Shown: positions 1 through 64,000 of the stretch, piece after piece
Position numbering within the stretch: position 1 is the stretch's first letter
Layout: every line of letters begins with the position of its first letter
DNA from: an uncultured Erysipelotrichaceae bacterium
GTDB taxonomy: Bacteria; Bacillota_I; Bacilli_A; RF39; UBA660
Reading direction: 5' to 3'
Assembly (NCBI GenBank): GCA_902795215.1
Contig: CADBKG010000005.1
Span: forward strand, 6,920-70,919
DNA length: 64,000 bases
Made by a program: the position numbers and the translations under genes
The notes under the pieces: model-generated
What the model saw: only the letters and a program-made list of their open reading frames with translations
Told to the model about the DNA's origin: nothing
Databases searched by the model: none

Positions 1-1
1 T

Positions 2-226
2 AATGAAGAGGTTACAAATGCTATGGTTGTTCTAACGAGTGTACATTATAATGATAGTGTACTTAAAAATCTAGCGGATGAAACAACATTAAATTATAAA
101 GATGAAAATGTTGATATATTTAAATCTAAGTCTAACGGTGGAAGTGAAAAGAGTAATTTTCTAGAGTATGTTGAAGAATATGATCCAACTGAAGATGAAC
201 TTCCAGATTATGATTTGATAAAGTAA
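2..226 (+). CDS. 3' end of an unidentified CDS (5'-partial at window edge)
   Basis: Open frame from window edge to TAA 224-226; acidic tail EEYDPTEDELPDYDLIK; family not recognised. Confidence 0.35.
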   Translation, partial: NEEVTNAMVVLTSVHYNDSVLKNLADETTLNYKDENVDIFKSKSNGGSEKSNFLEYVEEYDPTEDELPDYDLIK

Positions 227-240
227 AGGGTGTGACTAAC

Positions 241-1191
241 TTGGGATTATTTGATAAGTTAAAAGATATTTTATTTGAAGAAGAAACAATTGAAATTCCA
301 GTAATTAAAAAAGAAGATACTAAAAAAGAAGTTGTTTCTAAACCAAAAAGAGAAAAAGTTGTAAAAACACATGAAGTAAAAGAAGATACTGATGAAGTTA
401 AAATAACTAAAATTACTGCTTCAGAAGATACATTTTTCGATATGCCAAAATTAAAAACAAAAGAAGATACACCAAAAGAAGAACCATCTGAAACAAAAAG
501 TACATTTACTTTTCCAGTTTTTGAAGATGATGATTTGGATTTTTCAACCTTAAAAAGAAAAACAGCAGAAAAAGCAAAGGATGATTTACCAAAAAATGTC
601 AATTCCTATAAACCTGAGAGAAAACCTAGTTTATTATTTGATGAATATGAAGACCCAGAGCCAAAAAAACAACCAAATACTAGACATGAAACAAGTAATA
701 AACCGTACAATGCCAGTTCATTTAAATTATCACCAATTATATCTCCAGTATATGGGGTGCTTGATGAAGACTATAAAAAAGAAGATATTGTTTCAAGACA
801 TGAAAGAAAAATACTTAGTACAGAAAAGCTTGATTTAGATTCTGTTAGAAAAAAAGCGTATGGGACATTAGAAGATGAAATAGAAGAAACTTTAACTAAG
901 GAAGAAGAAGTTCCAGTTGTTAAAGAAGAAAAGAAAGTTGAGGTTGATGCACTACCGGAGGATGGTCTAAGCGTTAGTGATCTTCTTACTGATGACACAG
1001 AAGATTTTGTTGCGGACATCGAAGAAGTTAGTGAAGAAGTAAATGAAGAGATTGATTTAGATGAAATCGAAGAATTAGAAGAACCAAAGGAAGAAGAAAA
1101 GAAAAAAGAAGTTAAGAAAGACGATGAACCTTTAGAAGACGATTTATTTGATTTAATCGATTCATTGTATGTTGGAAAGGGTGAAAACTAG
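241..1191 (+). CDS. acidic Glu/Lys-rich low-complexity protein, function unknown
   Basis: Long ORF (track 232-1191). TTG 241 preferred because AAGGGTG lies ~9 nt upstream. N-terminus (M)GLFDKLKDILFEEE looks amphipathic; the rest is E/K/D-rich. Start uncertain (GTG 232 or TTG 241). Confidence 0.55.
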   Translation: MGLFDKLKDILFEEETIEIPVIKKEDTKKEVVSKPKREKVVKTHEVKEDTDEVKITKITASEDTFFDMPKLKTKEDTPKEEPSETKSTFTFPVFEDDDLDFSTLKRKTAEKAKDDLPKNVNSYKPERKPSLLFDEYEDPEPKKQPNTRHETSNKPYNASSFKLSPIISPVYGVLDEDYKKEDIVSRHERKILSTEKLDLDSVRKKAYGTLEDEIEETLTKEEEVPVVKEEKKVEVDALPEDGLSVSDLLTDDTEDFVADIEEVSEEVNEEIDLDEIEELEEPKEEEKKKEVKKDDEPLEDDLFDLIDSLYVGKGEN

Positions 1192-1193
1192 AA

Positions 1194-1496
1194 ATGGAAT
1201 TTTTAAGTGTATATTTGCCAATATGTATTTATATTTTATTAATAATTTTACTAATAGTTGGCATAATATTAGGTGTGAGATTAATTAATACTGCAGATAA
1301 ATTAAATGATCTACTTGATGATACGAAAGGTAAAGTTGATTCATTAAATGGACTATTTAATGTAATTGATTTTACTACTGACAAAATTGCAAACTTTTCA
1401 GATAGTATTATTAATCTAACTAGTAGATTTGCTAGTCACATTGGAAGTAAGAAAAGAAAAAAATATGAAGAGGAAGAGGATGATTATTATGAGTAA
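1194..1496 (+). CDS. DUF948/YtxG-like membrane-anchored protein
   Basis: N-terminal TM helix (VYLPICIYILLIILLIVGIILGV) then a helical segment. Lies directly upstream of a YtxH-like gene, as in B. subtilis ytxGH (family assignment from memory). Confidence 0.55.
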   Translation: MEFLSVYLPICIYILLIILLIVGIILGVRLINTADKLNDLLDDTKGKVDSLNGLFNVIDFTTDKIANFSDSIINLTSRFASHIGSKKRKKYEEEEDDYYE

Positions 1497-1890
1497 AAGA
1501 TTAGGAAAATTTCTTGCTGGTTTAGGAGTAGGTGTAGGGCTTGGTTTCTTACTTGCACCAGAAAAAGGAGAAGAAACTAGAAAAAAATTAAAAAAACAAG
1601 CGCAAAGTGCAATCGAGGATTTAAAAGATATTGATTACAATGAAGTAAAAGATAATTTGTTAGATAAAATTAGTCAACTAGAAGAAGAAGTTAAAGACTT
1701 AAATAAAGAGAAAGTAGTAGCACTTGCAAAAGAAAAAGGCGATGTGTTAAAGAAAAAAGCTGATGAGTTATATAAAGAAGCTGTTAAACAAGGTAAGCCA
1801 TATGCAGAAAAAGCTGCTAAAGAAGCAAAAGATTATGCAGCTACTACACTAAAAAAAGTCGTAGCAAAACTTGAAAAAGACGATAAATAA
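1489..1890 (+). CDS. YtxH-domain protein
   Basis: ATG 1489 overlaps the upstream stop by 8 nt. MSKRLGKFLAGLGVGVGLGFLLAPEKGEETRKKLKK matches the YtxH N-terminal signature (TM then APxxGxETR). The remainder is a Lys/Glu-rich helix. Confidence 0.7.
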   Translation: MSKRLGKFLAGLGVGVGLGFLLAPEKGEETRKKLKKQAQSAIEDLKDIDYNEVKDNLLDKISQLEEEVKDLNKEKVVALAKEKGDVLKKKADELYKEAVKQGKPYAEKAAKEAKDYAATTLKKVVAKLEKDDK

Positions 1891-1893
1891 AAA

Positions 1894-1928
1894 TACATTA
1901 GAAATGCATGTTTCTAATGTATTTTTTT
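1894..1928. terminator. bidirectional rho-independent terminator
   Basis: TACATTAGAAA-tgcatg-TTTCTAATGTA followed by a T-run on + and flanked by an A-run upstream; lies between convergent genes. Confidence 0.7.
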
Positions 1929-2209
1929 AATGCTTTAGAATTCTTGTCATAAATAATTTTTAATTGATTATCAATTTCAACTATTCCCTTAGCGCCAAGC
2001 TTTTGAATAGCTTCTTTATCTGCTTTGTCAGGATCTTTAAGTGTAACTTTTAATCTTGACTTAGTAACTTCGCAATCAATTATATTATCTTTTCCACCTA
2101 AATGAGTAACAAGCTTATTCATTTCTTCATCAAAGTTTTTACTATTTAGTTTTAAGACTACTAATACTATTACTACAAGAATAGCTGCTATTATTAAATA
2201 TTCTTCCAT
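1898..2209 (-). CDS. membrane-anchored PTS EIIB-like domain protein
   Basis: N-terminal TM helix, then LGGKDNIIDCEVTKSRLKVTLKD...GAKGIVEIDNQLKII. This resembles the PTS EIIB(Glc) pattern LGGxxNI..hCxTRLR..lkD. No EIIC/EIIA neighbours. Confidence 0.5.
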   Translation of the reverse strand: MEEYLIIAAILVVIVLVVLKLNSKNFDEEMNKLVTHLGGKDNIIDCEVTKSRLKVTLKDPDKADKEAIQKLGAKGIVEIDNQLKIIYDKNSKALKKYIRNMHF

Positions 2210-2270
2210 ATTATCACCAAATTAATTATACTATAAAAATATTAAAAAAGATACCTTTTTATTAATAATC

Positions 2271-2298
2271 ACTATTTTTAAAGTTTTATCATAAATTA
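2271..2298 (+). promoter_or_regulatory. possible sigma-K-type sporulation promoter
   Basis: AC (2271-2272), 17 nt, CATAAATTA (2290-2298) fits AC-N17-CATAnnnTA, about 30 nt upstream of the coat-protein ATG. Hand match only. Confidence 0.3.
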
Positions 2299-2326
2299 TA
2301 ATGAAAGAAAGAAAAAGGTGAATAAT

Positions 2327-2761
2327 ATGTCTAATAATAATAATTCAAATAATGGTATCGCAGAAATATTAGAAGTTATATTAGTGCTCCAAAAAAATGC
2401 TGGATGCGCAGATAGTGCACTAGACTCATGTGATAAACCTATTCTTGGAGGATGCAATGCAACTTGTGTATGTAACACTAGACCAATAATGCTTTATTTA
2501 TGTGGTCAAGGAAATACACCTCTTAGTATGCCAACTACTAAAGAAAATATAGTATGTACAGATACTACAACCGAAGGATGTTCTAATGTATTTAGAGTTG
2601 AAAAAGTAGATTGTAATGCAGCCACTTTTAGAGTACTTGCTCCAAATCCTGATGAAACAAGTCTTTATCCTTATATAAGTACTAATAGTTTCTTTTCAGT
2701 TAATTTAGATTGTTTATGTTGTATTAGATGCTTAAATGATACATGTGTTGAATGCGTATAA
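2327..2761 (+). CDS. cysteine-rich spore coat/exosporium protein, CotY/CotZ/ExsY family
   Basis: ATG 2327 with AAAAAGG ~8 nt upstream; 144 aa with many Cys. FRVEKVDCNAATFRVL and VNLDCLCCIRCLN align with B. subtilis CotZ FFRVERVHGSCATLSLL and VDLDCFCAINCLN (recalled). Confidence 0.75.
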   Translation: MSNNNNSNNGIAEILEVILVLQKNAGCADSALDSCDKPILGGCNATCVCNTRPIMLYLCGQGNTPLSMPTTKENIVCTDTTTEGCSNVFRVEKVDCNAATFRVLAPNPDETSLYPYISTNSFFSVNLDCLCCIRCLNDTCVECV

Positions 2762-2863
2762 CGAGTGATACTAAACAAAGATTATTTGCTAGCAAATAAT
2801 CTTTTTCCATTTATTGGAAGTTTATATAATGCTTTATTGTTTAAAATAATATTGGTGAATACT

Positions 2864-3184
2864 ATGAGAAAGTTATTTTTTAATATATTAATGATGACTG
2901 TAATAGGTTCTTTATCGGTTAGAAGTTTAAACAATGTTAAAGAAGAATATTTAAATAATATAAATCATTTAAATCTTGAAGAAAAAATAATTAAAGATAA
3001 TAGTGAATATGATATTAAGAAGATATGTTCATATGAATTTTGTGATTTTTTTGATGGAGATTCTATTAAAGGAAGAATAGAAAAATTTACCAAAAGATAT
3101 TTAAATACTATAAATGATGAAGAAATAAAAAATACCCTTAAAGTTAAGGGTATTAAAATTACTAAAATAATATATAAAAATTAA
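2864..3184 (+). CDS. hypothetical secreted or membrane-anchored protein
   Basis: ATG 2864 gives a signal/anchor-like N-terminus MRKLFFNILMMTVIGSLSV. The upstream part of the track ORF (from 2765) has no RBS. Confidence 0.4.
   Translation: MRKLFFNILMMTVIGSLSVRSLNNVKEEYLNNINHLNLEEKIIKDNSEYDIKKICSYEFCDFFDGDSIKGRIEKFTKRYLNTINDEEIKNTLKVKGIKITKIIYKN
3122..3154 (-). terminator. rho-independent terminator for the minus-strand 75-aa gene
   Basis: 11-bp palindrome AATACCCTTAA/TTAAGGGTATT (3131-3154), followed on the minus strand by TTTTTATTT (3130-3122). Embedded in the 3' end of the convergent + CDS. Confidence 0.4.
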
Positions 3185-3408
3185 CCTTCTCTAGAACCAA
3201 AAGCAAAAGAAGAAACAAGTTTTAAAATTACAATTGCAATTCCAATATCAATTAAGTATTCTAGTAAGTCTCCAGCTTGATCTGGTAATATACTATGAAT
3301 AAATGATGAATATCTAGAATATAAGTCTACTAATGCTGCCCAAAATTTTTGGAAAAAATTAAGGTTTTCCTCTTCCTTTACGTCTAGTATTGTTATAAGT
3401 TTCAACAT
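3181..3408 (-). CDS. hypothetical small protein (75 aa) with C-terminal hydrophobic helix
   Basis: ORF with C-terminal IDIGIAIVILKLVSSFAF; a terminator follows; no family recognised. Confidence 0.4.
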   Translation of the reverse strand: MLKLITILDVKEEENLNFFQKFWAALVDLYSRYSSFIHSILPDQAGDLLEYLIDIGIAIVILKLVSSFAFGSREG

Positions 3409-3467
3409 ATTTTATCACATCCTAAATATGATTATACACTATTTTATTAAAAAATAATAGTTAATTA

Positions 3468-3496
3468 TTGCTTTTTTTGTAAATACTTGATATAAT
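3468..3496 (+). promoter_or_regulatory. sigma-A-type promoter of tRNA-His
   Basis: TTGCTT (3468-3473), 17 nt, TATAAT (3491-3496); 12 nt upstream of the tRNA 5' end. Confidence 0.5.
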
Positions 3497-3508
3497 CTAA
3501 ATGCTTAC

Positions 3509-3585
3509 GGCGGAATTGGTGAAGTGGTTAACACGGCGGATTGTGGCTCCGTTATGCAAGGGTTCGACTCCCTTATTTCGCCCCA
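3509..3585 (+). tRNA. tRNA-His (GTG)
   Basis: Hand-folded cloverleaf: acceptor GCGGAAT/ATTTCGC, extra G-1 opposite C73, anticodon loop containing GTG, T-arm AAGGGTTCGACTCCCTT, encoded CCA. Confidence 0.9.
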
Positions 3586-3597
3586 TTGTGATATTAA

Positions 3598-3622
3598 ACG
3601 GACTATTATAGTTCGTTTTTTT
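3598..3622 (+). terminator. rho-independent terminator after tRNA-His
   Basis: ACGGACT-attat-AGTTCGT followed by T6. Confidence 0.6.
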
Positions 3623-3656
3623 ATGTTATACTATTAATATAGAAACGAAGGTAATT

Positions 3657-4517
3657 ATGAAAAAACTATTTGGAGAATTAAATTTAACTTGGAAAAAAAC
3701 AATTATATCAGCATTAGTTATAGGAATAGTTTTAGGATTAATAGCACAAATACCATTATTAAATGATACTTCTTTTACTAATTCGCTTGTAAGTTTTGAG
3801 TTATGGGTATTATTTGGCATTCTTATAATTATGAATAGCAAATCTTCAAAGGAATCAGCTTTAAAATGTTTTGTGTTTTTCTTAATAAGCCAGCCATTAA
3901 TATATTTAACACAAGATGTAATAGAGCATAGTAAGTTATTTTTAACATATTATAGATTTTGGATAGGATGGACTATTGCTTGCTTGCCAATGGGATTTGT
4001 TGGTTACTATATGAAAAAAGACAAATGGTGGGGATTATTAATTTTACTTCCTATACTTGTTTTACTAGGATTTGAATATTACAGATATTTATCTATGACC
4101 ATGTTTTCTTTTCCTAGACATGTTTTAACCGTTCTTTTTTGCATAGCTACATTAATTATTTATCCGCTATATATATTTAATAATAAAAAAATAAAAATTG
4201 CAGGAGTAATTATAAGTATGCTTATTATTCTATCGATGACGGGACTTAGCCTTGCTAAACCAGAAGTATACGCTACTGATATATTAATAAGTGGAGGAAA
4301 ATATAGATTTGATGATACATATAAAGCATATTTAGAAGACAATAAGTATGGTGATTTATCTTTACAATATGAAGATAATCTCGATACTTGGATAGTACAT
4401 GCAGAATTTAAAAAAGCAGGGAATACTAAAGTTATATTAGAATCACCAGATGGCAAGAAAACAAGGTTTAATATTTCTATAAAAAGAAATACATATGATA
4501 TAAAGGAGATAAAATAA
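3657..4517 (+). CDS. polytopic membrane protein with ~80-aa C-terminal soluble domain, unknown function
   Basis: RBS GAAGG upstream of ATG 3657; about 6 hydrophobic helices followed by a beta-rich tail. Confidence 0.55.
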   Translation: MKKLFGELNLTWKKTIISALVIGIVLGLIAQIPLLNDTSFTNSLVSFELWVLFGILIIMNSKSSKESALKCFVFFLISQPLIYLTQDVIEHSKLFLTYYRFWIGWTIACLPMGFVGYYMKKDKWWGLLILLPILVLLGFEYYRYLSMTMFSFPRHVLTVLFCIATLIIYPLYIFNNKKIKIAGVIISMLIILSMTGLSLAKPEVYATDILISGGKYRFDDTYKAYLEDNKYGDLSLQYEDNLDTWIVHAEFKKAGNTKVILESPDGKKTRFNISIKRNTYDIKEIK

Positions 4518-4550
4518 AACGTCAAGAATGATATCCTGACGTTTTATTTT
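4516..4550. terminator. bidirectional terminator
   Basis: AAAACGTCA...TGACGTTTT hairpin flanked by A-run and T-run; lies between convergent genes. Confidence 0.65.
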
Positions 4551-6367
4551 ACTTTAATAGCTAGATTGTAGTTTTGTTTTTTACCGTTAATATACATTGG
4601 GAATTCCTTATTTTGTAGTGTATTAGTCTTTTGAAAATATAAATCTATATTTTCATATTCCCTTATAACAATAGGTGTAATTTTAATAGTATATATTCTT
4701 CCTTTATATAATTTAACTTTATTAAACTTAACATAATTTGATTCTCTTTCAGAATAATTAGCCACTCCAAGGGTTTTACTAGCTATAACCTTGTTTCCAT
4801 CTAAAATTTGTATTTTAAATGCATTTCTTAATTCTCTATATGAAGTGCCATATTTATTTGTTTTTATGTTAAAGTAAATAACATCTAGCTCTTCAGTTTC
4901 CAATACTTTAAAGTCTTGTGAAATTGATTTTACATCATATAAATCTTCGTTCATATAAGACACAGGAACATCTTGATAATTATATATGGTATATCCATTT
5001 TTTACAACATTGGTATATACTAATAATAATAGTATAAAGCTCGTAATTAATATTTGTAATAATTCTAAATTATAAGATTTATATGATATGTTTGTATCCT
5101 TGCTGTTTGGCTTGTTAATTACAAATATAGAAATGATTGAAGATATAAATATAGTATAAAGTAAAGTGCTATATTTAGTTAAGTTGTTTATATTAAAGAA
5201 ATTATATATATTTTGATATTCAAATATATCTCTATCATAGAAATTAATATACTTTGCTAAAAACAGTTTTGAAGTTAAATCACTTGTTGAATAAACCCAA
5301 TGGTTCATAAGTATATATATTCCAAATGAAGAAGTTCCAATTATAAATAACAATAAACTAATAGGGTAATTCTTTTTATTAATTGAAGTTATTAGTAAAA
5401 TAAATGGTACAATTAATATTATCCAATATGATCTAATATGTGTAAATGATAAAAACAATGAAATTGAAACAGATGCTATATACGTGTATTTTAAATTTTT
5501 ATTCTCATCTTTTTCAAAATTATGAATATATGCATATACACATAAAATACCAAATAATAGTAAGAATATATTTAAAGAATATCCAGCAATAGATATATTT
5601 GAATTAAGTATAAGATCCATCGCTGATGAATTCTGTGATCCCATTGCAATTTTATAATAAGCATTATGAATAAATGGTATTTCAAGTAATATATTAAATG
5701 AAAGAGTAAGTAAAGTCTTTAAAATAATTTTTATAATATTTTTTTCTTTTAAAAGTAAAAGAGGAATAAAAATAAATATTGCAAAAGATTTTAATGGCAT
5801 TGCTACAACAAACGATAGGTAAAATAATATTTTATTGTTTTTTAAATAGCCATATAATCCAAGTAAAATAAATAGTAATGATATAGAATCATATTGACAT
5901 GCGACCATAGAAGGAATAATAGTGCATGCACTTGATAAAAATAATATTTGGCTTGTAATACCTACATTTTTATTGTTAGTTAAATAAATTGATATTTTTT
6001 TCAATATATGACTCGAAAGTAATGTAGTAGTGAGTATTAATAATTTACAGTAACTAAGGGCATAAAAAGAATTCATATAATCAAAAGGATATAACTTGTT
6101 AATTAAAATGATTGGTAAATTCCAAAGCATAAATATAAAGTATAAAAACACATTATAATTTGCAGTATATACAGTATTAAAGTGAGCGTGTTCGGCAGCA
6201 TACTGATAATAAGAAAATAAATTTCCTTTTTCTATTACTTCAAAAAGCATAACACTATTATCAAGAGTATCTGAAAAATCTGTATAATAAAATATGATTA
6301 ATGATGATAGTAATAGTAAAGTTACCAAAATATAATTTAAACTTTGTAATATTTTTTCCTTCTTCAT
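4544..6367 (-). CDS. large polytopic membrane protein (possible GT-C-like glycosyltransferase) with C-terminal extracytoplasmic domain
   Basis: More than 12 predicted TM helices, then a ~150-aa beta-rich C-terminus. Start set at ATG 6367 (MKKEKILQSL...); TTG 6412 is the alternative. The family call is speculative. Confidence 0.5.
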   Translation of the reverse strand: MKKEKILQSLNYILVTLLLLSSLIIFYYTDFSDTLDNSVMLFEVIEKGNLFSYYQYAAEHAHFNTVYTANYNVFLYFIFMLWNLPIILINKLYPFDYMNSFYALSYCKLLILTTTLLSSHILKKISIYLTNNKNVGITSQILFLSSACTIIPSMVACQYDSISLLFILLGLYGYLKNNKILFYLSFVVAMPLKSFAIFIFIPLLLLKEKNIIKIILKTLLTLSFNILLEIPFIHNAYYKIAMGSQNSSAMDLILNSNISIAGYSLNIFLLLFGILCVYAYIHNFEKDENKNLKYTYIASVSISLFLSFTHIRSYWIILIVPFILLITSINKKNYPISLLLFIIGTSSFGIYILMNHWVYSTSDLTSKLFLAKYINFYDRDIFEYQNIYNFFNINNLTKYSTLLYTIFISSIISIFVINKPNSKDTNISYKSYNLELLQILITSFILLLLVYTNVVKNGYTIYNYQDVPVSYMNEDLYDVKSISQDFKVLETEELDVIYFNIKTNKYGTSYRELRNAFKIQILDGNKVIASKTLGVANYSERESNYVKFNKVKLYKGRIYTIKITPIVIREYENIDLYFQKTNTLQNKEFPMYINGKKQNYNLAIKVK

Positions 6368-6492
6368 AAAAATCACGGTTTTTAGTATAGCATTTAAGAT
6401 TATTAAATTCAACTAATAGTTGAGTGATTTCAACTGATAATATATTTATTTACTATATATACTATTATATAATTATAGTGGAAGTGATTATT

Positions 6493-7608
6493 ATGATATA
6501 TTTAGACTATGCAGCGAATACTCCAGTAGATAAAAAAGTTCTTGATAAATATAATAAAGTAACTTTAAAACTTTTTGGAAATCCAAATAGTACTCATAAT
6601 GCTGGTAAAGTTGCTAAAAAGGAAATTGATAAAGCAAGCGAGGAAATAGCGGGTTACTTTAATGCTTCAAAAGAAAGTGTTATATATACAAGTGGTTCAA
6701 GTGAATCAAATAATATGATAATAAAAGGAATTGCTGATAGATACGCTGATAAAGGGAAGCATATTATTATATCTTCAGTAGAACATTCAAGTATAATTGC
6801 ACCTTGTAATTATTTAGCATCTAAAGGATATGATATAACTTTAATTCCACTTAAAAATGATGGTAAAGTAGATTTAGATGTATTAAAAAAATCTATTAGG
6901 AAAGATACTATTTTAATAAGTATATGTGCTGTTGATTCAGAGCTTGGGACAATCCAGCCTATAGAAGAGATTGCAAAAATTGCAAAAGAAAAAGAAGTTA
7001 TATTTCATACGGATGCAACGCAGGCGATAGGTAAAGTAAATATAGATTATAGCAATGTAGACTTTATTACCTTTGCACCACATAAATTCTTTGGTTTAAA
7101 TGGAATGGGCGTATTAATAAACAGAAACGATATAAAATTCACACCCCTTATTCATGGAGGTAAATCGACTACTGTTTTTAGAAGTGGAACTCCAGTGCCT
7201 GCAAATTCTGCTAGTATTAGTTTGGCATTAAAGCTAGTGTTAAAAGATTTTGATAAAAATAATAAACATTTAAAAGAATTAAATAAATACTTAATTGATA
7301 ATTTAAAAAAGCTTGATTACATACATATTAATTCACCTAAAGATAGCATTCCAAGTACTGTTAATTTTAGTTTAACTTGTATTAATAGTGATATAGTTGT
7401 TAAAAAACTTATCAAAAAAGATATATGTGTATCAAAGCAGTCAGCATGTTCATTTGGATCAGCGCCTAGTAAATCAGTCCTTGCAATAACAAATGATGAA
7501 AATTTAGCTAGAAACTCTATTAGGGTTAGTATGTCTAAATTAACAACTAAAAAAGAACTTGATACATTTATAAAAGAATTAAAAAGTATTTGTGAGGAGT
7601 TAAAATGA
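6493..7608 (+). CDS. cysteine desulfurase (class V aminotransferase, NifS/IscS-like)
   Basis: ATG 6493 gives MIYLDYAANTP. Motifs SSVEHSS, HTDATQAIGK, PHKFFG (PLP lysine) and a C-terminal SACS cysteine loop. Confidence 0.85.
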   Translation: MIYLDYAANTPVDKKVLDKYNKVTLKLFGNPNSTHNAGKVAKKEIDKASEEIAGYFNASKESVIYTSGSSESNNMIIKGIADRYADKGKHIIISSVEHSSIIAPCNYLASKGYDITLIPLKNDGKVDLDVLKKSIRKDTILISICAVDSELGTIQPIEEIAKIAKEKEVIFHTDATQAIGKVNIDYSNVDFITFAPHKFFGLNGMGVLINRNDIKFTPLIHGGKSTTVFRSGTPVPANSASISLALKLVLKDFDKNNKHLKELNKYLIDNLKKLDYIHINSPKDSIPSTVNFSLTCINSDIVVKKLIKKDICVSKQSACSFGSAPSKSVLAITNDENLARNSIRVSMSKLTTKKELDTFIKELKSICEELK

Positions 7609-7865
7609 AAGTAATTAAAATAAATGCCATGTGGTGTCCAGGATGTTTAATATCTAAAAGCACTTGGAAAGAAATTGAGAATAGTTATCCAAACAATGAA
7701 TATATAGACTATGATTATGATCTTGATGAAGATAAAATAGAACCATATAACATTGGTGAAATTCTTCCTGTAGTAATTATTTTTGATAAAGATAAAGAAG
7801 TTAAAAGAATAATAGGAGAGAAATCAAAAAAAGAATTACTTAAAGAAATAGGTGATATTTTATGA
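7605..7865 (+). CDS. thioredoxin-like protein (CPGC)
   Basis: 86 aa with WCPGC near the N-terminus; start overlaps the upstream stop (ATGA). Confidence 0.7.
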   Translation: MKVIKINAMWCPGCLISKSTWKEIENSYPNNEYIDYDYDLDEDKIEPYNIGEILPVVIIFDKDKEVKRIIGEKSKKELLKEIGDIL

Positions 7866-9025
7866 AAAGATTAATTAAACTATTTTTATTATTAGTTCTT
7901 CTTATTCCTAGTATAACCTTTGCTTTGTCAGATGATTATAAAGATGTAGTAAGTAAATATTATGATAATGTTAAAGTGGAAAAAGACAAAGTAAATGTAT
8001 ATTTATTTTATAGTAAAACTTGCCCTCATTGCAGGGAAGAAAGAGAATATTTTAAAGAGCTTGATAAAAAGTACGATGAAATAAATATTTATGAATTTGA
8101 AGTAATAGATAATAAAACTAACTATAACAATATGAAAAAACTAAAAAACTATTTTAATGAATCAAGCACTGGAGTACCATTTACAGTTATAGGTAATAAG
8201 TATGTGCTTGGTTTTACAAACGAATATAGCACTAGAATAGAAAGTATAATCGATGAATATCTAGAAGATGGCAAAGAAGAATATTCGCTGCCTGTGCTAG
8301 GTAAAATAGACGCTAAAACAACAAGTATCAGTTTAATAGCTGTTGTGCTTGGTTTTATAGATGGTTTTAATCCTTGTGCAATGTGGATATTACTTCTTCT
8401 TATAAATATGTGTATTTCTATAAAATCAAGAAAGAAAATGCTTTTAGTTGGTCTTACCTTTATTTTTACAAGTGGTGTTGTATACTTTTTATCAATGCTA
8501 GGACTAGGACTTATACTTGATTTAACAGCAGTTTCAATCATTAGAAACTTAATTGCACTTATTGCAATAGGGCTTGGAATATATAATTTATATGTTTATA
8601 TAAAAACAAGAAATGATGATGGATGCCATGTAGTTGATAAGAAAAAAAGAAAAAGTATTATTAGTAAGTTAAATAATATACTTAGTAAAAATAGTGTGCC
8701 ATTAATAATACTTGGTACTATACTTCTTGCATTTTCGGTTAATCTTGTCGAACTGGCATGTTCACTTGGATTTCCAACAATCTTTTTAGAAATACTATCG
8801 ATAAATGGTATAACTGGTCTATCTAAAATAGTTTATTTACTTTTATATATAGTCTTTTATTTGATAGATGATTTAGTAGTATTTTTAATCGCAGTATTTG
8901 CATTTAAAGTAAAAGGTATAAGTACTAAATATAATAAGTTTGTAAATCTAATTGGTGGAATACTTATGATTATAATGGGAGTACTTTTAATATTAAAACC
9001 AGAATGGATTATGTTAAACTTTTAA
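7862..9025 (+). CDS. signal peptide + thioredoxin-fold (CPHC) domain fused to a CcdA/DsbD-type membrane thiol-disulfide transporter domain
   Basis: MKRLIKLFLLLVLLIPSITFA signal, SKTCPHCREE, then a multi-TM region with GFNPCAMW and ELACSLGFP cysteines. Translationally coupled to the upstream gene. Confidence 0.65.
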   Translation: MKRLIKLFLLLVLLIPSITFALSDDYKDVVSKYYDNVKVEKDKVNVYLFYSKTCPHCREEREYFKELDKKYDEINIYEFEVIDNKTNYNNMKKLKNYFNESSTGVPFTVIGNKYVLGFTNEYSTRIESIIDEYLEDGKEEYSLPVLGKIDAKTTSISLIAVVLGFIDGFNPCAMWILLLLINMCISIKSRKKMLLVGLTFIFTSGVVYFLSMLGLGLILDLTAVSIIRNLIALIAIGLGIYNLYVYIKTRNDDGCHVVDKKKRKSIISKLNNILSKNSVPLIILGTILLAFSVNLVELACSLGFPTIFLEILSINGITGLSKIVYLLLYIVFYLIDDLVVFLIAVFAFKVKGISTKYNKFVNLIGGILMIIMGVLLILKPEWIMLNF

Positions 9026-9088
9026 AGCTTGCATATTCCTTTTTTTTTGTATATAATAAACAGCAATATTTATGTTGGAGGGATATAT

Positions 9089-9622
9089 ATGGAAAACAAA
9101 AGAGTAGTGATTAGTAATTACCATGAATTATATGATTATTTTAAAAAATATGACTCTCCAAAATGGTACGATTGGAAAATAGAAGGCGATAAAGTAAAGA
9201 TATTGTTAAAAGACAAATCGTTTATTTATTTAACTCCTAACGAATATATAACTCAAGCAAGATCTTTTAATAGAATATTTGTAATTTTTTGTCGAGGTAA
9301 AGATATATTTCAAGAAGGCGTTGATACAGAAACCCATAGAGCAAAAACAATATATATTCTCTTTATTACATTGATGGTTTTCTCTATTATGAATACTAAT
9401 TACGATTCCACAACTTTATCAATTTTAGGTATGATAGTTTCTTACGTTAGAACGCTTAGTTTAGATAAAATAGAAAAGCTATATAGAAGTTTATACGAGG
9501 ATATAAGGGTAGGTAATTATTATGAATCAACTGAAGAAGCAAGAATTTTACAATATCGTTTAGATTTAATTAGTGATTTAAAACAAATAAAAGAGCAAAA
9601 GCAGAAGGGAATAAAGAAATGA
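9089..9622 (+). CDS. hypothetical protein with central TM segments
   Basis: GGAGGG RBS then ATG 9089; hydrophobic stretch IYILFITLMVFSIM...LSILGMIVSYV; first gene of a 4-gene overlapping operon. Confidence 0.5.
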   Translation: MENKRVVISNYHELYDYFKKYDSPKWYDWKIEGDKVKILLKDKSFIYLTPNEYITQARSFNRIFVIFCRGKDIFQEGVDTETHRAKTIYILFITLMVFSIMNTNYDSTTLSILGMIVSYVRTLSLDKIEKLYRSLYEDIRVGNYYESTEEARILQYRLDLISDLKQIKEQKQKGIKK

Positions 9623-10419
9623 GAAAAGGAAAAGTTGAAAATTATATTAAAAAATATTATAAGGATTATTATTTATTTACTCAAAGATGTTATAGACGTA
9701 TATTTTTTGATACTTATAGTAAAGAAGATTTAGAAAAATATTTTAATCAAATAATTAAAAATTCAAAAATAATTCTTGATGAATTTAAATTAATAAAACA
9801 AATAGAAAGGGAAAATAGTATTTATACCACCATAATGCCAGGTTTTGCGTTAGATTCTGTTAAGCTTTCTAATCTTTACCAACTTGATAATATTAAACCA
9901 TCTAGGTATATCGAATTATATCATTTATATTGTTTATTAAGCTGTATTGAAATATTCAATGATATAGAACAATTTGATTTTAAAGAGCAATATTATTTAA
10001 CTAAAGCAGATTATCAAAGCGAAATTGCTGAATGGAAAAAAGAATTTTCGAGCTTTAAAGAGTATTTTAATAGAGTAGATTTAATTGGAAGGGAATATAC
10101 ATTAAACAAATTTATTAGTCATTATTCTAATATGCAGATAAATTTCTATCACATTAAATCAAGAATATTAGATGATATGAATATAACTGATATAGCATAT
10201 GAGGATGAAGAATTACAAGATATATATAAATATATGCTTTATTATTTATTGCCAACATATTTACAAAATGATGAATATAAAAATGAGTGTAATAAGATAT
10301 CTTGTATAATGCTTAAAGAATTAGATCCTTTTGTCGATGATGATATTATAGATAAAATAAGGATAGCTGCAAAAGATTTTGTTGACCAAAAAAAAGCTAA
10401 AGAAAAGAGCAAGAAATAA
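9619..10419 (+). CDS. hypothetical protein, tandem paralogue A
   Basis: Overlapping start (ATGA). Clear similarity to the next ORF (YIELYHLYCLLSCIEIF vs YIEMYYIYRLLYIIKHCF; DIYKYMLYYLLP vs NVYKYMHYYLLP). Confidence 0.6.
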   Translation: MRKGKVENYIKKYYKDYYLFTQRCYRRIFFDTYSKEDLEKYFNQIIKNSKIILDEFKLIKQIERENSIYTTIMPGFALDSVKLSNLYQLDNIKPSRYIELYHLYCLLSCIEIFNDIEQFDFKEQYYLTKADYQSEIAEWKKEFSSFKEYFNRVDLIGREYTLNKFISHYSNMQINFYHIKSRILDDMNITDIAYEDEELQDIYKYMLYYLLPTYLQNDEYKNECNKISCIMLKELDPFVDDDIIDKIRIAAKDFVDQKKAKEKSKK

Positions 10420-11258
10420 TGACGGATAGAGAGTTTAAGAAATCTATAATTCTTTATTATAAAGATTATAATGAAGCGATAATGAGTATCCAAAATCAAA
10501 TAAAACTATTTCATTCTCATTATAATCCTGATGAAAAAATATACTTAGATAATCCTATGTTATATTTATGTAAAACAATAGAGTACGCTGAAAACATACT
10601 TTCTAGATTTACATATATAAATAACATAGGAAGATTATCAAACATAAATATAAATGAAATATACGAAAGAATATTTAAAACAAATAAATTAGCAATCAAC
10701 TTTAAAGAATTATATGATAATAAAAAAATAATACCTTATAAATACATAGAAATGTATTATATTTATAGATTATTATATATTATTAAGCATTGCTTTAATA
10801 TAGAAGATAAAGAAATAAAACTATGGTTTAATAAAGTATTTAATGATTATGAAAGCGCTTTATCAAATTGGATAGAAAAGTATTTCTCATATAAAGTAGA
10901 ATTTAACATAAGAGAAGAAATAATTACTAAATATATAATGGAAAACTACTGCATTCCAAATACACTTGAAGCATCAACAACGTATATAGAAGCAAGTAAA
11001 GAAATAAAACATAATATAAATACCAAAAAACCAGAAGATTCGTACTCTGATGAAACTAGAAATGTATATAAATATATGCATTATTACTTATTACCAAGAA
11101 TTATTAAGGATGATTCACTTAAAAAGTATTATACTTGTTATTCATATGCTATGCTTGAGGTTCTTGATACGATTGTAGATGAAGAAACTAAAGAAAAAAT
11201 AAACTATATTTGTGATCAATATCTAGTAAACAAAGATAAAATGAAAAGAATTAGATAG
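10419..11258 (+). CDS. hypothetical protein, tandem paralogue B
   Basis: Start overlaps the previous stop; paralogous to 9619-10419 along its whole length. Confidence 0.6.
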   Translation: MTDREFKKSIILYYKDYNEAIMSIQNQIKLFHSHYNPDEKIYLDNPMLYLCKTIEYAENILSRFTYINNIGRLSNININEIYERIFKTNKLAINFKELYDNKKIIPYKYIEMYYIYRLLYIIKHCFNIEDKEIKLWFNKVFNDYESALSNWIEKYFSYKVEFNIREEIITKYIMENYCIPNTLEASTTYIEASKEIKHNINTKKPEDSYSDETRNVYKYMHYYLLPRIIKDDSLKKYYTCYSYAMLEVLDTIVDEETKEKINYICDQYLVNKDKMKRIR

Positions 11259-11268
11259 GAGAATAATT

Positions 11269-11985
11269 ATGGCAATTATTGATATTAGAAAAAAAATGTA
11301 TAAAAAGATTTTAACTGCTTGTTATTACGATATGTTTGAAAAAGTATTAAAAACAATTAAAAATTTTAATGAAAAAAAATTAATAGAATTGCAAGCTTAT
11401 GGTCAAGGCTTCCTTGATAATTGTAATACTAGAGATAATATTTATAAAAAAGGTTTTGATTTGTATATGGAAAGAGAAATAATGTCAAATCTTATTAACG
11501 ATAAAGAATTTGTAGAAAAATATAATTTAAGTGATATACATAATGTATGTGGTCCAATAAATTGCAAATATGCTGAATTAAAATATATCCAGTTTTTGAT
11601 TTTTAAATTATTGTATCAAAATAAGTTTGATAAAGATACTGACTTTGAACTTAGAAAACTTGCAGATCAATATGATGCATATATATTAAGAGAATTAGGT
11701 AGAATCAGAAACGGAATGTATTCTCCTACACTTGCTAAAACAAATGCATTTCTATTTGAGAAAGTATTTGGAAATATATTAAATGAAAATCAAAATTTAA
11801 ATATTAAATATAAGACTCTTTTAAATGAGATTGACTTTTCTAATTTTGAAGAAGATTACTATAATAGCAAAAGAATAGAAAGATTTGTTTATGATTTAGT
11901 AGAATTTTATTCTATAGATGATTTCTTAAATGAAATTTATGACATTATAGGAGAACCAAACGATACTAAGTCATTTCATATTTAG
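11269..11985 (+). CDS. hypothetical protein, distant paralogue C
   Basis: RBS AGGAG upstream. Shares the central motif (YAELKYIQFLIFKLLY) and similar size and composition with A and B. Confidence 0.5.
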   Translation: MAIIDIRKKMYKKILTACYYDMFEKVLKTIKNFNEKKLIELQAYGQGFLDNCNTRDNIYKKGFDLYMEREIMSNLINDKEFVEKYNLSDIHNVCGPINCKYAELKYIQFLIFKLLYQNKFDKDTDFELRKLADQYDAYILRELGRIRNGMYSPTLAKTNAFLFEKVFGNILNENQNLNIKYKTLLNEIDFSNFEEDYYNSKRIERFVYDLVEFYSIDDFLNEIYDIIGEPNDTKSFHI

Positions 11986-12009
11986 CCTTGAATAAAGGCT
12001 TTATTTTTT
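11984..12009 (+). terminator. rho-independent terminator
   Basis: AGCCTT-gaata-AAGGCT then TTATTTTTT. Confidence 0.6.
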
Positions 12010-12040
12010 GTATAATACCAAATAGTGAAGGGGTGGGATT

Positions 12041-13927
12041 ATGGTTCCAATAGATGAACAAAAATATTTTGATAACGTAATTAAAAAGACTAAAGAAATT
12101 ATAAACGAAAATGAAAATTATATAGAAAAAGAAAAAAAGAGAATTGAAAAAAATAAAAGAGAAATAAAAGAACGTGAACAAGAATATACAGGCGCCGAGC
12201 TATATAACAGCATGGATGAAGAAGATTTAAATGTTCTTTTACTTAATAAAATTATTAGAAAAAATATAAGTTTATATCATAGTCTTGAAACACCATACTT
12301 TGCAAGAATTGATTTTAAAGATAGCGAAAAAGAAAAAGTTAAAGCTTATATTGGAACAACAAGCATAGAAAGAGATGGAAATATATTAGTCTATGATTGG
12401 CGTGCTCCTATATCTAATCTTTACTATAATTATGGTATAGGTAAAGCAGTTATTGAAACTCCAAAATCAAATGAAGAAGTAGAGATAACTTTAAAAAGAC
12501 AATATCAAATAAAAATGGGAAAACTTTTAAATATAATAGATACTGATGCTGCAATAGATGATGAATTGCTTCAAGATGTACTTGTTAAAAGCCCAACTAA
12601 AAAGATGCAAAACATTGTTTCCACTATTCAAAAAGAACAAAATAATATAATAAGATACAAAGGTAAAGATAATCTAATTATAGAAGGTATTGCAGGTTCT
12701 GGTAAAACTGCTATTATTCTTCATAGAGTGGCATATCTTTTATATAATGAAAATGATTTAACTTCTAAAAATGTTATAATTGTAAGTCCTAATGAAGTAT
12801 TTAGTGAATATATATCTGGAGTACTTCCAGAGCTTGGTGAAGAAAATATTAAATCTATCTCACTTGATATGATACTTAAAAACTTAGTTAAGGTTCCAGT
12901 AGAGTCGCAGGGAGATTATTTAAATAGACAATATACAAATAATTATAAAGCTAAAAAATTAGACATTAAAAATTATGATAAGTATTTAAAAGAATATAAA
13001 GATAATTTGCATTTTGAAAAAAGCATGGGACTAAATAATGTTAAGATTACAAAAGAAGAGTTAAATGAGTTAATCAAGAAAAAGAAAAATAGACTCAATA
13101 TATCCTCACTTATTGATTACATTACAAGTTATGTTTTAAATAAATTTGGTATTGATGAAGACAAAAACTTTGATAATATGCAAAAGATTATTAAAAAACA
13201 ACTTAACGTTAAGGATGATGCATTAAAAATATATATTGATTATTTGGGCAGAGAGATAGATCATATTTCATATGAAGAAGTAGCATATGTTCTATGTCTT
13301 TATTATGAAATAAATGGCTATCCAGATTATAGTTATATAAAACACTTAATAATCGATGAAGCGCAAGATTATGATGTATTTGAAATAAAACTTTTAAAGA
13401 AGATTTTTAATAGTGCAATATTTACAATTGTTGGAGATATTAATCAAAGATTAAATAAGAATGTTAATAATACTCTTGAAAGTTTGACTTTAGCTTTAGA
13501 TAATTCAAGATATATAAAACTTAATAAAACATATCGTTCTTCAAGAGAAATAACTGAATATGCATGTAATATTATTGGTAATAAAGAAATAAAATCAATT
13601 AGAGATTATAATGGAATAAATGTTTTAATAAAGAACGAAGAAAACTTAAAAGAAGATTTAATTAACGATATAAGTAAGTTTAAATCTAATAATTATGAAA
13701 GTATTGCAATTATTACTAAAACTAAGGAAGAAGCGGATATGATAAATGATCTTAATATTGATAAGATGATAAAAGCTTTGCCATTTTATCTAGCTAAGGG
13801 TTTAGAATTTGAAGGAGTTATTATTTATACAAGTAAAGATGATAATCTAAAAAATGACAAAAACCTTCATTATGTTATGGCAACAAGGGCAAGAGAGGCA
13901 CTGGTTATATATAACCAAAAAATCTAA
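12041..13927 (+). CDS. helD: HelD (helicase IV-like RNA polymerase-recycling UvrD-family ATPase)
   Basis: TPYFARIDF, LVYDWRAPISNLYYNY, MQNIVSTIQKEQNNIIR, Walker A GIAGSGKTA, IIDEAQDY and TYRSSREI match recalled B. subtilis HelD almost motif for motif. Confidence 0.85.
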   Translation: MVPIDEQKYFDNVIKKTKEIINENENYIEKEKKRIEKNKREIKEREQEYTGAELYNSMDEEDLNVLLLNKIIRKNISLYHSLETPYFARIDFKDSEKEKVKAYIGTTSIERDGNILVYDWRAPISNLYYNYGIGKAVIETPKSNEEVEITLKRQYQIKMGKLLNIIDTDAAIDDELLQDVLVKSPTKKMQNIVSTIQKEQNNIIRYKGKDNLIIEGIAGSGKTAIILHRVAYLLYNENDLTSKNVIIVSPNEVFSEYISGVLPELGEENIKSISLDMILKNLVKVPVESQGDYLNRQYTNNYKAKKLDIKNYDKYLKEYKDNLHFEKSMGLNNVKITKEELNELIKKKKNRLNISSLIDYITSYVLNKFGIDEDKNFDNMQKIIKKQLNVKDDALKIYIDYLGREIDHISYEEVAYVLCLYYEINGYPDYSYIKHLIIDEAQDYDVFEIKLLKKIFNSAIFTIVGDINQRLNKNVNNTLESLTLALDNSRYIKLNKTYRSSREITEYACNIIGNKEIKSIRDYNGINVLIKNEENLKEDLINDISKFKSNNYESIAIITKTKEEADMINDLNIDKMIKALPFYLAKGLEFEGVIIYTSKDDNLKNDKNLHYVMATRAREALVIYNQKI

Positions 13928-13989
13928 TATCATTTGTCGAACTTATATCTAAAGAAACGTTTATTTGTTATAATCTTTTTGGTGATAAT

Positions 13990-14208
13990 ATGGATATAAT
14001 TTACAAAAAAGATACTTTATATGTTTATTTAGATGATGAAATAAGTGAAGATATGATTTACACAGTTGAAGATAAAATTAATACTATAATGGGAACATAT
14101 AAAATTAGTAATTTAGTAATTAAACCAGGGAATATAGATACTAAATTATTTGAACCATTTAGAAAAAGATATAATCAAAATCATAAAACTAATATGATTA
14201 TAAAATAA
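13990..14208 (+). CDS. hypothetical 72-aa protein
   Basis: ORF with a weak RBS (GGTGA). Faint resemblance to the N-terminal half of STAS/anti-sigma antagonist folds, not supportable. Confidence 0.35.
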   Translation: MDIIYKKDTLYVYLDDEISEDMIYTVEDKINTIMGTYKISNLVIKPGNIDTKLFEPFRKRYNQNHKTNMIIK

Positions 14209-14270
14209 AGGAAAATCCTTTATTTTATTTTTACTATGTGTGTGATATAATTTAAAAAGGAGTGGTAAAT

Positions 14271-14792
14271 ATGTATATATTTTTGCCTGATAAATATTTA
14301 AAAAGTGTATATCAAATAGACTATCAAGCATTAAAAGATGCAGGAATAAAAATGATTCTTTTTGACCTTGATAATACTATTGTACCTATAAATGCTAAAT
14401 TACCTTCAAAGAAATTAAAAGATTTATTTGAAGATATAAAATCAATTGGTTTAAAGCCTGTTATAATGAGTAACAGTGGCAAAAAAAGAGTAGAGCCTTT
14501 TAAAGATGAATTATATGTAGATGCGGCATGTTCTAGTTTAAAACCTCTTTCATATAAATACAAAAAAATTATGAATATGTATAATCTAAAAGCAAGTGAA
14601 CTAGCCGCTGTTGGAGATCAATTACTAACAGATGTTTTTGGAGCCAACAAACTTGGAATAACTACAATACTTGTAAATCCTATTAGTACATCTGATTTTA
14701 AAATAACTTCTATTAATAGATTTTTCGAAAGAATAATTTTAAGACATTTTGCAAAAAGAGATGTTTTTAAAAAAGGAGAATATTATGAGTAG
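14271..14792 (+). CDS. yqeG: YqeG-family HAD phosphatase
   Basis: AAGGAG RBS then ATG 14271. FLPDKYLKSVYQI, ILFDLDNTIVP and VGDQLLTDVFGANKLGITTILVNPI parallel B. subtilis YqeG. Confidence 0.8.
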   Translation: MYIFLPDKYLKSVYQIDYQALKDAGIKMILFDLDNTIVPINAKLPSKKLKDLFEDIKSIGLKPVIMSNSGKKRVEPFKDELYVDAACSSLKPLSYKYKKIMNMYNLKASELAAVGDQLLTDVFGANKLGITTILVNPISTSDFKITSINRFFERIILRHFAKRDVFKKGEYYE

Positions 14793-15747
14793 GATATGTT
14801 ATGGTTGTGGTTCTAAACTCCAATATGCTGATAAAGAAAAAAATGGATATGTTAGAAAAGAAAAAATAAATGATGCGAAGTATTGTGAAAGATGTTTTAA
14901 AATGATTCACTATGGTGAGAATATTAAAAATAAGGAACCAAAAACTATAGATGAAATAATTAAAACCTTAAATAAAAATGCAAAATTTGTCGTATTTATG
15001 TCTTCTTTTATAGATATTTCTTATGATATAGTTAATATATATAAAAAGATAAAAGTTCCAAAAATACTTGTTATTTCAAAAAGTGATATTATACCTAAAA
15101 ATATATCTTTCGAAGAAATCAAAAAATATATAAGAGTTAATTATGGTATTAAGGAAGATATAGTATTTACAAGTTATAATAGTAGTTTAAATTCATTTAT
15201 TAAAAAGATAAGTGAATATGATGAAATATATTTTGTTGGTATGACTAGTTCTGGTAAGAGTACGCTTATTAATAAAATAAATGAAAAACTAGGAAGCAAA
15301 AATGTAAAACTAACAACTAGTTATAAAGAGAATACTACTGAAGATTTTGTAAGACTTAAAATTGGTAATATGACTATTATAGATTCACCAGGATTTTTAA
15401 TAGAGAATTTTGAAGTAGGTAAAAATGAAAACATCTTTGAAGAAATAAAACCGATTACATACCAAAATAAACTTCCTTGTACTTTTAAAATAGGTAATTT
15501 ATTTAAGATAAGAATAGATGGTAAATCAAGTGTGGTGTTTTATTTTAGTAAGAATATTAATTTAGAAAGGTTATATAATAATAAAGTTATTGGTACAACA
15601 TTTAGAGTTGGAAAAGATAGTGATATTATAATAACAGGCCTTGGTTTTATTAAAACAACTGAGGATATAACTATTACTGTACCAAGTGATATTGTTAAGT
15701 ATATTAATATAAGACCAAGTATAACAGGTGGAAAGAATCTTAAATAG
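14785..15747 (+). CDS. yqeH: ribosome biogenesis GTPase YqeH
   Basis: AAGGAG RBS then ATG 14785; N-terminal Zn-ribbon CYGCGSKLQ...CERC; circularly permuted GTPase with GMTSSGKSTLIN; conserved yqeG-yqeH order. Confidence 0.8.
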   Translation: MSRICYGCGSKLQYADKEKNGYVRKEKINDAKYCERCFKMIHYGENIKNKEPKTIDEIIKTLNKNAKFVVFMSSFIDISYDIVNIYKKIKVPKILVISKSDIIPKNISFEEIKKYIRVNYGIKEDIVFTSYNSSLNSFIKKISEYDEIYFVGMTSSGKSTLINKINEKLGSKNVKLTTSYKENTTEDFVRLKIGNMTIIDSPGFLIENFEVGKNENIFEEIKPITYQNKLPCTFKIGNLFKIRIDGKSSVVFYFSKNINLERLYNNKVIGTTFRVGKDSDIIITGLGFIKTTEDITITVPSDIVKYINIRPSITGGKNLK

Positions 15748-15819
15748 ATTCTTTTTTTATAAGTACTAGAAAAACTTGTTAATATAAGATACAATATAAA
15801 TGACTGAGAGTGATGTTAA

Positions 15820-17583
15820 ATGAGTAAAATTAAAGTAATGAGTCCTGTGCTAGCCAATAAAATAGCTGCTGGAGAAGTAATTGAAAAGATTTTTAATGTA
15901 GTTAAAGAGCTGGTAGAAAATTCTATTGATGCTAAAGCAGAAAATATTAAAATAGAACTTAAAGATGCTGGTAAATCGATGATAAAAGTAGTTGATGATG
16001 GAATAGGTATGGATAAAAAAGATGCAAAGAATGCTTTTTTAAGACATGCCACCAGTAAGATTTTTAAAGATGATGATTTGTTTTTTATAAACACTCTTGG
16101 TTTTAGAGGTGAAGCTCTTGCATCAATCGCCGCAGTTTCAGAAGTTAATCTTGAAACTAGTGATGGTAAAGAGTCATCTAATATAATTATAAAGGGCGGA
16201 GAAGTTATCAAAGAAGAATCAGGTAATCTTAGAAAAGGTACATCAATTACAGTTACAAACCTTTTTTATAATACTCCTGCAAGATTAAAGTATTTAAAAA
16301 GTGAACCTTATGAACTAGCGCTTACAACAGCTTTTGTAGAAAAACTAGCGCTTTCATACCCTGATATAAGTTTTATGCTTTTTAATAATGATGAAAAAAT
16401 AATCCATACAACAAAAAGTGGTAATTTATTAAAAACAATACACGAATTATATGGACCATTGGTAAGTTCTAATATGCTTGAAATAAAAGGATCTAATGAT
16501 GATTATGATATTTATGGGTATGTTAGTAATATAAATATACTTAGAAAAACAAAAAACAAAATGATTACTATAATAAATGGTAGAAGTATATGGAATAATG
16601 ATATTAATAAAATGATAGAAGAAGCTTATCATACATATAAACCTGAAGAACTTCATCCTATATGTATAATCAAGATAGAAACTGACCCTACGCTTATAGA
16701 TGTAAATATTCATCCAACTAAACAAGATATTAGATTATCTAAAAAAGAAGAATTAAAAACACTTCTTATCGATACTATAAAAGAAGCATTATATAATAAC
16801 AATTTAGTTCCTGAAATAAAAGAAACAAATGATAATTCAATAGAAGAGATGCTTCCAAAAACACTATTTTTAGAAGATGATAATGAAACTAAACTAGAAG
16901 TTAGTATGCCAAAATATGATAATATTTATACAACAAAAGATTTTGATGGTAATCAAGAAGAATTTGATTTTAAAAGTATTGTAGATGATAAAAATGATAA
17001 ACTTAAAAAATTAGAATTATATCCTGTTGGTATAGCTTTTGGAACATATATTATCGCTCAAAATAAAGAAGGAATATACTTAATAGATCAACATGCTGCG
17101 CAGGAAAGAATTAATTACGAGAAAGTGTTAAATGAAATAACAAGTGATAAGAGTACCACCCTTCTAGTTCCATTTACGATTGAATTATCTAAAAGTGATT
17201 TTATAATAATCAAGAGGAATATAGATAAACTAACTAATATGGGATTTGTATTGGAGGAATTTGGAATTAATACTTATAAAGTATCCGCACATCCTATATG
17301 GCTTAAAGATAAAATTAATGAGGAAGTTGTTAAAGATATATTTGATACTCTTATAAGTGAAGAAGGGCATTTTGATATAAAAAGATTTAACGATAATATA
17401 GCGGCGACTGTTGCATGTAAAAAAAGTATTAAGGGTAATTCTAGAATAACTCTTGATGAAGCATCATTTTTACTATCCCAGCTGGTACTATGTGATAATC
17501 CTTACAACTGCCCGCATGGTAGACCAACTATTATAAAATTTACTATTTATGAACTTGAAAAAATGTTTAAGAGAGCGATGTGA
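15820..17583 (+). CDS. mutL: DNA mismatch repair protein MutL
   Basis: N-terminal GHKL ATPase motifs (LANKIAAGEVIEKIFNVVKELVENSIDA, DDGIGM, LGFRGEAL) and a C-terminal dimerisation/endonuclease region (DQHAAQERI, CPHGRP). Confidence 0.9.
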   Translation: MSKIKVMSPVLANKIAAGEVIEKIFNVVKELVENSIDAKAENIKIELKDAGKSMIKVVDDGIGMDKKDAKNAFLRHATSKIFKDDDLFFINTLGFRGEALASIAAVSEVNLETSDGKESSNIIIKGGEVIKEESGNLRKGTSITVTNLFYNTPARLKYLKSEPYELALTTAFVEKLALSYPDISFMLFNNDEKIIHTTKSGNLLKTIHELYGPLVSSNMLEIKGSNDDYDIYGYVSNINILRKTKNKMITIINGRSIWNNDINKMIEEAYHTYKPEELHPICIIKIETDPTLIDVNIHPTKQDIRLSKKEELKTLLIDTIKEALYNNNLVPEIKETNDNSIEEMLPKTLFLEDDNETKLEVSMPKYDNIYTTKDFDGNQEEFDFKSIVDDKNDKLKKLELYPVGIAFGTYIIAQNKEGIYLIDQHAAQERINYEKVLNEITSDKSTTLLVPFTIELSKSDFIIIKRNIDKLTNMGFVLEEFGINTYKVSAHPIWLKDKINEEVVKDIFDTLISEEGHFDIKRFNDNIAATVACKKSIKGNSRITLDEASFLLSQLVLCDNPYNCPHGRPTIIKFTIYELEKMFKRAM

Positions 17584-17587
17584 TAAA

Positions 17588-18877
17588 ATGAAAATAACTC
17601 CTAAAGATATTGATATGGGTAATTATACATTAAAATATTATAAATGTAATAGATTTACTTCTAATCAAATTAATTTTGTATTTGAAACAAAACTCACTAA
17701 ACATAAAATATATGATTTAGATATGCTGGCAGATTATTTAATGTCTACAAATAAAGAATATAAAACTTTAAAAGAAATACAAGACAAAGGTATGGATTTA
17801 TACTCAACTTCATTATTAATAGATAATTATAGAATAGGGAATAAACTAATAACCCACATGACAATTTCATTAATGGATAAGGATTTGGTTAAAGATGATT
17901 ATTATGAGGAAGCATTTAAGTATTTAAAAACATTGCTATTTAATCCTAATTTTACAAATGGTAAATACGATGAAACGATAATGAACAGAAGAAAAGAAGC
18001 TTTTAAAGAAGATCTAAAAAATAGGTTATTATCACCAACTAATAAGTCATATAATAGTCTTATAAAACATGCTTTCAAGAATACTTATATATCAAAAGAC
18101 TTAATTACTACCAGTAAAGAAGTAGACAAAGTTTTAGATGCAAGTGCAAATAGAGTTATAAAGACATATGATGAGTTAATTAATAAATCATTTGTAGGTG
18201 GATATATATTTGGTAATTTTGAAGAAAAATATATAAAAAAGATTAAAGAATATTTTAAGTTTAACTATGTTAAACCATTTGATAGAAATTATTCAGAAGA
18301 AATATCTTTTGATAATATTGCTGATAAAGATGTGTATGACAAAGATTTAAATGAATCTGTTTTAACTATGATATATGATATTAAAAACTATAGTAAAAAA
18401 GAAATAAACTTATATAAAGCCATTATGTATTTTATTAATTTTGACTCTGGTAGAATGCTTCATAAAACTTTAAGAGATAAACTTAATATAGTATATTCAT
18501 CAAATGCTAGTTTAAACCTTCACAGTGGATTTATTGTATTCGAAGCATTTATAGATTATAAAAATAAAGACAAATGCATTAAAGGAATTGAATCTGTATT
18601 AGAGGATTTAAAAGATAAAAGGGTAGTAAAAAAAGAACTTGCAATGCTTAGAAAGACTCTTAAAGAAAAAAGATTACTAAATGAAGAATTAAAACCGTTT
18701 TACACACATTCTGTTTCTATAGACTACTTTAAGAATAATACAAGTTTTGATAAGTTTTATGAAGATACTTTAAAATTTAAAGAAGAAGATATAATAAAAG
18801 CTATAAATAAATTAGAGAGGAAGGTGACATATCTTTATGCAGGGACTAAACAAGATAGTAAAGAAGACACTTTCTAA
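17588..18877 (+). CDS. M16-family peptidase-like protein lacking HxxEH (non-catalytic partner)
   Basis: ~430 aa, insulinase-like size and layout, no HxxEH. Immediately followed by an HxxEH-bearing M16 gene. Confidence 0.6.
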   Translation: MKITPKDIDMGNYTLKYYKCNRFTSNQINFVFETKLTKHKIYDLDMLADYLMSTNKEYKTLKEIQDKGMDLYSTSLLIDNYRIGNKLITHMTISLMDKDLVKDDYYEEAFKYLKTLLFNPNFTNGKYDETIMNRRKEAFKEDLKNRLLSPTNKSYNSLIKHAFKNTYISKDLITTSKEVDKVLDASANRVIKTYDELINKSFVGGYIFGNFEEKYIKKIKEYFKFNYVKPFDRNYSEEISFDNIADKDVYDKDLNESVLTMIYDIKNYSKKEINLYKAIMYFINFDSGRMLHKTLRDKLNIVYSSNASLNLHSGFIVFEAFIDYKNKDKCIKGIESVLEDLKDKRVVKKELAMLRKTLKEKRLLNEELKPFYTHSVSIDYFKNNTSFDKFYEDTLKFKEEDIIKAINKLERKVTYLYAGTKQDSKEDTF

Positions 18878-20093
18878 TGGGATAAAGGTATATTTTTATA
18901 AAGACTCATCTTTAAAAAGAATATTTATGACATATAATATTAATTATGGCTCTCTTGGATATTTTAATAATATTAAATTAAATGGCAAAAAAATTACTCT
19001 TCCTTTTGGTATGGCACACTTTTTAGAACATACATTAATAGAACATTCATATAAAGGTAACATGTTACATAACTTTTTAAATAAGAATTATGATTTTAAT
19101 GGCATGACTAAAATGGAAACCACTACTTATATATTCATTGGTAAAAAAAGATATAAAGAGTCAATAAAAGAACTAATTACAATGGTTGATAATCCAGTAT
19201 TTACTAGTGATGATATAGAGCATGTTAAAAATGCAGTATGTGAAGAGTTAAAACAATCAAATGATAATAGATACTCTAAAGCTTTTAATCTAAATAAAAG
19301 AAATCTTTATTCAAGCTTCGAAGCAATAGATAAATCACTAAGTACAATTGGAACAGTAGAAGAAACTATGAAATTTAATTATGATATAGTTAAAACTGCT
19401 TATGATGCTTATTATAGAGATGATAATAAATTTATAGTTCTCGGGGGTAACTTTAATATCGATGAAATGACCAACTATTTAGAAGAAATATATAAAGGCA
19501 TTAAACCACATAAAGTAAAGTTTGAAATAATTGATGATAAAAAATTTGAATTAAGGAAAAAAGAAGATGTTTTATATGATAATATTAATACTGAATTTAA
19601 TATTATTACCTTTAAAGAAAGATATAATAAAGCGGATGTGCTTAAAACAGATATAATAATCCATCTATTTAATAATACTATACTTAATACGGATTATATA
19701 GATAAATTAAATGATGATAAAATAATATCTGGAGGGATTGGAAGATCAGCTGACTTCTTTAATGGGGTAGTAGAAATGTCATATTATGCAGATGTATATG
19801 ATTCAGAGAAATTTTATAATGAAATTATTAATAGATTAAGAAATGGTATAGATTATATAGATGAGAAAGATTTTAACTTGATTAAGAAACAAATGCTTGT
19901 TAACGAAATCAAAATGTATGACTATAAATATGAAAAGTTACACTCATATACCGATTCTCTAGCTTTTACAGAAGAAATTGATACTAGTGATGTAATAAGA
20001 AATATAACCATTGAAGATATAAAAGAAGAAATATCTAAAAGAAAGTTTGATATATATTCAAAAACAAATTTGAAAATAAAAAAAGAGAATTAG
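18837..20093 (+). CDS. M16-family zinc peptidase (HFLEH)
   Basis: GMAHFLEHTLIE (inverted zinc motif HxxEH); 418 aa; overlaps the upstream partner gene. Confidence 0.75.
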   Translation: MQGLNKIVKKTLSNGIKVYFYKDSSLKRIFMTYNINYGSLGYFNNIKLNGKKITLPFGMAHFLEHTLIEHSYKGNMLHNFLNKNYDFNGMTKMETTTYIFIGKKRYKESIKELITMVDNPVFTSDDIEHVKNAVCEELKQSNDNRYSKAFNLNKRNLYSSFEAIDKSLSTIGTVEETMKFNYDIVKTAYDAYYRDDNKFIVLGGNFNIDEMTNYLEEIYKGIKPHKVKFEIIDDKKFELRKKEDVLYDNINTEFNIITFKERYNKADVLKTDIIIHLFNNTILNTDYIDKLNDDKIISGGIGRSADFFNGVVEMSYYADVYDSEKFYNEIINRLRNGIDYIDEKDFNLIKKQMLVNEIKMYDYKYEKLHSYTDSLAFTEEIDTSDVIRNITIEDIKEEISKRKFDIYSKTNLKIKKEN

Positions 20094-21421
20094 ATTTTAA
20101 AAGTTTCTAATTCTTTTTTTTCTGTATCATATGTTTTTAATAAATCTTCATCTATTTCTATTATTCTAACTATCTCATCAAAACTTGTTTCGCCAGTTAG
20201 AACTTTTTTAAGAGCATCTTCAAGCATTGTTGAATTTTGAGTATGTTCATTAAACACTTTTTTCCTAAGCTCTTCTTTAGGTAATTCATTTATTAGTGCG
20301 TCTTTAGCGATTTGATCTAAGTATAAAACTTCATGAATTGGTAATCTACCACTATAACCACCATTACATTTATCACAACCAACACTTTCAAATATTTCAT
20401 TAATATCTAATTTAAGAACTCTTTTAAAAACTTCTTTTTCAAATGGGGTAGTATTTCTTTTTCTTTTACAATGATTACATAGTTTTCTTGATAGTCTTTG
20501 AGAAATAATTCCATTTATTGCAGAACTAAGTAAATATCTTTCAACACCCATATCTAAAAGCCTTTCGATGGTATTAAGTGAATCATTAGTATGAAGAGTA
20601 GATAATACAAGATGTCCTGTTATTGCAGAACGTATAGATATTTTAGCAGTTTCTGTATCTCTTATTTCACCAATCATTATTACATCAGGATCTTGTCTTA
20701 AAATACTTCTTAATGCATTTTGAAAAGTCATCCCGATATCGTGATTAACAGATACTTGGTTAATTCCATCTATATTCATTTCTATTGGATCTTCAACTGT
20801 TACAATATTTCTATTTTCGGTATTTAGCTTTTGTAGCATTGCATATACTGTTGTAGATTTACCAGAGCCTGTTGCACCTGTCACAAGAATAATACCATTT
20901 GGCATATTAAGCATTTTATTAACTAAATCAAGATTGTTTTTTGTAAAGCCAAGGGTTTCAATTCCACCTTTGCTCATTGAGTAATCAAGTATTCTTATAA
21001 CTAGTTTTTCTCCTAAATTAGTAGGTAAACATGATACTCTTAAGTCTACATCTAGGTCATTAGTTAAATTTTTAATTGCACCATCTTGAGGAAGTCTGGA
21101 TTCAGTAATGTTCATATTAGAAATTATTTTAATTCTAGTAATTAGATTTTTTTTCATTTCAAGAGGCACAGTTGCATAATCATGTAAGTCTCCATCTATT
21201 CTAATTCTAACTTTAATTCCTTCTTCAAAAGGATCAAAGTGTATATCAGAGGCACCTTTTTTGATAGCATCTAATATCATATTATTTACAATATCTACAA
21301 TAGGTGTACCTTCATAATCAAATTCTTTTAAGTAATCACTAGAACTAGGTGTATTAATAGGAGTAGGGTTTTGATTAGCACTTTTTTGGTTTAGTACTTC
21401 GTTAATACCAACATTTTCCAT
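20090..21421 (-). CDS. type II/IV secretion-family ATPase (GspE/PilB-like)
   Basis: Walker A GATGSGKST, EDPIE, GEIRD, LVLSTLHTN and tetracysteine CNHC...CDKC. Confidence 0.8.
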   Translation of the reverse strand: MENVGINEVLNQKSANQNPTPINTPSSSDYLKEFDYEGTPIVDIVNNMILDAIKKGASDIHFDPFEEGIKVRIRIDGDLHDYATVPLEMKKNLITRIKIISNMNITESRLPQDGAIKNLTNDLDVDLRVSCLPTNLGEKLVIRILDYSMSKGGIETLGFTKNNLDLVNKMLNMPNGIILVTGATGSGKSTTVYAMLQKLNTENRNIVTVEDPIEMNIDGINQVSVNHDIGMTFQNALRSILRQDPDVIMIGEIRDTETAKISIRSAITGHLVLSTLHTNDSLNTIERLLDMGVERYLLSSAINGIISQRLSRKLCNHCKRKRNTTPFEKEVFKRVLKLDINEIFESVGCDKCNGGYSGRLPIHEVLYLDQIAKDALINELPKEELRKKVFNEHTQNSTMLEDALKKVLTGETSFDEIVRIIEIDEDLLKTYDTEKKELETFKI

Positions 21422-21553
21422 TTAATCACACCTTTCATTCTTTTATCTTATATTTATTATATAATAATAAATAAAATGGTGCAAGGAAATTATTTAGATA
21501 TCTTTACTATTTTTTTTCACTGTGATAAAATTATCATTATGGAGGTAGTACAT

Positions 21554-22246
21554 ATGTATTTATATGTTTTACTAGCACTTGCAATTATTCCAGTAATTTT
21601 AATTGGGAAATATATTTATAATAAAGATCAAATAAAAGAACCACAAGGATTACTTGTTAAAGTGTTTGTATATGGATGTTTATCCGTTATTCCAGCGATT
21701 ATGCTTGAAAGTATGTTTGAAGTAATATTTTCAGGATTAAATCTACCTAAAAGACTAAATGAGTTTGTTAGTGTATTTATTGGAGTTGCGCTTGTAGAAG
21801 AGTTTTGTAAATATATTGCTATGAAAGGCGCCATATACAAAAAAGGTGACTTTGATGAAATGTATGATGGAATAATTTATGCAGTTTTTGCTGCACTTGG
21901 TTTTGCTTGTATAGAGAATATTGCATATGTATTTTCTTATGGAATTGGCACAGGAATATCAAGAGCACTTCTAGCAGTGCCAAGTCATGTCTGCGATGGT
22001 GTAATTATGGGATATTTTGTATCATGCGCGAAAAGAGTAAAAAAGACTAGCAGAATAAAAGAGTTATATTATCTTTTTATGGCAATTGCAGTATCAACTA
22101 TTACTCACGGATTTTATGATTTTTGTTTAACAATTGGGGAATTAGATTATCTCTTGGCGTTTGTAGTGTTTGTTATATCAATATATATATCAATGGTTAG
22201 AGTTGTAAAAGATGTTTCTAAAAAGGGAGAAAAAATAGAAAAATAG
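21554..22246 (+). CDS. prsW: PrsW-family intramembrane glutamic protease
   Basis: GGAGG RBS then ATG 21554; multi-TM; motifs LVEEFCKY and THGFYDF. Confidence 0.75.
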   Translation: MYLYVLLALAIIPVILIGKYIYNKDQIKEPQGLLVKVFVYGCLSVIPAIMLESMFEVIFSGLNLPKRLNEFVSVFIGVALVEEFCKYIAMKGAIYKKGDFDEMYDGIIYAVFAALGFACIENIAYVFSYGIGTGISRALLAVPSHVCDGVIMGYFVSCAKRVKKTSRIKELYYLFMAIAVSTITHGFYDFCLTIGELDYLLAFVVFVISIYISMVRVVKDVSKKGEKIEK

Positions 22247-22252
22247 AGGCTA

Positions 22253-22513
22253 TTATTTAGCCTCTATTATTAGTTTAATAGCAGTTTTTTCTTCACCCTC
22301 TATTGTAATATCTTGAAATGCAGGAATGCATACTAGATTTTTACCACTTGGTGCGACAAAACCTCTGGCAATAGCGACTGCTTTAATCGCTTGATTTAAA
22401 GAGCCTGCACCTATAGTTTGAAGTTCTACCTCTCCATTAGTTCTAAATACATTTGCAATAGCACCAGCCACTTTTGATGGAGTGCTTTTTGATGATACTT
22501 TTAATATTTCCAT
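22253..22513 (-). CDS. spoVS: stage V sporulation protein S
   Basis: 86 aa, MEILKVSSKSTPSKVAGAIA...AVAIARGFVAPSGKNLVCIPAF...TAIKLII; near-collinear with B. subtilis SpoVS. Confidence 0.9.
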   Translation of the reverse strand: MEILKVSSKSTPSKVAGAIANVFRTNGEVELQTIGAGSLNQAIKAVAIARGFVAPSGKNLVCIPAFQDITIEGEEKTAIKLIIEAK

Positions 22514-22597
22514 AATAATTTCCTTTCTAAAAAAATATATGCAACCTTCTTATAGAATAGTCTTAAAAAATGTTGTATAATACAGTTGGTGATTTAG

Positions 22598-23899
22598 ATG
22601 AACGAAACTCTAAATGAAGAATTTATTATAAACTTAAGTAAGTCAAAAAAAGAACCAAAATGGATGCTTGATTTTAGATTAAAATCCTATGAAGCTTTTA
22701 AAAAATTAGACAATCCATCATTTGGACCTAAAATAGAAATAGATTTTGATTCAATTAATTATTATCGAAAAAGAGGAGAGATGACTTCTAATTGGGATAA
22801 AGTTAATTGCAAAATTAGAGATAGGTTTAAAGACTTAGGTGTAATTGATGCAGAAGAAAAATATTTGGGAGGAGTATCTAATCAATACGAAAGTGAAGTA
22901 ATATATCATAACTCATTAACAGATATTAAAGATCAAGGTGTAATCTTTCTATCGACCGATGATGCCTTAAAAAAGTATCCTGAACTATTTAAAAAATACT
23001 TTAATAACTTAGTTAAATATAATGAAAATAAATATACGGCATTAAATGGTGCTTTATGGAGTGGAGGATCTTTTATTTATATTCCACCTAAAGTAAAACT
23101 TGATAGACCGCTTCAAAGTTATTTTAGAATTGATACAAAAGCACTTGGTCAGTTTGAAAGAACCATAATTATAGTTGATGATGAAGCAAGCTTATCTTAT
23201 ATAGAAGGATGTACCGCTCTTTCATATTCTGTTAATTCACTTCATGCAGGTGTAGTAGAAATATATGTTGGTAAAAATGCCCATATGCAGTACTCAACTA
23301 TCCAAAATTGGAGTAAAGACGTTTATAATTTAGTAACTAAAAGATGTATTGTTGAAGAAGGCGGATATATGTCTTGGGTAGATGGTAATGTAGGCTCTGG
23401 AGTTACTATGAAATATCCATCATGTATACTAAAGGGTGATAATTCAAGTGGATCCAGTATAAGCATTGCATATGCAAAAGAAGGACAAAACCTAGATGCA
23501 GGCGCCAAAATGATTCATTTAGGTAAAAATACTAAAAGTAATATAATCTCAAAATCAATCGCTTCAGATGGTGGTATTGCAAACTATAGGGGAGAAGTGA
23601 AAATTACAAAAGATGCTATAAACTCAAAAGCCTTTGTTAAATGCGATACAATACTTCTTGATGAAATAAGCAAAAGCGATACGTATCCAAAAAACATTAT
23701 TAATAATAATTCTAGCACAATTGAACATGAAGCAAGTGTTTCTAAACTTAGTGAAGATAAAATATTATATTTAGAAAGTAAAGGAATAAGTGAAAATGCT
23801 GCTAAAGAACTGCTTATTTCAGGATTTATAGATGATTTTAAAAAAGAATTACCTATGGAATATGCAGTAGAACTTAATAGATTATTAAAAGAAATATAA
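22598..23899 (+). CDS. sufB: Fe-S cluster assembly protein SufB
   Basis: EPKWMLDFRLKSYEAF N-terminus; beta-helix core KYPSCILKGDNSSGSSISIAYAKEGQNLDAGAKMIHLGKNTKSNIISKSI...NYRG. Confidence 0.8.
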   Translation: MNETLNEEFIINLSKSKKEPKWMLDFRLKSYEAFKKLDNPSFGPKIEIDFDSINYYRKRGEMTSNWDKVNCKIRDRFKDLGVIDAEEKYLGGVSNQYESEVIYHNSLTDIKDQGVIFLSTDDALKKYPELFKKYFNNLVKYNENKYTALNGALWSGGSFIYIPPKVKLDRPLQSYFRIDTKALGQFERTIIIVDDEASLSYIEGCTALSYSVNSLHAGVVEIYVGKNAHMQYSTIQNWSKDVYNLVTKRCIVEEGGYMSWVDGNVGSGVTMKYPSCILKGDNSSGSSISIAYAKEGQNLDAGAKMIHLGKNTKSNIISKSIASDGGIANYRGEVKITKDAINSKAFVKCDTILLDEISKSDTYPKNIINNNSSTIEHEASVSKLSEDKILYLESKGISENAAKELLISGFIDDFKKELPMEYAVELNRLLKEI

Positions 23900-23948
23900 T
23901 AACTTTTAAAAAGCGTTACATAATAATCATAGAAAATGAGTGATTATT

Positions 23949-25196
23949 ATGAAAGAACAAACTTTTAAAAACGATACTTATAACTTATATACAATAAAGA
24001 CTGGTAAATTTAAAACCGGTCTTTTAGAAGTGGAGTTTTATATTCCTTATACAGAGGTAAGAGAAAGTTATATATCTCTTCTAATAAATATGCTTACAAG
24101 TGAAAATAAAATATATAAAACTTCAAAAGAACTAAATAAAAAACTTAAAAACTTATATAATGCAAATATTTATGGAGAAACAAATAGAGTAGGAGAAACT
24201 TTAATAACTAGTATTGGTATTGAATTTATAGATTTAAAATATACAGACATTAAAATAGAAGACATTATAAAATTTTTAATGGACTCTATTTTTAAACCTA
24301 ATATAAAAAACGATGAATTCAATGAAGAAAGTTTACTTAATAATAAAAATAAACTAAAACAAGATATTAATGACTTAATAGAATCTCCAAAAGAAGAAAG
24401 TATATACAGGGCATTAAATATTCTAGATAAAGATAAACCTTTTTCTAAAATTGCAAGTGGAAATATAAATATATTAGATAGCATTACACCCAAAAAGTTG
24501 TATGAGTTTTATAACTGGTTTATACAACATAGCAAAAAGGATATTTATATAATTGGAGATTTTGATATGGAAAAAATAAATACCATAATATCAAGACAAG
24601 TAAAATTTAATTCTATTTCTACAACCGATTATAAGTTTTATTTAGATTATATTCCATTTAAAAAAGTAATTAAAACTCATATACCAAAAGAAAATGTTGA
24701 AACAAATTTAGTTTTAATATATACATTTAAATTTTTAAGTGATTATGAAGAAGAATATGTATTTCCGTTGTTTAATCTAATTTTTGGTTCAGGTTCCTTA
24801 AATTCAAAACTATATAATACGCTTAGAACTGAAAATAATCTTTGTTATAACGTTAGTTCAATATATCAAAGATATGATAGATTATTAATAGTACATACAC
24901 AAATAGATAAAAACTCTAAAGATTTAACTATTAAACTATGTAAAAAAGTATTACTTGAAATGCAAAAAATAAGCGATAAAGAACTAGAAGATGCCAAAAA
25001 AATGATAATTATGAGTTTAAATCTAACACTTGATAATGAAGAAAGATTAATAGATAATTATTGTTTTAAAAATATGGGTTTGCTTGATAATTTAGAAAAA
25101 AGAATAGAAATATTTAAAAAGGTAGATACTAAAGATATTGTCGCACTTGCCAAAAAAATAAAACTTATATCTATAACAAGCTTGGGGGATAAATAA
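23949..25196 (+). CDS. M16-family peptidase-like protein lacking HxxEH (non-catalytic partner)
   Basis: ~415 aa insulinase-like, no HxxEH; stop overlaps the start of the HxxEH partner (TAATG). Confidence 0.6.
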   Translation: MKEQTFKNDTYNLYTIKTGKFKTGLLEVEFYIPYTEVRESYISLLINMLTSENKIYKTSKELNKKLKNLYNANIYGETNRVGETLITSIGIEFIDLKYTDIKIEDIIKFLMDSIFKPNIKNDEFNEESLLNNKNKLKQDINDLIESPKEESIYRALNILDKDKPFSKIASGNINILDSITPKKLYEFYNWFIQHSKKDIYIIGDFDMEKINTIISRQVKFNSISTTDYKFYLDYIPFKKVIKTHIPKENVETNLVLIYTFKFLSDYEEEYVFPLFNLIFGSGSLNSKLYNTLRTENNLCYNVSSIYQRYDRLLIVHTQIDKNSKDLTIKLCKKVLLEMQKISDKELEDAKKMIIMSLNLTLDNEERLIDNYCFKNMGLLDNLEKRIEIFKKVDTKDIVALAKKIKLISITSLGDK

Positions 25197-26452
25197 TGAA
25201 AGCTATTAAATATAATAAAATACCTGAAAAAGTATACTATGAAAAATTAAAAAGTGGTCTTGAAGTTTATATGTACCCAAATAAAAAGGTTAGAAACTTT
25301 TATATAACCTATAATATTAAAGCTGGAAGTACTATATTAGATTATCAAATAGATAAAAAAAAATATAAATTAAAGCCAGGTACAATGCACTTTTTAGAAC
25401 ATAAAATGTTCGAGGAAGAAAAAGGCACAGCTTTTGATTATTTTGCAAAACTTGGATCAAGTGTAAATGCTTATACAACAAGTGATAATACTACTTATGA
25501 AGTAATATCAAATAATCATTTTAAAGAAAACTTAGAAATACTATATAATTTTATTTCTAATCCTGTTTTTAAAGAAACATCTGTAAACAAAGAAAAAGAT
25601 ATTATTAAAGAAGAAATAGAAATGTATGAAAATGATATCGACTCAAAAATAATATTTGAAACAGAAAAAATGCTAAATATTAACGATAACCATAAACATA
25701 AAGTAAGTGGAGAAACAGAAGATATAAAAAAAATTACCAAAGATGATTTATATAACGCTTATGATGCTTTTTACAACAAAGAAAATTCATTTATAGTTAT
25801 AACGGGTAACTTTAATTATTTAGAAGCTATAGGAATACTAAAAGAATTAGAAAGAGATTATAAAGTTAAACCATATACAAAACCAATAACAAAGAAAGAA
25901 AAAGAACCGATAAAAGTTAAAGAAGAAAGAAAAGTACTAACTAAAAATATAAGCACACCTAAGATAATGCTTACATATAAACTTGATAAAAACAAATTCA
26001 AGGCAGATAACAACTTAAATATATATTTAGATGCAATATTAGATATTAATTTTAGTGATACAAGTGATTTTTTAGAACTTATAACAAATGAAAACTTGAT
26101 AGTAGGTGATTTAAATTATAATACAGAAATTAGGGATAACTATATCTATATATCTTTTACTTTTGATACCTTTTATGAAAATGAAGTAATAGAATTAATA
26201 GAAAACAAACTTAATAATATAGTAATTAAAAAAGAAGATTTAAATATGATTAAAAGAGGATATAAAGCAGATTTTATTAGAAGTTTTGATGATATAATTG
26301 CGATAAACGAAAACATTGCAAATGATATTTATGCAAGTGGAGAGATAAAAAGTAATATTTATGATATATACGATAAATTAACTATAAATAAAATAAATGA
26401 AATAACCAAAAAGATTAATACTAAAGTTAAAACTATTTGCGTCATAAACTAA
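25196..26452 (+). CDS. M16-family zinc peptidase (HFLEH)
   Basis: GTMHFLEHKMFEE; 418 aa; translationally coupled to the upstream partner. Confidence 0.75.
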   Translation: MKAIKYNKIPEKVYYEKLKSGLEVYMYPNKKVRNFYITYNIKAGSTILDYQIDKKKYKLKPGTMHFLEHKMFEEEKGTAFDYFAKLGSSVNAYTTSDNTTYEVISNNHFKENLEILYNFISNPVFKETSVNKEKDIIKEEIEMYENDIDSKIIFETEKMLNINDNHKHKVSGETEDIKKITKDDLYNAYDAFYNKENSFIVITGNFNYLEAIGILKELERDYKVKPYTKPITKKEKEPIKVKEERKVLTKNISTPKIMLTYKLDKNKFKADNNLNIYLDAILDINFSDTSDFLELITNENLIVGDLNYNTEIRDNYIYISFTFDTFYENEVIELIENKLNNIVIKKEDLNMIKRGYKADFIRSFDDIIAINENIANDIYASGEIKSNIYDIYDKLTINKINEITKKINTKVKTICVIN

Positions 26453-26487
26453 TTATGTTATAATAACCCTTACTAGGGGGTTTTTTT

Positions 26488-27543
26488 ATGAATAAAAAAT
26501 ACTACATAAAAAAACTAATATTATTATACATAAAATATCTTTTAACTTTTGATAAAGATGAAAAGTATCTTTATTTAGATAATATTGATAACTTAATAGA
26601 TTTTGTTAAACAAAGTGAATTTAATGATATCTATATTCCGAAGTTTTTTGATTATTTAGGTGATTATAATAATAAAACATGCAATAGAGTTACAAAGTAC
26701 TCATGTGATGCTTTTAAATCCATATTAGATGTTAAAACATTGTATGAAGATTACTTTAAATTAAATGATGATATAAATATAATTTTAAATGATCCAGATA
26801 TTTATAAAGAAGAATATAAAGAAGAAATCGATTTAGAAAGCACTAGAGAATTAGTTAATGATTTCTTCATGCATTATGATACCGATGTTTATCTTTATTA
26901 TAATTATCTAAAAAACAATAATTTAATACGTAAACCTAATAGCAAGACAAGTAGTGTTGATGGATTAACAATGTTTGTAACTAAAAATAAAATTAATCCA
27001 TTCTTTATAGAAGAATATGAATGTCTTTTTGATGCTATACTAATAGTTCATGAAACAATGCACTCTTACGTGCTTAATAAAATTCTTAATAATATTAGTT
27101 ATGAAGAATTTTCTAGATATTTAATAAATAATATAGATGAAGTTGGACCACTTTTTATAGAAATGGTATTTTTAAATTATATAAATAAAAAGGGGCTTTA
27201 TAAAGAAGAAATAAGAATTGCAAAATATGAAAGTATCGAAAATTATTTAAAATACTTTTTAAATATTGAAGATTCGTTAAATAGATTAATATATGGTCCA
27301 TATTATGAAGAAAAAAGTGATGATGAAGAAGTAGTAACGTTTGATTATTCTGAAAAATATGGGCTTGGTTATTTATATGCCTTTATATTTTATCAAAGGT
27401 ATTTAGAAAATGGTGATAAAAATAAGTTATATTCATTTTATGAAGATGCAAAAACACTATCTAAAAAAGAACTTATAGAAAAATATAATCTAACTTATGA
27501 ATATATTAAAAACACAGACCAAATTAAGGAATACATAAGGTGA
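26488..27543 (+). CDS. HExxH metallopeptidase-like protein, M3-like, tandem paralogue 1
   Basis: IVHETMHSY, with a Glu ~26 residues after the second His (DEVGPLFIEM); AGGGGG RBS. Confidence 0.55.
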   Translation: MNKKYYIKKLILLYIKYLLTFDKDEKYLYLDNIDNLIDFVKQSEFNDIYIPKFFDYLGDYNNKTCNRVTKYSCDAFKSILDVKTLYEDYFKLNDDINIILNDPDIYKEEYKEEIDLESTRELVNDFFMHYDTDVYLYYNYLKNNNLIRKPNSKTSSVDGLTMFVTKNKINPFFIEEYECLFDAILIVHETMHSYVLNKILNNISYEEFSRYLINNIDEVGPLFIEMVFLNYINKKGLYKEEIRIAKYESIENYLKYFLNIEDSLNRLIYGPYYEEKSDDEEVVTFDYSEKYGLGYLYAFIFYQRYLENGDKNKLYSFYEDAKTLSKKELIEKYNLTYEYIKNTDQIKEYIR

Positions 27544-27547
27544 TATT

Positions 27548-28573
27548 ATGCAAAATATTGAGCACAAAATAGAATATATGTTTGATAAATTATTACATTC
27601 ATATAAAAATGAAACACTAGAAAACAAGAAATTAATAATAAGAGACTTTATGGTTTTATTTGAATTACTAGATGACCAAAAATTTATACTTTATTACGAT
27701 GAAGAATGTATGAGATTATATAACGAAAATCAAGATATAATTGAAGATGATTATATCGATTATTACTCTATATTTAGGGATATATATAATAATTCAAGGC
27801 ATATTACCCAAAAGCTTATAGAGCCAAATTACAATACGGAAAATAATAAGCTAATAAAAAACTTAACTAAATATAATATAGAAGACACTATTAGATTAGT
27901 GAAGGACTTTTTTAGAACTTATAATATGGATTTATATAATCATTTTTTATATCTTTTAAAAAATAATTGCTTTGGAAGAATACTCAATGATAAGATATAT
28001 TTAGGAACAACTTATAACTTTTATTATCTTGGTGAAGATATTATATTAGTAGATAATTTTAAAACTATATATACTGCCTTTATATTAGTGCATGAAGTAA
28101 TGCATTCATTTGTAATGCTTAACGCTCCAAATAAAAGCATTAAAGCAGATATATTATTAAACATTAATAGTTTACAAGAAGTTCCATCATATTATATAGA
28201 ACTAGTATTTATTAATTATTTAAAAGAAATTGGCATAGAAAAAAATGATATAGACTATTTAGAAAAAAGAAGGATGATTTTATTTAAAGAAACTCTTGAA
28301 GACTTTAAAGAACGTGTTACAAATCCCGAGATTAGTAATCTTATAATAAATGATGATAATTTCCTGACTATTTTACAAAGAGATGAAGCAATTGTATATG
28401 GCTATGCACTTGGATGTACATACTTTTCAAAATATTTAGAAGGAAAAGCAAGCCTTGAACCAATAGAGTTAACAATAGATAGCGCTTCTAATAAAAGATA
28501 CTTAATACTTGATAAACATGGCATAACAGATGAAGATCTAACTAAAGAAAACCTAGAAAGGCGATTAAGATGA
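27548..28573 (+). CDS. HExxH metallopeptidase-like protein, M3-like, tandem paralogue 2
   Basis: LVHEVMHSF ... LQEVPSYYIELV; similar length and shared blocks with its neighbours. Confidence 0.55.
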   Translation: MQNIEHKIEYMFDKLLHSYKNETLENKKLIIRDFMVLFELLDDQKFILYYDEECMRLYNENQDIIEDDYIDYYSIFRDIYNNSRHITQKLIEPNYNTENNKLIKNLTKYNIEDTIRLVKDFFRTYNMDLYNHFLYLLKNNCFGRILNDKIYLGTTYNFYYLGEDIILVDNFKTIYTAFILVHEVMHSFVMLNAPNKSIKADILLNINSLQEVPSYYIELVFINYLKEIGIEKNDIDYLEKRRMILFKETLEDFKERVTNPEISNLIINDDNFLTILQRDEAIVYGYALGCTYFSKYLEGKASLEPIELTIDSASNKRYLILDKHGITDEDLTKENLERRLR

Positions 28574-29586
28574 ATGAATTAGAAAAAGATTTAAAAAGAA
28601 AACTTGATACATTATGCACTCAATATAGAAAATCAACTTCGATGGAGACAAAGGATTTAATACTTGAAGTTATCAAAGGAATATATAGCGTAGCAAATGA
28701 ATTTAGTCTTAACATAGATTCCCCAAGTATACCTTTAATAGATAATTTTGAGAAACAAATAAGAAAATTTAATATTCAATATGAAGAAATATTTAATAAT
28801 ATGTTTGACATTAATGAAAAAGTAGCGCTTCTTTATAAAGATATATTTGAGGGATATTTTTCTAATAAATATTTAGTTCATTTAAGTGATGCAAATATAA
28901 ATGAATATGTTTTTAACTTTTTTGAAAGCTTCGATAAAAATATTTCTAATCACTTTGTAAAACAAATAAAAAACGGAAATATTTGGATGTTTGAACGATA
29001 TAAAAGAGGAAAATACAAAGGTGAAACAGTCCCTGTTAAAAATGATGGGGAAAGTTTCATATTACTCAAAAGCACAAGAGATATTCAAGATGTTAGATTT
29101 TTAGCACATGAATTAATGCATTCTTATACAAACGAATATGTTTGGAAACTTTCAAATTATGAAAAAAAACAATACTTATTAAATAATTTACAGGAAGTTT
29201 ATTCAATATTTATAGAATTTGCTATTATAAAGTTTTTAGAAGAAAATGGATATAACAAAAAAGATATAAATACATCTAATAATACCGCGGATGAATCATT
29301 TTCATGCGCAATATACTCTTATAGTCAATATTTTAATATTATGGTAAACTTTCAAAATGAAATTAATGATGAATCATTAAATCAATACCATTATTTAGAA
29401 AGATACGCGCTTGGGGAATTAATAGCTAGATACTTCTATAATATTTATAAAGAAGATTCTAAAGAAGGGAAAAGACTTATAAATGACTTTGTAAAAAATA
29501 TTCCTAAAAAAGAAAAACGTGATTTAATATTTGATCATATAAACATTGATGTTCTATTTGACAAAGAGAAGATTATAATTAAATAA
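28570..29586 (+). CDS. HExxH metallopeptidase-like protein, M3-like, tandem paralogue 3
   Basis: LAHELMHSY ... LQEVYSIFIEF; start overlaps the previous stop. Confidence 0.55.
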   Translation: MNELEKDLKRKLDTLCTQYRKSTSMETKDLILEVIKGIYSVANEFSLNIDSPSIPLIDNFEKQIRKFNIQYEEIFNNMFDINEKVALLYKDIFEGYFSNKYLVHLSDANINEYVFNFFESFDKNISNHFVKQIKNGNIWMFERYKRGKYKGETVPVKNDGESFILLKSTRDIQDVRFLAHELMHSYTNEYVWKLSNYEKKQYLLNNLQEVYSIFIEFAIIKFLEENGYNKKDINTSNNTADESFSCAIYSYSQYFNIMVNFQNEINDESLNQYHYLERYALGELIARYFYNIYKEDSKEGKRLINDFVKNIPKKEKRDLIFDHINIDVLFDKEKIIIK

Positions 29587-29642
29587 TCTTCTTTTAAATT
29601 ATAAAACTATTTGATATACTTTATTTAGAGAGGGTTGATATC

Positions 29643-30770
29643 ATGGCAAATATAAATGATTATTTAAAATGGCGTGGTGACATAAAATTAAATGAAAGGA
29701 AATTAAATATACTTGATAGTATGGTTCTATCTAGATTTTCCTATCTTCCTTTTTGGGAAATAGACTTAAAAGAAAATGATACAGTAGAAGAAGTATGTAA
29801 GAAAATTAAAGTTCTAGAAGATTATAATTTTATATATAATGGTGATAGAGACTTATCTATTAATTTAATAAAGAGTCCAAGATTTAATAATATGATCGTA
29901 AGCGATTATTTAAATCATTATGATAAAAAAATAGAAAAACAATTCTCGGCAGTTGTTATTCATTTAAATGATGATTATATGTATGTGTCTTTCTGTGGTA
30001 CTGACAAAACCTTAATAGGGTGGAAAGAAGATTTTAATTTAAGTTATATGGAAAATGTCCCTGCCCAGTTAGATGCTTTGAAATATATGACTAATATTGC
30101 GAATAAATATCCAAATAAAAAAATTATAACTGGTGGACACTCTAAAGGTGGTAACCTTGCAATATACGCATCAATAATGAATACAAAAGAAGTGCAAGAT
30201 AGAATAGTTAAAATACATAATTTTGACGGCCCAGGTTTTTCTAAAAACATATTATCGCAAATAAAAAACAAGGACATAATTGATAAAATTACTACATATA
30301 TTCCAGAAGAATCTGTAATAGGAAGACTACTTGAACATAAAGAAAAATGTGTTATTGTAAAAAGCGATTTAAAAGGTATATACCAGCATGATATCTTCAG
30401 CTGGAGAGTTCTTGGAACAGACGTAGTAAAAGCACCTAAAGTAGATAAGTTTAGTGAAACTATAAATATAACTGTAAATAAATGGTTATTATCTACAACA
30501 CCAAATCAAAGAAAGATATTTGTAGATAATGTATTTGAAATAATGCAATCAACTAATTCTGAAACATATAGTGAATTCTATTCTAAATTTATTAAAAAAC
30601 TTCCTACTATGCTTAAAGCGTATAGGGGAATAGACGAAAATGATAGAAAAGTTATTATTAAGATGATTAAAGAATTTGCCAAAGCATACTTTAGTGTATT
30701 TATGGAATCACGAAAAGAAAAAAGAAAGGTTAGAAAAAGAGTAAAAAAGGAGAAGAAAAATGCTGTTTGA
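29643..30770 (+). CDS. DUF2974/Mbeg1-like alpha/beta-hydrolase (lipase-like)
   Basis: MANINDYLKWRGDIKL... N-terminus and nucleophile elbow GGHSKGGNLA typical of this family (from memory); Lys-rich tail. Confidence 0.65.
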   Translation: MANINDYLKWRGDIKLNERKLNILDSMVLSRFSYLPFWEIDLKENDTVEEVCKKIKVLEDYNFIYNGDRDLSINLIKSPRFNNMIVSDYLNHYDKKIEKQFSAVVIHLNDDYMYVSFCGTDKTLIGWKEDFNLSYMENVPAQLDALKYMTNIANKYPNKKIITGGHSKGGNLAIYASIMNTKEVQDRIVKIHNFDGPGFSKNILSQIKNKDIIDKITTYIPEESVIGRLLEHKEKCVIVKSDLKGIYQHDIFSWRVLGTDVVKAPKVDKFSETINITVNKWLLSTTPNQRKIFVDNVFEIMQSTNSETYSEFYSKFIKKLPTMLKAYRGIDENDRKVIIKMIKEFAKAYFSVFMESRKEKRKVRKRVKKEKKNAV

Positions 30771-31299
30771 GACAATCATAATTATACTTATTGGAACACT
30801 TTTACATTTTACTTATGAACTATCTAATCATAATAAGGTAGTCGCACTTTTTTCAGCGGTGAATGAAAGCACATGGGAACATATTAAAATAGGACTAACT
30901 GCAACATTTATATATTCATTTGTAGATGGAGCATTACTTGGAACAAATGAAAACTATTTTATAGCAAAATTCATATCACTTTTATGCATTATTATAATTA
31001 TTCCATTACTATTTTATACATATAAATCATTTACTAAAAAGTCAATTTTAGTAGTAGATATAATTATATTTTGTATATCTATTATAGTAAGTCAACAATG
31101 TTTTAAATACATACTTAATTTAGATAAGTTACCATTTTATTTAAGTTATTTAAGTGTAATAGGTATATTTGCAATATTTGCTTTCTACATGGTTGCAACT
31201 CTAATGCCAATAAAAAACGAAATCTTTAAAGATCCAATAAGTCATAAATATGGTATAAAAGGTCATACTGAAATAGATTTACATCATCATAAACATTAA
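30760..31299 (+). CDS. DUF6512-like integral membrane protein
   Basis: AAGGAG RBS; LHFTYELSNHN...VNESTWEHIKIG motif; 5 TM helices; His-rich tail. Confidence 0.55.
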   Translation: MLFETIIIILIGTLLHFTYELSNHNKVVALFSAVNESTWEHIKIGLTATFIYSFVDGALLGTNENYFIAKFISLLCIIIIIPLLFYTYKSFTKKSILVVDIIIFCISIIVSQQCFKYILNLDKLPFYLSYLSVIGIFAIFAFYMVATLMPIKNEIFKDPISHKYGIKGHTEIDLHHHKH

Positions 31300-31322
31300 G
31301 CATCAACAGATGCTTTTTATTT
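31299..31322 (+). terminator. rho-independent terminator
   Basis: AGCATC-aaca-GATGCT then TTTTTAT. Confidence 0.6.
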
Positions 31323-31404
31323 GTAAAAAAATGCGTAAAATATCTTTATATTCTTGACTTAACTATTAATATCTATATATAATTACTATATAAGGTAGGT
31401 TATT

Positions 31405-32604
31405 ATGAAAAGGATATGGATTTTATTTATTAGTTTATTTTTAATACCAACACTAGTTAATGCAGAAACACTTACATATGAAGTGTGTGAAAATGGATGT
31501 GAGTATTCAAGTCTTAGTGATGTAGAAACAGCAATTAGAAACATATCAGATTTAAGTGATAAAGACATAATAATTAATGTTAATAGTGATATTACATCGG
31601 ATTATCATTTAAACATTGGTGATTTTGATAATATGGCAAATTCAGTAACTATAAATGGTAATAATCATGATTTTAATGGTAGATCCATTGCGTTTATCTC
31701 AAAACAAGTAGAAATAAATAATTGCAGTAATTTAAGAGAAATAGACTTTGTTAATTCTGCAAAAATCGACCTAAAAAATTCAAATATAAAAGCAATACTT
31801 TTATATTACATGGATTCAAACGGTCAAATCAAATCAGAGGAAATTAATTTGTCAGAAATATTTGATATTGATGAAATGTCATTAAATAGTCTTAAAACCT
31901 TGTTACTTTTAGGTAATTTTAAAATAGAAAATATGGATTTAAGTAATAATGTATTAATGCCTATTGGTGGAACTATAAATGTATATAATAGCAATCTAAA
32001 TAAAGTATTTAATTTTTCTGAAGCAAGAATTAATATAACAACAAATATATATAATTCAAAATTTAATTCATTAAAATATGTTAATATTGCCAGCGAAGAA
32101 GACGATGCGGTTGAAGAATATGAGAGGTTTTTAACTTCTAACTTATTAGATTCATCTGTATTAATAAGCTATGATATATATGATTTAGATAAAGCATTAT
32201 ATAATGAGCAATTAGGTACTTATACAACTGTATACTTCGATAAAGAAGCAAAGTTAAAACCTAGTGAAAAGTTAAATCTAGTAGACTATCTTGATTATTA
32301 TACAGAAGATAAAGAAATAGAATATACAATAGAAGATGAAAGCATTGCTAGAATGGAAAATAAAGAACTAACTGCATTAAAAGAAGGAAGTACTAAAGTA
32401 ACAGTTACGACTGATGAAGGACATGTTATATATAGAATTAATTTAGTTGTAGAAAAAGAAACTATTCCAGAAAAGATAGATAAGATGACTATAAAAGTGC
32501 CAATCACTGGAAGTAAAGTTAAAGCTTGGGTAGTGGTAGTTAGCGTTTTGCTTCTAGCAGTTATAGGAGTGTGCTCATATATGTTAATTAAAAGAAAAAA
32601 ATAA
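31405..32604 (+). CDS. surface protein: signal peptide, Big_2-like Ig domain, C-terminal TM anchor
   Basis: MKRIWILFISLFLIPTLVNA signal; LTALKEGSTKVTVTTDEGHVIYRINLVV (Big_2-like); C-terminal AWVVVVSVLLLAVIGVCSYMLIKRKK. Confidence 0.6.
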   Translation: MKRIWILFISLFLIPTLVNAETLTYEVCENGCEYSSLSDVETAIRNISDLSDKDIIINVNSDITSDYHLNIGDFDNMANSVTINGNNHDFNGRSIAFISKQVEINNCSNLREIDFVNSAKIDLKNSNIKAILLYYMDSNGQIKSEEINLSEIFDIDEMSLNSLKTLLLLGNFKIENMDLSNNVLMPIGGTINVYNSNLNKVFNFSEARINITTNIYNSKFNSLKYVNIASEEDDAVEEYERFLTSNLLDSSVLISYDIYDLDKALYNEQLGTYTTVYFDKEAKLKPSEKLNLVDYLDYYTEDKEIEYTIEDESIARMENKELTALKEGSTKVTVTTDEGHVIYRINLVVEKETIPEKIDKMTIKVPITGSKVKAWVVVVSVLLLAVIGVCSYMLIKRKK

Positions 32605-32629
32605 TTCCAAAATTTTGGAATTGTTTTTT
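32603..32629 (+). terminator. rho-independent terminator
   Basis: AATTCCAAAA/TTTTGGAATT palindrome then GTTTTTT. Confidence 0.65.
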
Positions 32630-32666
32630 CTTGAATTTTTAAATGATTTGTGTATATAATATACAT

Positions 32667-32746
32667 AGAAAAAGAGATGCACTCTAGTTTAGATGCACCT
32701 CCGAATGGGTTGTGCACCTACTTAAATGTAGGTGCTATTTTTTATT
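32667..32746 (+). ncRNA. candidate ~80-nt small RNA (antitoxin-like), own promoter and terminator
   Basis: TTGAAT (32631-32636), 18 nt, TATAAT (32655-32660). Body contains duplicated AGATGCAC (32675, 32691) and CCTCC (32698-32702). Strong terminator GCACCTAC-ttaaat-GTAGGTGC plus T-run (32714-32746). Convergent with, and overlapping, the 3' end of the minus-strand small ORF. Confidence 0.35.
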
Positions 32747-32868
32747 CTCTTCACTTTTGTGAAGAGATTTGAACTAATATTAATAGAATTACTATTAGTA
32801 TTAGTAGAATTATAGCTAAATAAGCCAAATCCCCCAGAGCGTGTTGTAATAATATTATGATTAATCAT
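32722..32868 (-). CDS. small ORF (48 aa as written), possibly a frameshifted 38-aa hydrophobic peptide
   Basis: AGGAGG 6 nt upstream of ATG 32868; promoter TTGAAT-17-TTAAAT (32967-32939). The in-frame product is N/S/T-rich. An adjacent frame encodes LAIILLILIVILLILVQISSQK ending at TGA 32751-32753. Confidence 0.35.
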   Translation of the reverse strand: MINHNIITTRSGGFGLFSYNSTNTNSNSINISSNLFTKVKRIKNSTYI

Positions 32869-33010
32869 GCTCTGCCTCCTTCCTCAGTATATAAAAGTTG
32901 GAGGCACACCTACTACTAGAATAACATCTCTTAAACTCATTTAAACATAAATAAAAAGCGGATTCAAGGTATATGAAAATATTATCAAAGTTTTGTAAAA
33001 AAAAGAGAAC

Positions 33011-33967
33011 TTATTTTAAAAGTTCCTTTATTTTATCTGTATTTTTAAAGTTTAACTTGGCTATCTTTTTAAGTTCATCAAATCCGTATTTTTTAGCTAT
33101 TTCTTTTCCAAATTCATCTACTATAGGGCCTGCTCCTTTTGGAATAGTGCCATATGTTTTAGATAGTTCTTCCATCTTTTTTAAGAATATATATCTACTT
33201 ATTATACTTGCACATGCTACAGAGTAACATTTATCTTCAGCTTTGGTTGTAAAAGTTATGTTTGTTACTTTTTCTGGTATTCTATAAATGTGTTCAAAAT
33301 ACTTTTTTGGATATACAAACTGGTCTACAACTATATAGGAGTAATCAAAGTTATCTTTTTTAGTTAGACTAACTAATACTTTGTTGTGAAGTATTGCTTT
33401 TATTTGGTTCATATTAGTAAGTCCTTCTTTATTATAATCATCTGGATTTAATGTGTAAGATGCAAAAGGGATTTTCTTTGATATAGTAGGGGCAATCTCT
33501 AATATTTTTTCATCAGTAAGTTTTTTTGAGTCTTTAACACCAAGTTCGTTTAAAAATGAAATATTTTCTTTTGATACATATGTGGCTGTTACAACTATAG
33601 GACCAAAGTAATCTCCAGTGCCAACTTCATCAGAGCCAATAGTGCTGACGTGCTTAAATCTTGGATCATCAAGTGCTTCTTTTTTCTTTTCATCCTTTTT
33701 CTTTTTAGCATCTATTTCAGCATCTACATTTCTAGAGTTTAAATGTCTTTCTCTATCTCTCCACCATGAATAGTCTATATCAGCGCTTATACCTTGGAAC
33801 ATGATTTTACCAGATTCATATAAAGTAACAACAGTTCCTGCGCCATCATCTGCTTGAAATACAGAATAGGGTGGTTTTTTTTCTCTAGTAGTATCTTTAT
33901 AGTGCTCTATAATTTCATCTTTTAAATTATCACTTACTTTAAAAACAAATGTTTGTTGATTTGCCAT
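33011..33967 (-). CDS. rnhC: ribonuclease HIII
   Basis: N-terminal TBP-like domain, then IGSDEVGTGDYFGPIVV catalytic DE motif and a C-terminal SIISRY segment; 318 aa. Confidence 0.85.
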   Translation of the reverse strand: MANQQTFVFKVSDNLKDEIIEHYKDTTREKKPPYSVFQADDGAGTVVTLYESGKIMFQGISADIDYSWWRDRERHLNSRNVDAEIDAKKKKDEKKKEALDDPRFKHVSTIGSDEVGTGDYFGPIVVTATYVSKENISFLNELGVKDSKKLTDEKILEIAPTISKKIPFASYTLNPDDYNKEGLTNMNQIKAILHNKVLVSLTKKDNFDYSYIVVDQFVYPKKYFEHIYRIPEKVTNITFTTKAEDKCYSVACASIISRYIFLKKMEELSKTYGTIPKGAGPIVDEFGKEIAKKYGFDELKKIAKLNFKNTDKIKELLK

Positions 33968-34083
33968 ATTAATCCCTCTTTCTATATAATTTTAACATAC
34001 TTTTATAAATAAAAAAAGTTATTAAAATAACAAAAAAATAGTGACTTTTTTCTTTTATGAGTTTATTATTAAATAGTGAGGCA

Positions 34084-34713
34084 AAAATGGAAATAACAGA
34101 TATTAATATATTAGATTATTTAAATTATAATTCTAAAGTAACTTTAACTATGTTCTTTATATCTTTATTTGTTTTAGTATTAGATAAGATAACTCGTGGT
34201 AAATCAACTAGAAACTTTTTTTCAACTGAAAGAGCATCACTTTTAAATCCTTTAACATATATTAGATTGTTTACTCATGTACTTGGTCATAGAGATTGGG
34301 AACATTTTTCTAATAATTATTTGATAATATTACTTTTAGGACCTCTTATTGAAGAGAAGTATGGTTCTATAAACTTACTCATTATGATTTTAATTACAGC
34401 TTTTGTAGTAGGGGTAGTTAATTTTATAAAAGGGAAGACTTGGCTTAAAGGGGCAAGTTCTATATCGTTTATGCTTATAGTTCTTAGTGCTTTTGTTAAT
34501 ATGACTGATAAAAAGATACCTTTAACATTAATACTAATTATATTATTCTATATAATTGAAGAGATAAGAGACTTAAGAAAAGATGATACAATAGCGCATG
34601 ATAGTCATCTAGTAGGGGGAATATGTGGTGGAGTATTTGGTTTTGTATGTATAAATGAATCTATTTTAAATACTATATTAGACTTAGTTAATAAGTTACC
34701 ATTTGTAAGTTAA
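34084..34713 (+). CDS. rhomboid-family intramembrane serine protease
   Basis: ATG 34084 with GTGAGG RBS; HRDWEHFSNN, GASSISF (GxSxxxF) and HLVGGICGG (H..GG) motifs in TM helices. Confidence 0.7.
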   Translation, partial: KMEITDINILDYLNYNSKVTLTMFFISLFVLVLDKITRGKSTRNFFSTERASLLNPLTYIRLFTHVLGHRDWEHFSNNYLIILLLGPLIEEKYGSINLLIMILITAFVVGVVNFIKGKTWLKGASSISFMLIVLSAFVNMTDKKIPLTLILIILFYIIEEIRDLRKDDTIAHDSHLVGGICGGVFGFVCINESILNTILDLVNKLPFVS

Positions 34714-34719
34714 AAGAGC

Positions 34720-35280
34720 TTAAGATTTAAGCTCTTTTTTATATAAATCATATAGTTCTTTAAATCTATTAAAATGTACTATTTCTCTTTGTCTTAAGAA
34801 AAGTAGTGGGCCAATTACATCTTTATCATCTGCTAGATCGATTAGATTTTCATAAGTCGCTCTTGCTTTTTGTTCTGCGGCCATATCTTCAGAAAGGTTA
34901 GTAAATACATCGCTTGTTGATTCAATAGCTCTTGCATTAAATGGGATGCCATTTGAATCGCATGGATATACTCCTTTACCATGTTCTGCAAAGTATGAAC
35001 TAAGGCCAGCTTCTTCAATCTCTTTTACACTTGCGCCTTTTGTTAGCATATGAACCATAGTTGCAACCATTTCCATATGACCTAATTCTTCTGTTGCAAT
35101 ATCATTAAGAAGTGCTCTTCCTCTGTCATCAGGCATAGAAAATTTTTGACTGAAGTATCTTAATGCCGCGCCAAGTTCTCCGTTTGGGCCTCCAAACTGA
35201 GTAACTATAAATTTTGCCATTCTTAAATCCTTTTTACTAATAGATAGTGGGTATGGTAGTTTTTTACAATACTTAAACAT
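34720..35280 (-). CDS. cotJC: spore coat protein CotJC (manganese-catalase fold)
   Basis: MFKYCKKLPYPLSI...QFGGPNGELGAALRYFSQ...DIATEELGHMEMVATMVHML is collinear with B. subtilis CotJC; ATG 35280 overlaps the upstream stop (TAATG). Confidence 0.85.
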   Translation of the reverse strand: MFKYCKKLPYPLSISKKDLRMAKFIVTQFGGPNGELGAALRYFSQKFSMPDDRGRALLNDIATEELGHMEMVATMVHMLTKGASVKEIEEAGLSSYFAEHGKGVYPCDSNGIPFNARAIESTSDVFTNLSEDMAAEQKARATYENLIDLADDKDVIGPLLFLRQREIVHFNRFKELYDLYKKELKS

Positions 35281-35708
35281 TAAAATTCTCCTTCCCATGG
35301 GAACATGCTAGATGTCCATTCATATTCACTAGTTAGATCACATAATTCTAGTGGTCCATATACTTTTGAATATTTTTCACTTTTTTCTTTTAATTTTTCG
35401 CTAGCTTCTTTAAAGATATTATAAGCATATCTATCTTCAGGATGTAAATCTAAATATAGATTTAAATCATTAACAACAAATTCTAACTGCATAATATCAA
35501 GTAGTTTATCTTGTCTTTCGTTTTTAGCAGTTGTCATATATGGTTTATAATCTTTATATGGGTCATATAAATCTTTAAATAAGTTACCTTTCTTTAAAGC
35601 TTCTTCTTTGTCATAAATATTTAAAGTATTTGGATTACCACTTATAATATTTATAGCAAAGTCATAATTTTCATTTGGGTTAATAAAACCATTTGTATCA
35701 AATAACAT
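35280..35708 (-). CDS. cotJB: CotJA-CotJB fusion protein
   Basis: AGGAGG RBS then ATG 35708; 142 aa. The N-terminal half has the CotJA-type motif EEALKKGNLFKDLYDPY; the C-terminal half has the CotJB-type motif LEFVVNDLNLYLDLHPED...YGPL. Confidence 0.7.
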   Translation of the reverse strand: MLFDTNGFINPNENYDFAINIISGNPNTLNIYDKEEALKKGNLFKDLYDPYKDYKPYMTTAKNERQDKLLDIMQLEFVVNDLNLYLDLHPEDRYAYNIFKEASEKLKEKSEKYSKVYGPLELCDLTSEYEWTSSMFPWEGEF

Positions 35709-35846
35709 AAATATCCTCCTAAAATAGATTATGTGCCTAATTAAATTATGAATAGGCAAGTGTCTTTGTAAAAGTTGTGTAAACATCAAAAAAATGATGT
35801 TTTTTTTATTGAAAAAGAAAAAATAATGCTGTACTATTAATCTAGA

Positions 35847-35874
35847 AAGTGGTACAATGTGGTAGAAAGTGGGG
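35847..35874 (+). promoter_or_regulatory. putative MraZ operator (three GTGG direct repeats at exact 10-bp spacing) overlapping the mraZ promoter
   Basis: aaGTGGtacaatGTGGtagaaaGTGGggg: GTGG at 35849, 35859 and 35869. TGgTACAAT extended -10 lies inside the array, directly upstream of mraZ. Confidence 0.5.
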
Positions 35875-35882
35875 GATACCAT

Positions 35883-36305
35883 ATGTTGATGGGAGAGTAT
35901 CATCATAGTTTAGATGAGAAGAACCGTTTAGTAATGCCTTCTAAGCTTGTAAAACTACTTGGAAGCGAAGTTGTTATTACTAGAGGATTTGAAAGATCTC
36001 TTCTTGTTTATCCTGTTAAGAAATGGGATAAGATGATAGAAAAGTTTAGTGAACTATCTATTACGAAGAGTGACGCACGTAAATTTATGAGAATATTTCT
36101 ATCAAGCGCTACTTCTTGCAAGTTCGATTCACAAAATAGGATTTGCATTCCAGGCGTACTTAAGAGTTATGCATCATTAACAAAAAATGCTATTATTCTT
36201 GGTATCGATGATCACTTAGAAATATGGGATGAAGCTTCTTATGAAGAATTCCTAAACGAAAATTTAGATAGCTTTTCAGCTATAGCGGAGAATATTTATG
36301 AGTAA
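35883..36305 (+). CDS. mraZ: transcriptional regulator MraZ
   Basis: MLMGEYHHSLDEKNRLVMPSKL and a second SpoVT/AbrB-like repeat (DSQNRICIP); first gene of the dcw cluster. Confidence 0.9.
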   Translation: MLMGEYHHSLDEKNRLVMPSKLVKLLGSEVVITRGFERSLLVYPVKKWDKMIEKFSELSITKSDARKFMRIFLSSATSCKFDSQNRICIPGVLKSYASLTKNAIILGIDDHLEIWDEASYEEFLNENLDSFSAIAENIYE

Positions 36306-37215
36306 GTTACATTATAGCGTATTACTAAAAGAATCAATCGATGGATTAAATATTAATGAAAACGGCATTTATGTAGATGCAACTATGGGGTATGCAGGGC
36401 ACAGCGAAGAGATTCAAAAACGATTAAAAAGGGGTCGTTTATTTGCCTTCGATGAAGATGCTGATGCCATCGAATATGGTACTAATAAGTTTAGCGGTGA
36501 CAAAAACATAACAATAATACACTCAAACTTTGTCAATTTAAAAGAGGAACTTAAAAAGTATGATATAGAAAAAATCGATGGCATCATCTTCGATCTTGGA
36601 TTATCTAGCCCAGAAATTGATAATAAAGAAAGAGGATTCAGTTTTATGCAAGATGCAACTCTTGATATGCGTATGGATAAAAGAAACAAAAAAAGCGCAT
36701 TAACGGTTGTAAATGAATATCCTTATGAAGAGTTAATTAATATTTTTTACAAATATGGAGAAGAAAAATTTACAAAACCAATTGCAAAAAACATAGTTAA
36801 TTCAAGACCAATTAACACTACTTTAGAGTTAGTAGATGTTATTAAAAAGGCAGTGCCAGTAAAATATTTTAATACTCATCATCCAGAACGAAGAATATTT
36901 CAAAGTATAAGAATTGAAGTAAATGATGAATTAAAAGTATTAGAAGATGTTTTGCCTGATGCAATAGAAATGTTAAATAAGGGTGGAAGAATAAGCGTAA
37001 TAACATTTCATTCATTAGAAGACAGAATAGTAAAACAAACATTTAAAAAATATAGCGAAGTAGATGAAATATATAAAGGTATGCCAAATATTAGTGATGA
37101 GCATAAACCAAAACTAAAAATAATAAATAAAAAACCAATTCTACCAAGCGATAAAGAAATAAAAGAAAACTCAAGAAGTAAGAGTGCAAAACTAAGAATA
37201 GCAGAGAGGTTGTGA
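36298..37215 (+). CDS. rsmH: 16S rRNA (cytosine1402-N4)-methyltransferase RsmH
   Basis: HYSVLLKESIDGL, YVDATMGYAGHS, DLGLSSPE(I)D, SFHSLEDR. Confidence 0.9.
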   Translation: MSKLHYSVLLKESIDGLNINENGIYVDATMGYAGHSEEIQKRLKRGRLFAFDEDADAIEYGTNKFSGDKNITIIHSNFVNLKEELKKYDIEKIDGIIFDLGLSSPEIDNKERGFSFMQDATLDMRMDKRNKKSALTVVNEYPYEELINIFYKYGEEKFTKPIAKNIVNSRPINTTLELVDVIKKAVPVKYFNTHHPERRIFQSIRIEVNDELKVLEDVLPDAIEMLNKGGRISVITFHSLEDRIVKQTFKKYSEVDEIYKGMPNISDEHKPKLKIINKKPILPSDKEIKENSRSKSAKLRIAERL

Positions 37216-37220
37216 AATTT

Positions 37221-37511
37221 ATGAAAAAAAGAAGAGTAAAAGGAATATTACCAGTTGAGAGAAGATTAATAGCATTTATTGTGTTACTAGCAGTGTTTGT
37301 GCCAGTATCAATCGTATTTTCTCAAGCAACTTTATCTAAAAGTAATATAGAGGTTGAAAAACTTAAAAGCAAAGTAACAAAACAAGGAGAAGAAAACCAA
37401 AGTTTATCAATGCAAGTAGATGAACTCGCAAGTCTTTCAAATATTCAAGATGTTGCAAAAGAATATGGTTTAAGTTATAATAATGATAATATTATCGTAA
37501 TTGATAACTAG
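37221..37511 (+). CDS. ftsL: FtsL-like cell division protein
   Basis: Position after rsmH; basic N-terminus, one TM helix, then a coiled-coil segment. ATG 37221 preferred over GTG 37212. Confidence 0.6.
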   Translation: MKKRRVKGILPVERRLIAFIVLLAVFVPVSIVFSQATLSKSNIEVEKLKSKVTKQGEENQSLSMQVDELASLSNIQDVAKEYGLSYNNDNIIVIDN

Positions 37512-37526
37512 TAACTAGGAGGAAAC

Positions 37527-39704
37527 ATGAAACAAAGGAACAATACAATTCGTATAAACTATATAGGAATAATAGGTATTGTTCTTTTATTTGGTGTAAT
37601 AATAGTTAGATTAATACTTGTTAGTGCACTTAATAAAGTGGATGGAACAGATATTAAGAAGTTCGCTGAAAATAGAAATACAACTACTAAAACTTTAACA
37701 GCATCCAGAGGTTCTATATATAGTGTTAATAATGAAGTGCTTGCACAAGACGTTAATTCTTATACAGTTATTGCTTATCTATCTCCATCAAGAACAACTA
37801 ATAAAAAGTATCCAAAGCATGTTGTAGATAAAGAATATACAGCAAATGCTCTTAGTGAGTATTTAGGAATGACACCTGAAGCAATACTTGGCCTTTTAAA
37901 TTACAATACATATCAAGTTGAACTTGGGCCTGGTGGAAGAAATATAAGTGAAACAAAGAAACAAAAAATTGCTGCCCTTGATTTACCAGGGATTGATTTT
38001 GAATCAAGTTCTAAAAGATATTATCCTTTTGGTGATTTTGCATCTTATATAATTGGTTATGCAAAAAAAGATGATAAGGGTAATCTCGTTGGAGAACTTG
38101 GTGTTGAAGCATATTATAATGATGAATTAACTGGTAAAAATGGTTATACTACATATCAGCAAGATGCATATGGTTATCAAATTCCAGATACTCCTGTTAT
38201 AACAAGTAAAGCTAAAAAGGGAGAAGATATTTATTTAACAATAGATTCAAATGTCCAGATGTATTTAGAGAATGCATTAAATGAAATGGGAAATAAATCT
38301 AAATTCGAGTGGGCAACTGTTACAGTTGCAGATGCAAAAACTGGGGCGATTCTTGGAAGTGCATCTACACCTAGTTATGATCCTAATAAATTAAATATTA
38401 CTGATTATAATAATCCACTTGTTAGTTATTCATATGAACCTGGTTCAACAATGAAAATATTTAGTTTTATGGCTGCAATTGAAGAAGGATTATATCATGG
38501 TGATGAAATATATTATTCTGGAGTTATGAATATTGGTGATGATAGAGTAACAGACTGGAATAAATATGGTTGGGGAAATATATCATATGATGTAGGATTT
38601 ACATACTCATCAAATGTTGCCGCAGCAAAACTTGGACTTGCAGTTGGAAAAGAAAAATTAGTTAAATATTATGAAGATTTTGGCTTTGGCTCTAAAACAG
38701 GAATAGAAATGGCAAATGAATATTCAGGTGAAATAGATCCTATATATAAAATCGAAGTCGCAAATGCTTCATTTGGTCAAGGTATTACTACAACACCTAT
38801 TCAAAATATAGAAGCATTAACGAGTCTTGCAAATGAAGGTACAATTTTAAAACCATATATTGTTAGCAAGATAGTAAATCAAGATACTGGTAAAACAGTA
38901 TATGAAGGTAAAAGACAAGAATTAAGAAAAGTTGTTAGTAAAGAAACAGTTGATACTATGCTTAAACTTATGTATCTAACTGTAAATTCTGATGATAAAG
39001 CTACAACTGGACAGATGTATAAAACGTCATCTACTACGCTGGTTGGTAAAACCGGAACGGCTCAAATAGCTTCTGCAAGTGGTGGATATATTTTAGATGG
39101 TACAAGTAACATTAGATCATTCTCGGGATTATTCCCTTATGAAAATCCAAAGTTTATAATATATATATCAGTTAAAAGACTTGTTGGATCTACAAACGCA
39201 CTTGGTGATGCAGTTAAATCAATAGTAGAGAGCATCTCTAAATATAAGAATTTAAGTGAGCTAGTTGTCAAAGAAGATACTACTCAAATAATTAAAGTTA
39301 ATAATTATATTAATAAAACTACTGATTTAAGTGCGCAAGAATTAAAAAATTTAGGTCTTAACGTTGTCACTATTGGAGTAGGAGATAGAATAATTGACCA
39401 GTATCCCGAGAAGGGTAATAAAATTACTAAAGGAAGTAAAATATATATTTTAACTAACAGCGAAAAGATATATATGCCAAGTATGCTTGGATGGACTTCA
39501 AGTGATGCTAAAAACTTCTGTAATTTAACTAAACTTAAATGCAAGATAGAAGGATATGGAACAGTTAGTACTCAATCAATAAAAGCAGGGGAGGAAATCA
39601 ACCCTGAAGCTGAAATTAATATAACACTTGAAAGAAAAAAAGGGGATACAAATAAGGAGGAAAAAATAGATGACAAAAAAGAAAACGAAAACAAACAAAC
39701 TTAA
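37527..39704 (+). CDS. class B penicillin-binding protein (PBP2B/SpoVD-type) with two PASTA-like domains
   Basis: N-terminal TM; transpeptidase motifs GSTMK, SSN and KTGTA; two C-terminal PASTA-like repeats; GGAGG RBS. Confidence 0.85.
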   Translation: MKQRNNTIRINYIGIIGIVLLFGVIIVRLILVSALNKVDGTDIKKFAENRNTTTKTLTASRGSIYSVNNEVLAQDVNSYTVIAYLSPSRTTNKKYPKHVVDKEYTANALSEYLGMTPEAILGLLNYNTYQVELGPGGRNISETKKQKIAALDLPGIDFESSSKRYYPFGDFASYIIGYAKKDDKGNLVGELGVEAYYNDELTGKNGYTTYQQDAYGYQIPDTPVITSKAKKGEDIYLTIDSNVQMYLENALNEMGNKSKFEWATVTVADAKTGAILGSASTPSYDPNKLNITDYNNPLVSYSYEPGSTMKIFSFMAAIEEGLYHGDEIYYSGVMNIGDDRVTDWNKYGWGNISYDVGFTYSSNVAAAKLGLAVGKEKLVKYYEDFGFGSKTGIEMANEYSGEIDPIYKIEVANASFGQGITTTPIQNIEALTSLANEGTILKPYIVSKIVNQDTGKTVYEGKRQELRKVVSKETVDTMLKLMYLTVNSDDKATTGQMYKTSSTTLVGKTGTAQIASASGGYILDGTSNIRSFSGLFPYENPKFIIYISVKRLVGSTNALGDAVKSIVESISKYKNLSELVVKEDTTQIIKVNNYINKTTDLSAQELKNLGLNVVTIGVGDRIIDQYPEKGNKITKGSKIYILTNSEKIYMPSMLGWTSSDAKNFCNLTKLKCKIEGYGTVSTQSIKAGEEINPEAEINITLERKKGDTNKEEKIDDKKENENKQT

Positions 39705-40197
39705 AAATTTTTTCAATAGTCCCCATGTGTTGTTTACAGTGATGACATTATTTATCATTGCCCTTATGTTTTATGCACACTATATAGCTTCGTCACATAA
39801 AATATATATATTTGAAGGAGAAAAAGACAATATTACTGTCATAAATGGATTTATTGATTTAAATATGGATGTAGACTACTTTAATGGAGGAAAACTCACA
39901 TTTAATGGTGAAGATGTTAATTTAAAAGCATATACGATGGGATATTATATATGTAATAAAAAAGATACTGAAATATTATCAGAATCAAATTCTGACGCCA
40001 ATGGAAAGATAAGTATGAAAAATACTCTTAATAATGCTATGCTTACTTTTTCAGAGCCTCATACCAAAAGACATATTTTAACTAAAAAGAATATGGATAT
40101 GATAGATAATTTGTGTTTTAAGTTTAGTGGAACAACGGATAAGGACAAAAAAATAAATATTACTGTAAAACTTATTCCTTCACTATTAAGTGAGTAA
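39670..40197 (+). CDS. hypothetical membrane-anchored protein
   Basis: AAGGAGG RBS; basic N-terminus plus one TM helix; overlaps the PBP 3' end by 35 nt. Confidence 0.5.
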   Translation: MTKKKTKTNKLKNFFNSPHVLFTVMTLFIIALMFYAHYIASSHKIYIFEGEKDNITVINGFIDLNMDVDYFNGGKLTFNGEDVNLKAYTMGYYICNKKDTEILSESNSDANGKISMKNTLNNAMLTFSEPHTKRHILTKKNMDMIDNLCFKFSGTTDKDKKINITVKLIPSLLSE

Positions 40198-40232
40198 TTT
40201 TACAAAAAAAGAGAAAAATGGTAAAAAAATGC

Positions 40233-40260
40233 TTGAAAAATGCTTATTTTATGTTATAAT
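40233..40260 (+). promoter_or_regulatory. sigma-A promoter of the tRNA Lys-Ile-Glu operon
   Basis: TTGAAA (40233-40238), 16 nt, TGtTATAAT extended -10 (TATAAT 40255-40260). Confidence 0.55.
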
Positions 40261-40280
40261 TGAATAGCAATTCGAGTTTT

Positions 40281-40356
40281 GTCTCCTTAGCTCAGCTGGT
40301 AGAGCAACTGACTCTTAATCAGTGGGTCCAGGGTTCGAGTCCCTGAGGGGACACCA
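40281..40356 (+). tRNA. tRNA-Lys (CTT)
   Basis: Acceptor GTCTCCT/AGGGGAC, anticodon stem ACTGA/TCAGT with loop CTCTTAA, T-arm CAGGGTTCGAGTCCCTG, encoded CCA. Confidence 0.9.
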
Positions 40357-40367
40357 TTTTATTTTCT

Positions 40368-40444
<77 letters not shown>

Positions 40445-40451
40445 TTTAAAT

Positions 40452-40527
40452 GGCCCGTTGGTGAAGCGGTTAACACATATGCCTTTCACGCATACATTCA
40501 TGGGTTCAAATCCCGTACGGGTCACCA
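40452..40527 (+). tRNA. tRNA-Glu (TTC)
   Basis: GGCCCGTTGGTGAAGCGGTTAACAC..., anticodon loop CTTTCAC, T-loop GGTTCAAATCC, encoded CCA. Confidence 0.9.
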
Positions 40528-40540
40528 AATTGTACGCAAG

Positions 40541-40568
40541 GAAACCCTTATTATAAGGGCTTCTTTTT
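40541..40568 (+). terminator. rho-independent terminator of the tRNA operon
   Basis: GAAACCCTTAT-t-ATAAGGGCTTC then TTTTT. Confidence 0.6.
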
Positions 40569-40635
40569 AATTTAATACATTGATTTATACAACCGTTATA
40601 CTCCGAGATAGGAAATCGAATGTATTATTATAGAA

Positions 40636-40709
40636 GCCGATTTAGTATAGTGGCATTACACGAGCATGGTAAGCTTGAGAGGAAAGTTCAATTCTTTCAA
40701 TCGGCACCA
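40636..40709 (+). tRNA. tRNA-Thr (GGT), stand-alone
   Basis: Acceptor GCCGATT/AATCGGC, anticodon stem CGAGC/GCTTG with loop ATGGTAA, T-arm GAAAGTTCAATTCTTTC, encoded CCA; D-stem slightly irregular. Confidence 0.8.
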
Positions 40710-40797
40710 TTTTAAAAATTCAATCAAATGATTGATTTTTTTCTTGATTATTAATTTATATCATTATATAATTATGCTTGTGGTTAGGGTGGAAATT

Positions 40798-41274
40798 ATG
40801 GTAGTAAAAACATGTCGAGACAATATTTTAGAGAGCAAAACAAAACAAATAGCATTTGCGGTAACAAAAGAAGGCATTAATCAATTTGGATTTGCAAATT
40901 TTATTGCAGAAGAATATTGGCCTGAATTATCTAGAATTGGTGAACATAAGCTTGGAACGGTTATATCTCATGAATCTGATGGAATTATATTTCATGGACT
41001 TGTGTGTTATTCAATTGAAAACGGATTTCCAGATAATCAAGAGGAGATTATAAGAAAGTGTTTTGATAGTATTCCATCAAATGGACAAGTTGTATCGGCA
41101 GTTCCGATTGGCACGCAGTTCGCAGAAATCCACGCAGGAGCTAGATATAAAGAAATATTTACTGGAATACACAAATCAAAACAAAAAACACAAATTTATA
41201 CAGGAATGTCAGTTAATCAAATAATGAATTTCGATAGTTATGATAATAAAAAGAAGTACAAAAAAGTTAGCTAA
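40798..41274 (+). CDS. hypothetical protein, possibly macro-domain-like
   Basis: ATG 40798 after GGGTGGA. QIAFAVTKEGINQFGFANFIAEEYWPEL ... GIIFHGLV loosely follows the macro-domain pattern (AIVNAAN..G.GG.A.AI...PEL ... IIH.V). Weak. Confidence 0.4.
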   Translation: MVVKTCRDNILESKTKQIAFAVTKEGINQFGFANFIAEEYWPELSRIGEHKLGTVISHESDGIIFHGLVCYSIENGFPDNQEEIIRKCFDSIPSNGQVVSAVPIGTQFAEIHAGARYKEIFTGIHKSKQKTQIYTGMSVNQIMNFDSYDNKKKYKKVS

Positions 41275-41408
41275 GACTAGCTTTTTTTAAATTACAAAAT
41301 TTTGTTAAAAACTTTGAGGATATTGATATAAATAAATACATTTGTTAAAATGATATTGGGTAGGCTGTGTTTATAAAATTTGAGGTGAAACACAGAAAGG
41401 AAAAACAA

Positions 41409-42266
41409 ATGAATAATGAAAAAATGTATTTAATTAATAAACTATTTAAAAATGAAACAATAAGAACTGTTTGGGATAAAGAAAAAGAAAAGTATTTTAT
41501 AAGTGTTGTGGATATGGTTGGTGTTTTATCAGAAAGTAATAATCCAAGAAATTATTGGAAAGTTTTAAAGCATAGATTAAAACAGGAGGGAAATGAGTCG
41601 GTTACAAATTGTAACCAACTGAAATTAAAAGCCTCCGACGGCAAATATTATAATACTGATGTTGTAGATATTGAGGGAATGTTTAGAATTATTGAATCGA
41701 TTCCAAGTAAAAATGCGGAGCCTATCAAAAAGTGGTTAGCAAGGCTTGGTAAAGAAAGAATAGATGAAACATTTGATCCTTCTATAGCAATGCAAAGATC
41801 TATAGATTTATATCGCGCTAAGGGTTATGATGAAAAATGGATTGCTAAAAGAATAAAGGGTATTCAAGATAGAAAAGAATTAACGGATGTTTGGAAAGAT
41901 GGTGGAATAACAAAAGAAAGCGAATATGCAATTCTAACGAATGAAATATATAAAGAATGGTCTGGTATGAAAGCAAGTGAATATAAAGCCTTCAAAGGTT
42001 TAAGAAAAGAATCACTTCGTGATAATATGAGTGACATCGAAATAGCCCTTGCTGATTTAGGAGAAATAGCAACAAAAAAACTAGCTCAAAAACATAAACC
42101 TAATGGGCTTGATGAAAATAAAGAGATTGCTAAAATGGGTGGAAACACTGCTAAAGTAGCAAAAGATGACTTAGAAAAAAAGCTTGGTGAAAAAATTATC
42201 ACTCAAGAAAATAAATTAAATTATAAATATATTGAAGAAGGAAAAATATTAGAAATGGAGAAGTAA
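41409..42266 (+). CDS. Bro-N domain / DinD-like (DNA-damage-inducible protein D family) protein
   Basis: N-terminal IRTVWDKEKEKYFISVVDMVGVL...NPRNYWKVLKHRLK (Bro-N-like); C-terminal KGLRKESLRDNMSDIEIALADLGE...GGNTAKVAKDDLE resembles the DinD C-terminus. Confidence 0.6.
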   Translation: MNNEKMYLINKLFKNETIRTVWDKEKEKYFISVVDMVGVLSESNNPRNYWKVLKHRLKQEGNESVTNCNQLKLKASDGKYYNTDVVDIEGMFRIIESIPSKNAEPIKKWLARLGKERIDETFDPSIAMQRSIDLYRAKGYDEKWIAKRIKGIQDRKELTDVWKDGGITKESEYAILTNEIYKEWSGMKASEYKAFKGLRKESLRDNMSDIEIALADLGEIATKKLAQKHKPNGLDENKEIAKMGGNTAKVAKDDLEKKLGEKIITQENKLNYKYIEEGKILEMEK

Positions 42267-42757
42267 TGATAAACGATAGATGTAATGTAATAATAGATAA
42301 ATTTAATGAGAACATGGAAGCTTTAGGTTTAGATGAGATATTTAAAGATGATTTTTTAGAATATGTTCAAGCCCAAACTGATAAGTATTTAGAATACGGT
42401 AGTGATTTATATGAATATGATAATTATATTAAAGATAAAGTTATTAAATACTTAAGTGATTTATATGATAACCAAAAAACTTACTTTTATCCAACAATAG
42501 ATGATGAAATAAATGAATTGCTTGCTTCAATGAATGATCAAGAAAGAAAAATATATATACTTACTAATCATGTAATACCATTTAATATAAGTTATCAATA
42601 TGATAAAAATTTGCTTATTAAAGATTTTAATATAAGCGAAGATAATTATGATAATGTAATTAATAACATGATAGATAAAGTAACATACTACTGGGATAAA
42701 CATAAAATGTTTGGAAAAATAAATTTAAGTAATTTAAATACGGGCGCTAAAAAATAG
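42266..42757 (+). CDS. hypothetical acidic protein
   Basis: Translationally coupled (TAATG) to the Bro-N gene; D/E/Y/N-rich; no family recognised. Confidence 0.45.
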   Translation: MINDRCNVIIDKFNENMEALGLDEIFKDDFLEYVQAQTDKYLEYGSDLYEYDNYIKDKVIKYLSDLYDNQKTYFYPTIDDEINELLASMNDQERKIYILTNHVIPFNISYQYDKNLLIKDFNISEDNYDNVINNMIDKVTYYWDKHKMFGKINLSNLNTGAKK

Positions 42758-42788
42758 TGCTTTTTTTTTGCAAAAAATTAATTTTTGA

Positions 42789-42817
42789 TTGACAAAACTT
42801 TCAATTTTTACTACTAT
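42789..42817 (+). promoter_or_regulatory. sigma-A promoter of the sortase-adhesin operon
   Basis: TTGACA (42789-42794), 17 nt, TACTAT (42812-42817). Confidence 0.5.
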
Positions 42818-42904
42818 AGAAAACAAAACAAGGAAAGTTTTGCTTTTATGTGAATAAAACTTTTAAAGGCTTTCCATAATTCATATGATTGGGGGCGATG
42901 GTAT

Positions 42905-43606
42905 TTGAGAAGGAAAAGTACTATCTCGGTAATATTTTTGATTTTACTTTTTATGACCTTTAAATTTTCATTAAATGAAAGATTTATTGAAAATGTCGTC
43001 GCTGATAATATTATTATATATAAAGATGATAAACAAGATGCTAGAGAAACTATTGAGCATTTAAGAAACTTTTATGATAACGATGATATAGTTGGAATAC
43101 TAGAAATTCCATCTTCAAATTATGAAGCAGTTATTACCCAATCAGATGATAACTCGTACTACTTAAATAAAAACTTATTTAAAACTTATGATGTAAATGG
43201 AACACCGTTCTTAGATTATAGAGTAAATGATGATTCAAAGAAACTTTTAATCTATGGTCATAATTCAAGATATACGGATATGCCATTTAAAATACTTGAA
43301 AACTATTATGATGAAGATTTTTATAACGAAAACAAAATAATTAAATATACAACAGAAAAAGAAACAAAAACATTCAAAGTATTCGCAGTATACACTGAAA
43401 CAAGTGACTGGGGATATATGAAAACTGATTTTGCAAATGACTTGGACTTTAAGTCCCATATAAAAAAGCTTGCATCAAATTCAATTTATGATGATGAAGC
43501 TATAGATTCTGATCAAATACTCATACTGCAGACATGTAGTACAAAAAAAGAGTATTTAAAATATAAAAAGAAATTTTTACTTATCATTGCAGGGAGGGTT
43601 AATTAA
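42905..43606 (+). CDS. srtB: class B sortase
   Basis: TTG start after GGGGGCG; N-terminal TM; LLIYGHNSRYTDMPFKILENYYDEDFY and ILILQTCS (catalytic Cys) typical of SrtB. Confidence 0.8.
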   Translation: MRRKSTISVIFLILLFMTFKFSLNERFIENVVADNIIIYKDDKQDARETIEHLRNFYDNDDIVGILEIPSSNYEAVITQSDDNSYYLNKNLFKTYDVNGTPFLDYRVNDDSKKLLIYGHNSRYTDMPFKILENYYDEDFYNENKIIKYTTEKETKTFKVFAVYTETSDWGYMKTDFANDLDFKSHIKKLASNSIYDDEAIDSDQILILQTCSTKKEYLKYKKKFLLIIAGRVN

Positions 43607-46600
43607 TGAAAGAAAAAATATCTAGATTTAGTAAATTATTGTTCACAATATTTTACGCAATTTATTTCATTGTTTCACCAGCTGTTGGGGTAATTGCTGC
43701 AGAACCTCAAAAGGGTGAAGTAAGAAATGGAAATGAAACAGCATCTAAAGGTGATGTTTCTGTCAACAAAAAAGTAGAACCAGTCGCTGGTCAGGAAGGG
43801 TACTATGATATTACATTTACTGTTAAAGGTAAAAAATATACTGACTCAACTACAGTGCCAACTTACACAGTATTTGTAGTTGATGCTTCTAATAGTATGG
43901 ATGGTACTCCTTGGAGAAACGCTAAAAATGCAGCAATTGCAGCTAGTAAAACAATAATTGATGCTTCAAGCGAGAGTAAAGTAGCGCTTGTTACATTTGG
44001 ACTTGATGCAAGCATTGAAAAAGGGTTCTCACATAGTTATTTAACTAATTCAGATTTTGGTAACCTAAAAGGTCTTACTAATTATGATGCTGGATTAATG
44101 AGAGCATTAGAACTACTTAACAGTGTAACTGAAGAAAACGCTGTAAAAAATGTAGTGTTCATTTCTGATGGAGAACCAAGAGTAGGACTTGGAAATATCG
44201 CAAGCGCACCAAATAGTTTTGATATTACGACTTGGAATGGGCCATTCTCACAAAAAACAACAACATATTATACTCAATCTGAAATTTCACCATATAAATT
44301 TGTTAGTGATGCATATTCTTATTTAGATTCTTCATCACAAACAACTTATCTTATGGGACATAAACGTAATGTTAATAATACTGCAGAACCATATAAATCT
44401 TATAACTATACAAGAAATAATACTCTTTCAAAAGTTAAAGGAAAATTAACTGGAGAAAATGAAAATATTTATTCAGTATCTTATAATATTAGCGATAGAA
44501 CATATCAAGAAAATTTAAGAACTATTTCAACAAATGGAAACTATTATAATACTGATAGTGATGGAATTGGACAAATTCTTGCAGATGTTGCAACAAAGAT
44601 TTCTACTACTTATGCAGGTGAAGATGCAACTTTAACTGATAATATGGGAGCAGACTTTGACGTTCAAACATCTAGTGGCTTTGATGTTGTTGGTGATGAT
44701 GCATTATCAGTTCATATCGATAAATTAGATGATGAAACAAGAACATTTACAATAAGAGTTAAAATAGATCCTTATGCATCTACTGGATGGCATAAAACAA
44801 ATGATGGATTTACATTAACTTATACTGATGAAAATGGTAATGAGCAAACTATAACACCTGAAAATGACCCAGAAGTATATTGGGTAGCAGCTAAAGGTAA
44901 AGTAACAGCTAATTACTATATAGATGGAACAACTACAAAACTTGCAGATTCAGTTGTTCAAATAAATGATGTATCAACTAATGGAGTAAGAAATACTTAT
45001 GAAACTAGTTCAAAAGATATTTATGGTTATACTTTAAAATCAGTTGATGGTGAAGAAACAGGATATTATACAATTGAAGATCAAGAAGTAAACTATTATT
45101 ATACTAAAAATGATATTACTGTTATTGATGATGAAACCAGTATAGAAAAAACTGGTGACGCAACTGAAACTCATAAAAAAGTAACTGATGCATTTAATTA
45201 TCAAATCAATTACGAAACAAAAACTGATGATTATATTGGAGATGCGACTGTAACTATTACAGATACACTTCCATATGAAGTTGATTTATCTAAGACAAAC
45301 GACTTTGCAGGTGGAACATATAATCAAGAAAATAAAACTATTACTTGGACAGTTACTAAAAACGTTTCTGAACCAACTACAGAAAATCCAGATGCAAATA
45401 AAATAAAATTTAATAAAAATATTACAGTTTACTATAAAAATATAACTGACTATAACGTTGTAAATAACGTTAAAGCACAAATTGCTAATAACACAAAGGA
45501 AGATAGTCATTCAAATATAGTTGATGGAACACATGTATATGTTAAATACATTGATAAGTCAACTGGGGCTGCATTAATACCTCAAAAAGATCTTGGAGAA
45601 AAATTACCGGGCACAAGTTACAGTACAACACCAGAAACTATATATGGTTATACTGTGGTTAGTGAAACACCTGAAAATTATGAAGGTACTTATGCAAATG
45701 ATGATATAACTGTAGTATATGAATATAATAAAAATCAAGGTGATGTTAAAAATCAAAATATTAGTAAAACAGCACCTGCTAAACTAGATTCGGTTAATAA
45801 TTATATTGAATATACAATTAATTATTCAGCAACTGTAGACGAGTTTGTAGGAACAGCTACTACTATACTTAAAGATACACCTATTTATAAAGTAGATACA
45901 TCAAAAGCTAATGACTTTGGTGATGGTGTATATGATGAAGAAACAAATACTATTACATGGACATTAACAAATGAAAATCCATTATCAGAAGAAAATAAAG
46001 CAGTTTCTTATAATAGAACTATTAAAGTTTATTACATCTTAGATGATTCATTTGATGGAACTATTGTTAATAATGTAAATGGTAAAACTCAAAACAGTGA
46101 AACTGTTGAAGCTTCAGCACCTACTACAATTGATAAAGGTAAAGTTATTACTAAATTTGTAGAAGAAGGCACTACAACTGAAATTGCACAAAGAGTTGAA
46201 GAAGAAGACTACTATGGTAGAACTACTGATACAAATGCTATAGATATTTATGGATATACATTAGTTACAGATCCAAGTGCAACAAAAGAAACATTTGGTG
46301 AAGAGGAAGTAGTTGTAATCTATGAATACTCAAAGAATCCTATAGAAGTAGATGATGATCAAACTAGTTTAGAAAAAACTGGTGATGACTCATCTGTTAA
46401 GAAAAATGTTGATGATGCATTTAATTATGAAATTAACTATGAAACAGTAGTTGTAAATTCACTTGGAGAAGCTACTGTAACTATTACAGATACACTTCCA
46501 TATGAAGTAGATGCATCTAAATCTGATTTTGGTGATGGCGAATATGATCCAAGTACTAACACAATTACTTGGGAAGTAACTAAAAACATTACTAAAACAG

Positions 46601-47520
46601 ATAATAAAATAGAATTTAATGATAGTATTACAATTTACTATAAGAATATTACTGGTTATGATGTAGTAAATGAAGTTAAAGCCGAGATTGCTGATAATAC
46701 TAAAACTGATTCACATACTAATAAAGTAAATGGATCAAATGTATATGTTAAATATGTAGAAGAAGGTACTACTAATGAGCTTAAAGAAACTAAAGATTTA
46801 GGTACTAAACTTCCAGGAGAAAGTTATTCAACAGAACCTGAAGATATTTATGGTTATACTGTAGTTAATGAAAAGCCAGATAAATATAAAGGGGAATATG
46901 CTGTAGACGATATTACTGTAGTATATGAATACTCTAAAAATCCTGGCGAAGTAACTGAAGAAACTTTAGAAAAAACTGGTGATGAAGAAGCAGTTAATAA
47001 AGATGGTATATTTACATACGATATTAACTACAATGCAACAATAGATGACTTTGCAGGAACAGTTACAACAACAGTAACAGATACACTTCCATATGCAATA
47101 GATGAAAGTGCAAGTGATCTTCAAGGTGGAACATATGATAGTTCAAATAAAACTATTACATGGACATTTGATACAGAAATTAATGAAGATAACCAAGATA
47201 TTGAGTTTACAAAAACTATTAAAGTTAAATATGTAGGAGTAGATAAAAATAAGGTTAAAAATGAAGTTAATACTGTAACAGCTTATGATGAAAAAACAAC
47301 TGAAAAAACAGATGATTACGAAACAGATGTTAAAGATGGTACAATCACTGTTAGATGGATTGAAGTAGACAAAGATGGAAATGAAGTTAAGATGATTCTA
47401 CAACAACAGGTCTTGTTGGAGATACTCTTGATACAAAAGCTGATGACTTCTATGGTTATACTTTACTTAACGAAGAATCAGAAACTACAGAAACATATGC
47501 AGAAAAACCTCAAACAGTAG
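43606..47520 (+). CDS. sortase-anchored adhesin, N-terminal segment (signal peptide, vWFA domain, MucBP-like/TDTLP repeat modules); reading frame lost at 47389-47391
   Basis: Signal/anchor LLFTIFYAIYFIVSPAVGVIAA; vWFA MIDAS VVDASNSMDG...FISDGEP; alternating repeat modules. After 47391 the translation becomes nonsense (MILQQQVLLEILL...) until TAG 47518-47520. Confidence 0.7.
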   Translation: MKEKISRFSKLLFTIFYAIYFIVSPAVGVIAAEPQKGEVRNGNETASKGDVSVNKKVEPVAGQEGYYDITFTVKGKKYTDSTTVPTYTVFVVDASNSMDGTPWRNAKNAAIAASKTIIDASSESKVALVTFGLDASIEKGFSHSYLTNSDFGNLKGLTNYDAGLMRALELLNSVTEENAVKNVVFISDGEPRVGLGNIASAPNSFDITTWNGPFSQKTTTYYTQSEISPYKFVSDAYSYLDSSSQTTYLMGHKRNVNNTAEPYKSYNYTRNNTLSKVKGKLTGENENIYSVSYNISDRTYQENLRTISTNGNYYNTDSDGIGQILADVATKISTTYAGEDATLTDNMGADFDVQTSSGFDVVGDDALSVHIDKLDDETRTFTIRVKIDPYASTGWHKTNDGFTLTYTDENGNEQTITPENDPEVYWVAAKGKVTANYYIDGTTTKLADSVVQINDVSTNGVRNTYETSSKDIYGYTLKSVDGEETGYYTIEDQEVNYYYTKNDITVIDDETSIEKTGDATETHKKVTDAFNYQINYETKTDDYIGDATVTITDTLPYEVDLSKTNDFAGGTYNQENKTITWTVTKNVSEPTTENPDANKIKFNKNITVYYKNITDYNVVNNVKAQIANNTKEDSHSNIVDGTHVYVKYIDKSTGAALIPQKDLGEKLPGTSYSTTPETIYGYTVVSETPENYEGTYANDDITVVYEYNKNQGDVKNQNISKTAPAKLDSVNNYIEYTINYSATVDEFVGTATTILKDTPIYKVDTSKANDFGDGVYDEETNTITWTLTNENPLSEENKAVSYNRTIKVYYILDDSFDGTIVNNVNGKTQNSETVEASAPTTIDKGKVITKFVEEGTTTEIAQRVEEEDYYGRTTDTNAIDIYGYTLVTDPSATKETFGEEEVVVIYEYSKNPIEVDDDQTSLEKTGDDSSVKKNVDDAFNYEINYETVVVNSLGEATVTITDTLPYEVDASKSDFGDGEYDPSTNTITWEVTKNITKTDNKIEFNDSITIYYKNITGYDVVNEVKAEIADNTKTDSHTNKVNGSNVYVKYVEEGTTNELKETKDLGTKLPGESYSTEPEDIYGYTVVNEKPDKYKGEYAVDDITVVYEYSKNPGEVTEETLEKTGDEEAVNKDGIFTYDINYNATIDDFAGTVTTTVTDTLPYAIDESASDLQGGTYDSSNKTITWTFDTEINEDNQDIEFTKTIKVKYVGVDKNKVKNEVNTVTAYDEKTTEKTDDYETDVKDGTITVRWIEVDKDGNEVKMILQQQVLLEILLIQKLMTSMVILYLTKNQKLQKHMQKNLKQ

Positions 47521-49365
47521 AGTACAAATATATTAGAAACGCTGGAGATGTAACAGGAGATATTACCAAAACTGGTCCAGCTACAAGTGATTCAATAAAT
47601 GACCCAGTAACATACGATGTAGAATATACTGGCAAAGTAGATGATTTTGTTGGAACAGCTACAACAATCATTAAAGATTCACCACTATATAAAATAGATG
47701 TTACTAAATCTAGCTTAGATGGTGGAGAATATGATGAAGCAACTAACACAATTACATGGACTCATAACAAAGAAATAACAAAAGATGATAATGAATTATC
47801 ATATAAACATACAATTACTCTATATTACTTAATAAATGCAGATGAATTTGATGGAGATATTACAAATACTGCAACAAGTTCTACAACAACAGATACACAA
47901 ACAAAGCCAGCAGAAGAACAAACTGACGAAGTAACAACTACAGTTGGTAAAGGAACAGTTGTAACTAAGTTTGTAGAAGAAGGAACAACAAAAGAAATTG
48001 CAGAAAGCGTAACAGATACAGGATACTATGGTGATACAGTAGAAACTAAAGCTATAGATGTATATGGTTATACTTTAGTAACTAGTCCAGATACTACAAC
48101 TGAAACATTTGCAAAAGAAGAAAAAACAGTTGTATATGAATATTCTAAGAATCCTGGAGATGTAACTGAAGAAGAAATTTCAAAAGAAGGATCAGATACT
48201 CCAGTTGGAAAAGATGAATTATTTACATATGATTTATCATACAACGCTACAATAGATGACTTTGCAGGAACAGTTACAACAACTGTAACAGATACACTTC
48301 CATATGCAATAGATGAAAGTGCAAGTGATCTAGCTGGCGGAAACTATAATAGTGCAAAGAACACTATTACTTGGACATTTGATACAGAGATTAATGAAGA
48401 TAACCAAGATATCGAGTTTACAAAAACAATTAAAGTAAAATATGTTGGAGTAGATAAAAACAAAGTTAAAAACACTTTAAAAGGTGAAACAACATATGAT
48501 GATAATAAAACTAAGAAAGAAACTTCAGAAGAAACTGAAGTTAAAGAAGGTACAATCACTGTTAGATGGATTGAAGTAGATAAAGATGGTGAAGAAATAG
48601 CGCCTTTAAAAGATGATTCAAAAACAACAGGACTTGTTGGAGATACTCGCGATACTAAAGCTGAAAAATTCTTTGGATATACATTACTTTCTGATATACC
48701 TGAAGAAATAACAGCTACTTATAAAGAAGAACCAACTTATGTTGTATATAGATACACTAAGAATCCTGGAGATGTAACTAATAGTGAAGTTACTAAAATA
48801 GGTGATAGCGAGGCAGTTTCTAAAAACAAAGAATTTACTTATACACTAACTTATAAGAAAACTATTGATAACTTTGTAGGTGAAACTCATACTGCTATAA
48901 TCGATACTTTACCTGGTAAGATTGATTTATCAAAGAGTAATCTTGCTGGTGGAGAATATGATGAAGAAAACAATAATATCATATGGGATTTTGATACTGT
49001 ACTAGATGAAAATCATCATGATATTAACTTTACTAAAACAATTACAGTAGTATTTACAGATATAAATAGTGATACTATTACTAATAAAATGCATGGTGTT
49101 ACAGTATATGATGATGAAAGAACTACTGGAGATAGTGAATACACTACAGAAGTTAAAAAATCAACTATTATAGTTAAATATATCGATGAAGAAGGTAACG
49201 AAATAGCTGAGAGTTATTCAAGTACTGACTTAGTAGGTAATACTGGAACATTTAATGCTAAAACAATTGAAGGATACACATTAAAAACTCCTGCAAGTGG
49301 AAGCATTACAACAACTTATGAAGAAGAAACAAAAACTATAGTATTTATCTATACTAAGAATTTAC
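44890..49365 (+). repeat. in-gene tandem coding modules (~0.6 kb units, ~1.2 kb A/B super-repeat)
   Basis: GATACACTTCCATATG (TDTLPY) recurs near 45262, 46488, 47079 and 48291, with divergent B-type units between. 47041-47385 and 48250-48594 are about 90 percent identical by eye. Confidence 0.65.
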
Positions 49366-49496
49366 CACCTAAAGAAGAAGGAATTGTTCCTCCTCAAACA
49401 GGACTTGATGGAGTTAAATATTATGGAATTTATTCTATTAAATATTTAGTACTTCTTATCTTAGTTGCAGCTAGATTAAAATTTAAAAGAGCTTAA
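47391..49496 (+). CDS. sortase-anchored adhesin, C-terminal segment (repeat modules + PPQTG sorting signal); continuation of 43606 in another frame
   Basis: The frame opens right after TAA 47388-47390 and reads DDSTTTGLVGDTLDTKADDFYGYTLL, homologous to the later module DDSKTTGLVGDTRDTKAEKFFGYTLL. It has no start codon of its own. It ends with PPQTG (49389-49403), a hydrophobic helix and RLKFKRA. Confidence 0.7.
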   Translation, partial: DDSTTTGLVGDTLDTKADDFYGYTLLNEESETTETYAEKPQTVEYKYIRNAGDVTGDITKTGPATSDSINDPVTYDVEYTGKVDDFVGTATTIIKDSPLYKIDVTKSSLDGGEYDEATNTITWTHNKEITKDDNELSYKHTITLYYLINADEFDGDITNTATSSTTTDTQTKPAEEQTDEVTTTVGKGTVVTKFVEEGTTKEIAESVTDTGYYGDTVETKAIDVYGYTLVTSPDTTTETFAKEEKTVVYEYSKNPGDVTEEEISKEGSDTPVGKDELFTYDLSYNATIDDFAGTVTTTVTDTLPYAIDESASDLAGGNYNSAKNTITWTFDTEINEDNQDIEFTKTIKVKYVGVDKNKVKNTLKGETTYDDNKTKKETSEETEVKEGTITVRWIEVDKDGEEIAPLKDDSKTTGLVGDTRDTKAEKFFGYTLLSDIPEEITATYKEEPTYVVYRYTKNPGDVTNSEVTKIGDSEAVSKNKEFTYTLTYKKTIDNFVGETHTAIIDTLPGKIDLSKSNLAGGEYDEENNNIIWDFDTVLDENHHDINFTKTITVVFTDINSDTITNKMHGVTVYDDERTTGDSEYTTEVKKSTIIVKYIDEEGNEIAESYSSTDLVGNTGTFNAKTIEGYTLKTPASGSITTTYEEETKTIVFIYTKNLPPKEEGIVPPQTGLDGVKYYGIYSIKYLVLLILVAARLKFKRA

Positions 49497-49509
49497 GGCT
49501 CTTTTTTTT
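49485..49509 (+). terminator. rho-independent terminator after the adhesin
   Basis: AAAAGAGC-ttaag-GCTCTTTT continuing into a T-run; the stop codon lies in the loop. Confidence 0.65.
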
Positions 49510-49596
49510 GTGTAATTAATGTAAAGAAATTGACAATTTATTGAAAGTGTAAAAAAAAGTGTGTTATAATTTAGTTGAAAATAGGAGGATTTTATT

Positions 49597-51498
49597 ATGG
49601 CAAACAATAGTAACAATAGTAAAGTATCAAATATAATTAAAACAACTAAAGAAAAAGCAATAGCTGCTAAAAACAAACAAGAAACTGGGAAGTCTTGGGC
49701 AAGATATGATGCAACTACTGATACATATGAAAGTATGGAGTTATCTGCTAATCAAAATAAGTATAAAGATGTATCAAGTGATAATCAGGAATTAGTTGAT
49801 TATGTAAGTAAGAATGGTTATATGGTTGGAACTGGTTCTGACACATTTGATCCAAATGGAACAATGACTAGAGCTCAAATGATTCAAACTTTATATGCAA
49901 TGGAAGGAAAACCTAGTGTTGGAAAAGCTAATTTTAGCGATGTTAGTAGTGATGCTTGGTATTCTGATGCAGTTGCATGGGCACAAAAAGAAGGAATAGT
50001 CGCAGGACATACAGACGGAACATTTAGACCAGATGATACTATTACTAGAGAACAAATGGCTGCTATAATGAAAAAATATGCTGAACATAATGGTAAAAAG
50101 GTAAGCGGACATACAAGTGCTAAAAACTTTGATGATAGTAAAAATATTTCTGGTTATGCAGTTGAAGCTATTTCTTGGGGATTAGATACAGGAATGATGG
50201 ATGCAAGCCTTGGCAATGTTAGACCTAAAGATAATGCAACTAGACTTGAAATGGCTAAAATGCTAAAAGCCTATGATGAGCAATATACTAAAGAGGCTTA
50301 TACAGAAACAGTTGATATGAGTCATGAAACCTCTCTTAAAACTCAAGGAAATATTGATGCAACTCCTTCATTTGTATCAACTAAATATAAAGATGTTTCA
50401 AGTAGCAATGCCGAAACTGTAAATTATGTAAGTGATAGAGGAATAATGGTTGGTAATGGCACCGATAAATTTAATCCTGATCAAACATTAACAAGAGCAC
50501 AATTTGTACAAACGTTATATGCAATGAGTGGTAAACCTTATACAGGAGAAAATAATACATTTAAAGATGTAGCAGATGGTAGTACATATTCTGATGCAAT
50601 TACTTGGGCACAAAATACTGGGCTTGTCGCTGGTAATACAGATGGAACCTTTAGACCAAATGATACAATTACTAAAGAGCAGATGGCAGCAATACTTAAA
50701 AAATACGGTGAATTATCAAATAAAGATTTAGGTTCATATAGTGTTGAATCAATAAACAATTTTACCGATTCAAGCAGCGCAAGTAATTATGCAAAAGATT
50801 CTCTAGCATGGGCTAGCCAGAAAGGAATTATAAGTACAAACGGAACTAATTTAAATCCTAAAGCTGATGTAACAAGAATGGATTTAGCAAATGCTCTTAA
50901 AGTTTTTGATGAAGATTATAATAACGGAACGGGAAAAAACAATACAATGAAAGCCGCAAAAACTAACCCAGTTAAGAAAGTAAATGATGCACAAATATTA
51001 AGTTCTATTCAAACTAGATTTAATGGACTTAGTGGTGGAAATTATAATCATATGTGTGGCCAGCTTACATGCGATCAACTTGCAGTTCAAGGGCTTATTG
51101 GCGATGGTGATAGAGTAGGCTCAGGATGTAACCAAGCAAGGGCTATTGCAAGTGGAGGAAGAACTTCTACAGGATATAAAGTAAATGGATATGAGATGAA
51201 TTCACAAAATGCAAGAACACAATTTGAAAGAATGATTAATGATAATGGAGGCTCAGTAGATAACGTAGTTGTAAGTTTTGCAGCAAATACTGGATGTCTT
51301 GGCCCACATGGTCATGTATGTTTAATATCTAAAATAGAGAATGGTAATGTATATTTAATAGATGATACAAGCTTTACAACTAATTCAAATGGTAATAGAG
51401 TAGCAACTAAGATGAGTGTTAGTGATTTTGAAACAAATTATTTTGATAGAATAGGAACTCCAAATTATATGGCAGTCGTTACCAATCAAAGAGCTTAA
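49597..51498 (+). CDS. protein with 2 x 3 SLH domains and a C-terminal CHAP/papain-like domain
   Basis: AGGAGG RBS. Six SLH-type repeats (for example FSDVSSDAWYSDAVAWAQKEGIVAGHTDGTFRPDDTITREQMAAIM). The C-terminus has Cys (NHMCGQLTC) and PHGHVCLISKIENGNVYLIDD, reminiscent of CHAP. No N-terminal signal peptide. Confidence 0.65.
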   Translation: MANNSNNSKVSNIIKTTKEKAIAAKNKQETGKSWARYDATTDTYESMELSANQNKYKDVSSDNQELVDYVSKNGYMVGTGSDTFDPNGTMTRAQMIQTLYAMEGKPSVGKANFSDVSSDAWYSDAVAWAQKEGIVAGHTDGTFRPDDTITREQMAAIMKKYAEHNGKKVSGHTSAKNFDDSKNISGYAVEAISWGLDTGMMDASLGNVRPKDNATRLEMAKMLKAYDEQYTKEAYTETVDMSHETSLKTQGNIDATPSFVSTKYKDVSSSNAETVNYVSDRGIMVGNGTDKFNPDQTLTRAQFVQTLYAMSGKPYTGENNTFKDVADGSTYSDAITWAQNTGLVAGNTDGTFRPNDTITKEQMAAILKKYGELSNKDLGSYSVESINNFTDSSSASNYAKDSLAWASQKGIISTNGTNLNPKADVTRMDLANALKVFDEDYNNGTGKNNTMKAAKTNPVKKVNDAQILSSIQTRFNGLSGGNYNHMCGQLTCDQLAVQGLIGDGDRVGSGCNQARAIASGGRTSTGYKVNGYEMNSQNARTQFERMINDNGGSVDNVVVSFAANTGCLGPHGHVCLISKIENGNVYLIDDTSFTTNSNGNRVATKMSVSDFETNYFDRIGTPNYMAVVTNQRA

Positions 51499-51516
51499 TT
51501 TAAGAAAGGTTATAAT

Positions 51517-52692
51517 ATGAATAATGGCGTAAATCCTATAACTAATGTTGGCGATGATAGTGCTTACGGCGCAGGAACAAATTATAATAATGGATATAAT
51601 CCAAATAGTAATGTAAATGTTCAAAATGAAAATGTAATGCTTAGAGCTAATACAAATACTTTTAGCGATGTATCTGGTAATCAAGTTAATATATCTGAAT
51701 ATGTTAATAGTAAGGGATTAATGGTTGGTACTGGAGATACTTCATTTAATCCAAACGGGACTGTAACAAGAGCTCAAATGGTTCAAACGCTTTATGCTAT
51801 GGCAGGAAAACCACCAGTAAGTGGAGATTCACAATTTAGTGATGTAACTAGTGATAAATGGTATAATGATGCAATTAATTGGGCACAACAAAACGGTATA
51901 GTCGCAGGTTATACGGACGGTTCTTTTAAACCAGATCAAGAAATTACAAGAGAACAAATGCTAGCTATTATGAATAAATATGCAACATATTGTGGTGAAA
52001 ACACAAGTCAAGCAAATTCAGCTTTTAATTATAGTGATGCAAATAGCATTAGTAACTATGCAGTTGCACCTATTTCTTGGGGTGTAGAACACGGAATGAT
52101 TTCAGATAATTTATCTAATTTAAGACCAAAGGATAATGCAACAAGAATAGAACTAGCACAAATGCTTATGCGTTATGACCAAGATTATAATGGAAGCACT
52201 GGTAGATCAGCACATGTTGGTGCAGGTGCAGATAATATGCAAGTAACAGATGTGGCAGGAAATAGAGCAGCTAGTCAAGCAAGTTCTGGAAGTGTAAGTT
52301 CAATTCAAACAGCTGTAGTTGATGATGCATTATCTTATGTAGGCAAATTAAATTATGTTTATGGAGGGGAAAGTTTGGAATCAGGCGCTGATTGTTCTGG
52401 TTTTACTAAAGCGATATATGCTACTTACGGAATTAATCTTCCACATAGTACAACAGAACAAATGAAATGTGGTGTGGAAGTTCCAGGTGCAGTTGCAGCT
52501 TATAACAAAGGTGATTATAGTTTACTTCAGCCTGGAGACTTAATTATTTGCGAAGGAAAAGGTCACGTGACTATGTATGTCGGAGATGGTAAAGTTGTTC
52601 ATTCACCTACTGAGGGTAGACAAGTAACAGTTCAAGATTTGAATTATTATAATTTTAATGGCGCTACTGCAATTAGAAGAATAATACAATAA
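51517..52692 (+). CDS. SLH-domain NlpC/P60 (C40) peptidoglycan endopeptidase
   Basis: Three SLH repeats, then YVYGGESLESGADCSGFTKAIY...GDLII...GHVTMYVGDGKVVHSP (NlpC/P60 Cys-His core). N-rich N-terminus without a signal peptide. Confidence 0.75.
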   Translation: MNNGVNPITNVGDDSAYGAGTNYNNGYNPNSNVNVQNENVMLRANTNTFSDVSGNQVNISEYVNSKGLMVGTGDTSFNPNGTVTRAQMVQTLYAMAGKPPVSGDSQFSDVTSDKWYNDAINWAQQNGIVAGYTDGSFKPDQEITREQMLAIMNKYATYCGENTSQANSAFNYSDANSISNYAVAPISWGVEHGMISDNLSNLRPKDNATRIELAQMLMRYDQDYNGSTGRSAHVGAGADNMQVTDVAGNRAASQASSGSVSSIQTAVVDDALSYVGKLNYVYGGESLESGADCSGFTKAIYATYGINLPHSTTEQMKCGVEVPGAVAAYNKGDYSLLQPGDLIICEGKGHVTMYVGDGKVVHSPTEGRQVTVQDLNYYNFNGATAIRRIIQ

Positions 52693-52717
52693 GTTGGAAA
52701 TGTTCCAACTTTTTCTT
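52692..52717 (+). terminator. rho-independent terminator
   Basis: AGTTGGAA-atg-TTCCAACT then TTTTCTT. Confidence 0.65.
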
Positions 52718-52831
52718 GTATTTAGATAAATATTGTGCTATATTTTAGTTAGAAGAGGAGAAGAAATTAAGCTCTAATATGTCAAAATGTCAAATCAGAG
52801 TTGTTTTTTTCGTCTTTTAATAAATTTATTG

Positions 52832-52860
52832 TTGACATTTTTCTGATATGCTGATAAAAT
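52832..52860 (+). promoter_or_regulatory. sigma-A promoter upstream of rpoB
   Basis: TTGACA (52832-52837), 17 nt, TAAAAT (52855-52860). A second candidate, TTGTAT-17-TATATT, lies near 52717-52745. Confidence 0.45.
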
Positions 52861-52933
52861 TTTATGTTGGTGGCATATCTTTTTATTTATATAAGAATTC
52901 CTACCCAAAAAATATACGTTAGGGGATGAAATA

Positions 52934-55900
52934 GTGGCATACAAAAAACAAAAATTTGGAGACCATAGAGAAAGAGTAACTTTCTCAAAAACTAAAAACG
53001 TTTTAGAATTATCAAATCTATTAGACGTACAAAAGAAATCATATGAAGATTTCTTACAAAAAGGGATTAAGGAGGTATTCGAAGATTTATTTCCAGTTGA
53101 ATCATTCACTGGAAATGTTTCGCTTGAGTTCTTAGATTATTACTTTGACGAGCCTCGTTACTCTGTTAAAGAAACAAAAGAAAGGGCAGTAACTTATAGT
53201 GCACCTATGAAGGTTAATGCTAGAGTGTTCCTAAACGAAACAGGCGAAGTTAAAGAACAAGAAGTATTCCTTGGTGATTTACCAATGATGACTGAATCTG
53301 GAACCTTTATAATAAACGGTGTTGAAAGAGTAATACAAAGTCAGCTTGTTAGAAGTCCAAGTATTTACTTTGCAAGAGAAGTAGATAAAAACGGTAGACC
53401 TGTTATTTCTGGACAAGTTATACCAAATAAAGGTACTTGGCTTGAATTTGAACAAGATGCTAGAGATGTATTATATATAAGGATTGATAGAACTAGAAAA
53501 GTTCCATTAACTACATTTTTACGTGCTATAGGATTATCAAGTAATGAAGACATTACTAGAATTTTTGGTGAAAATGAGTTTTTAAATAACACATTTGAAA
53601 AAGATTCAACTAATAATACTGATGAAGCATTAATAGAAATCTATGAAAAATTACGTCCTGGAGAACCAGCTACACTTGAAAGTGCTAAGAACCAATTAGT
53701 TACACAATTCTTTGATAGATTCCGTTATGACTTAGCTAAAGTTGGTAGATATAAATATAATAAGAAATTAAATGTACTTGATAGACTTGTTGGATGCAAA
53801 ATTGCTGAAGATATTAAAGATGGAAATAAAGTAATAGTTAAAAAAGGTACTTTAATTACTAAAGATTTACAAAATGAAATTAAGCCATTATTTGAAAATG
53901 GTTATGGTAAAAAAGAAGTTAAGATTAATGAAGAACTTGATAAATTTAATGTAGTAACTGAAGTTCTAGTATATGATAAAAATGATGAAGAAAAAGTTGT
54001 TAAAGTTATTGGTAATGACCAAAGTATACTTGAAAAAAGACTTACTATATCTGATGTATATGGTGCAGTTAGTTATTATTTAAATTTACTTGGTGGAATT
54101 GGATCTACAGATGAAATTGACCACTTAGGTAATAGACGTGTTAGACAAGTTGGAGAACTAGTTGAAAATCAATTTAGAGTTGGTATGGCTAGAATGGAAA
54201 GAGTTATTCGTGAACGTATGACTACTCAAGATCTTGAAAATGTAACGCCTAAGAGTTTAATTAATATTAGACCAGTCACTGCTGCATTAAAAGAATTCTT
54301 TGGTTCAAGTCAGTTATCTAAATTCATGGATCAAGTAAATCCAATTGCAGAATTAACTGATAAGAGACGTTTATCTAGTCTTGGACCAGGTGGATTATCT
54401 AGAGATAGAGCAGGTATGGATGTTCGTGACGTTAACCCAAGTCACTATGGTAGAATTTGCCCTGTAGAGTCTCCTGAAGGTGCAAATATCGGTCTTATTG
54501 CATCTTTATCTGGATATGCTAAAATTAACGAATATGGTTTCATTATGACACCTTATAGAAAGGTTGTTAATAAGAAACTTACTGATGAAATAGTTTATAT
54601 GACTGCTGATGAGGAACAAGATTATTATATTACTCAAGCAACAGTACCTGTAAATAAAGATAATGAAATAGAAGCAAAAGAAGTAATTGTTAGATTTAAT
54701 GGTGATGACTTACTAGTTAAACCAGAAATGGTTAATTATATGGATGTAGCTCCAAGTCAAATAGTATCACTTACTACAAGCTTAATACCATTCTTGGATC
54801 ATGATGATGGTAAAAGAGCACTTATGGGTTCTAACATGCAACGTCAAGCAGTTCCTCTTCTTGTAACAGAAGCACCTTACGTTGGAACAGGTGTAGAAGC
54901 TGCAGTTGCTAAATACTCTGGTTCAAGTGTAGTTGCTAAAGCAGATGGTGTAGTTGAATATGCTGATAGTAAGAGAATTACTGTTAAAACTGCTAAAGGT
55001 GAAGATAATTATACACTTGTAGAATTTGAAAGATCTAATGATGAAACATGTATAAATCAAAAACCAATTGTAAAAATTGGAGATAAAGTAAAACGTGGAG
55101 AAGTAATCGCTGATGGTCCTTCAATGGATAAAGGTGAACTTGCTATTGGTAAAAATATGGTTGTAGCTTTCATGACATTCGATGGTTATAACTATGAAGA
55201 TGCTGTTATCCTAAATGAAAGACTTGTAAAAGATGATGCATTTACTTCAATCCATTTACAACATTATGAAATCGAGTGCCGTGATACTAAACTAGGTCCT
55301 GAAGAAATTACTCGTGATATACCAAATATCAGCGAAGAAGCTCGTAAGAACCTTGATAAAAATGGTATTATTAAAATCGGTACAGAAGTTAAAGAAAATG
55401 ACATATTAGTAGGTAAAGTTACACCTAAAGGTGTTCAAGAACTTACTAGTGAAGAAAAATTATTACATGCTATCTTTGGTGAAAAAACTAGAGAAGTAAG
55501 AGATACATCATTACGTGTTCCTCATGGAACTTATGGTATCGTACATGATATTAAAGTTTATACTAAAGAAAATAGTGATGAACTTGGCGCTGGTGTATCT
55601 AAGATTGTTAGAGTATATATCGTACAAAAACGTAAAATCCAAGTTGGAGATAAGATGAGTGGTAGACACGGAAATAAAGGTGTTGTATCATTAGTAGTTC
55701 CTGAAGAGGATATGCCTTACTTACCAGATGGAAGACCAGTAGATATTATGCTTAATCCAATGGGTGTACCTTCTCGTATGAACCTTGGACAGTTACTCGA
55801 ACTTCACCTTGGTATGGCTGCTAAAAAATTAGGTGTATATACTGCAACTCCAGTATTTGATGGAGCATCAATCGAAGAAATCGAAAAGATGATGAAAGAT

Positions 55901-56605
55901 GCTAAGATGGCAGATGATGGTAAAGTTACACTTATTAATGGTAGAACTGGTGAACCATTTGAAAACAAAGTCGCAGTTGGTGTTATGTACATGCTTAAAC
56001 TTCACCACATGGTTGATGATAAATTGCATGCACGTTCAACTGGTCCATACAGCTTAGTTACTCAAGAGCCTCTTGGTGGTAAAGCACAATTTGGTGGACA
56101 AAGATTTGGTGAAATGGAAGTTTGGGCATTATATGCTTATGGTGCAGCACATGTATTACAAGAAATGATGACTGTTAAATCAGATGATGTAATAGGTCGT
56201 GTTAAAGTATATGAAGCTCTTGTTAAAGGTAATAATGTAACAGCTTCTGGTATGCCAGAATCATTTAGAGTATTAATTAAAGAATTCCAAGCTTTAGGTC
56301 TTGATATCGAATTTATTGATAACGATGATGTTAGACATGAACTAAAAGATCTTGAAGATGAAGAAGATAAAGAAGAAAATGCGATTTCAATCGATGAAAT
56401 TGATTCTAAAACTCTTGAAATGATGAATGAAGTAAGTGAAGCTAAACTTGCTAAAAAAAGTGAACATAATAAAGATGAATCTGAAGAAGATATCGATGAA
56501 GAAGAAGGCGAATTAATCGAAGATGAAGAAGAAGACATCGAAGATACATTCGAAAGTGAAGAAGATATTATTGAAGATTTAAAGGAAATGGATGGTGAAG
56601 AATAA
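52934..56605 (+). CDS. rpoB: DNA-directed RNA polymerase subunit beta
   Basis: GTG 52934 after AGGGGA. Collinear with Firmicute RpoB ([53 protein letters not shown]); acidic C-terminal tail. Confidence 0.95.
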
Positions 56606-59600
56606 TGTTAGATATTAATAATTATAAAGGCATTAGAATTTCCATTGCCAGTCCTGATAAAATAAGAAGTTGGTCTTACGGAGAGGTTAAAAAACCTGAA
56701 ACTATAAATTATAGAACTTTAAGACCAGAAAGAGATGGATTATTTTGCGAAAAGATCTTTGGACCAACTAAGGATTATGAATGTTCTTGTGGTAAATACA
56801 AAAGATTAAGATATAAAAATGTAGTTTGTGATAGATGTGGAGTGGAAGTAACTCGTGCTAAAGTACGTCGTGAACGTATGGGACATATCGAGCTTGCTTC
56901 TCCATGTTCACACATTTGGTTCTTTAAAGGTGTTCCTTCTAAAATGGGATTAGTCCTTGATATGAGTCCTAGAGAACTAGAAGAAGTTATATATTTTGTA
57001 AGTTATGTTGTAATTGATCCAGGTAATGCACCTCTTGAGAAAAAACAAACTTTATCTGATAAAGAATACCGTGCTTACTATGAAAAATATGGAAATAGTT
57101 TTAAAGTAGGTATGGGAGCTGAAGCAATTAAAGAATTACTTTCTGAAGTTGATATTGAAGCTGAAATCGATGAAATCAGACATGAACTTGAAGGTGCAAC
57201 AGGTCAAAAGAAGATTAGACTTGGTAAAAGACTTGAATGTTTAGTAGCATTTCATGAATCTGGAAATAAACCAGAATGGATGATACTAGATGCAATTCCT
57301 GTATTACCACCTGAACTTAGACCAATGATTCAACTTGATGGTGGTAGATTTGCTACATCTGACTTAAACGATTTATATAGAAGAATTATTAATAGAAATA
57401 ATAGACTTAAAAAATTACTTGAACTTGGTGCACCAAGTATCATAGTTCAAAATGAAAAACGTATGCTTCAAGAAGCTGTTGATACATTATTTGATAATGG
57501 TAGACGTGGTAGAAGCGTAAGTGGAGCTGGAAATAGAGCTCTTAAGAGTTTATCAAGTGGTTTAAAAGGTAAACAAGGACGTTTCCGTCAAAACTTACTT
57601 GGTAAAAGAGTTGACTATTCTGGTCGTTCAGTTATTGCTGTTGGACCAAGCTTAAAGATTTATCAATGTGGTGTTCCAAAAGATATGGCTTTAGAGCTAT
57701 TTAAACCACATGTTATTCACGAGCTTGTCGAAAGAGGAATGGCTCACAATATTAAAGGCGCTAAAAAATTAATAGATAATAAAGATGAATGTGTATGGGA
57801 TATCGTTCAAGATGTTATTTCTGAACATCCAGTGCTTTTAAACCGTGCACCAACTCTTCATAGACTATCTATTCAAGCATTTGAACCAGTATTAATTGGT
57901 GGTAAAGCAATGCGTCTTCACCCAATGGTATGTTCAGGATTTAATGCTGACTTCGATGGTGACCAGATGGCTATTCACGTACCTCTTTCAGAAGAAGCAC
58001 AAGCTGAAGCTAGAGTACTTATGCTTGCATCTAACAATATCTTAAAACCTGCAGATGGAACTCCAGTAGTTACACCAGGACAAGATATGATTATAGGTAA
58101 TTATTATATTACTATTGAAGATGCAGGATTACCTAATGAAGGTAAAGTATATAAAAATTCAAGCGAAGCTTTAATGGCTTATGAAAGAAGAGAGATTAAA
58201 CTTCAAACTAGAATTGTATTACCTGTTAAATCATTTAGACATAAATTATTTACAGATGATCAAAAGAATAAATATTTAGTTACTACTGCAGGAAAAATTA
58301 TGTTTAATGAAATTCTTCCTGATACATTCCCTTATGTTAATGAACCAAGTAAAGAAAATATTGAAGGTATTACACCTGATAAATTCTTCTTAGAACCTGG
58401 CTCTAACTTTAGAGAAGAAGTTGCTAAAATGTCACTTACAGCACCTTTTGGTAAAAAGAATTTAAAAGCAATAATTGCACAAGTTTATGATAGATATAAA
58501 ACTACTGAAACTAGTGTATTCCTTGATAAATTAAAAGATTTAGGATTTAAATATTCTACAATATCAGGATTAACTATTTCAATTACTGATATATCTACAA
58601 GTAAACATAAACAAAAATTTATCGATGAGGGTCAAGCTGTAGTTGATAAAATTAATAAACAATTTACTCGTGGTTTAATTACTGACCAAGAACGTTACAA
58701 ACAAGTTTGTGATATATGGCAAGGTGTTACAAATAGAGTATCAGAAGAATTAAATGAAATCGCTGCACAAGATATGCATAATCCAGTATTTATGATGAAA
58801 AATTCTGGTGCGCGTGGATCTGATTCAAACTTCAACCAGATGAGTGGTATGCGTGGATTAATGGCTAAACCTAATGGTGAGTCACTAGAAATCCCAATTA
58901 CTTCTAACTTCCGTGAAGGATTATCAGTTAGTGAATTCTTCTTATCAAGTCATGGTACTAGAAAAGGTAATGCCGATACAGCCCTTAAAACTGCAAACTC
59001 AGGTTACTTAACTAGAAGACTTGTTGATGTTGTACAAGATATAATTGTTAGAGAGGATGATTGTGGCGCCGTTGCTGGTCTTAAAGTAAGTGCTATAGTT
59101 GATAAAAACTCTAACAGTGTAATCGAACCTTTACAAGAGAGAATAGTTGGTAGATACGCTGCTAAAAAGGTAATTGATCCTGAAACTAAGAAAGTTTTAG
59201 TTGAAAAAGACTGTGAAATAACTGAATCGATTGCTAAAAAGATTATTAAAGCTGGTATTGATACAGTTGAAATAAGAAGTATTCTAACATGTAAATGTGA
59301 CCATGGAGTATGTCGTAAATGTTATGGTAGAAACCTTGCAACTGGACTTACAGTTGAAAAAGGTGAAGCAGTTGGTATTATGGCTGCCCAATCAATTGGT
59401 GAACCTGGTACACAGCTTACAATGCGTACTTTCCACGAAGGTGGAGTTGCGGGTGCTGGAGATATCACACAAGGTTTACCACGTGTTGAAGAATTATTTG
59501 AAGCACGTACTCCAAAAGGAAAATCTACTATTAGTGAAATAACTGGTAAAGTAACTGTTATTGAACCAACTAATGGTAAATATAAAGTTGTAGTAGAAAA

Positions 59601-60282
59601 TGATGTAACTGCTAAAGAACACATTACAAGCTATGCTGCAAAACTAACTGTAGAAGTAGGGGATGAAGTAAATGCAGGTGATAAACTTACTGAAGGTGCT
59701 ATTAGTCCTAAAGAATTACTTGCTGTTACTGACCCACTAACTACTCAAAACTATATCTTAGATGAAGTACAAAAAGTATATAAATCTCAAGGTGTAGATG
59801 TTTCTGATAAACATATCGAAATAATTGCAAGTAGAATGATAAATAAGATGCGTGTAGTTGAATCTAATGATTCAGATATGGTCGCAGGACTTACAATTTC
59901 AATAAGAGAATTCGCTGAAAGAAATAAATCAGTACTTCTTAAGGGAGGCGTTCCTGCAACTGGTAGACCAGTACTTCTTGGTATTACTAAATCAAGTCTT
60001 GAAACTGATTCATTCTTATCTGCAGCATCATTCCAAGAAACAACAAGAGTTCTTACTGATGCATCATTAAAGGGTAAGACTGATTATCTAAAAGGTCTTA
60101 AAGAAAACGTTATCGTTGGTAAATTAATTCCAGCTGGTACAGGCGCAAAGGAATATTCAGATTTAGAAGTTACACTTGTTAATGAATCTTTAAAAGAAGA
60201 TCCAAGCGAAGTATTAGAAGAAAAATTTATGGATGATAGTGAAGATACTGCAATTACAAGCACTGCAGTTGAAGCAGAATAA
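56605..60282 (+). CDS. rpoC: DNA-directed RNA polymerase subunit beta'
   Basis: Zn finger [23 protein letters not shown], catalytic NADFDGDQM, trigger loop and bridge helix regions; start overlaps the rpoB stop (TAATG). Confidence 0.95.
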
Positions 60283-60310
60283 AAAGTGTGAAATCAATCA
60301 CACTTTTTTT
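60281..60310 (+). terminator. rpoC rho-independent terminator
   Basis: AAAAAGTGTGA-aatcaa-TCACACTTTTT plus T-run. Confidence 0.75.
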
Positions 60311-60352
60311 ATAAATATTTAGATTTCGCATATACTATTAATGATATACTAT

Positions 60353-60381
60353 TTGACATTTTCATAAAAAAGTAGTATATT
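60353..60381 (+). promoter_or_regulatory. consensus sigma-A promoter of the type III TA-like module
   Basis: TTGACA (60353-60358), 17 nt, TATATT (60376-60381). Confidence 0.6.
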
Positions 60382-60402
60382 TATATTGCCATTTACAATG
60401 GT

Positions 60403-60508
60403 GAAAATGTTTTCCGCTTCTGGATGGTGCGGATGATAAGTGATTCCAGGCGACAATGTTTTTCGCTTCCAGGTGGTGCGACTAATAAATGATCCTGGTT
60501 GAAAATGT
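60403..60508 (+). ncRNA. tandem 49-nt RNA repeats (2 complete + start of a third): candidate type III antitoxin RNA
   Basis: Units 60403-60451 and 60452-60500 (34/49 identical by hand alignment). Each starts GA(A/C)AATGT, which recurs at 60501. Hairpin CCGC/GCGG vs TCGC/GCGA. Loop pentamer CTGGA vs CCAGG pairs with downstream TCCAG vs CCTGG. Confidence 0.65.
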
Positions 60509-60512
60509 AAGA

Positions 60513-60541
60513 AACTTCATCACTTGATGGAGTTTTCTTTT
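60513..60541 (+). terminator. attenuator/terminator hairpin between the repeats and the toxin ORF
   Basis: AACTTCATC-actt-GATGGAGTT then TTCTTTT. Confidence 0.55.
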
Positions 60542-60575
60542 GATTTATGATATACTTTCTTGGGAGATGATATTC

Positions 60576-61043
60576 ATGAAAATTAAAACAGGCTATTTAT
60601 ATCACATAAAAGATGAATATTTTGATTTGGTAAACGATGAAAGCTTAATGCAAAATCACGAAAGGGGCAAGAAAAGGCCGACATATTTTACGATAAAAGA
60701 CAGGGATATATTATGGTTTATACCTATAAGTTCTAAAGTTGATAAATACCAAAAAATTATAGATAAAAAAATAGAAAAATATGGATTTTGTAATACTATA
60801 ATTATTAGGAGAATTGCTGATGAAGATGCAGCAATTCTATTACAAAACGCCTTTCCAACTTTGGAGAAATATATTGATCATGTACATACAATAGATGGTG
60901 TCCCATTTAAAGTTCCAACAGATTTACAGCATGAAATAAAAAGTATGTTTAAAAATATGATTGGTCTAAAGAAAAGAGGAACTAATTTGTTTTTTTCTGA
61001 TATAGATAATTTAAAAGTGAAAATGTTAGAAGAATTACAGTAA
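60576..61043 (+). CDS. ToxN/AbiQ-like type III toxin (endoribonuclease) candidate
   Basis: GGGAGA RBS then ATG 60576; 155 aa. YLYHIKDEYFDLVND, KKRPTYFTI, WFIPISSKVDKY and ILLQNAFPT follow the ToxN/AbiQ pattern (FYTISSKYIEYLKEFD, YLAPLTSPK, INLKFMIPI). Context of upstream RNA repeats. Confidence 0.6.
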   Translation: MKIKTGYLYHIKDEYFDLVNDESLMQNHERGKKRPTYFTIKDRDILWFIPISSKVDKYQKIIDKKIEKYGFCNTIIIRRIADEDAAILLQNAFPTLEKYIDHVHTIDGVPFKVPTDLQHEIKSMFKNMIGLKKRGTNLFFSDIDNLKVKMLEELQ

Positions 61044-61050
61044 TCATATA

Positions 61051-61085
61051 AAAAAACTTAAGTATCAAAGTGCTTAAGTTTTTTT
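61051..61085. terminator. bidirectional terminator
   Basis: AAAAAACTTAAG...CTTAAGTTTTTT between convergent genes. Confidence 0.7.
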
Positions 61086-61634
61086 CTATATAGCTCTATA
61101 ATGGTTAGCATCTTTATATGGATTCTTCTTATCAATTTTATCTACAAATAAGATGCCATTTAAGTGATCAATTTCATGTTGGAAAGCAATTGCTAAATCT
61201 TCTCTAACTCTGTAAGTAAATAGATTACCTTCTTCATCATAAGCTTCTATTTTCGCTCTAGCGTATCTTGGAACAATTCCTTCAACCTCACGGTTTACGG
61301 ATAAACATCCTTCGCCTTCTTCAACATAAATCATTTCTTCACTATGGGATATAATTTTTGGATTAATAATTACATAATTCTCAAATTTTCCTTTATCAAG
61401 TTCATTACATATAACAAATATTCTTTTAAGTTTACCAAGTTGAGGGAAAGCAAGTCCCATTCCAGGTCTAAGACCATATTTTTCAGAAACTTCTTCTATT
61501 TGACTTAGTTTTAAATACTCAAGAGCATCTTTAATAAGCTTTTTATCCTCTTCTGGAAGAGGAAATGTAACTTCTTTACTTACTTTATGTAATAATTTAT
61601 CTTTTTCATCTAAAATTTTAATATCAGGAATCAT
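61086..61634 (-). CDS. def: peptide deformylase
   Basis: GGGGTGAG RBS then ATG 61634; motifs GLAFPQLG, EGCLS and HEIDHLNG. Confidence 0.9.
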   Translation of the reverse strand: MIPDIKILDEKDKLLHKVSKEVTFPLPEEDKKLIKDALEYLKLSQIEEVSEKYGLRPGMGLAFPQLGKLKRIFVICNELDKGKFENYVIINPKIISHSEEMIYVEEGEGCLSVNREVEGIVPRYARAKIEAYDEEGNLFTYRVREDLAIAFQHEIDHLNGILFVDKIDKKNPYKDANHYRAI

Positions 61635-61752
61635 TATACTCACCCCTTTAGTCATCAAGTATTTTACCAAATTTAGGCCAAAAATTCAATAATTATGCAT
61701 AAATATTTAACAAAAGATAAAAATTATGCTAAACTTATAATAGGTGAGGTAT

Positions 61753-62712
61753 ATGGCAAGTAAGAAAAAATTAAAACTTAAAAAGGGAGTTAAAAAGAGA
61801 TTATTTAGATTAATACTTGTCTTAATTGTTATTATTCTTGGTATAAAGGGATTAAGTATATATAAATATCATCAAACATATGAATATAAGCTTATTCAAA
61901 TTGGATATACAAAAGAAGAAGCTAATAAACTAGAAGATAAAATTTCTAAAGAAGGAATAGAAAATCTTTTAAAGGATGATTCTAGGGATGATGATGTATT
62001 AGCTTTAGTAAGCGAAAAATACTATTTAAAAAGGAATTATGATTTATATTTAGATTATTATAAACATAATAAAAGTGATTCTTTTGAAAAAATAGTTGCA
62101 AAGGTTAATGCTGGTGCTTATAGAGAATTTTATAAAGATACACAGGAAACTGATACTAGTAAAGATATATTAGTGCTAGTAAATAAATATAAAGTTCTAA
62201 CAGAAGATTATGAAGTAAATGATTTAAAAAAGATTCCTGCTGAATATTCATATGGAGAAGTTGAAGCTAGGGAAGAATGTTATAATGCGTATTTAAAAAT
62301 GGCAAAAGCAGCTAAAAAAGATGGCATTTCTTTAATAGTTACAAGTGGATATAGAACATATGCCCGTCAAGAAGAAATATATATGGAAATGCGTAATAGT
62401 CAAGGTAAAAGATATGCAGATGCATATGCAGCAAGACCAGGTTCCAGCGAGCATGAAACAGGTCTAGCATTAGACGTATTTACATATTCAGCAACTACCG
62501 AAAATTTTGAGAAAACCGAAACCTATAAATGGCTTAATAAAAATGCTCATAAATATGGTTTTATAAGAAGATATGAGGAAGGAAAAGCTGATATAACAGG
62601 TTATAGTCCTGAAAGTTGGCATTTTAGATACTTAGGTGTTGACACAGCTACTAAAGTTAAAAACGCAGGCATAACTTATGAAGAATACTATGCTTATTAC
62701 ATAGAAAAATAA
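61753..62712 (+). CDS. VanY/M15B-family D-alanyl-D-alanine carboxypeptidase with N-terminal TM anchor
   Basis: AGGTGAGG RBS then ATG 61753; SGYRTYARQ, SSEHETGLALDV, ESWHFRYLG. Confidence 0.8.
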   Translation: MASKKKLKLKKGVKKRLFRLILVLIVIILGIKGLSIYKYHQTYEYKLIQIGYTKEEANKLEDKISKEGIENLLKDDSRDDDVLALVSEKYYLKRNYDLYLDYYKHNKSDSFEKIVAKVNAGAYREFYKDTQETDTSKDILVLVNKYKVLTEDYEVNDLKKIPAEYSYGEVEAREECYNAYLKMAKAAKKDGISLIVTSGYRTYARQEEIYMEMRNSQGKRYADAYAARPGSSEHETGLALDVFTYSATTENFEKTETYKWLNKNAHKYGFIRRYEEGKADITGYSPESWHFRYLGVDTATKVKNAGITYEEYYAYYIEK

Positions 62713-62726
62713 TCGCTATCAAGCGA

Positions 62727-63200
62727 TTATTTTGTTTTTTCTTTTTCTTTTATTTTAATTTCATCACAAACATCAAGGTCTGAAAAAGAACCAAATATAT
62801 CTAAAAAATCATATAATTTAAAACTTGAATATCCGTTTTCATCAACTTTTACTTCAAATTCCTCAGAATTAACTAAATCATCAGATGGAATAGTGTCATG
62901 TGTGAAAACATAATCGTCATAATATTTAACTTTTACTATACTTTTACCTCGTTCATTTAATTTAACGATGATATCATCATTTTCTAATAAATCAAGATCG
63001 TTATTATATAATTTAGAAACTGTAACTAAATCAAGCTTTGAATATCCATTTTCATCTACCTTAACTTCAAATTCTTCTGAATCAACTTCTTCATTTGATG
63101 GGTACATTGAATTGTTGTTTTGGTAGTCTTTTTTGAATTTTTCTTTCAAATAATTTATTCCTTCTTCAGTTAATTTTACATTTAATTTTATATTTTCCAT
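62727..63200 (-). CDS. hypothetical acidic protein with internal duplication
   Basis: AGGAGGA RBS; two ~70-aa repeats (VDSEEFEVKVDENGYSKLDL / VNSEEFEVKVDENGYSSFKL). Confidence 0.5.
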   Translation of the reverse strand: MENIKLNVKLTEEGINYLKEKFKKDYQNNNSMYPSNEEVDSEEFEVKVDENGYSKLDLVTVSKLYNNDLDLLENDDIIVKLNERGKSIVKVKYYDDYVFTHDTIPSDDLVNSEEFEVKVDENGYSSFKLYDFLDIFGSFSDLDVCDEIKIKEKEKTK

Positions 63201-63272
63201 ATATCCTCCTGATTATAGAATAGCACAAAATCAGAATGATTACAAATTTTTATAAATTAGGTATATATTTCC

Positions 63273-63302
63273 TTGGCAATAAATAGACATATATGGTATA
63301 AT
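63273..63302 (+). promoter_or_regulatory. sigma-A promoter (extended -10)
   Basis: TTGGCA (63273-63278), 18 nt, TGgTATAAT (TATAAT 63297-63302). Confidence 0.45.
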
Positions 63303-63365
63303 TGTCATAGTAAGATAAAAAATGGAGGATACCATTTGAGTGTATATGTTGTTGGTGAATAGAAG

Positions 63366-64000
63366 TTGAGAAAAGTAGTAGAGGATAATAAAAACTTAAT
63401 TTTTAGTATTTCTAAAATTATGATAGTGATTTTAGCTTTTTTCGTGTGTTTTTCACTATCAAATAAACCAAACGAAAAAGAAATAAACACTAATCAAAAA
63501 AATTATAAAGTATACTTACAAACAAAAAATGGATATGAATTATCAAATAGTAAGTTATTCCCAAAAGCAGGATATGTATTAAATACTACAAAAAGTACAT
63601 GCACTGGTGGTGGAACCCTAACTCAAAAAGAGAACTATAGTATTTCGTTTGTAGGAGAAGCACAAAATTGTACATTATACTTTGATACAACAGATGTAAA
63701 TACATATACAATTAGTTTTAATGCCCATGGTGGAAGTACTCCTTCATCTATATCAAAAGAAGAAGGCCAAGAAGTAGGAACCCTTCCAACTTCAACAAGA
63801 GAAGGATATACATTTGAAGGTTGGTATACAGCCGAGACTGGCGGATTAAAAGTAGAATCAAATTATCAAATGCCAAGAGCAAATTTAGAACTTCATGCGC
63901 ATTGGAAAATAAATGAATATGAAGTAACATATAACTCAATTGATACTGGTGGAACAACTTCAGCAATAAAGAAGAAATTTAATTATGGAACAAATATAGA
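63366..64000 (+). CDS. surface protein with Listeria-Bacteroides (Flg_new-type) repeats, 3'-partial
   Basis: Open frame to the window end, not in the ORF track (no early ATG). TM/signal IMIVILAFFVCFSLS; repeat ISFNAHGGSTPSSI...GTLPTSTREGYTFEGWYTAETG...LELHAHW. Start uncertain (TTG 63366, ATG 63420; see finding on the in-frame TAG). Confidence 0.6.
   Translation, partial: MRKVVEDNKNLIFSISKIMIVILAFFVCFSLSNKPNEKEINTNQKNYKVYLQTKNGYELSNSKLFPKAGYVLNTTKSTCTGGGTLTQKENYSISFVGEAQNCTLYFDTTDVNTYTISFNAHGGSTPSSISKEEGQEVGTLPTSTREGYTFEGWYTAETGGLKVESNYQMPRANLELHAHWKINEYEVTYNSIDTGGTTSAIKKKFNYGTNI

What the first reader, a model, noticed from the sequence alone, without database searches (positions are those of the whole stretch)
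32631..32967. Convergent small-ORF / small-RNA module resembling a type I TA locus, with the hydrophobic peptide sitting out of frame
The ~400-nt gap between the surface-protein terminator and rnhC looks like two convergent transcription units. Minus strand: promoter TTGAAT-17-TTAAAT (32967-32939). Its leader has TGCCTCC (32906-32900), which can pair with GGAGGCA (32879-32873) and occlude the strong SD AGGAGG. ATG is at 32868. As written, the ORF gives a 48-aa N/S/T-rich peptide (MINHNIITTRSGGFGLFSYNSTNTNSNS...). The neighbouring frame encodes an uninterrupted TM helix, LAIILLILIVILLILVQISSQK, ending at TGA 32751-32753. Removing one T from the TTT run (plus-strand AAA 32818-32820) would yield MINHNIITTRSGGFGLLAIILLILIVILLILVQISSQK (38 aa). 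That is a single-pass peptide of the kind made by type I toxins (BsrG/TxpA/Fst class). Its GGF-hydrophobic pattern also recalls YjcZ-type small sporulation peptides. Plus strand: promoter TTGAAT-18-TATAAT (32631-32660), then an ~80-nt RNA with duplicated AGATGCAC and a CCTCC anti-SD element. A strong terminator (32714-32746) overlaps the 3' end of the minus-strand transcript. 3'-overlapping antisense RNAs and SD-sequestering 5' stems are hallmarks of Firmicute type I TA loci.
Basis: partly seen in the sequence, partly recalled or inferred. Interest (0 to 1): 0.6.

Follow-up and report, generated by a model that had tools for sequence, protein, structure and literature searches.

The report
Small membrane-toxin and antisense RNA cassette
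The gap holds a conserved 340-bp cassette: a 25-residue membrane peptide gene hidden out of frame behind a decoy-like leader reading frame, facing a small antisense RNA gene, which is the layout of an RNA-controlled toxin-antitoxin pair from an undescribed family, with expression and toxicity still untested.

Summary
The cassette (32967-32631) recurs in eight loci (seven distinct sequences): a second copy in this 1.34-Mb, 27% GC genome and six metagenome contigs.

The hydrophobic frame is the real gene. It encodes M-AYLA[IV][ITV]LLILIVILLILVQISSQK, 25 aa, window 32828-32751, with its own start codon (ATG in 5 sequences, TTG in 2). Site changes there are 19 synonymous to 3 non-synonymous (P=2e-8). 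The SD-led 48-aa N/S/T-rich frame shows 1 to 21.

No frameshift repair is needed. All copies keep the strong SD+ATG one base out of frame, and the TTT run is absent in several copies. A sequencing error or a 38-aa fusion is therefore not supported.

The mRNA is predicted to be heavily locked, with covariation support for four local hairpins:
- an anti-SD/SD hairpin;
- a hairpin over each start codon;
- a 5'-3' fold-back (duplex -33 to -43 kcal/mol, 0/500 shuffles).

A conserved promoter and terminator bound a ~80-nt antisense RNA. It is fully complementary to the 3' UTR, and its 5' end mimics the mRNA leader.

Best reading: a new type I toxin-antitoxin-like family that combines a hok/mok-style mRNA with a bsrG/SR4-style 3' antisense RNA.

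No read data were available. Earlier scan notes describe similar layouts on other DNA, none with look-alike sequence.

The parts
32939..32967 (-). Promoter of the peptide mRNA: -35 TTGAAT (32967-32962), 17-nt spacer containing a TATG '-16' element, -10 TTAAAT (32944-32939). Predicted start near A32932.
   Evidence: Sequence. -35, TATG and -10 are kept in all copies (TTGAAT/TTGAAA/TTGATT; TTAAAT/TTTAAT) in the alignments. Transcription was not tested.
32669..32932 (-). Predicted peptide (toxin) mRNA, about 264 nt, from the conserved 5' block AAGAGAUG to the U5 run.
   Evidence: The ends are inferred from promoter spacing and from a hairpin plus U5 at the 3' end. The whole stretch is conserved and structured: 85 consensus pairs, 92.5% paired, 12 pairs with compensatory changes.
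32900..32932 (-). 5' leader arm of the 5'-3' fold-back (AAGAGAUGUUAUUCUAGUAGUAGGUGUGCCUCC). It includes the anti-SD CCUCC at 32904-32900.
   Evidence: RNAduplex with the 3' UTR gives -33 to -43 kcal/mol in all 5 sequences, z -6 to -9, 0/500 dinucleotide shuffles. The helix appears in every single-sequence MFE and in the alifold consensus.
32873..32906 (-). Anti-SD/SD hairpin: UGCCUCC (32906-32900) pairs with GGAGGCA (32879-32873). The SD is AAGGAGG at 32881-32875.
   Evidence: Local hairpin of -10 to -15 kcal/mol in all five sequences. It is present in the consensus fold of the 5' 140 nt of 7 sequences. The SD unpaired probability is about 0 in 4 of 5 sequences.
32722..32868 (-). Leader ORF (frame 0, 48 codons). 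Its ATG lies 6 nt after AGGAGG and it reads through the whole peptide ORF. The product is not conserved.
   Evidence: SD+ATG is kept in all 7 distinct sequences at a spacing of 6-9 nt. Site changes are 1 synonymous to 21 non-synonymous in the overlap. There is no coding signature in its unique N-terminal part. The C-terminus is shifted by a 4-nt indel between W and L023. The frame stays open across the overlap automatically, because the +1 codons have T at position 2.
32837..32872 (-). Hairpin enclosing the leader-ORF ATG and its first 11 codons.
   Evidence: Helices 4 and 5 of the consensus: 8 of 10 pairs carry compensatory changes, paralogue against orthologues. It is not recovered in the consensus fold of the 5' 140 nt of 7 sequences.
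32807..32833 (-). Hairpin that buries the start codon of the 25-aa ORF (GGGAUUUGGCU-UAUUU-AGCUAUAAUUC).
   Evidence: Predicted in all sequences at -7 to -14 kcal/mol. The closing pair varies UA x3, AU x2, GC x2 between two synonymous third-codon positions. The start-region unpaired probability is <=0.06 in orthologues.
32751..32828 (-). Gene for the 25-aa membrane peptide (TTG start): M-AYLAIILLILIVILLILVQISSQK. It lies in the +1 frame relative to the leader ORF.
   Evidence: The peptide is conserved in 7 distinct sequences. Changes are 19 synonymous to 3 non-synonymous (binomial P=2e-8). The start is ATG in 5 and TTG in 2, and the stop TGA is invariant. It matches no Pfam or NCBIfam family.
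32772..32806 (-). Long A/U-rich hairpin inside the peptide coding region.
   Evidence: Helix 7 of the consensus: 16 pairs, 92.5% of cells paired, no compensatory change. Inverted repeat I4.
32748..32765 (-). Hairpin over the peptide stop codon (UCUUCAC-AAAA-GUGAAGA).
   Evidence: 7 pairs, 100% paired. There is one compensatory U-A to A-U change between W and the other copies.
32669..32702 (-). 3' arm of the fold-back. It is also the terminator-like hairpin of the peptide mRNA (GGAGGUGCAUCUAAACUAGAGUGCAUCUCUUUUU).
   Evidence: Local hairpin of -10 to -14.4 kcal/mol followed directly by U5 in all 5 sequences. It is complementary to the leader and nearly invariant.
32631..32660 (+). Promoter of the antisense RNA: TTGAAT-18-TATAAT.
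   Evidence: Promoter scan gives 10 of 12 matches. Both hexamers are identical in every copy whose contig reaches it.
32667..32746 (+). Predicted antisense RNA, about 80 nt: stem-loop 1 (32674-32701), a spacer, and an intrinsic terminator (32714-32735 plus a T run). It is fully complementary to the 3' UTR of the peptide mRNA and ends 5 nt before the peptide stop codon.
   Evidence: Terminator scan. The two-hairpin fold appears in all five sequences. The terminator stem has a compensatory G-C to A-U change in L025 and L038. It matches no Rfam family. Its first 30 nt resemble the mRNA leader.

Best explanation
This is a self-contained type I toxin-antitoxin-like cassette from an undescribed family.

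The minus strand makes a ~264-nt mRNA. Its product under selection is a 25-residue single-helix membrane peptide (32828-32751). That ORF has no usable SD of its own, and its start codon is buried in a conserved hairpin. It lies 40 nt downstream of, and one base out of frame with, a strong SD+ATG that opens a leader ORF with a non-conserved product.

Most likely (inferred): ribosomes load at the leader ORF, and their passage melts the hairpin so that the peptide start can be used. This would be the mechanism known for mok/hok.

The leader SD is itself held by an anti-SD. The first ~33 nt of the mRNA can pair with its last ~33 nt, giving a tac/fbi-like fold-back. The full-length transcript is therefore predicted to be closed and silent.

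The plus strand makes an ~80-nt antisense RNA from a near-consensus promoter. This RNA is perfectly complementary to the mRNA 3' UTR, including the fold-back arm, and its 5' end is a look-alike of the mRNA leader.

Inferred: the antisense RNA outcompetes the leader for the 3' arm and forms a long duplex that RNase III (encoded in this genome) cuts. That would remove the protective 3' structure and keep the peptide from being made, as for bsrG/SR4.

Shown: the coding frame, the conserved signals, the predicted structures and covariation, and the complementarity.

Inferred: transcription, coupling, toxicity and the antitoxin action.
For: Distribution:
- Second genomic copy plus six metagenome loci.

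Coding frame:
- Codon-level selection acts only in the hydrophobic frame: 61 synonymous to 19 non-synonymous pairwise against 0 to 86 in frame 0; 19 to 3, P=2e-8, against 1 to 21.
- The start codon is ATG or TTG in all sequences. SD+ATG0 is kept at 6-9 nt, always in frame 0 with the TM ORF at +1.
- The leader peptide is not conserved.

RNA structure:
- 12 of 85 pairs carry compensatory changes, 0/500 shuffles, slid controls 0-4.
- The pair closing the TM-start hairpin is UA, AU or GC at synonymous sites.
- The SD is sequestered.
- The leader/3' UTR duplex has z -6 to -9.

Antisense RNA:
- Both promoters and both terminators are conserved.

Host enzymes and literature:
- RNase III and two RNase J genes are present.
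- The hok/mok/Sok logic is described in PMC9841398. SR4 action at the 3' end of bsrG is described in PMC8309996.
Against:
- Toxicity is untested. A 25-aa peptide with one C-terminal lysine could be a harmless small membrane protein.
- The fold-back helices are almost invariant, so they have no covariation support. They could be a by-product of the cassette's inverted-repeat ends.
- The ATG0 hairpin is not recovered when the 5' 140 nt of 7 sequences are folded alone.
- The predicted SD state barely changes with or without the 3' UTR in 4 of 5 sequences, so a switch in translation is not predicted.
- All sequences come from one species group, in 2-3 effective lineages. Conservation of the frame offset and of ATG0 is therefore only modest evidence (roughly P~0.1 each).
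- The family is absent from 17 congeners and 250-400 family genomes searched.
Confidence: 0.6

Rival explanations
1. The true product is a ~38-aa fusion: the leader N-terminus joined to the hydrophobic helix. It would be made either because the assembly has a 1-nt homopolymer error or by programmed +1 ribosomal frameshifting.
For: - The strong SD+ATG is the only good ribosome entry site, and the hydrophobic frame is +1 in every copy.
- A G run (GGGGG, GGGG or GGG) lies 2-5 nt before the hydrophobic ORF in all copies except the paralogue. GGG-G could in principle slip +1, and the run recalls the SD-like stimulator of prfB (my own knowledge).
- The paralogue's leader begins MTVY, like BsrG.
Against: - An error is excluded: the same offset appears in 7 distinct sequences from independent assemblies.
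- The TTT run is not conserved.
- No shared slippery site exists. The paralogue has no G run.
- Synonymous variation starts right after the ATG/TTG (GCT/GCA/GCG, TAT/TAC, TTA/CTT/CTC), so the +1 frame is already read there.
- The would-be N-terminal extension has no coding signature: 7 synonymous to 33 non-synonymous.
- The position is a start codon in 7 of 7 sequences.
- BLASTP of the fusion against BsrG gives E=0.96.
- No in-frame version was found among 5.8 billion called proteins.
Confidence: 0.07
2. The strong SD serves the 25-aa ORF directly. The conserved hairpin that encloses ATG0 would fold out about 36 nt and bring the SD to within roughly 9-14 nt of the hydrophobic ORF's start. This is a split ribosome-binding site as in phage T4 gene 38 (my own knowledge). 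ATG0 would be a competing, harmless start used when the hairpin is open.
For: - The ATG0 hairpin has the strongest covariation in the RNA: 8 of 10 pairs compensatory.
- With it closed, the linear distance from SD to TM start is 10 nt in W, L023 and L024, 9 in L025 (6 to its first ATG) and 14 in the paralogue. These are counted.
- This would explain why the leader peptide sequence is free to drift.
Against: - The effective spacing is at or beyond the usual optimum and varies from 6 to 14.
- The TM start is itself paired in a second hairpin.
- ATG0 is retained at ideal spacing in all copies, which suggests it is used.
Confidence: 0.13
3. Not a toxin-antitoxin pair. The 25-aa peptide is a benign small membrane protein, for example a regulator or a sporulation-associated peptide. 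Its mRNA merely happens to be under antisense and structural control.
For: - Toxicity is untested.
- There is only one charged residue at the C-terminus.
- The host is a spore-former with a small genome (cotJ genes are nearby).
- The cassette sits in ordinary chromosomal intergenic gaps, not in a prophage or plasmid.
Against: - Multi-layer silencing is the signature of genes whose product must not be made by accident (PMC9841398): anti-SD, two start-codon hairpins, a fold-back, and a stronger convergent antisense promoter.
- The cassette is present in two copies with a patchy, strain-variable distribution, which is typical of TA cassettes.
- It matches no YjcZ or other small-protein family.
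Confidence: 0.18
4. The annotated 48-aa N/S/T-rich ORF is the real gene, and the hydrophobic frame is a by-product of AT-rich sequence.
For: - It has the strong SD and ATG.
- It is the ORF that gene callers report in public assemblies (P0001-P0005).
- Its codons (AAT, TCT, ACT, AGT) are the common ones of an AT-rich genome (by eye).
Against: - 0 synonymous against 86 non-synonymous pairwise codon differences in the overlap.
- 1 to 21 site changes.
- Its C-terminus is frame-shifted by a 4-nt indel between close relatives.
- Its openness across the overlap follows automatically from T at codon position 2 of the other frame.
Confidence: 0.02

Closest known systems
hok/mok/Sok of plasmid R1 and its chromosomal homologues in enterobacteria (type I TA)
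   Same: - An SD-bearing leader ORF (mok) overlaps the toxin ORF in another frame. Its translation, not its product, is what matters.
- The leader SD is held by an upstream anti-SD.
- The very 5' end pairs with the very 3' end (tac/fbi), giving a closed, silent full-length mRNA.
- The RNA duplex is cut by RNase III (PMC9841398).
- Here the equivalent layout is seen or predicted.
   Different: - No sequence similarity: there is no Hok/Gef hit.
- The peptide is 25 aa, not ~50.
- The host is a low-GC Firmicute.
- The antisense RNA is complementary to the 3' UTR fold-back arm, not to the leader-ORF initiation region.
- The requirement for 3' processing is unknown.
bsrG/SR4 and the other Bacillus subtilis 3'-overlap systems (txpA/RatA, bsrE/SR5, yonT/SR6)
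   Same: - Convergent genes in a Firmicute.
- The antisense RNA overlaps the 3' end of the toxin mRNA.
- The toxin SD sits in a stem.
- RNase III-dependent decay, with an effect on the SD structure reported for SR4 (PMC8309996; PMC3834814).
- The C-terminal SSQK resembles BsrG's SSQKKK.
   Different: - The peptide is not homologous: BLASTP E 0.96 or no hit, and no family hit.
- There is no Rfam hit for the RNA.
- Those toxins start directly behind their SD. They have no out-of-frame leader ORF and no reported full 5'-3' fold-back.
Clostridioides difficile type I TA modules (CD2517.1/RCd8, CD0956.2/RCd10 and others)
   Same: Convergent toxin and antitoxin genes with long complementarity in a clostridial lineage, encoding small membrane toxins (PMC6563280).
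   Different: - Those toxins are 34-59 aa with lysine-rich C-termini.
- They sit mostly in prophages or next to CRISPR arrays.
- They have no leader ORF.
- No sequence similarity was detected here.
aapA1/IsoA1 of Helicobacter pylori
   Same: The primary transcript is locked by a 5'-3' long-distance interaction and successive SD-sequestering structures. The toxin is about 30 aa (PMC9841398 and PMC8309996).
   Different: - The antisense RNA acts at the 5' region.
- There is no overlapping leader ORF.
- The organism and sequence are unrelated.

Membership tests
Type I toxin-antitoxin system (generic definition) | Small (<60 aa) hydrophobic peptide with a transmembrane helix, encoded by a real gene under selection | tested here: met
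   25-aa peptide with a 16-19-residue hydrophobic core. 19 synonymous to 3 non-synonymous changes, P=2e-8. Conserved start and stop codons.
Type I toxin-antitoxin system (generic definition) | Cis-encoded antisense RNA gene overlapping the toxin mRNA | tested here: met
   A conserved TTGAAT-18-TATAAT promoter and an intrinsic terminator bound ~80 nt opposite the 3' UTR in all copies. This is evidence from sequence signals only.
Type I toxin-antitoxin system (generic definition) | Both RNAs are actually transcribed | not testable with these tools
Type I toxin-antitoxin system (generic definition) | The peptide is toxic when over-expressed and the RNA neutralises it | not testable with these tools
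   Needs an experiment.
Type I toxin-antitoxin system (generic definition) | Toxin mRNA folded so that translation initiation is blocked | tested here: met
   Anti-SD/SD hairpin and start-codon hairpins are predicted in all sequences, with compensatory changes.
hok/mok/Sok | Toxin homologous to Hok/Gef | tested here: not met
   No Pfam or NCBIfam hit at E<=10 other than noise.
hok/mok/Sok | Overlapping SD-bearing leader ORF in another frame with a dispensable product | tested here: met
   The layout is conserved in 7 of 7 sequences and the leader product is not conserved. Dependence of peptide synthesis on leader translation was not tested.
hok/mok/Sok | 5'-3' fold-back (tac/fbi) closing the full-length mRNA | tested here: inconclusive
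   Strong, significant complementarity that appears in every MFE. The helices are invariant, so there is no covariation, and the real 3' end is unknown.
hok/mok/Sok | Antisense RNA pairs with the leader-ORF translation initiation region | tested here: not met
   The antisense RNA lies opposite the 3' UTR. There is no significant pairing with the 5' 120 nt.
TxpA/BsrG family with RatA/SR4-type antitoxins | Peptide sequence similarity to TxpA/BsrG | tested here: not met
   BLASTP against BsrG (sequence taken from PMC4342826): no hit, or E 0.96. No family hit.
TxpA/BsrG family with RatA/SR4-type antitoxins | Convergent antisense RNA overlapping the toxin 3' end | tested here: met
   Predicted overlap of ~78 nt at 32669-32746.
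TxpA/BsrG family with RatA/SR4-type antitoxins | Antitoxin RNA matches a described RNA family | tested here: not met
   Rfam 15 scan at E<=10 gave only noise hits to eukaryotic snoRNA and miRNA models.
YjcZ-type small sporulation peptides | Match to the curated family model, with the glycine-rich N-terminus as part of the conserved product | tested here: not met
   No NCBIfam or Pfam hit for any version of the peptide. The GGF motif lies in the leader frame and is replaced by SGD, SGN or LFN in other copies.
Programmed +1 ribosomal frameshift (prfB-type) | Conserved slippery codon with a stimulatory element, and a fused product under selection | tested here: not met
   There is no shared shift site and the G run is missing in the paralogue. 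The upstream part shows no coding signature.

The most novel reading that the evidence does not exclude
A Gram-positive counterpart of the hok design with a twist. The toxin is made only through translation of an out-of-frame leader ORF, and the mRNA is closed by a 5'-3' fold-back. The antitoxin RNA is a molecular mimic of the mRNA's own 5' leader and competes with it for the 3' fold-back arm. One binding event would then both expose the message ends to RNases and create an RNase III substrate.
Probability: 0.3. Interest if true: 0.75.

Novelty: new variant of a known kind. Interest (0 to 1): 0.55.

Why it matters
Type I toxin genes are too short for gene callers. Public assemblies annotate the wrong 48-aa frame at this locus.

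This cassette shows a clean way to recover such genes: compare paralogues and strain variants, and ask which frame takes the synonymous changes.

If the mechanism holds, the hok solution would not be confined to enterobacteria, having either arisen independently or spread to a reduced-genome, spore-forming Firmicute. The hok solution here means a leader-ORF-dependent toxin, an anti-SD and a 5'-3' fold-back. In this case it is combined with the 3'-overlap antisense strategy of Bacillus.

The leader/antisense mimicry suggests a testable competition mechanism for how a 3'-binding antitoxin can act on a 5' event. That question is still only partly answered for bsrG/SR4.

Tried and rejected
- Rfam scan of 31500-34000 at E<=10: only noise.
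- Pfam and NCBIfam for the 48-aa, 38-aa, 37-aa, 25-aa and 40-aa versions: nothing below E 0.04, all far under cut-offs.
- blastn of the cassette against plasmid and phage collections: no match.
- Leader 33-mer with up to 3 mismatches in 400 genomes of the family: only this genome.
- Exact leader 27-mer and a 21-mer of the 3' block in the species-representative genomes: none.
- The same 21-mer in JGI metagenomes: one chance hit.
- Weak DNA hits in congeners were low-complexity matches inside other genes.
- Peptide profile against 17 congeners and 250 family genomes: only chance hits inside other genes.
- Search for an in-frame, called version of the hydrophobic peptide among 5.8 billion proteins: 165 candidates, none at E<=10.
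- Idea that the antisense RNA's CCUCC blocks the SD in trans: only 5 bp could pair, the motif is missing in two copies, and asRNA against the mRNA 5' part is not above shuffles.
- Idea that antisense binding flips the SD from free to sequestered through the GGAGG decoy in the 3' UTR: predicted only in the window copy (SD unpaired 0.53 falling to 0.00), not in the other four.
- The repeat finder did not report the gapped leader/3' UTR inverted repeat. RNAduplex did.
Full report
**Observation**

Minus strand:
- TTGAAT-17-TTAAAT at 32967-32939.
- TGCCTCC at 32906-32900 and GGAGGCA at 32879-32873.
- ATG at 32868, opening a 48-codon N/S/T-rich ORF.
- A 25-codon hydrophobic ORF in the neighbouring frame (32828-32751, TTG start, TGA stop).

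Plus strand:
- TTGAAT-18-TATAAT at 32631-32660.
- An 8-bp G+C-rich hairpin with a T run at 32714-32745.

Motif counts alone are not above shuffles. The case rests on conservation.

**Relatives**

The window's genome is a 1.34-Mb, 27% GC assembly, 93% complete. It has a second copy of the whole unit on another contig at 76% identity. Homology starts at one -35 box and ends at the other.

Searching with the 48-aa frame-0 product, which is the ORF gene callers report, recovered five proteins on six metagenome contigs.
- L023, L024, L036 and L037 share the rnhC/surface-protein synteny of the window. The rnhC C-terminus is 100% identical in L024. L036 has cotJB-cotJC-rhomboid-rnhC upstream.
- L038 and L025 have the upstream genes of the paralogue's locus.

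This gives seven distinct sequences from one species group.

Nothing was found in:
- plasmid or phage collections;
- 17 congeneric species;
- 250-400 genomes of the family;
- species-representative genomes;
- JGI metagenomes.

**Which frame is real**

Across the 26 overlapping codons, the hydrophobic frame shows 61 synonymous against 19 non-synonymous pairwise codon differences. Frame 0 shows 0 against 86.

With seven sequences, single-site changes are 19 synonymous to 3 non-synonymous in the hydrophobic frame (expected synonymous fraction 0.28, P=2e-8). Frame 0 shows 1 to 21.

The peptide is M-AYLA[IV][ITV]LLILIVILLILVQISSQK in all copies. The first codon is ATG in five sequences and TTG in two, and the stop is invariant.

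Frame 0 stays open over the overlap for a trivial reason. Hydrophobic codons have T in the second position, so every frame-0 codon there ends in T and cannot be a stop.

Outside the overlap, the frame-0 product is not conserved:
- The N-terminal 13-15 residues differ freely (MINHNIITTRSGG, MTYIKVFTTSSGD, MIYIKIFTTSSGN, MTVYKYIESYLHLFN). No frame shows a coding signature there (7 synonymous to 33 non-synonymous).
- The C-terminus is shifted by a 4-nt indel between the window and its closest relative.

**No frameshift repair**

All seven sequences place the strong SD (AGGAGG) 6-9 nt before an ATG in frame 0. The hydrophobic ORF starts 40 nt further on (43 in the paralogue), always in the +1 frame.

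The same layout in this genome and six other independent assemblies excludes a homopolymer error.

Synonymous variation begins directly after the ATG/TTG. No slippery site is shared. The G run before the start is missing in the paralogue. A programmed +1 shift is therefore unlikely.

A search for an in-frame called version of the peptide found none.

**RNA anatomy**

The conserved transcript block starts at A32932, 7 nt after the -10 box. It ends in a hairpin plus U5 at 32702-32669 (-10 to -14 kcal/mol in all copies).

The consensus fold of five sequences has 85 pairs. Of cells, 92.5% are paired, and 12 pairs carry compensatory changes. None of 500 column shuffles reached this, and slid controls gave 0-4.

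Supported helices:
- A hairpin enclosing ATG0 (32872-32837), with 8 of 10 pairs compensatory. It was not recovered when the 5' 140 nt of 7 sequences were folded alone.
- A hairpin burying the peptide start (32833-32807). Its closing pair is U-A, A-U or G-C, formed by two synonymous third positions (Ala GCN and Leu YTN).
- A hairpin over the stop codon (32765-32748).
- The antisense terminator.

The anti-SD/SD hairpin (32906-32873) is predicted in every sequence at -10 to -15 kcal/mol. The SD is predicted unpaired with probability near 0 in four of five sequences.

The first 33 nt of the mRNA are complementary to its last 33 nt. The duplex is -33 to -43 kcal/mol, z -6 to -9, 0/500 dinucleotide shuffles. 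This helix closes every single-sequence MFE. It is nearly invariant, so it has no covariation support.

**Antisense RNA**

The plus-strand promoter is identical in every copy that reaches it. About 80 nt downstream sits an intrinsic terminator, with a compensatory G-C to A-U change in two copies.

The RNA folds into a 5' stem-loop, made from the two AGAUGCAC repeats, plus the terminator. It is the exact complement of the mRNA 3' UTR and stops 5 nt short of the peptide stop codon.

Its first 30 nt (AAGAGAUGCACUCUAGUUUAGAUGCACCUCC) resemble the mRNA leader (AAGAGAUGUUAUUCUAGUAGUAGGUGUGCCUCC). The two RNAs would therefore compete for the same 3' arm.

It has no significant pairing with the mRNA 5' part. 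It matches no Rfam family.

**Mechanism**

The layout matches the logic described for hok/mok/Sok (PMC9841398):
- a leader ORF whose translation, not whose product, is needed;
- an anti-SD;
- a tac/fbi fold-back.

The position of the antisense RNA matches the Bacillus 3'-overlap systems, where SR4 triggers RNase III decay and tightens SD sequestration (PMC8309996). The genome encodes RNase III and two RNase J paralogues.

I therefore propose the following:
- Leader-ORF translation opens the start hairpin of the 25-aa ORF.
- The fold-back keeps the full-length RNA closed and protected.
- The antisense RNA displaces the leader from the 3' arm and creates an RNase III substrate.

These steps are inferred. 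A simple SD on/off switch through the GGAGG decoy in the 3' UTR is predicted only for the window copy, and I do not rely on it.

An alternative is that the ATG0 hairpin brings the SD next to the peptide start, with an effective spacing of 6-14 nt. This cannot be excluded.

**Comparison and membership**

The peptide matches no curated family.

The BsrG sequence was checked against the literature (PMC4342826). BLASTP finds only the C-terminal SSQK, at E 0.96.

Known clostridial type I toxins are 34-59 aa and have no leader ORF (PMC6563280).

This is therefore a new family of the type I kind, with a combination of regulatory features not described together.

Earlier notes of this scan report similar small-peptide and antisense layouts in other uncultured low-GC bacteria. 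Sequence look-ups found no look-alike.

**Limits**

- All sequences come from 2-3 effective lineages.
- Toxicity is untested.

Noticed in passing
window 31405-32604; L023 462-1676; L025 541-1026: The surface-protein gene next to the cassette is hypervariable between strains. It is 33% identical in L023 and 57% in L025, while the last ~45 residues are nearly identical (EKE[TS]IPEKIDKMTIKVPITGSKVKAW plus the membrane anchor). The neighbouring rnhC is 100% identical.
   Followed up: partly
L025 1-1026 versus L009 and the window: Contig L025 joins the upstream gene of the paralogue's locus (...TILKLAK*) to the cassette and then to the surface-protein gene of the window's locus. This is either a real rearrangement by recombination between the two cassette copies or a chimeric metagenome assembly across the repeat.
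   Followed up: no
window 32722-32868 and proteins P0001-P0005: Public assemblies call the non-conserved 48-aa frame-0 ORF as the gene here. The selected 25-aa ORF is below the length limit of gene callers and is unannotated.
   Followed up: yes
L009 ~1660, L024, L025, L036, L038 at the peptide start: In all five copies with an ATG start, a stop codon of the third frame overlaps it (TAATG or TGATG). The two TTG-start copies lack this. No upstream ORF in that frame was found, so the meaning is unclear.
   Followed up: partly
window 32631-32702 versus 32900-32967: The two ends of the cassette are imperfect inverted copies of each other: a promoter plus the first ~33 nt of each transcript. The cassette therefore looks like it is bounded by functional inverted repeats. 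No target-site duplication was seen at either genomic copy.
   Followed up: partly
L009 1947-3410 (own genome contig C3): The paralogous cassette lies between two hypothetical membrane-protein genes and a convergent sufU-like/sufS-like pair (named by eye, no family search run). Both cassette copies sit between convergent gene ends, with no mobile-element genes nearby.
   Followed up: partly
window 32596-32629: A perfect A/T-rich palindrome (AAAAAATAATTCCAAAA/TTTTGGAATTGTTTTTT) with T runs on both strands. It is probably a bidirectional terminator shared by the surface-protein gene and any read-through from the cassette.
   Followed up: no

Follow-up and report, generated by a model that had tools for sequence, protein, structure and literature searches.

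A complete cptIN-family type III toxin-antitoxin operon between rpoC and def

In the window, i.e. the whole 64-kb stretch of DNA that was analysed, the conserved module at about 60330-61043 (+ strand, as are all features below unless stated otherwise) is a complete and intact copy of cptIN, and we put the probability that it constitutes a functional type III toxin-antitoxin (TA) operon of the known CptIN family at roughly 0.9. The kind of system is thus one that has been described before and not a new one. A first-pass annotation of this DNA had already recognized a type III TA architecture, with a promoter, pseudoknot RNA repeats, a terminator and an endoribonuclease toxin, and this reading stands because a family HMM, a match to a solved structure, similarity of fold and covariation over 75 loci all bear it out. 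The layout promoter-repeats-terminator-toxin is identical in 75 of the 75 loci examined and agrees with the published definition of a type III locus. By analogy with the family, we infer transcription, processing, toxicity and antitoxicity at this locus.

Boundaries of the module and identity of the toxin

Homology to other cptIN loci sets in at ~60330 and ends at 61043-61052. On the left, the module is flanked by rpoC, which ends at 60282, and on the right by def (61086-61634, - strand), which is convergent with cptN. A bidirectional hairpin (AAAAAAACTTAAG...CTTAAGTTTTTTT, 61046..61089), with arms of 17 nt that are 94% complementary, is common to the convergent cptN and def genes; since the homology to cptIN loci ends at 61043-61052, this hairpin is host context, outside the conserved module. 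The placement between rpoC and def, noted as unusual in the first-pass annotation, is real and is particular to this lineage, being found in 0 of 80 related loci, while 32 of these 80 follow ppdK. All contigs coding for an identical def protein carry the module, and the def relatives in metagenomes are only 62-74% identical, with none adjoining rpoC, cptN or the VanY gene. Because this empty-site comparison via def relatives yielded no uninterrupted rpoC-def junction, the insertion boundaries are placed solely by homology to other loci. At least 276 species-level genomes, mostly of uncultured gut Bacilli or 'Tenericutes', encode relatives of the toxin. There was no cptN homologue among the GenBank phages, and the plasmid collection held only distant homologues (30-42% identity), on 8 plasmids.

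The previously reported 155-aa ORF, cptN, spans 60576..61043 including the stop codon and is predicted to encode a CptN-family endoribonuclease toxin. It had been assigned to the ToxN/AbiQ type, with an HMM search against the type III toxin models suggested as a check. That search was positive for the CptIN model, the NCBIfam equivalog NF047359.1 'type III toxin-antitoxin system CptIN family toxin' (E 8.3e-47; 158.8 bits, where the cut-off is 90; 149 of 150 profile positions covered), and negative for ToxN_toxin, which was absent at E<=1 from the Pfam-A search of the ORF. A PADLOC search of the locus gave no match, nor did any Rfam family match the repeat region; the Pfam-A and Rfam blanks are due to the family having no model there, while NCBIfam has one. 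The sequence of PDB 4RMO_A, the CptN of E. rectale, aligned to residues 4-141 with an E of 1.8e-19 and about 32% identity, as against 12% identity to AbiQ. The AlphaFold model of the ORF (pLDDT 94.9) retrieved 4RMO_A first in a Foldseek search of the PDB (TM 0.83), AbiQ second (4GLK, TM 0.75) and then MazF/Kid toxins. Membership of the toxin in ToxN/AbiQ is therefore refuted at the family level by the Pfam, 4RMO_A and NCBIfam results, and the protein belongs instead to CptN, the third type III family.

The ORF carries the IPxSSKxxKY motif along with further residues that do not vary in the family. Residues S52-S53-K54 and K57 correspond to S51-S52-R53 and K56 of the E. rectale protein, CptN(Er), and D81 is kept. 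Judged by the active site of CptN(Er), i.e. the Ser-Ser-basic motif and the adenine-specifying residues, the site is conserved by sequence, apart from S85 and Y104, which contact the scissile adenine in CptN(Er) and both differ here. The substitutions relative to CptN(Er) are Y104->H, S85->A and R53->K; at two of these positions the residue found here, H or K, is also the consensus among 35 diverse family members. The median dN/dS of cptN against 67 loci is about 0.04, which points to strong purifying selection on the gene. A fourth copy of the 8-mer GAAAATGT, which marks the repeat boundaries described below, lies inside cptN (61019) and was considered as a possible self-cleavage site; it is kept in only 6 of 71 loci and is attributed to chance, as the + strand of the window has 9 occurrences of the 8-mer.

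The CptI repeats and the elements around them

Tandem Repeats Finder identified a period of 49 nt with 2.2 copies and 75% matches at 60400-60508, and the two 49-nt units and the partial third one read as they did in the first-pass annotation. CptI unit 1 lies at 60403..60451 in the genetic register, with a predicted processed RNA at 60405-60453, and unit 2 at 60452..60500, with a predicted processed RNA at 60454-60502; the first 8 nt of a third repeat (GAAAATGT) follow at 60501..60508. In unit 1, stem S1 pairs 60414-60417 with 60429-60432, plus 60413/60433, the pseudoknot stem S2 pairs 60420-60424 with 60445-60449, and the A-rich loop L2 lies at 60434-60444. L2 reads nUAAUAAAUGAU, whose AUAAAUG core is in common with the E. 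rectale antitoxin, CptI(Er). In unit 2, S1 pairs 60463-60466 with 60478-60481 and S2 pairs 60469-60473 with 60494-60498. This repeat pattern was found in only these two places in the window, where 0 would be expected.

Of the 49 positions, 14 are not the same in unit 1 and unit 2. Eight of the 14 combine into 4 double substitutions, of which S2 has three and S1 has one (C-G to U-A), and 0 pairs are broken, so that the compensatory nature claimed for the repeat differences holds. When the 14 substitutions were placed at random 200,000 times, at least 4 compensated pairs arose at a frequency of 4e-05, and never with zero broken pairs. The same is seen across species, in a sample of 50 distinct repeat units from 75 homologous loci, where both the repeats and the compensatory pairing are present, as the homologous-loci comparison proposed earlier had anticipated. 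The S1 and S2 cells are paired in 96.6% of cases, versus 29-54% after sliding the partners; S2 by itself is paired in 99.6%. Double substitutions occur in 4 of the 5 S2 pairs, double changes in 6 of the 10 helix pairs, and the observed covariation score was reached by 0 of 500 shuffles. Thus S1 and S2 are kept by compensatory change both inside the locus and across the 75 loci, and an H-type pseudoknot with an A-rich L2, i.e. the loop-to-3'-tail pairing described previously, is strongly supported by sequence comparison for the 49-nt units. The MFE of the single units is no better than that of shuffles (z -0.7 and +0.25), but this folding is nested only and cannot represent a pseudoknot, so that the single-unit z is uninformative on the pseudoknot.

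Conservation is not spread evenly over the antitoxin RNA. The frozen positions are the 5' AAU, the S1 CGC/GCG core, the UGG junction, the AAUAAAUGA loop and the GA boundary, while S2 is free to covary, and this division between frozen and covarying positions yields a prediction of the sites of protein contact. The sequence of unit 2 recurs identically in 46 loci and has a mean identity of 96% to other loci; for the partial third repeat the figure is 98%, and the GAAAAT at its start is invariant in 60 of 60 aligned loci. Taking the cleavage register by analogy from the ..UUGA^AAGU.. of CptI(Er), the partial repeat would supply the 3' cleavage site (GA^AAAU, 60502|60503) that frees unit 2. Across 60 loci there is no change in the GA^(A/C)AAU boundary 3' of either unit, a pattern compatible with cleavage at those sites. 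At the junction of the leader with unit 1, some other loci have a base other than A ahead of the predicted cut (GT, GG and GC variants are seen), and since this base varies, 5' processing of unit 1 may not be universal. The units of related loci are 48, 49, 51 or 52 nt long, with the 51-52 nt lengths in a sister clade.

Upstream of the repeats, the left edge of the conserved module is formed by a box, ATATACTATT-AATG-ATATACTATT (60330..60352), consisting of two copies of an (A/G)TATACTWTT motif that abut the -35 element. The TATACTA of this box is at least 90% conserved (alignment A2), and most loci have GAATATACTATTAATGTATACTATT-TGACA. The sigma-70-type promoter P1 that follows, TTGACA (60353-60358), 17 nt and TATATT (60376-60381), is as near to consensus as was first claimed, with 11 of 12 consensus positions, and has a mean identity of 90% to 59 other loci versus 60% at third codon positions. 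Transcription would start at ~60388, at the beginning of a leader hairpin, GCCATT-TAC-AATGGT (60388..60402; RNAfold -4.3 kcal/mol), immediately 5' of unit 1. [quoted passage not shown] The promoter spacer GACATTTTC is complementary to the repeat boundary GAAAATGT; as the spacer lies 5' of the presumed transcription start, no pairing between the two in RNA is expected.

Downstream of the repeats, the hairpin and T-run reported between the repeats and the ORF is an intrinsic terminator between antitoxin and toxin (60511..60545), in which a hairpin at 60511-60536, with an 11-bp stem, a 4-nt loop and a fold z-score of -2.7, is followed by the U-rich tail TTTTCTTTTGATTT. The hairpin is kept elsewhere with compensatory stem changes, e.g. 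CTCCAC/GTGGAG, CTTCGT/ACGAAG and CCCCAT/ATGGGG. Between the terminator and the ribosome-binding site lies an extended -10-like element, TGATATACT (TGnTAnnnT, 60548..60556), which is kept in 52 of 60 loci with variation limited to the less critical positions, and the 14-mer at this element repeats the box upstream of the -35. The element is a candidate for either a weak second cptN promoter or a repeated protein-binding box. The ribosome-binding site GGGAG (60562..60566) is 9 nt 5' of the ATG, and its GGAG is at least 90% conserved (alignment A2). In the promoter, leader hairpin, repeats, terminator and ribosome-binding site, conservation is far above the neutral level.

Proposed mechanism and biological role

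From what has been described for the cptIN family (Blower et al. 2012, PMC3401426; Rao et al. 2015, PMC4627078), the following course of events can be proposed. A precursor would be transcribed from P1 and would mostly end at the terminator at 60511-60545, giving an excess of antitoxin RNA, while the cptN mRNA would come from read-through of the terminator or possibly from the weak extended -10 promoter at 60548-60556. CptN would then cut the precursor after the A of GA^(A/C)AAU, at 60404|5, 60453|4 and 60502|3, which would free two RNAs of 49 nt that end in a 2',3'-cyclic phosphate. Each of these RNAs would bridge two CptN monomers, and the resulting closed CptN2:CptI2 ring would occlude the active site. 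If the locus were lost or its transcription stopped, the labile RNA would decay, and the free CptN would cleave cellular or phage RNAs, leading to growth arrest.

One could go further and read the locus as representative of a gut-Bacilli clade in which the antitoxin units are non-equivalent and the toxin has a promoter of its own 3' of the terminator, although we consider this joint reading doubtful. The units do keep different S2 helices (CUGGA/UCCAG versus CCAGG/CCUGG) and different first and last nucleotides in many species, and if they were non-equivalent, this could mean an asymmetric CptN2:CptI-a:CptI-b complex or that mis-pairing between neighbouring precursor repeats is prevented. A sister subgroup has a full TTGACG-18-TATATT promoter 3' of the terminator, where the present locus has the conserved TGnTAnnnT box, and a promoter of its own for the toxin would mean that the toxin:antitoxin ratio is not set by read-through alone.

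With respect to identity, the reading carried over from the first-pass annotation, in which the module is a ToxIN/AbiQ-type abortive-infection system, or a divergent and undescribed type III subfamily, with phage defence as its primary role, now appears very improbable. The operon architecture is the same, AbiQ is the second-best structural match, and a 49-nt unit is 1 nt above the 40-48 nt tabulated for cptIN in 2012, all of which speaks for this reading. However, the ToxN_toxin model and PADLOC are blank, the CptIN equivalog cut-off is passed, the similarity to CptN(Er) far exceeds that to AbiQ, and CptI-specific RNA motifs are present. For the cptIN family, units of 40-48 nt in 1.9-3.4 copies have been published (Blower et al. 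2012, PMC3401426), to which 49 nt in 2.2 copies is close, and related cptIN loci with 48-nt units share the design of the 49-nt ones. The phage-defence role is further opposed by the fact that no such phenotype was seen for CptIN: the cptIN loci of E. rectale and R. torques gave no phage protection in E. coli (PMC3401426; PMC4627078). Less probable still is that the repeats act in cis, as an attenuator- or riboswitch-like leader governing translation or termination of the ORF, and not as an antitoxin in trans, or that the module is an inactive relic. The position of the repeats in the 5' untranslated leader ahead of a terminator and the unremarkable MFE values of the single units would suit a cis-acting leader, but MFE cannot score pseudoknots, for which the covariation speaks, no Rfam family was matched, and the ORF is homologous to a toxin that was crystallised in complex with exactly such a repeat RNA. 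A relic is excluded by the intact ORF under purifying selection together with an RNA that is more conserved than synonymous sites.

Accepting the CptIN module as such, its main use may be a different one from phage defence, namely addiction, in which the module selfishly maintains or stabilises its chromosomal region, a proposal that we regard as credible while giving it somewhat less than even odds. With CptIN(Er), plasmid retention went up from about 50% to 100%, and 0 of more than 200 coliphages were aborted (PMC4627078). No defence genes adjoin the module, which sits between rpoC and def, and core-gene neighbours are frequent (ppdK in 32 of 80 loci, rpoC here); the module is also old and vertically persistent, with dS saturated. 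Against this, phage resistance was assayed only with coliphages in E. coli, which has little bearing on gut Firmicutes, a caveat of the authors themselves (PMC3401426), other type III families abort infection, and the dN/dS of 0.04 on the toxin fits a host-beneficial function at least equally well. An anti-phage role of the module is unproven, as it is for every CptIN.

The locus leaves the understanding of the type III mechanism unchanged; what it adds is a well-documented member of the type III TA family that, of the three, has been studied least, and with the at least 276 species-level genomes that carry toxin relatives it exposes a large clade. The homologous loci give comparative support for the CptI pseudoknot, and the alignment of their units might be used to seed a covariance model with which CptI RNAs could be annotated.

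Comparison with known systems

The closest system for comparison is CptIN of Eubacterium rectale (PDB 4RMO; Rao et al. 2015, PMC4627078), whose CptI(Er) sequence we recovered from a primer in that work, within the cptIN family defined by Blower et al. (2012, PMC3401426). The toxins are equal in length (155 aa), about 32% identical and alike in fold (TM 0.83), and in both operons a promoter is followed by about 2 tandem repeats and part of another, a terminator and the toxin. The order of RNA elements is also the same, i.e. 5' tail, S1, short L1, S2, S1', A-rich L2, S2' and ..GA, and the AUAAAUG motif of the L2 core and the GGUUGA^AA boundary occur in both. The location is also shared, being chromosomal and in Firmicutes-like genomes (PMC3401426). 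CptI sequences were not alignable in 2012 (PMC3401426). The copy number of 2.2 is within the family range and the 49 nt only 1 nt above it, whereas the CptI(Er) unit that was crystallised with CptN has 45 nt (PMC4627078); the 49-nt unit has a longer 5' tail, a longer L2 and a longer S2-5'/S1-3' junction. This junction has 4-6 nt where CptI(Er) has about 2 nt, so that the two RNAs may not be alike in the details of their tertiary fold. In contrast to CptIN(Er), the units of this one locus differ at 14 positions with their helices compensated, and the locus has a conserved 5' leader hairpin and an extended -10-like box 3' of the terminator, neither of which occurs in the CptIN(Er) text consulted.

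ToxIN (Pectobacterium, Bacillus) and AbiQ/antiQ (Lactococcus) share the operon logic and a pseudoknot antitoxin RNA that is processed by its own toxin, and AbiQ has a related toxin fold (4GLK, TM 0.75), but the present ORF has no Pfam ToxN match and is only 12% identical to AbiQ. The ToxIN units are 35-36 nt long and form triplex pseudoknots and heterohexamers, whereas CptIN units have 45-49 nt and CptIN(Er), unlike ToxIN, has duplex-stem pseudoknots with an A-minor twist and forms heterotetramers. Abi activity has been shown for ToxIN(Pa)/AbiQ and not for CptIN. More distantly, the toxin shares a beta-barrel-like endoribonuclease fold with the MazF/Kid toxins of type II systems (TM about 0.5, normalised to the query), in line with the resemblance of CptN to Kid in the literature; these differ in having a protein antitoxin, in being without upstream RNA repeats and in being much shorter, at about 110-120 aa, and they are 8-17% identical to the ORF.

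A complete CptIN module between rpoC and def

The region is a genuine, complete type III toxin-antitoxin system of the known CptIN family, and the promoter, repeats, terminator-like hairpin and ORF described in the first-pass annotation are all present at 60353-61043. The rpoC gene, which has a hairpin and T-run of its own, ends at 60282 and is followed by a sigma-70-type promoter, P1 (TTGACA-17 nt-TATATT, 60353-60381, 11 of 12 consensus positions), a conserved leader hairpin 5' of the repeat units (60388-60402), a tandem repeat of period 49 (60400-60508, 2.2 copies, 75% matches), a terminator-like hairpin and then TTTTCTTTTGATTT (hairpin at 60511-60536, fold z-score -2.7), the ribosome-binding site GGGAG (60562-66) and the cptN ORF of 155 codons, starting with ATG (60576-61043). 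Similarity to other loci covers about 60330-61043, giving a conserved module of about 715 bp from which a mobility gene is absent. The def gene (61086-61634) is convergent to cptN; between them, and outside the conserved module, an A-run, a 7-bp palindromic stem and a T-run (61046-61089) form a hairpin that looks like a bidirectional terminator.

The ORF scores 158.8 bits (curated cut-off, 90 bits) in an end-to-end match to the NCBIfam equivalog NF047359.1, 'type III toxin-antitoxin system CptIN family toxin', and in a PDB sequence search its residues 4-141 match CptN of Eubacterium rectale, CptN(Er) (4RMO_A, E 1.8e-19). The AlphaFold2 model, which drew on 35 diverse homologues, was predicted with confidence (pLDDT 94.9) and has 4RMO_A as its closest PDB structure (TM 0.83, 32% identity), followed by AbiQ (TM 0.75, 12% identity) and then the MazF/Kid toxins. 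Thus the type III class had been correctly recognized, and the same layout recurs in 75 loci, but the ToxN/AbiQ label and the suggestion of an undescribed subfamily have to be given up: the HMM search proposed in the annotation did recover a type III toxin family, as NCBIfam CptIN and not as Pfam-A ToxN, for which the ORF gave no match. PADLOC gave no match to the ORF either. The family motif IPxSSKxxKY is present, as are the invariant or near-invariant residues Y9, R34, P35, W47, P50, S52, K57, L88, Q90 and P94, judged on an alignment of 35 family members of 31-58% identity. An exhaustive HMMER search returned 990 clusters at E<=1e-3 and 474 at E<=1e-10 (clustered at 50% identity).

Pseudoknot pairing in the antitoxin repeats

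Unit 1 (60403-60451) and unit 2 (60452-60500) differ at 14 of 49 positions, and eight of these differences combine into four compensated pairs, of which the CCGC/GCGG stem (S1) has one and the loop-to-tail stem (S2) has three; no pair is broken. When 14 substitutions are placed at random, four or more compensated pairs arise at a frequency of 4e-05, so the compensatory nature of the differences, as originally proposed, is borne out. The repeat motif was not found elsewhere in the 64-kb window, and no Rfam family matched the repeat region.

With each species represented by one genome, a scan detected relatives of the toxin in at least 276 genomes. Nearly all of the 80 best loci (protein identity 72-90%) come from gut MAGs that carry the labels uncultured Bacilli, Tenericutes or Mycoplasma; the samples include rabbit, Hadza, goat and mouse. 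All 75 with sufficient upstream sequence share one layout: a promoter and a short leader hairpin come first, then two units (one in L052) and about 8 nt from the start of a further unit, and finally the terminator and ribosome-binding site. From these, 144 units were extracted, of which 50 were distinct (49-52 nt) and were aligned. In this alignment 96.6% of cells in the proposed pairs are standard-paired; shifting the 3' partners by 1-3 columns lowers this to 29-54%. In 500 shuffles the observed covariation score was never attained. The pseudoknot claimed at first reading is strongly supported. S2 is 99.6% paired, with four of its five pairs doubly substituted (CG/UA 25:24; GC/AU 37:13, 47:2 and 26:24), and its rare variants are likewise compensated (CUGAA/UUCAG, CUAGA/UCUAG, CCGAG/CUCGG). 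In S1, pair 12-33 alternates between UA and CG (46:4). The design is retained in more distant loci: L170 (42% protein identity) has 2.1 copies of 48 nt with UCGC..GCGA, CCUAC/GUAGG, AUAAAUG and GGUGA^A, and in L169 (45%) two units too diverged for TRF could, by eye, each form their own two helices.

Three independent metagenome contigs with identical CptN (L082-L084) start 105-175 nt upstream of cptN, that is, within the promoter-repeat-terminator region or a little before it. Such breaks are expected if near-identical sequence common to many species breaks assembly graphs, and cptIN loci may be under-assembled in metagenomes.

Constraint, location and further leads

The median dN/dS of cptN against 67 loci is 0.04, with dS saturated, and third codon positions are 60% identical to the window. 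Mean identity is far higher for the 8-nt partial unit (98%), unit 2 (96%), the -35 to -10 segment (90%), unit 1 (85%) and the terminator (80%), so that both RNA and promoter are under direct, strong constraint. The module is old and did not spread recently. The GA^(A/C)AAU boundary is invariant 3' of both units; at the leader/unit-1 boundary the preceding base varies (GA, GT, GG, GC). This fits the structure of CptIN(Er), where the 3'-terminal A of each RNA occupies the active site (PMC4627078). It would also account for the constant presence of the partial third repeat, which supplies unit 2 with its predicted 3' cleavage site.

The location was rightly called unusual. Neither rpoC nor def is close to any of the 80 related loci, and in 32 of these the module directly follows pyruvate phosphate dikinase (ppdK, identified from N-terminal sequence); the rpoC-def position is thus a lineage-specific relocation. 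An empty rpoC-def site was not found among contigs with identical def or metagenome contigs with def relatives. In at least seven loci (L018, L001, L010, L006, L074, L003, L007) a flanking stretch is present on both sides of the module, and where read (L018, L005, L006) it is the ppdK 3' end, plus its terminator in L018. This suggests that the module inserted with duplication of its target, or that a unit of module plus tail was duplicated. A second, diverged cptIN, full or partial and ~74-85% identical, lies in tandem shortly downstream of the first in several genomes (L003 4586-5307, L008 1092-1705, L018 2689-2920, L051 1022-1189, L079 5682-5883, L007 6801-6984). The window itself matches an 84-kb metagenome scaffold. 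It also holds a 157-aa ORF without Pfam match (62727-63200, minus strand) in which NSEEFEVKVDENGYS occurs twice, an internal duplication, and, from about 63420 to the end (plus strand), the start of a Flg_new-repeat protein, 2374 aa on the source scaffold and probably a surface protein.

Several features beyond the first-pass annotation are offered as leads and not as findings. The leader hairpin (60388-60402), like the terminator, is retained with differing stem sequences across loci. In the 49-nt clade, though not in the 51-nt one, many species maintain S2 helices that differ between the two units. The 14-mer ATT(A/T)ATGATATACT occurs twice in the window, at 60337-60350 just upstream of the P1 -35 and again between terminator and ribosome-binding site, where it fits a TGnTAnnnT box (60548-60556, kept in 52 of 60 loci) resembling an extended -10; this box may act as a weak promoter for the toxin, or else be a repeated box to which a protein binds. 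In a sister subgroup (L027, L040, L041, L043, L045, L048, L053, L057, L060, L063) the terminator-toxin spacer, upstream of cptN at about 3650-4000 in each locus, is ~110 nt longer, and in most of these spacers a second, complete promoter-like site (TTGACG-18-TATATT) is present, so transcription of the toxin may not depend on the antitoxin promoter.

Proposed mode of action and comparison with known CptIN systems

Toxin family, pseudoknot pairing, conserved architecture and purifying selection are established computationally; the working cycle can be envisioned from the family. P1 would drive a precursor mostly terminated at 60511-60545, with read-through providing cptN mRNA. CptN would cleave at 60404/60405, 60453/60454 and 60502/60503 to release two 49-nt pseudoknots, which would hold it in an inactive ring until loss of the RNA set the RNase free. 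An anti-phage role is not supported, as the CptIN systems tested in E. coli aborted no phage (PMC3401426, PMC4627078); CptIN(Er) stabilised a plasmid (PMC4627078). All 33 cptIN loci of 2012 were chromosomal, chiefly in Firmicutes and Fusobacteria (PMC3401426). Eight plasmids (H1-H8; e.g. NZ_CP048628.1 of Megamonas funiformis and NZ_CP075965.1 of Clostridium perfringens) encode distant CptN homologues (30-42% identity) annotated as hypothetical proteins, and therefore the chromosome-only statement may no longer hold.

By definition, cptIN loci have ~2.4 repeats (1.9-3.4) of ~45 nt (40-48), a terminator and a toxin of ~150 aa (PMC3401426). CptI(Er), the E. rectale antitoxin RNA (AAGUUUACCACUGACCGAUAUGUGGUAUAUAAAUGGUCGGGUUGA, taken from a primer in PMC4627078), is a 45-nt H-type pseudoknot whose L1 is a single base and whose A-rich L2 of 9 nt (AUAUAAAUG) contains a kink U; it is cleaved by CptN(Er) after A45, at ..UUGA^AAGU.., and connects two monomers of the toxin within a CptN2:CptI2 ring (PMC4627078). 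The window toxin differs from CptN(Er) at the adenine-contacting Y104, which is H, the consensus of the 35-member alignment, and at S85, which is A. In the CptI(Er) register, unit 1 reads AAAUGUUUU-CCGC-UU-CUGGA-UGGU-GCGG-AUGAUAAGUGAU-UCCAG-GCGA and unit 2 reads CAAUGUUUU-UCGC-UU-CCAGG-UGGU-GCGA-CUAAUAAAUGAU-CCUGG-UUGA. The window RNA follows the element order of CptI(Er) and has the L2 core AUAAAUG in common with it, as well as the boundary GGUUGA^AAAU.
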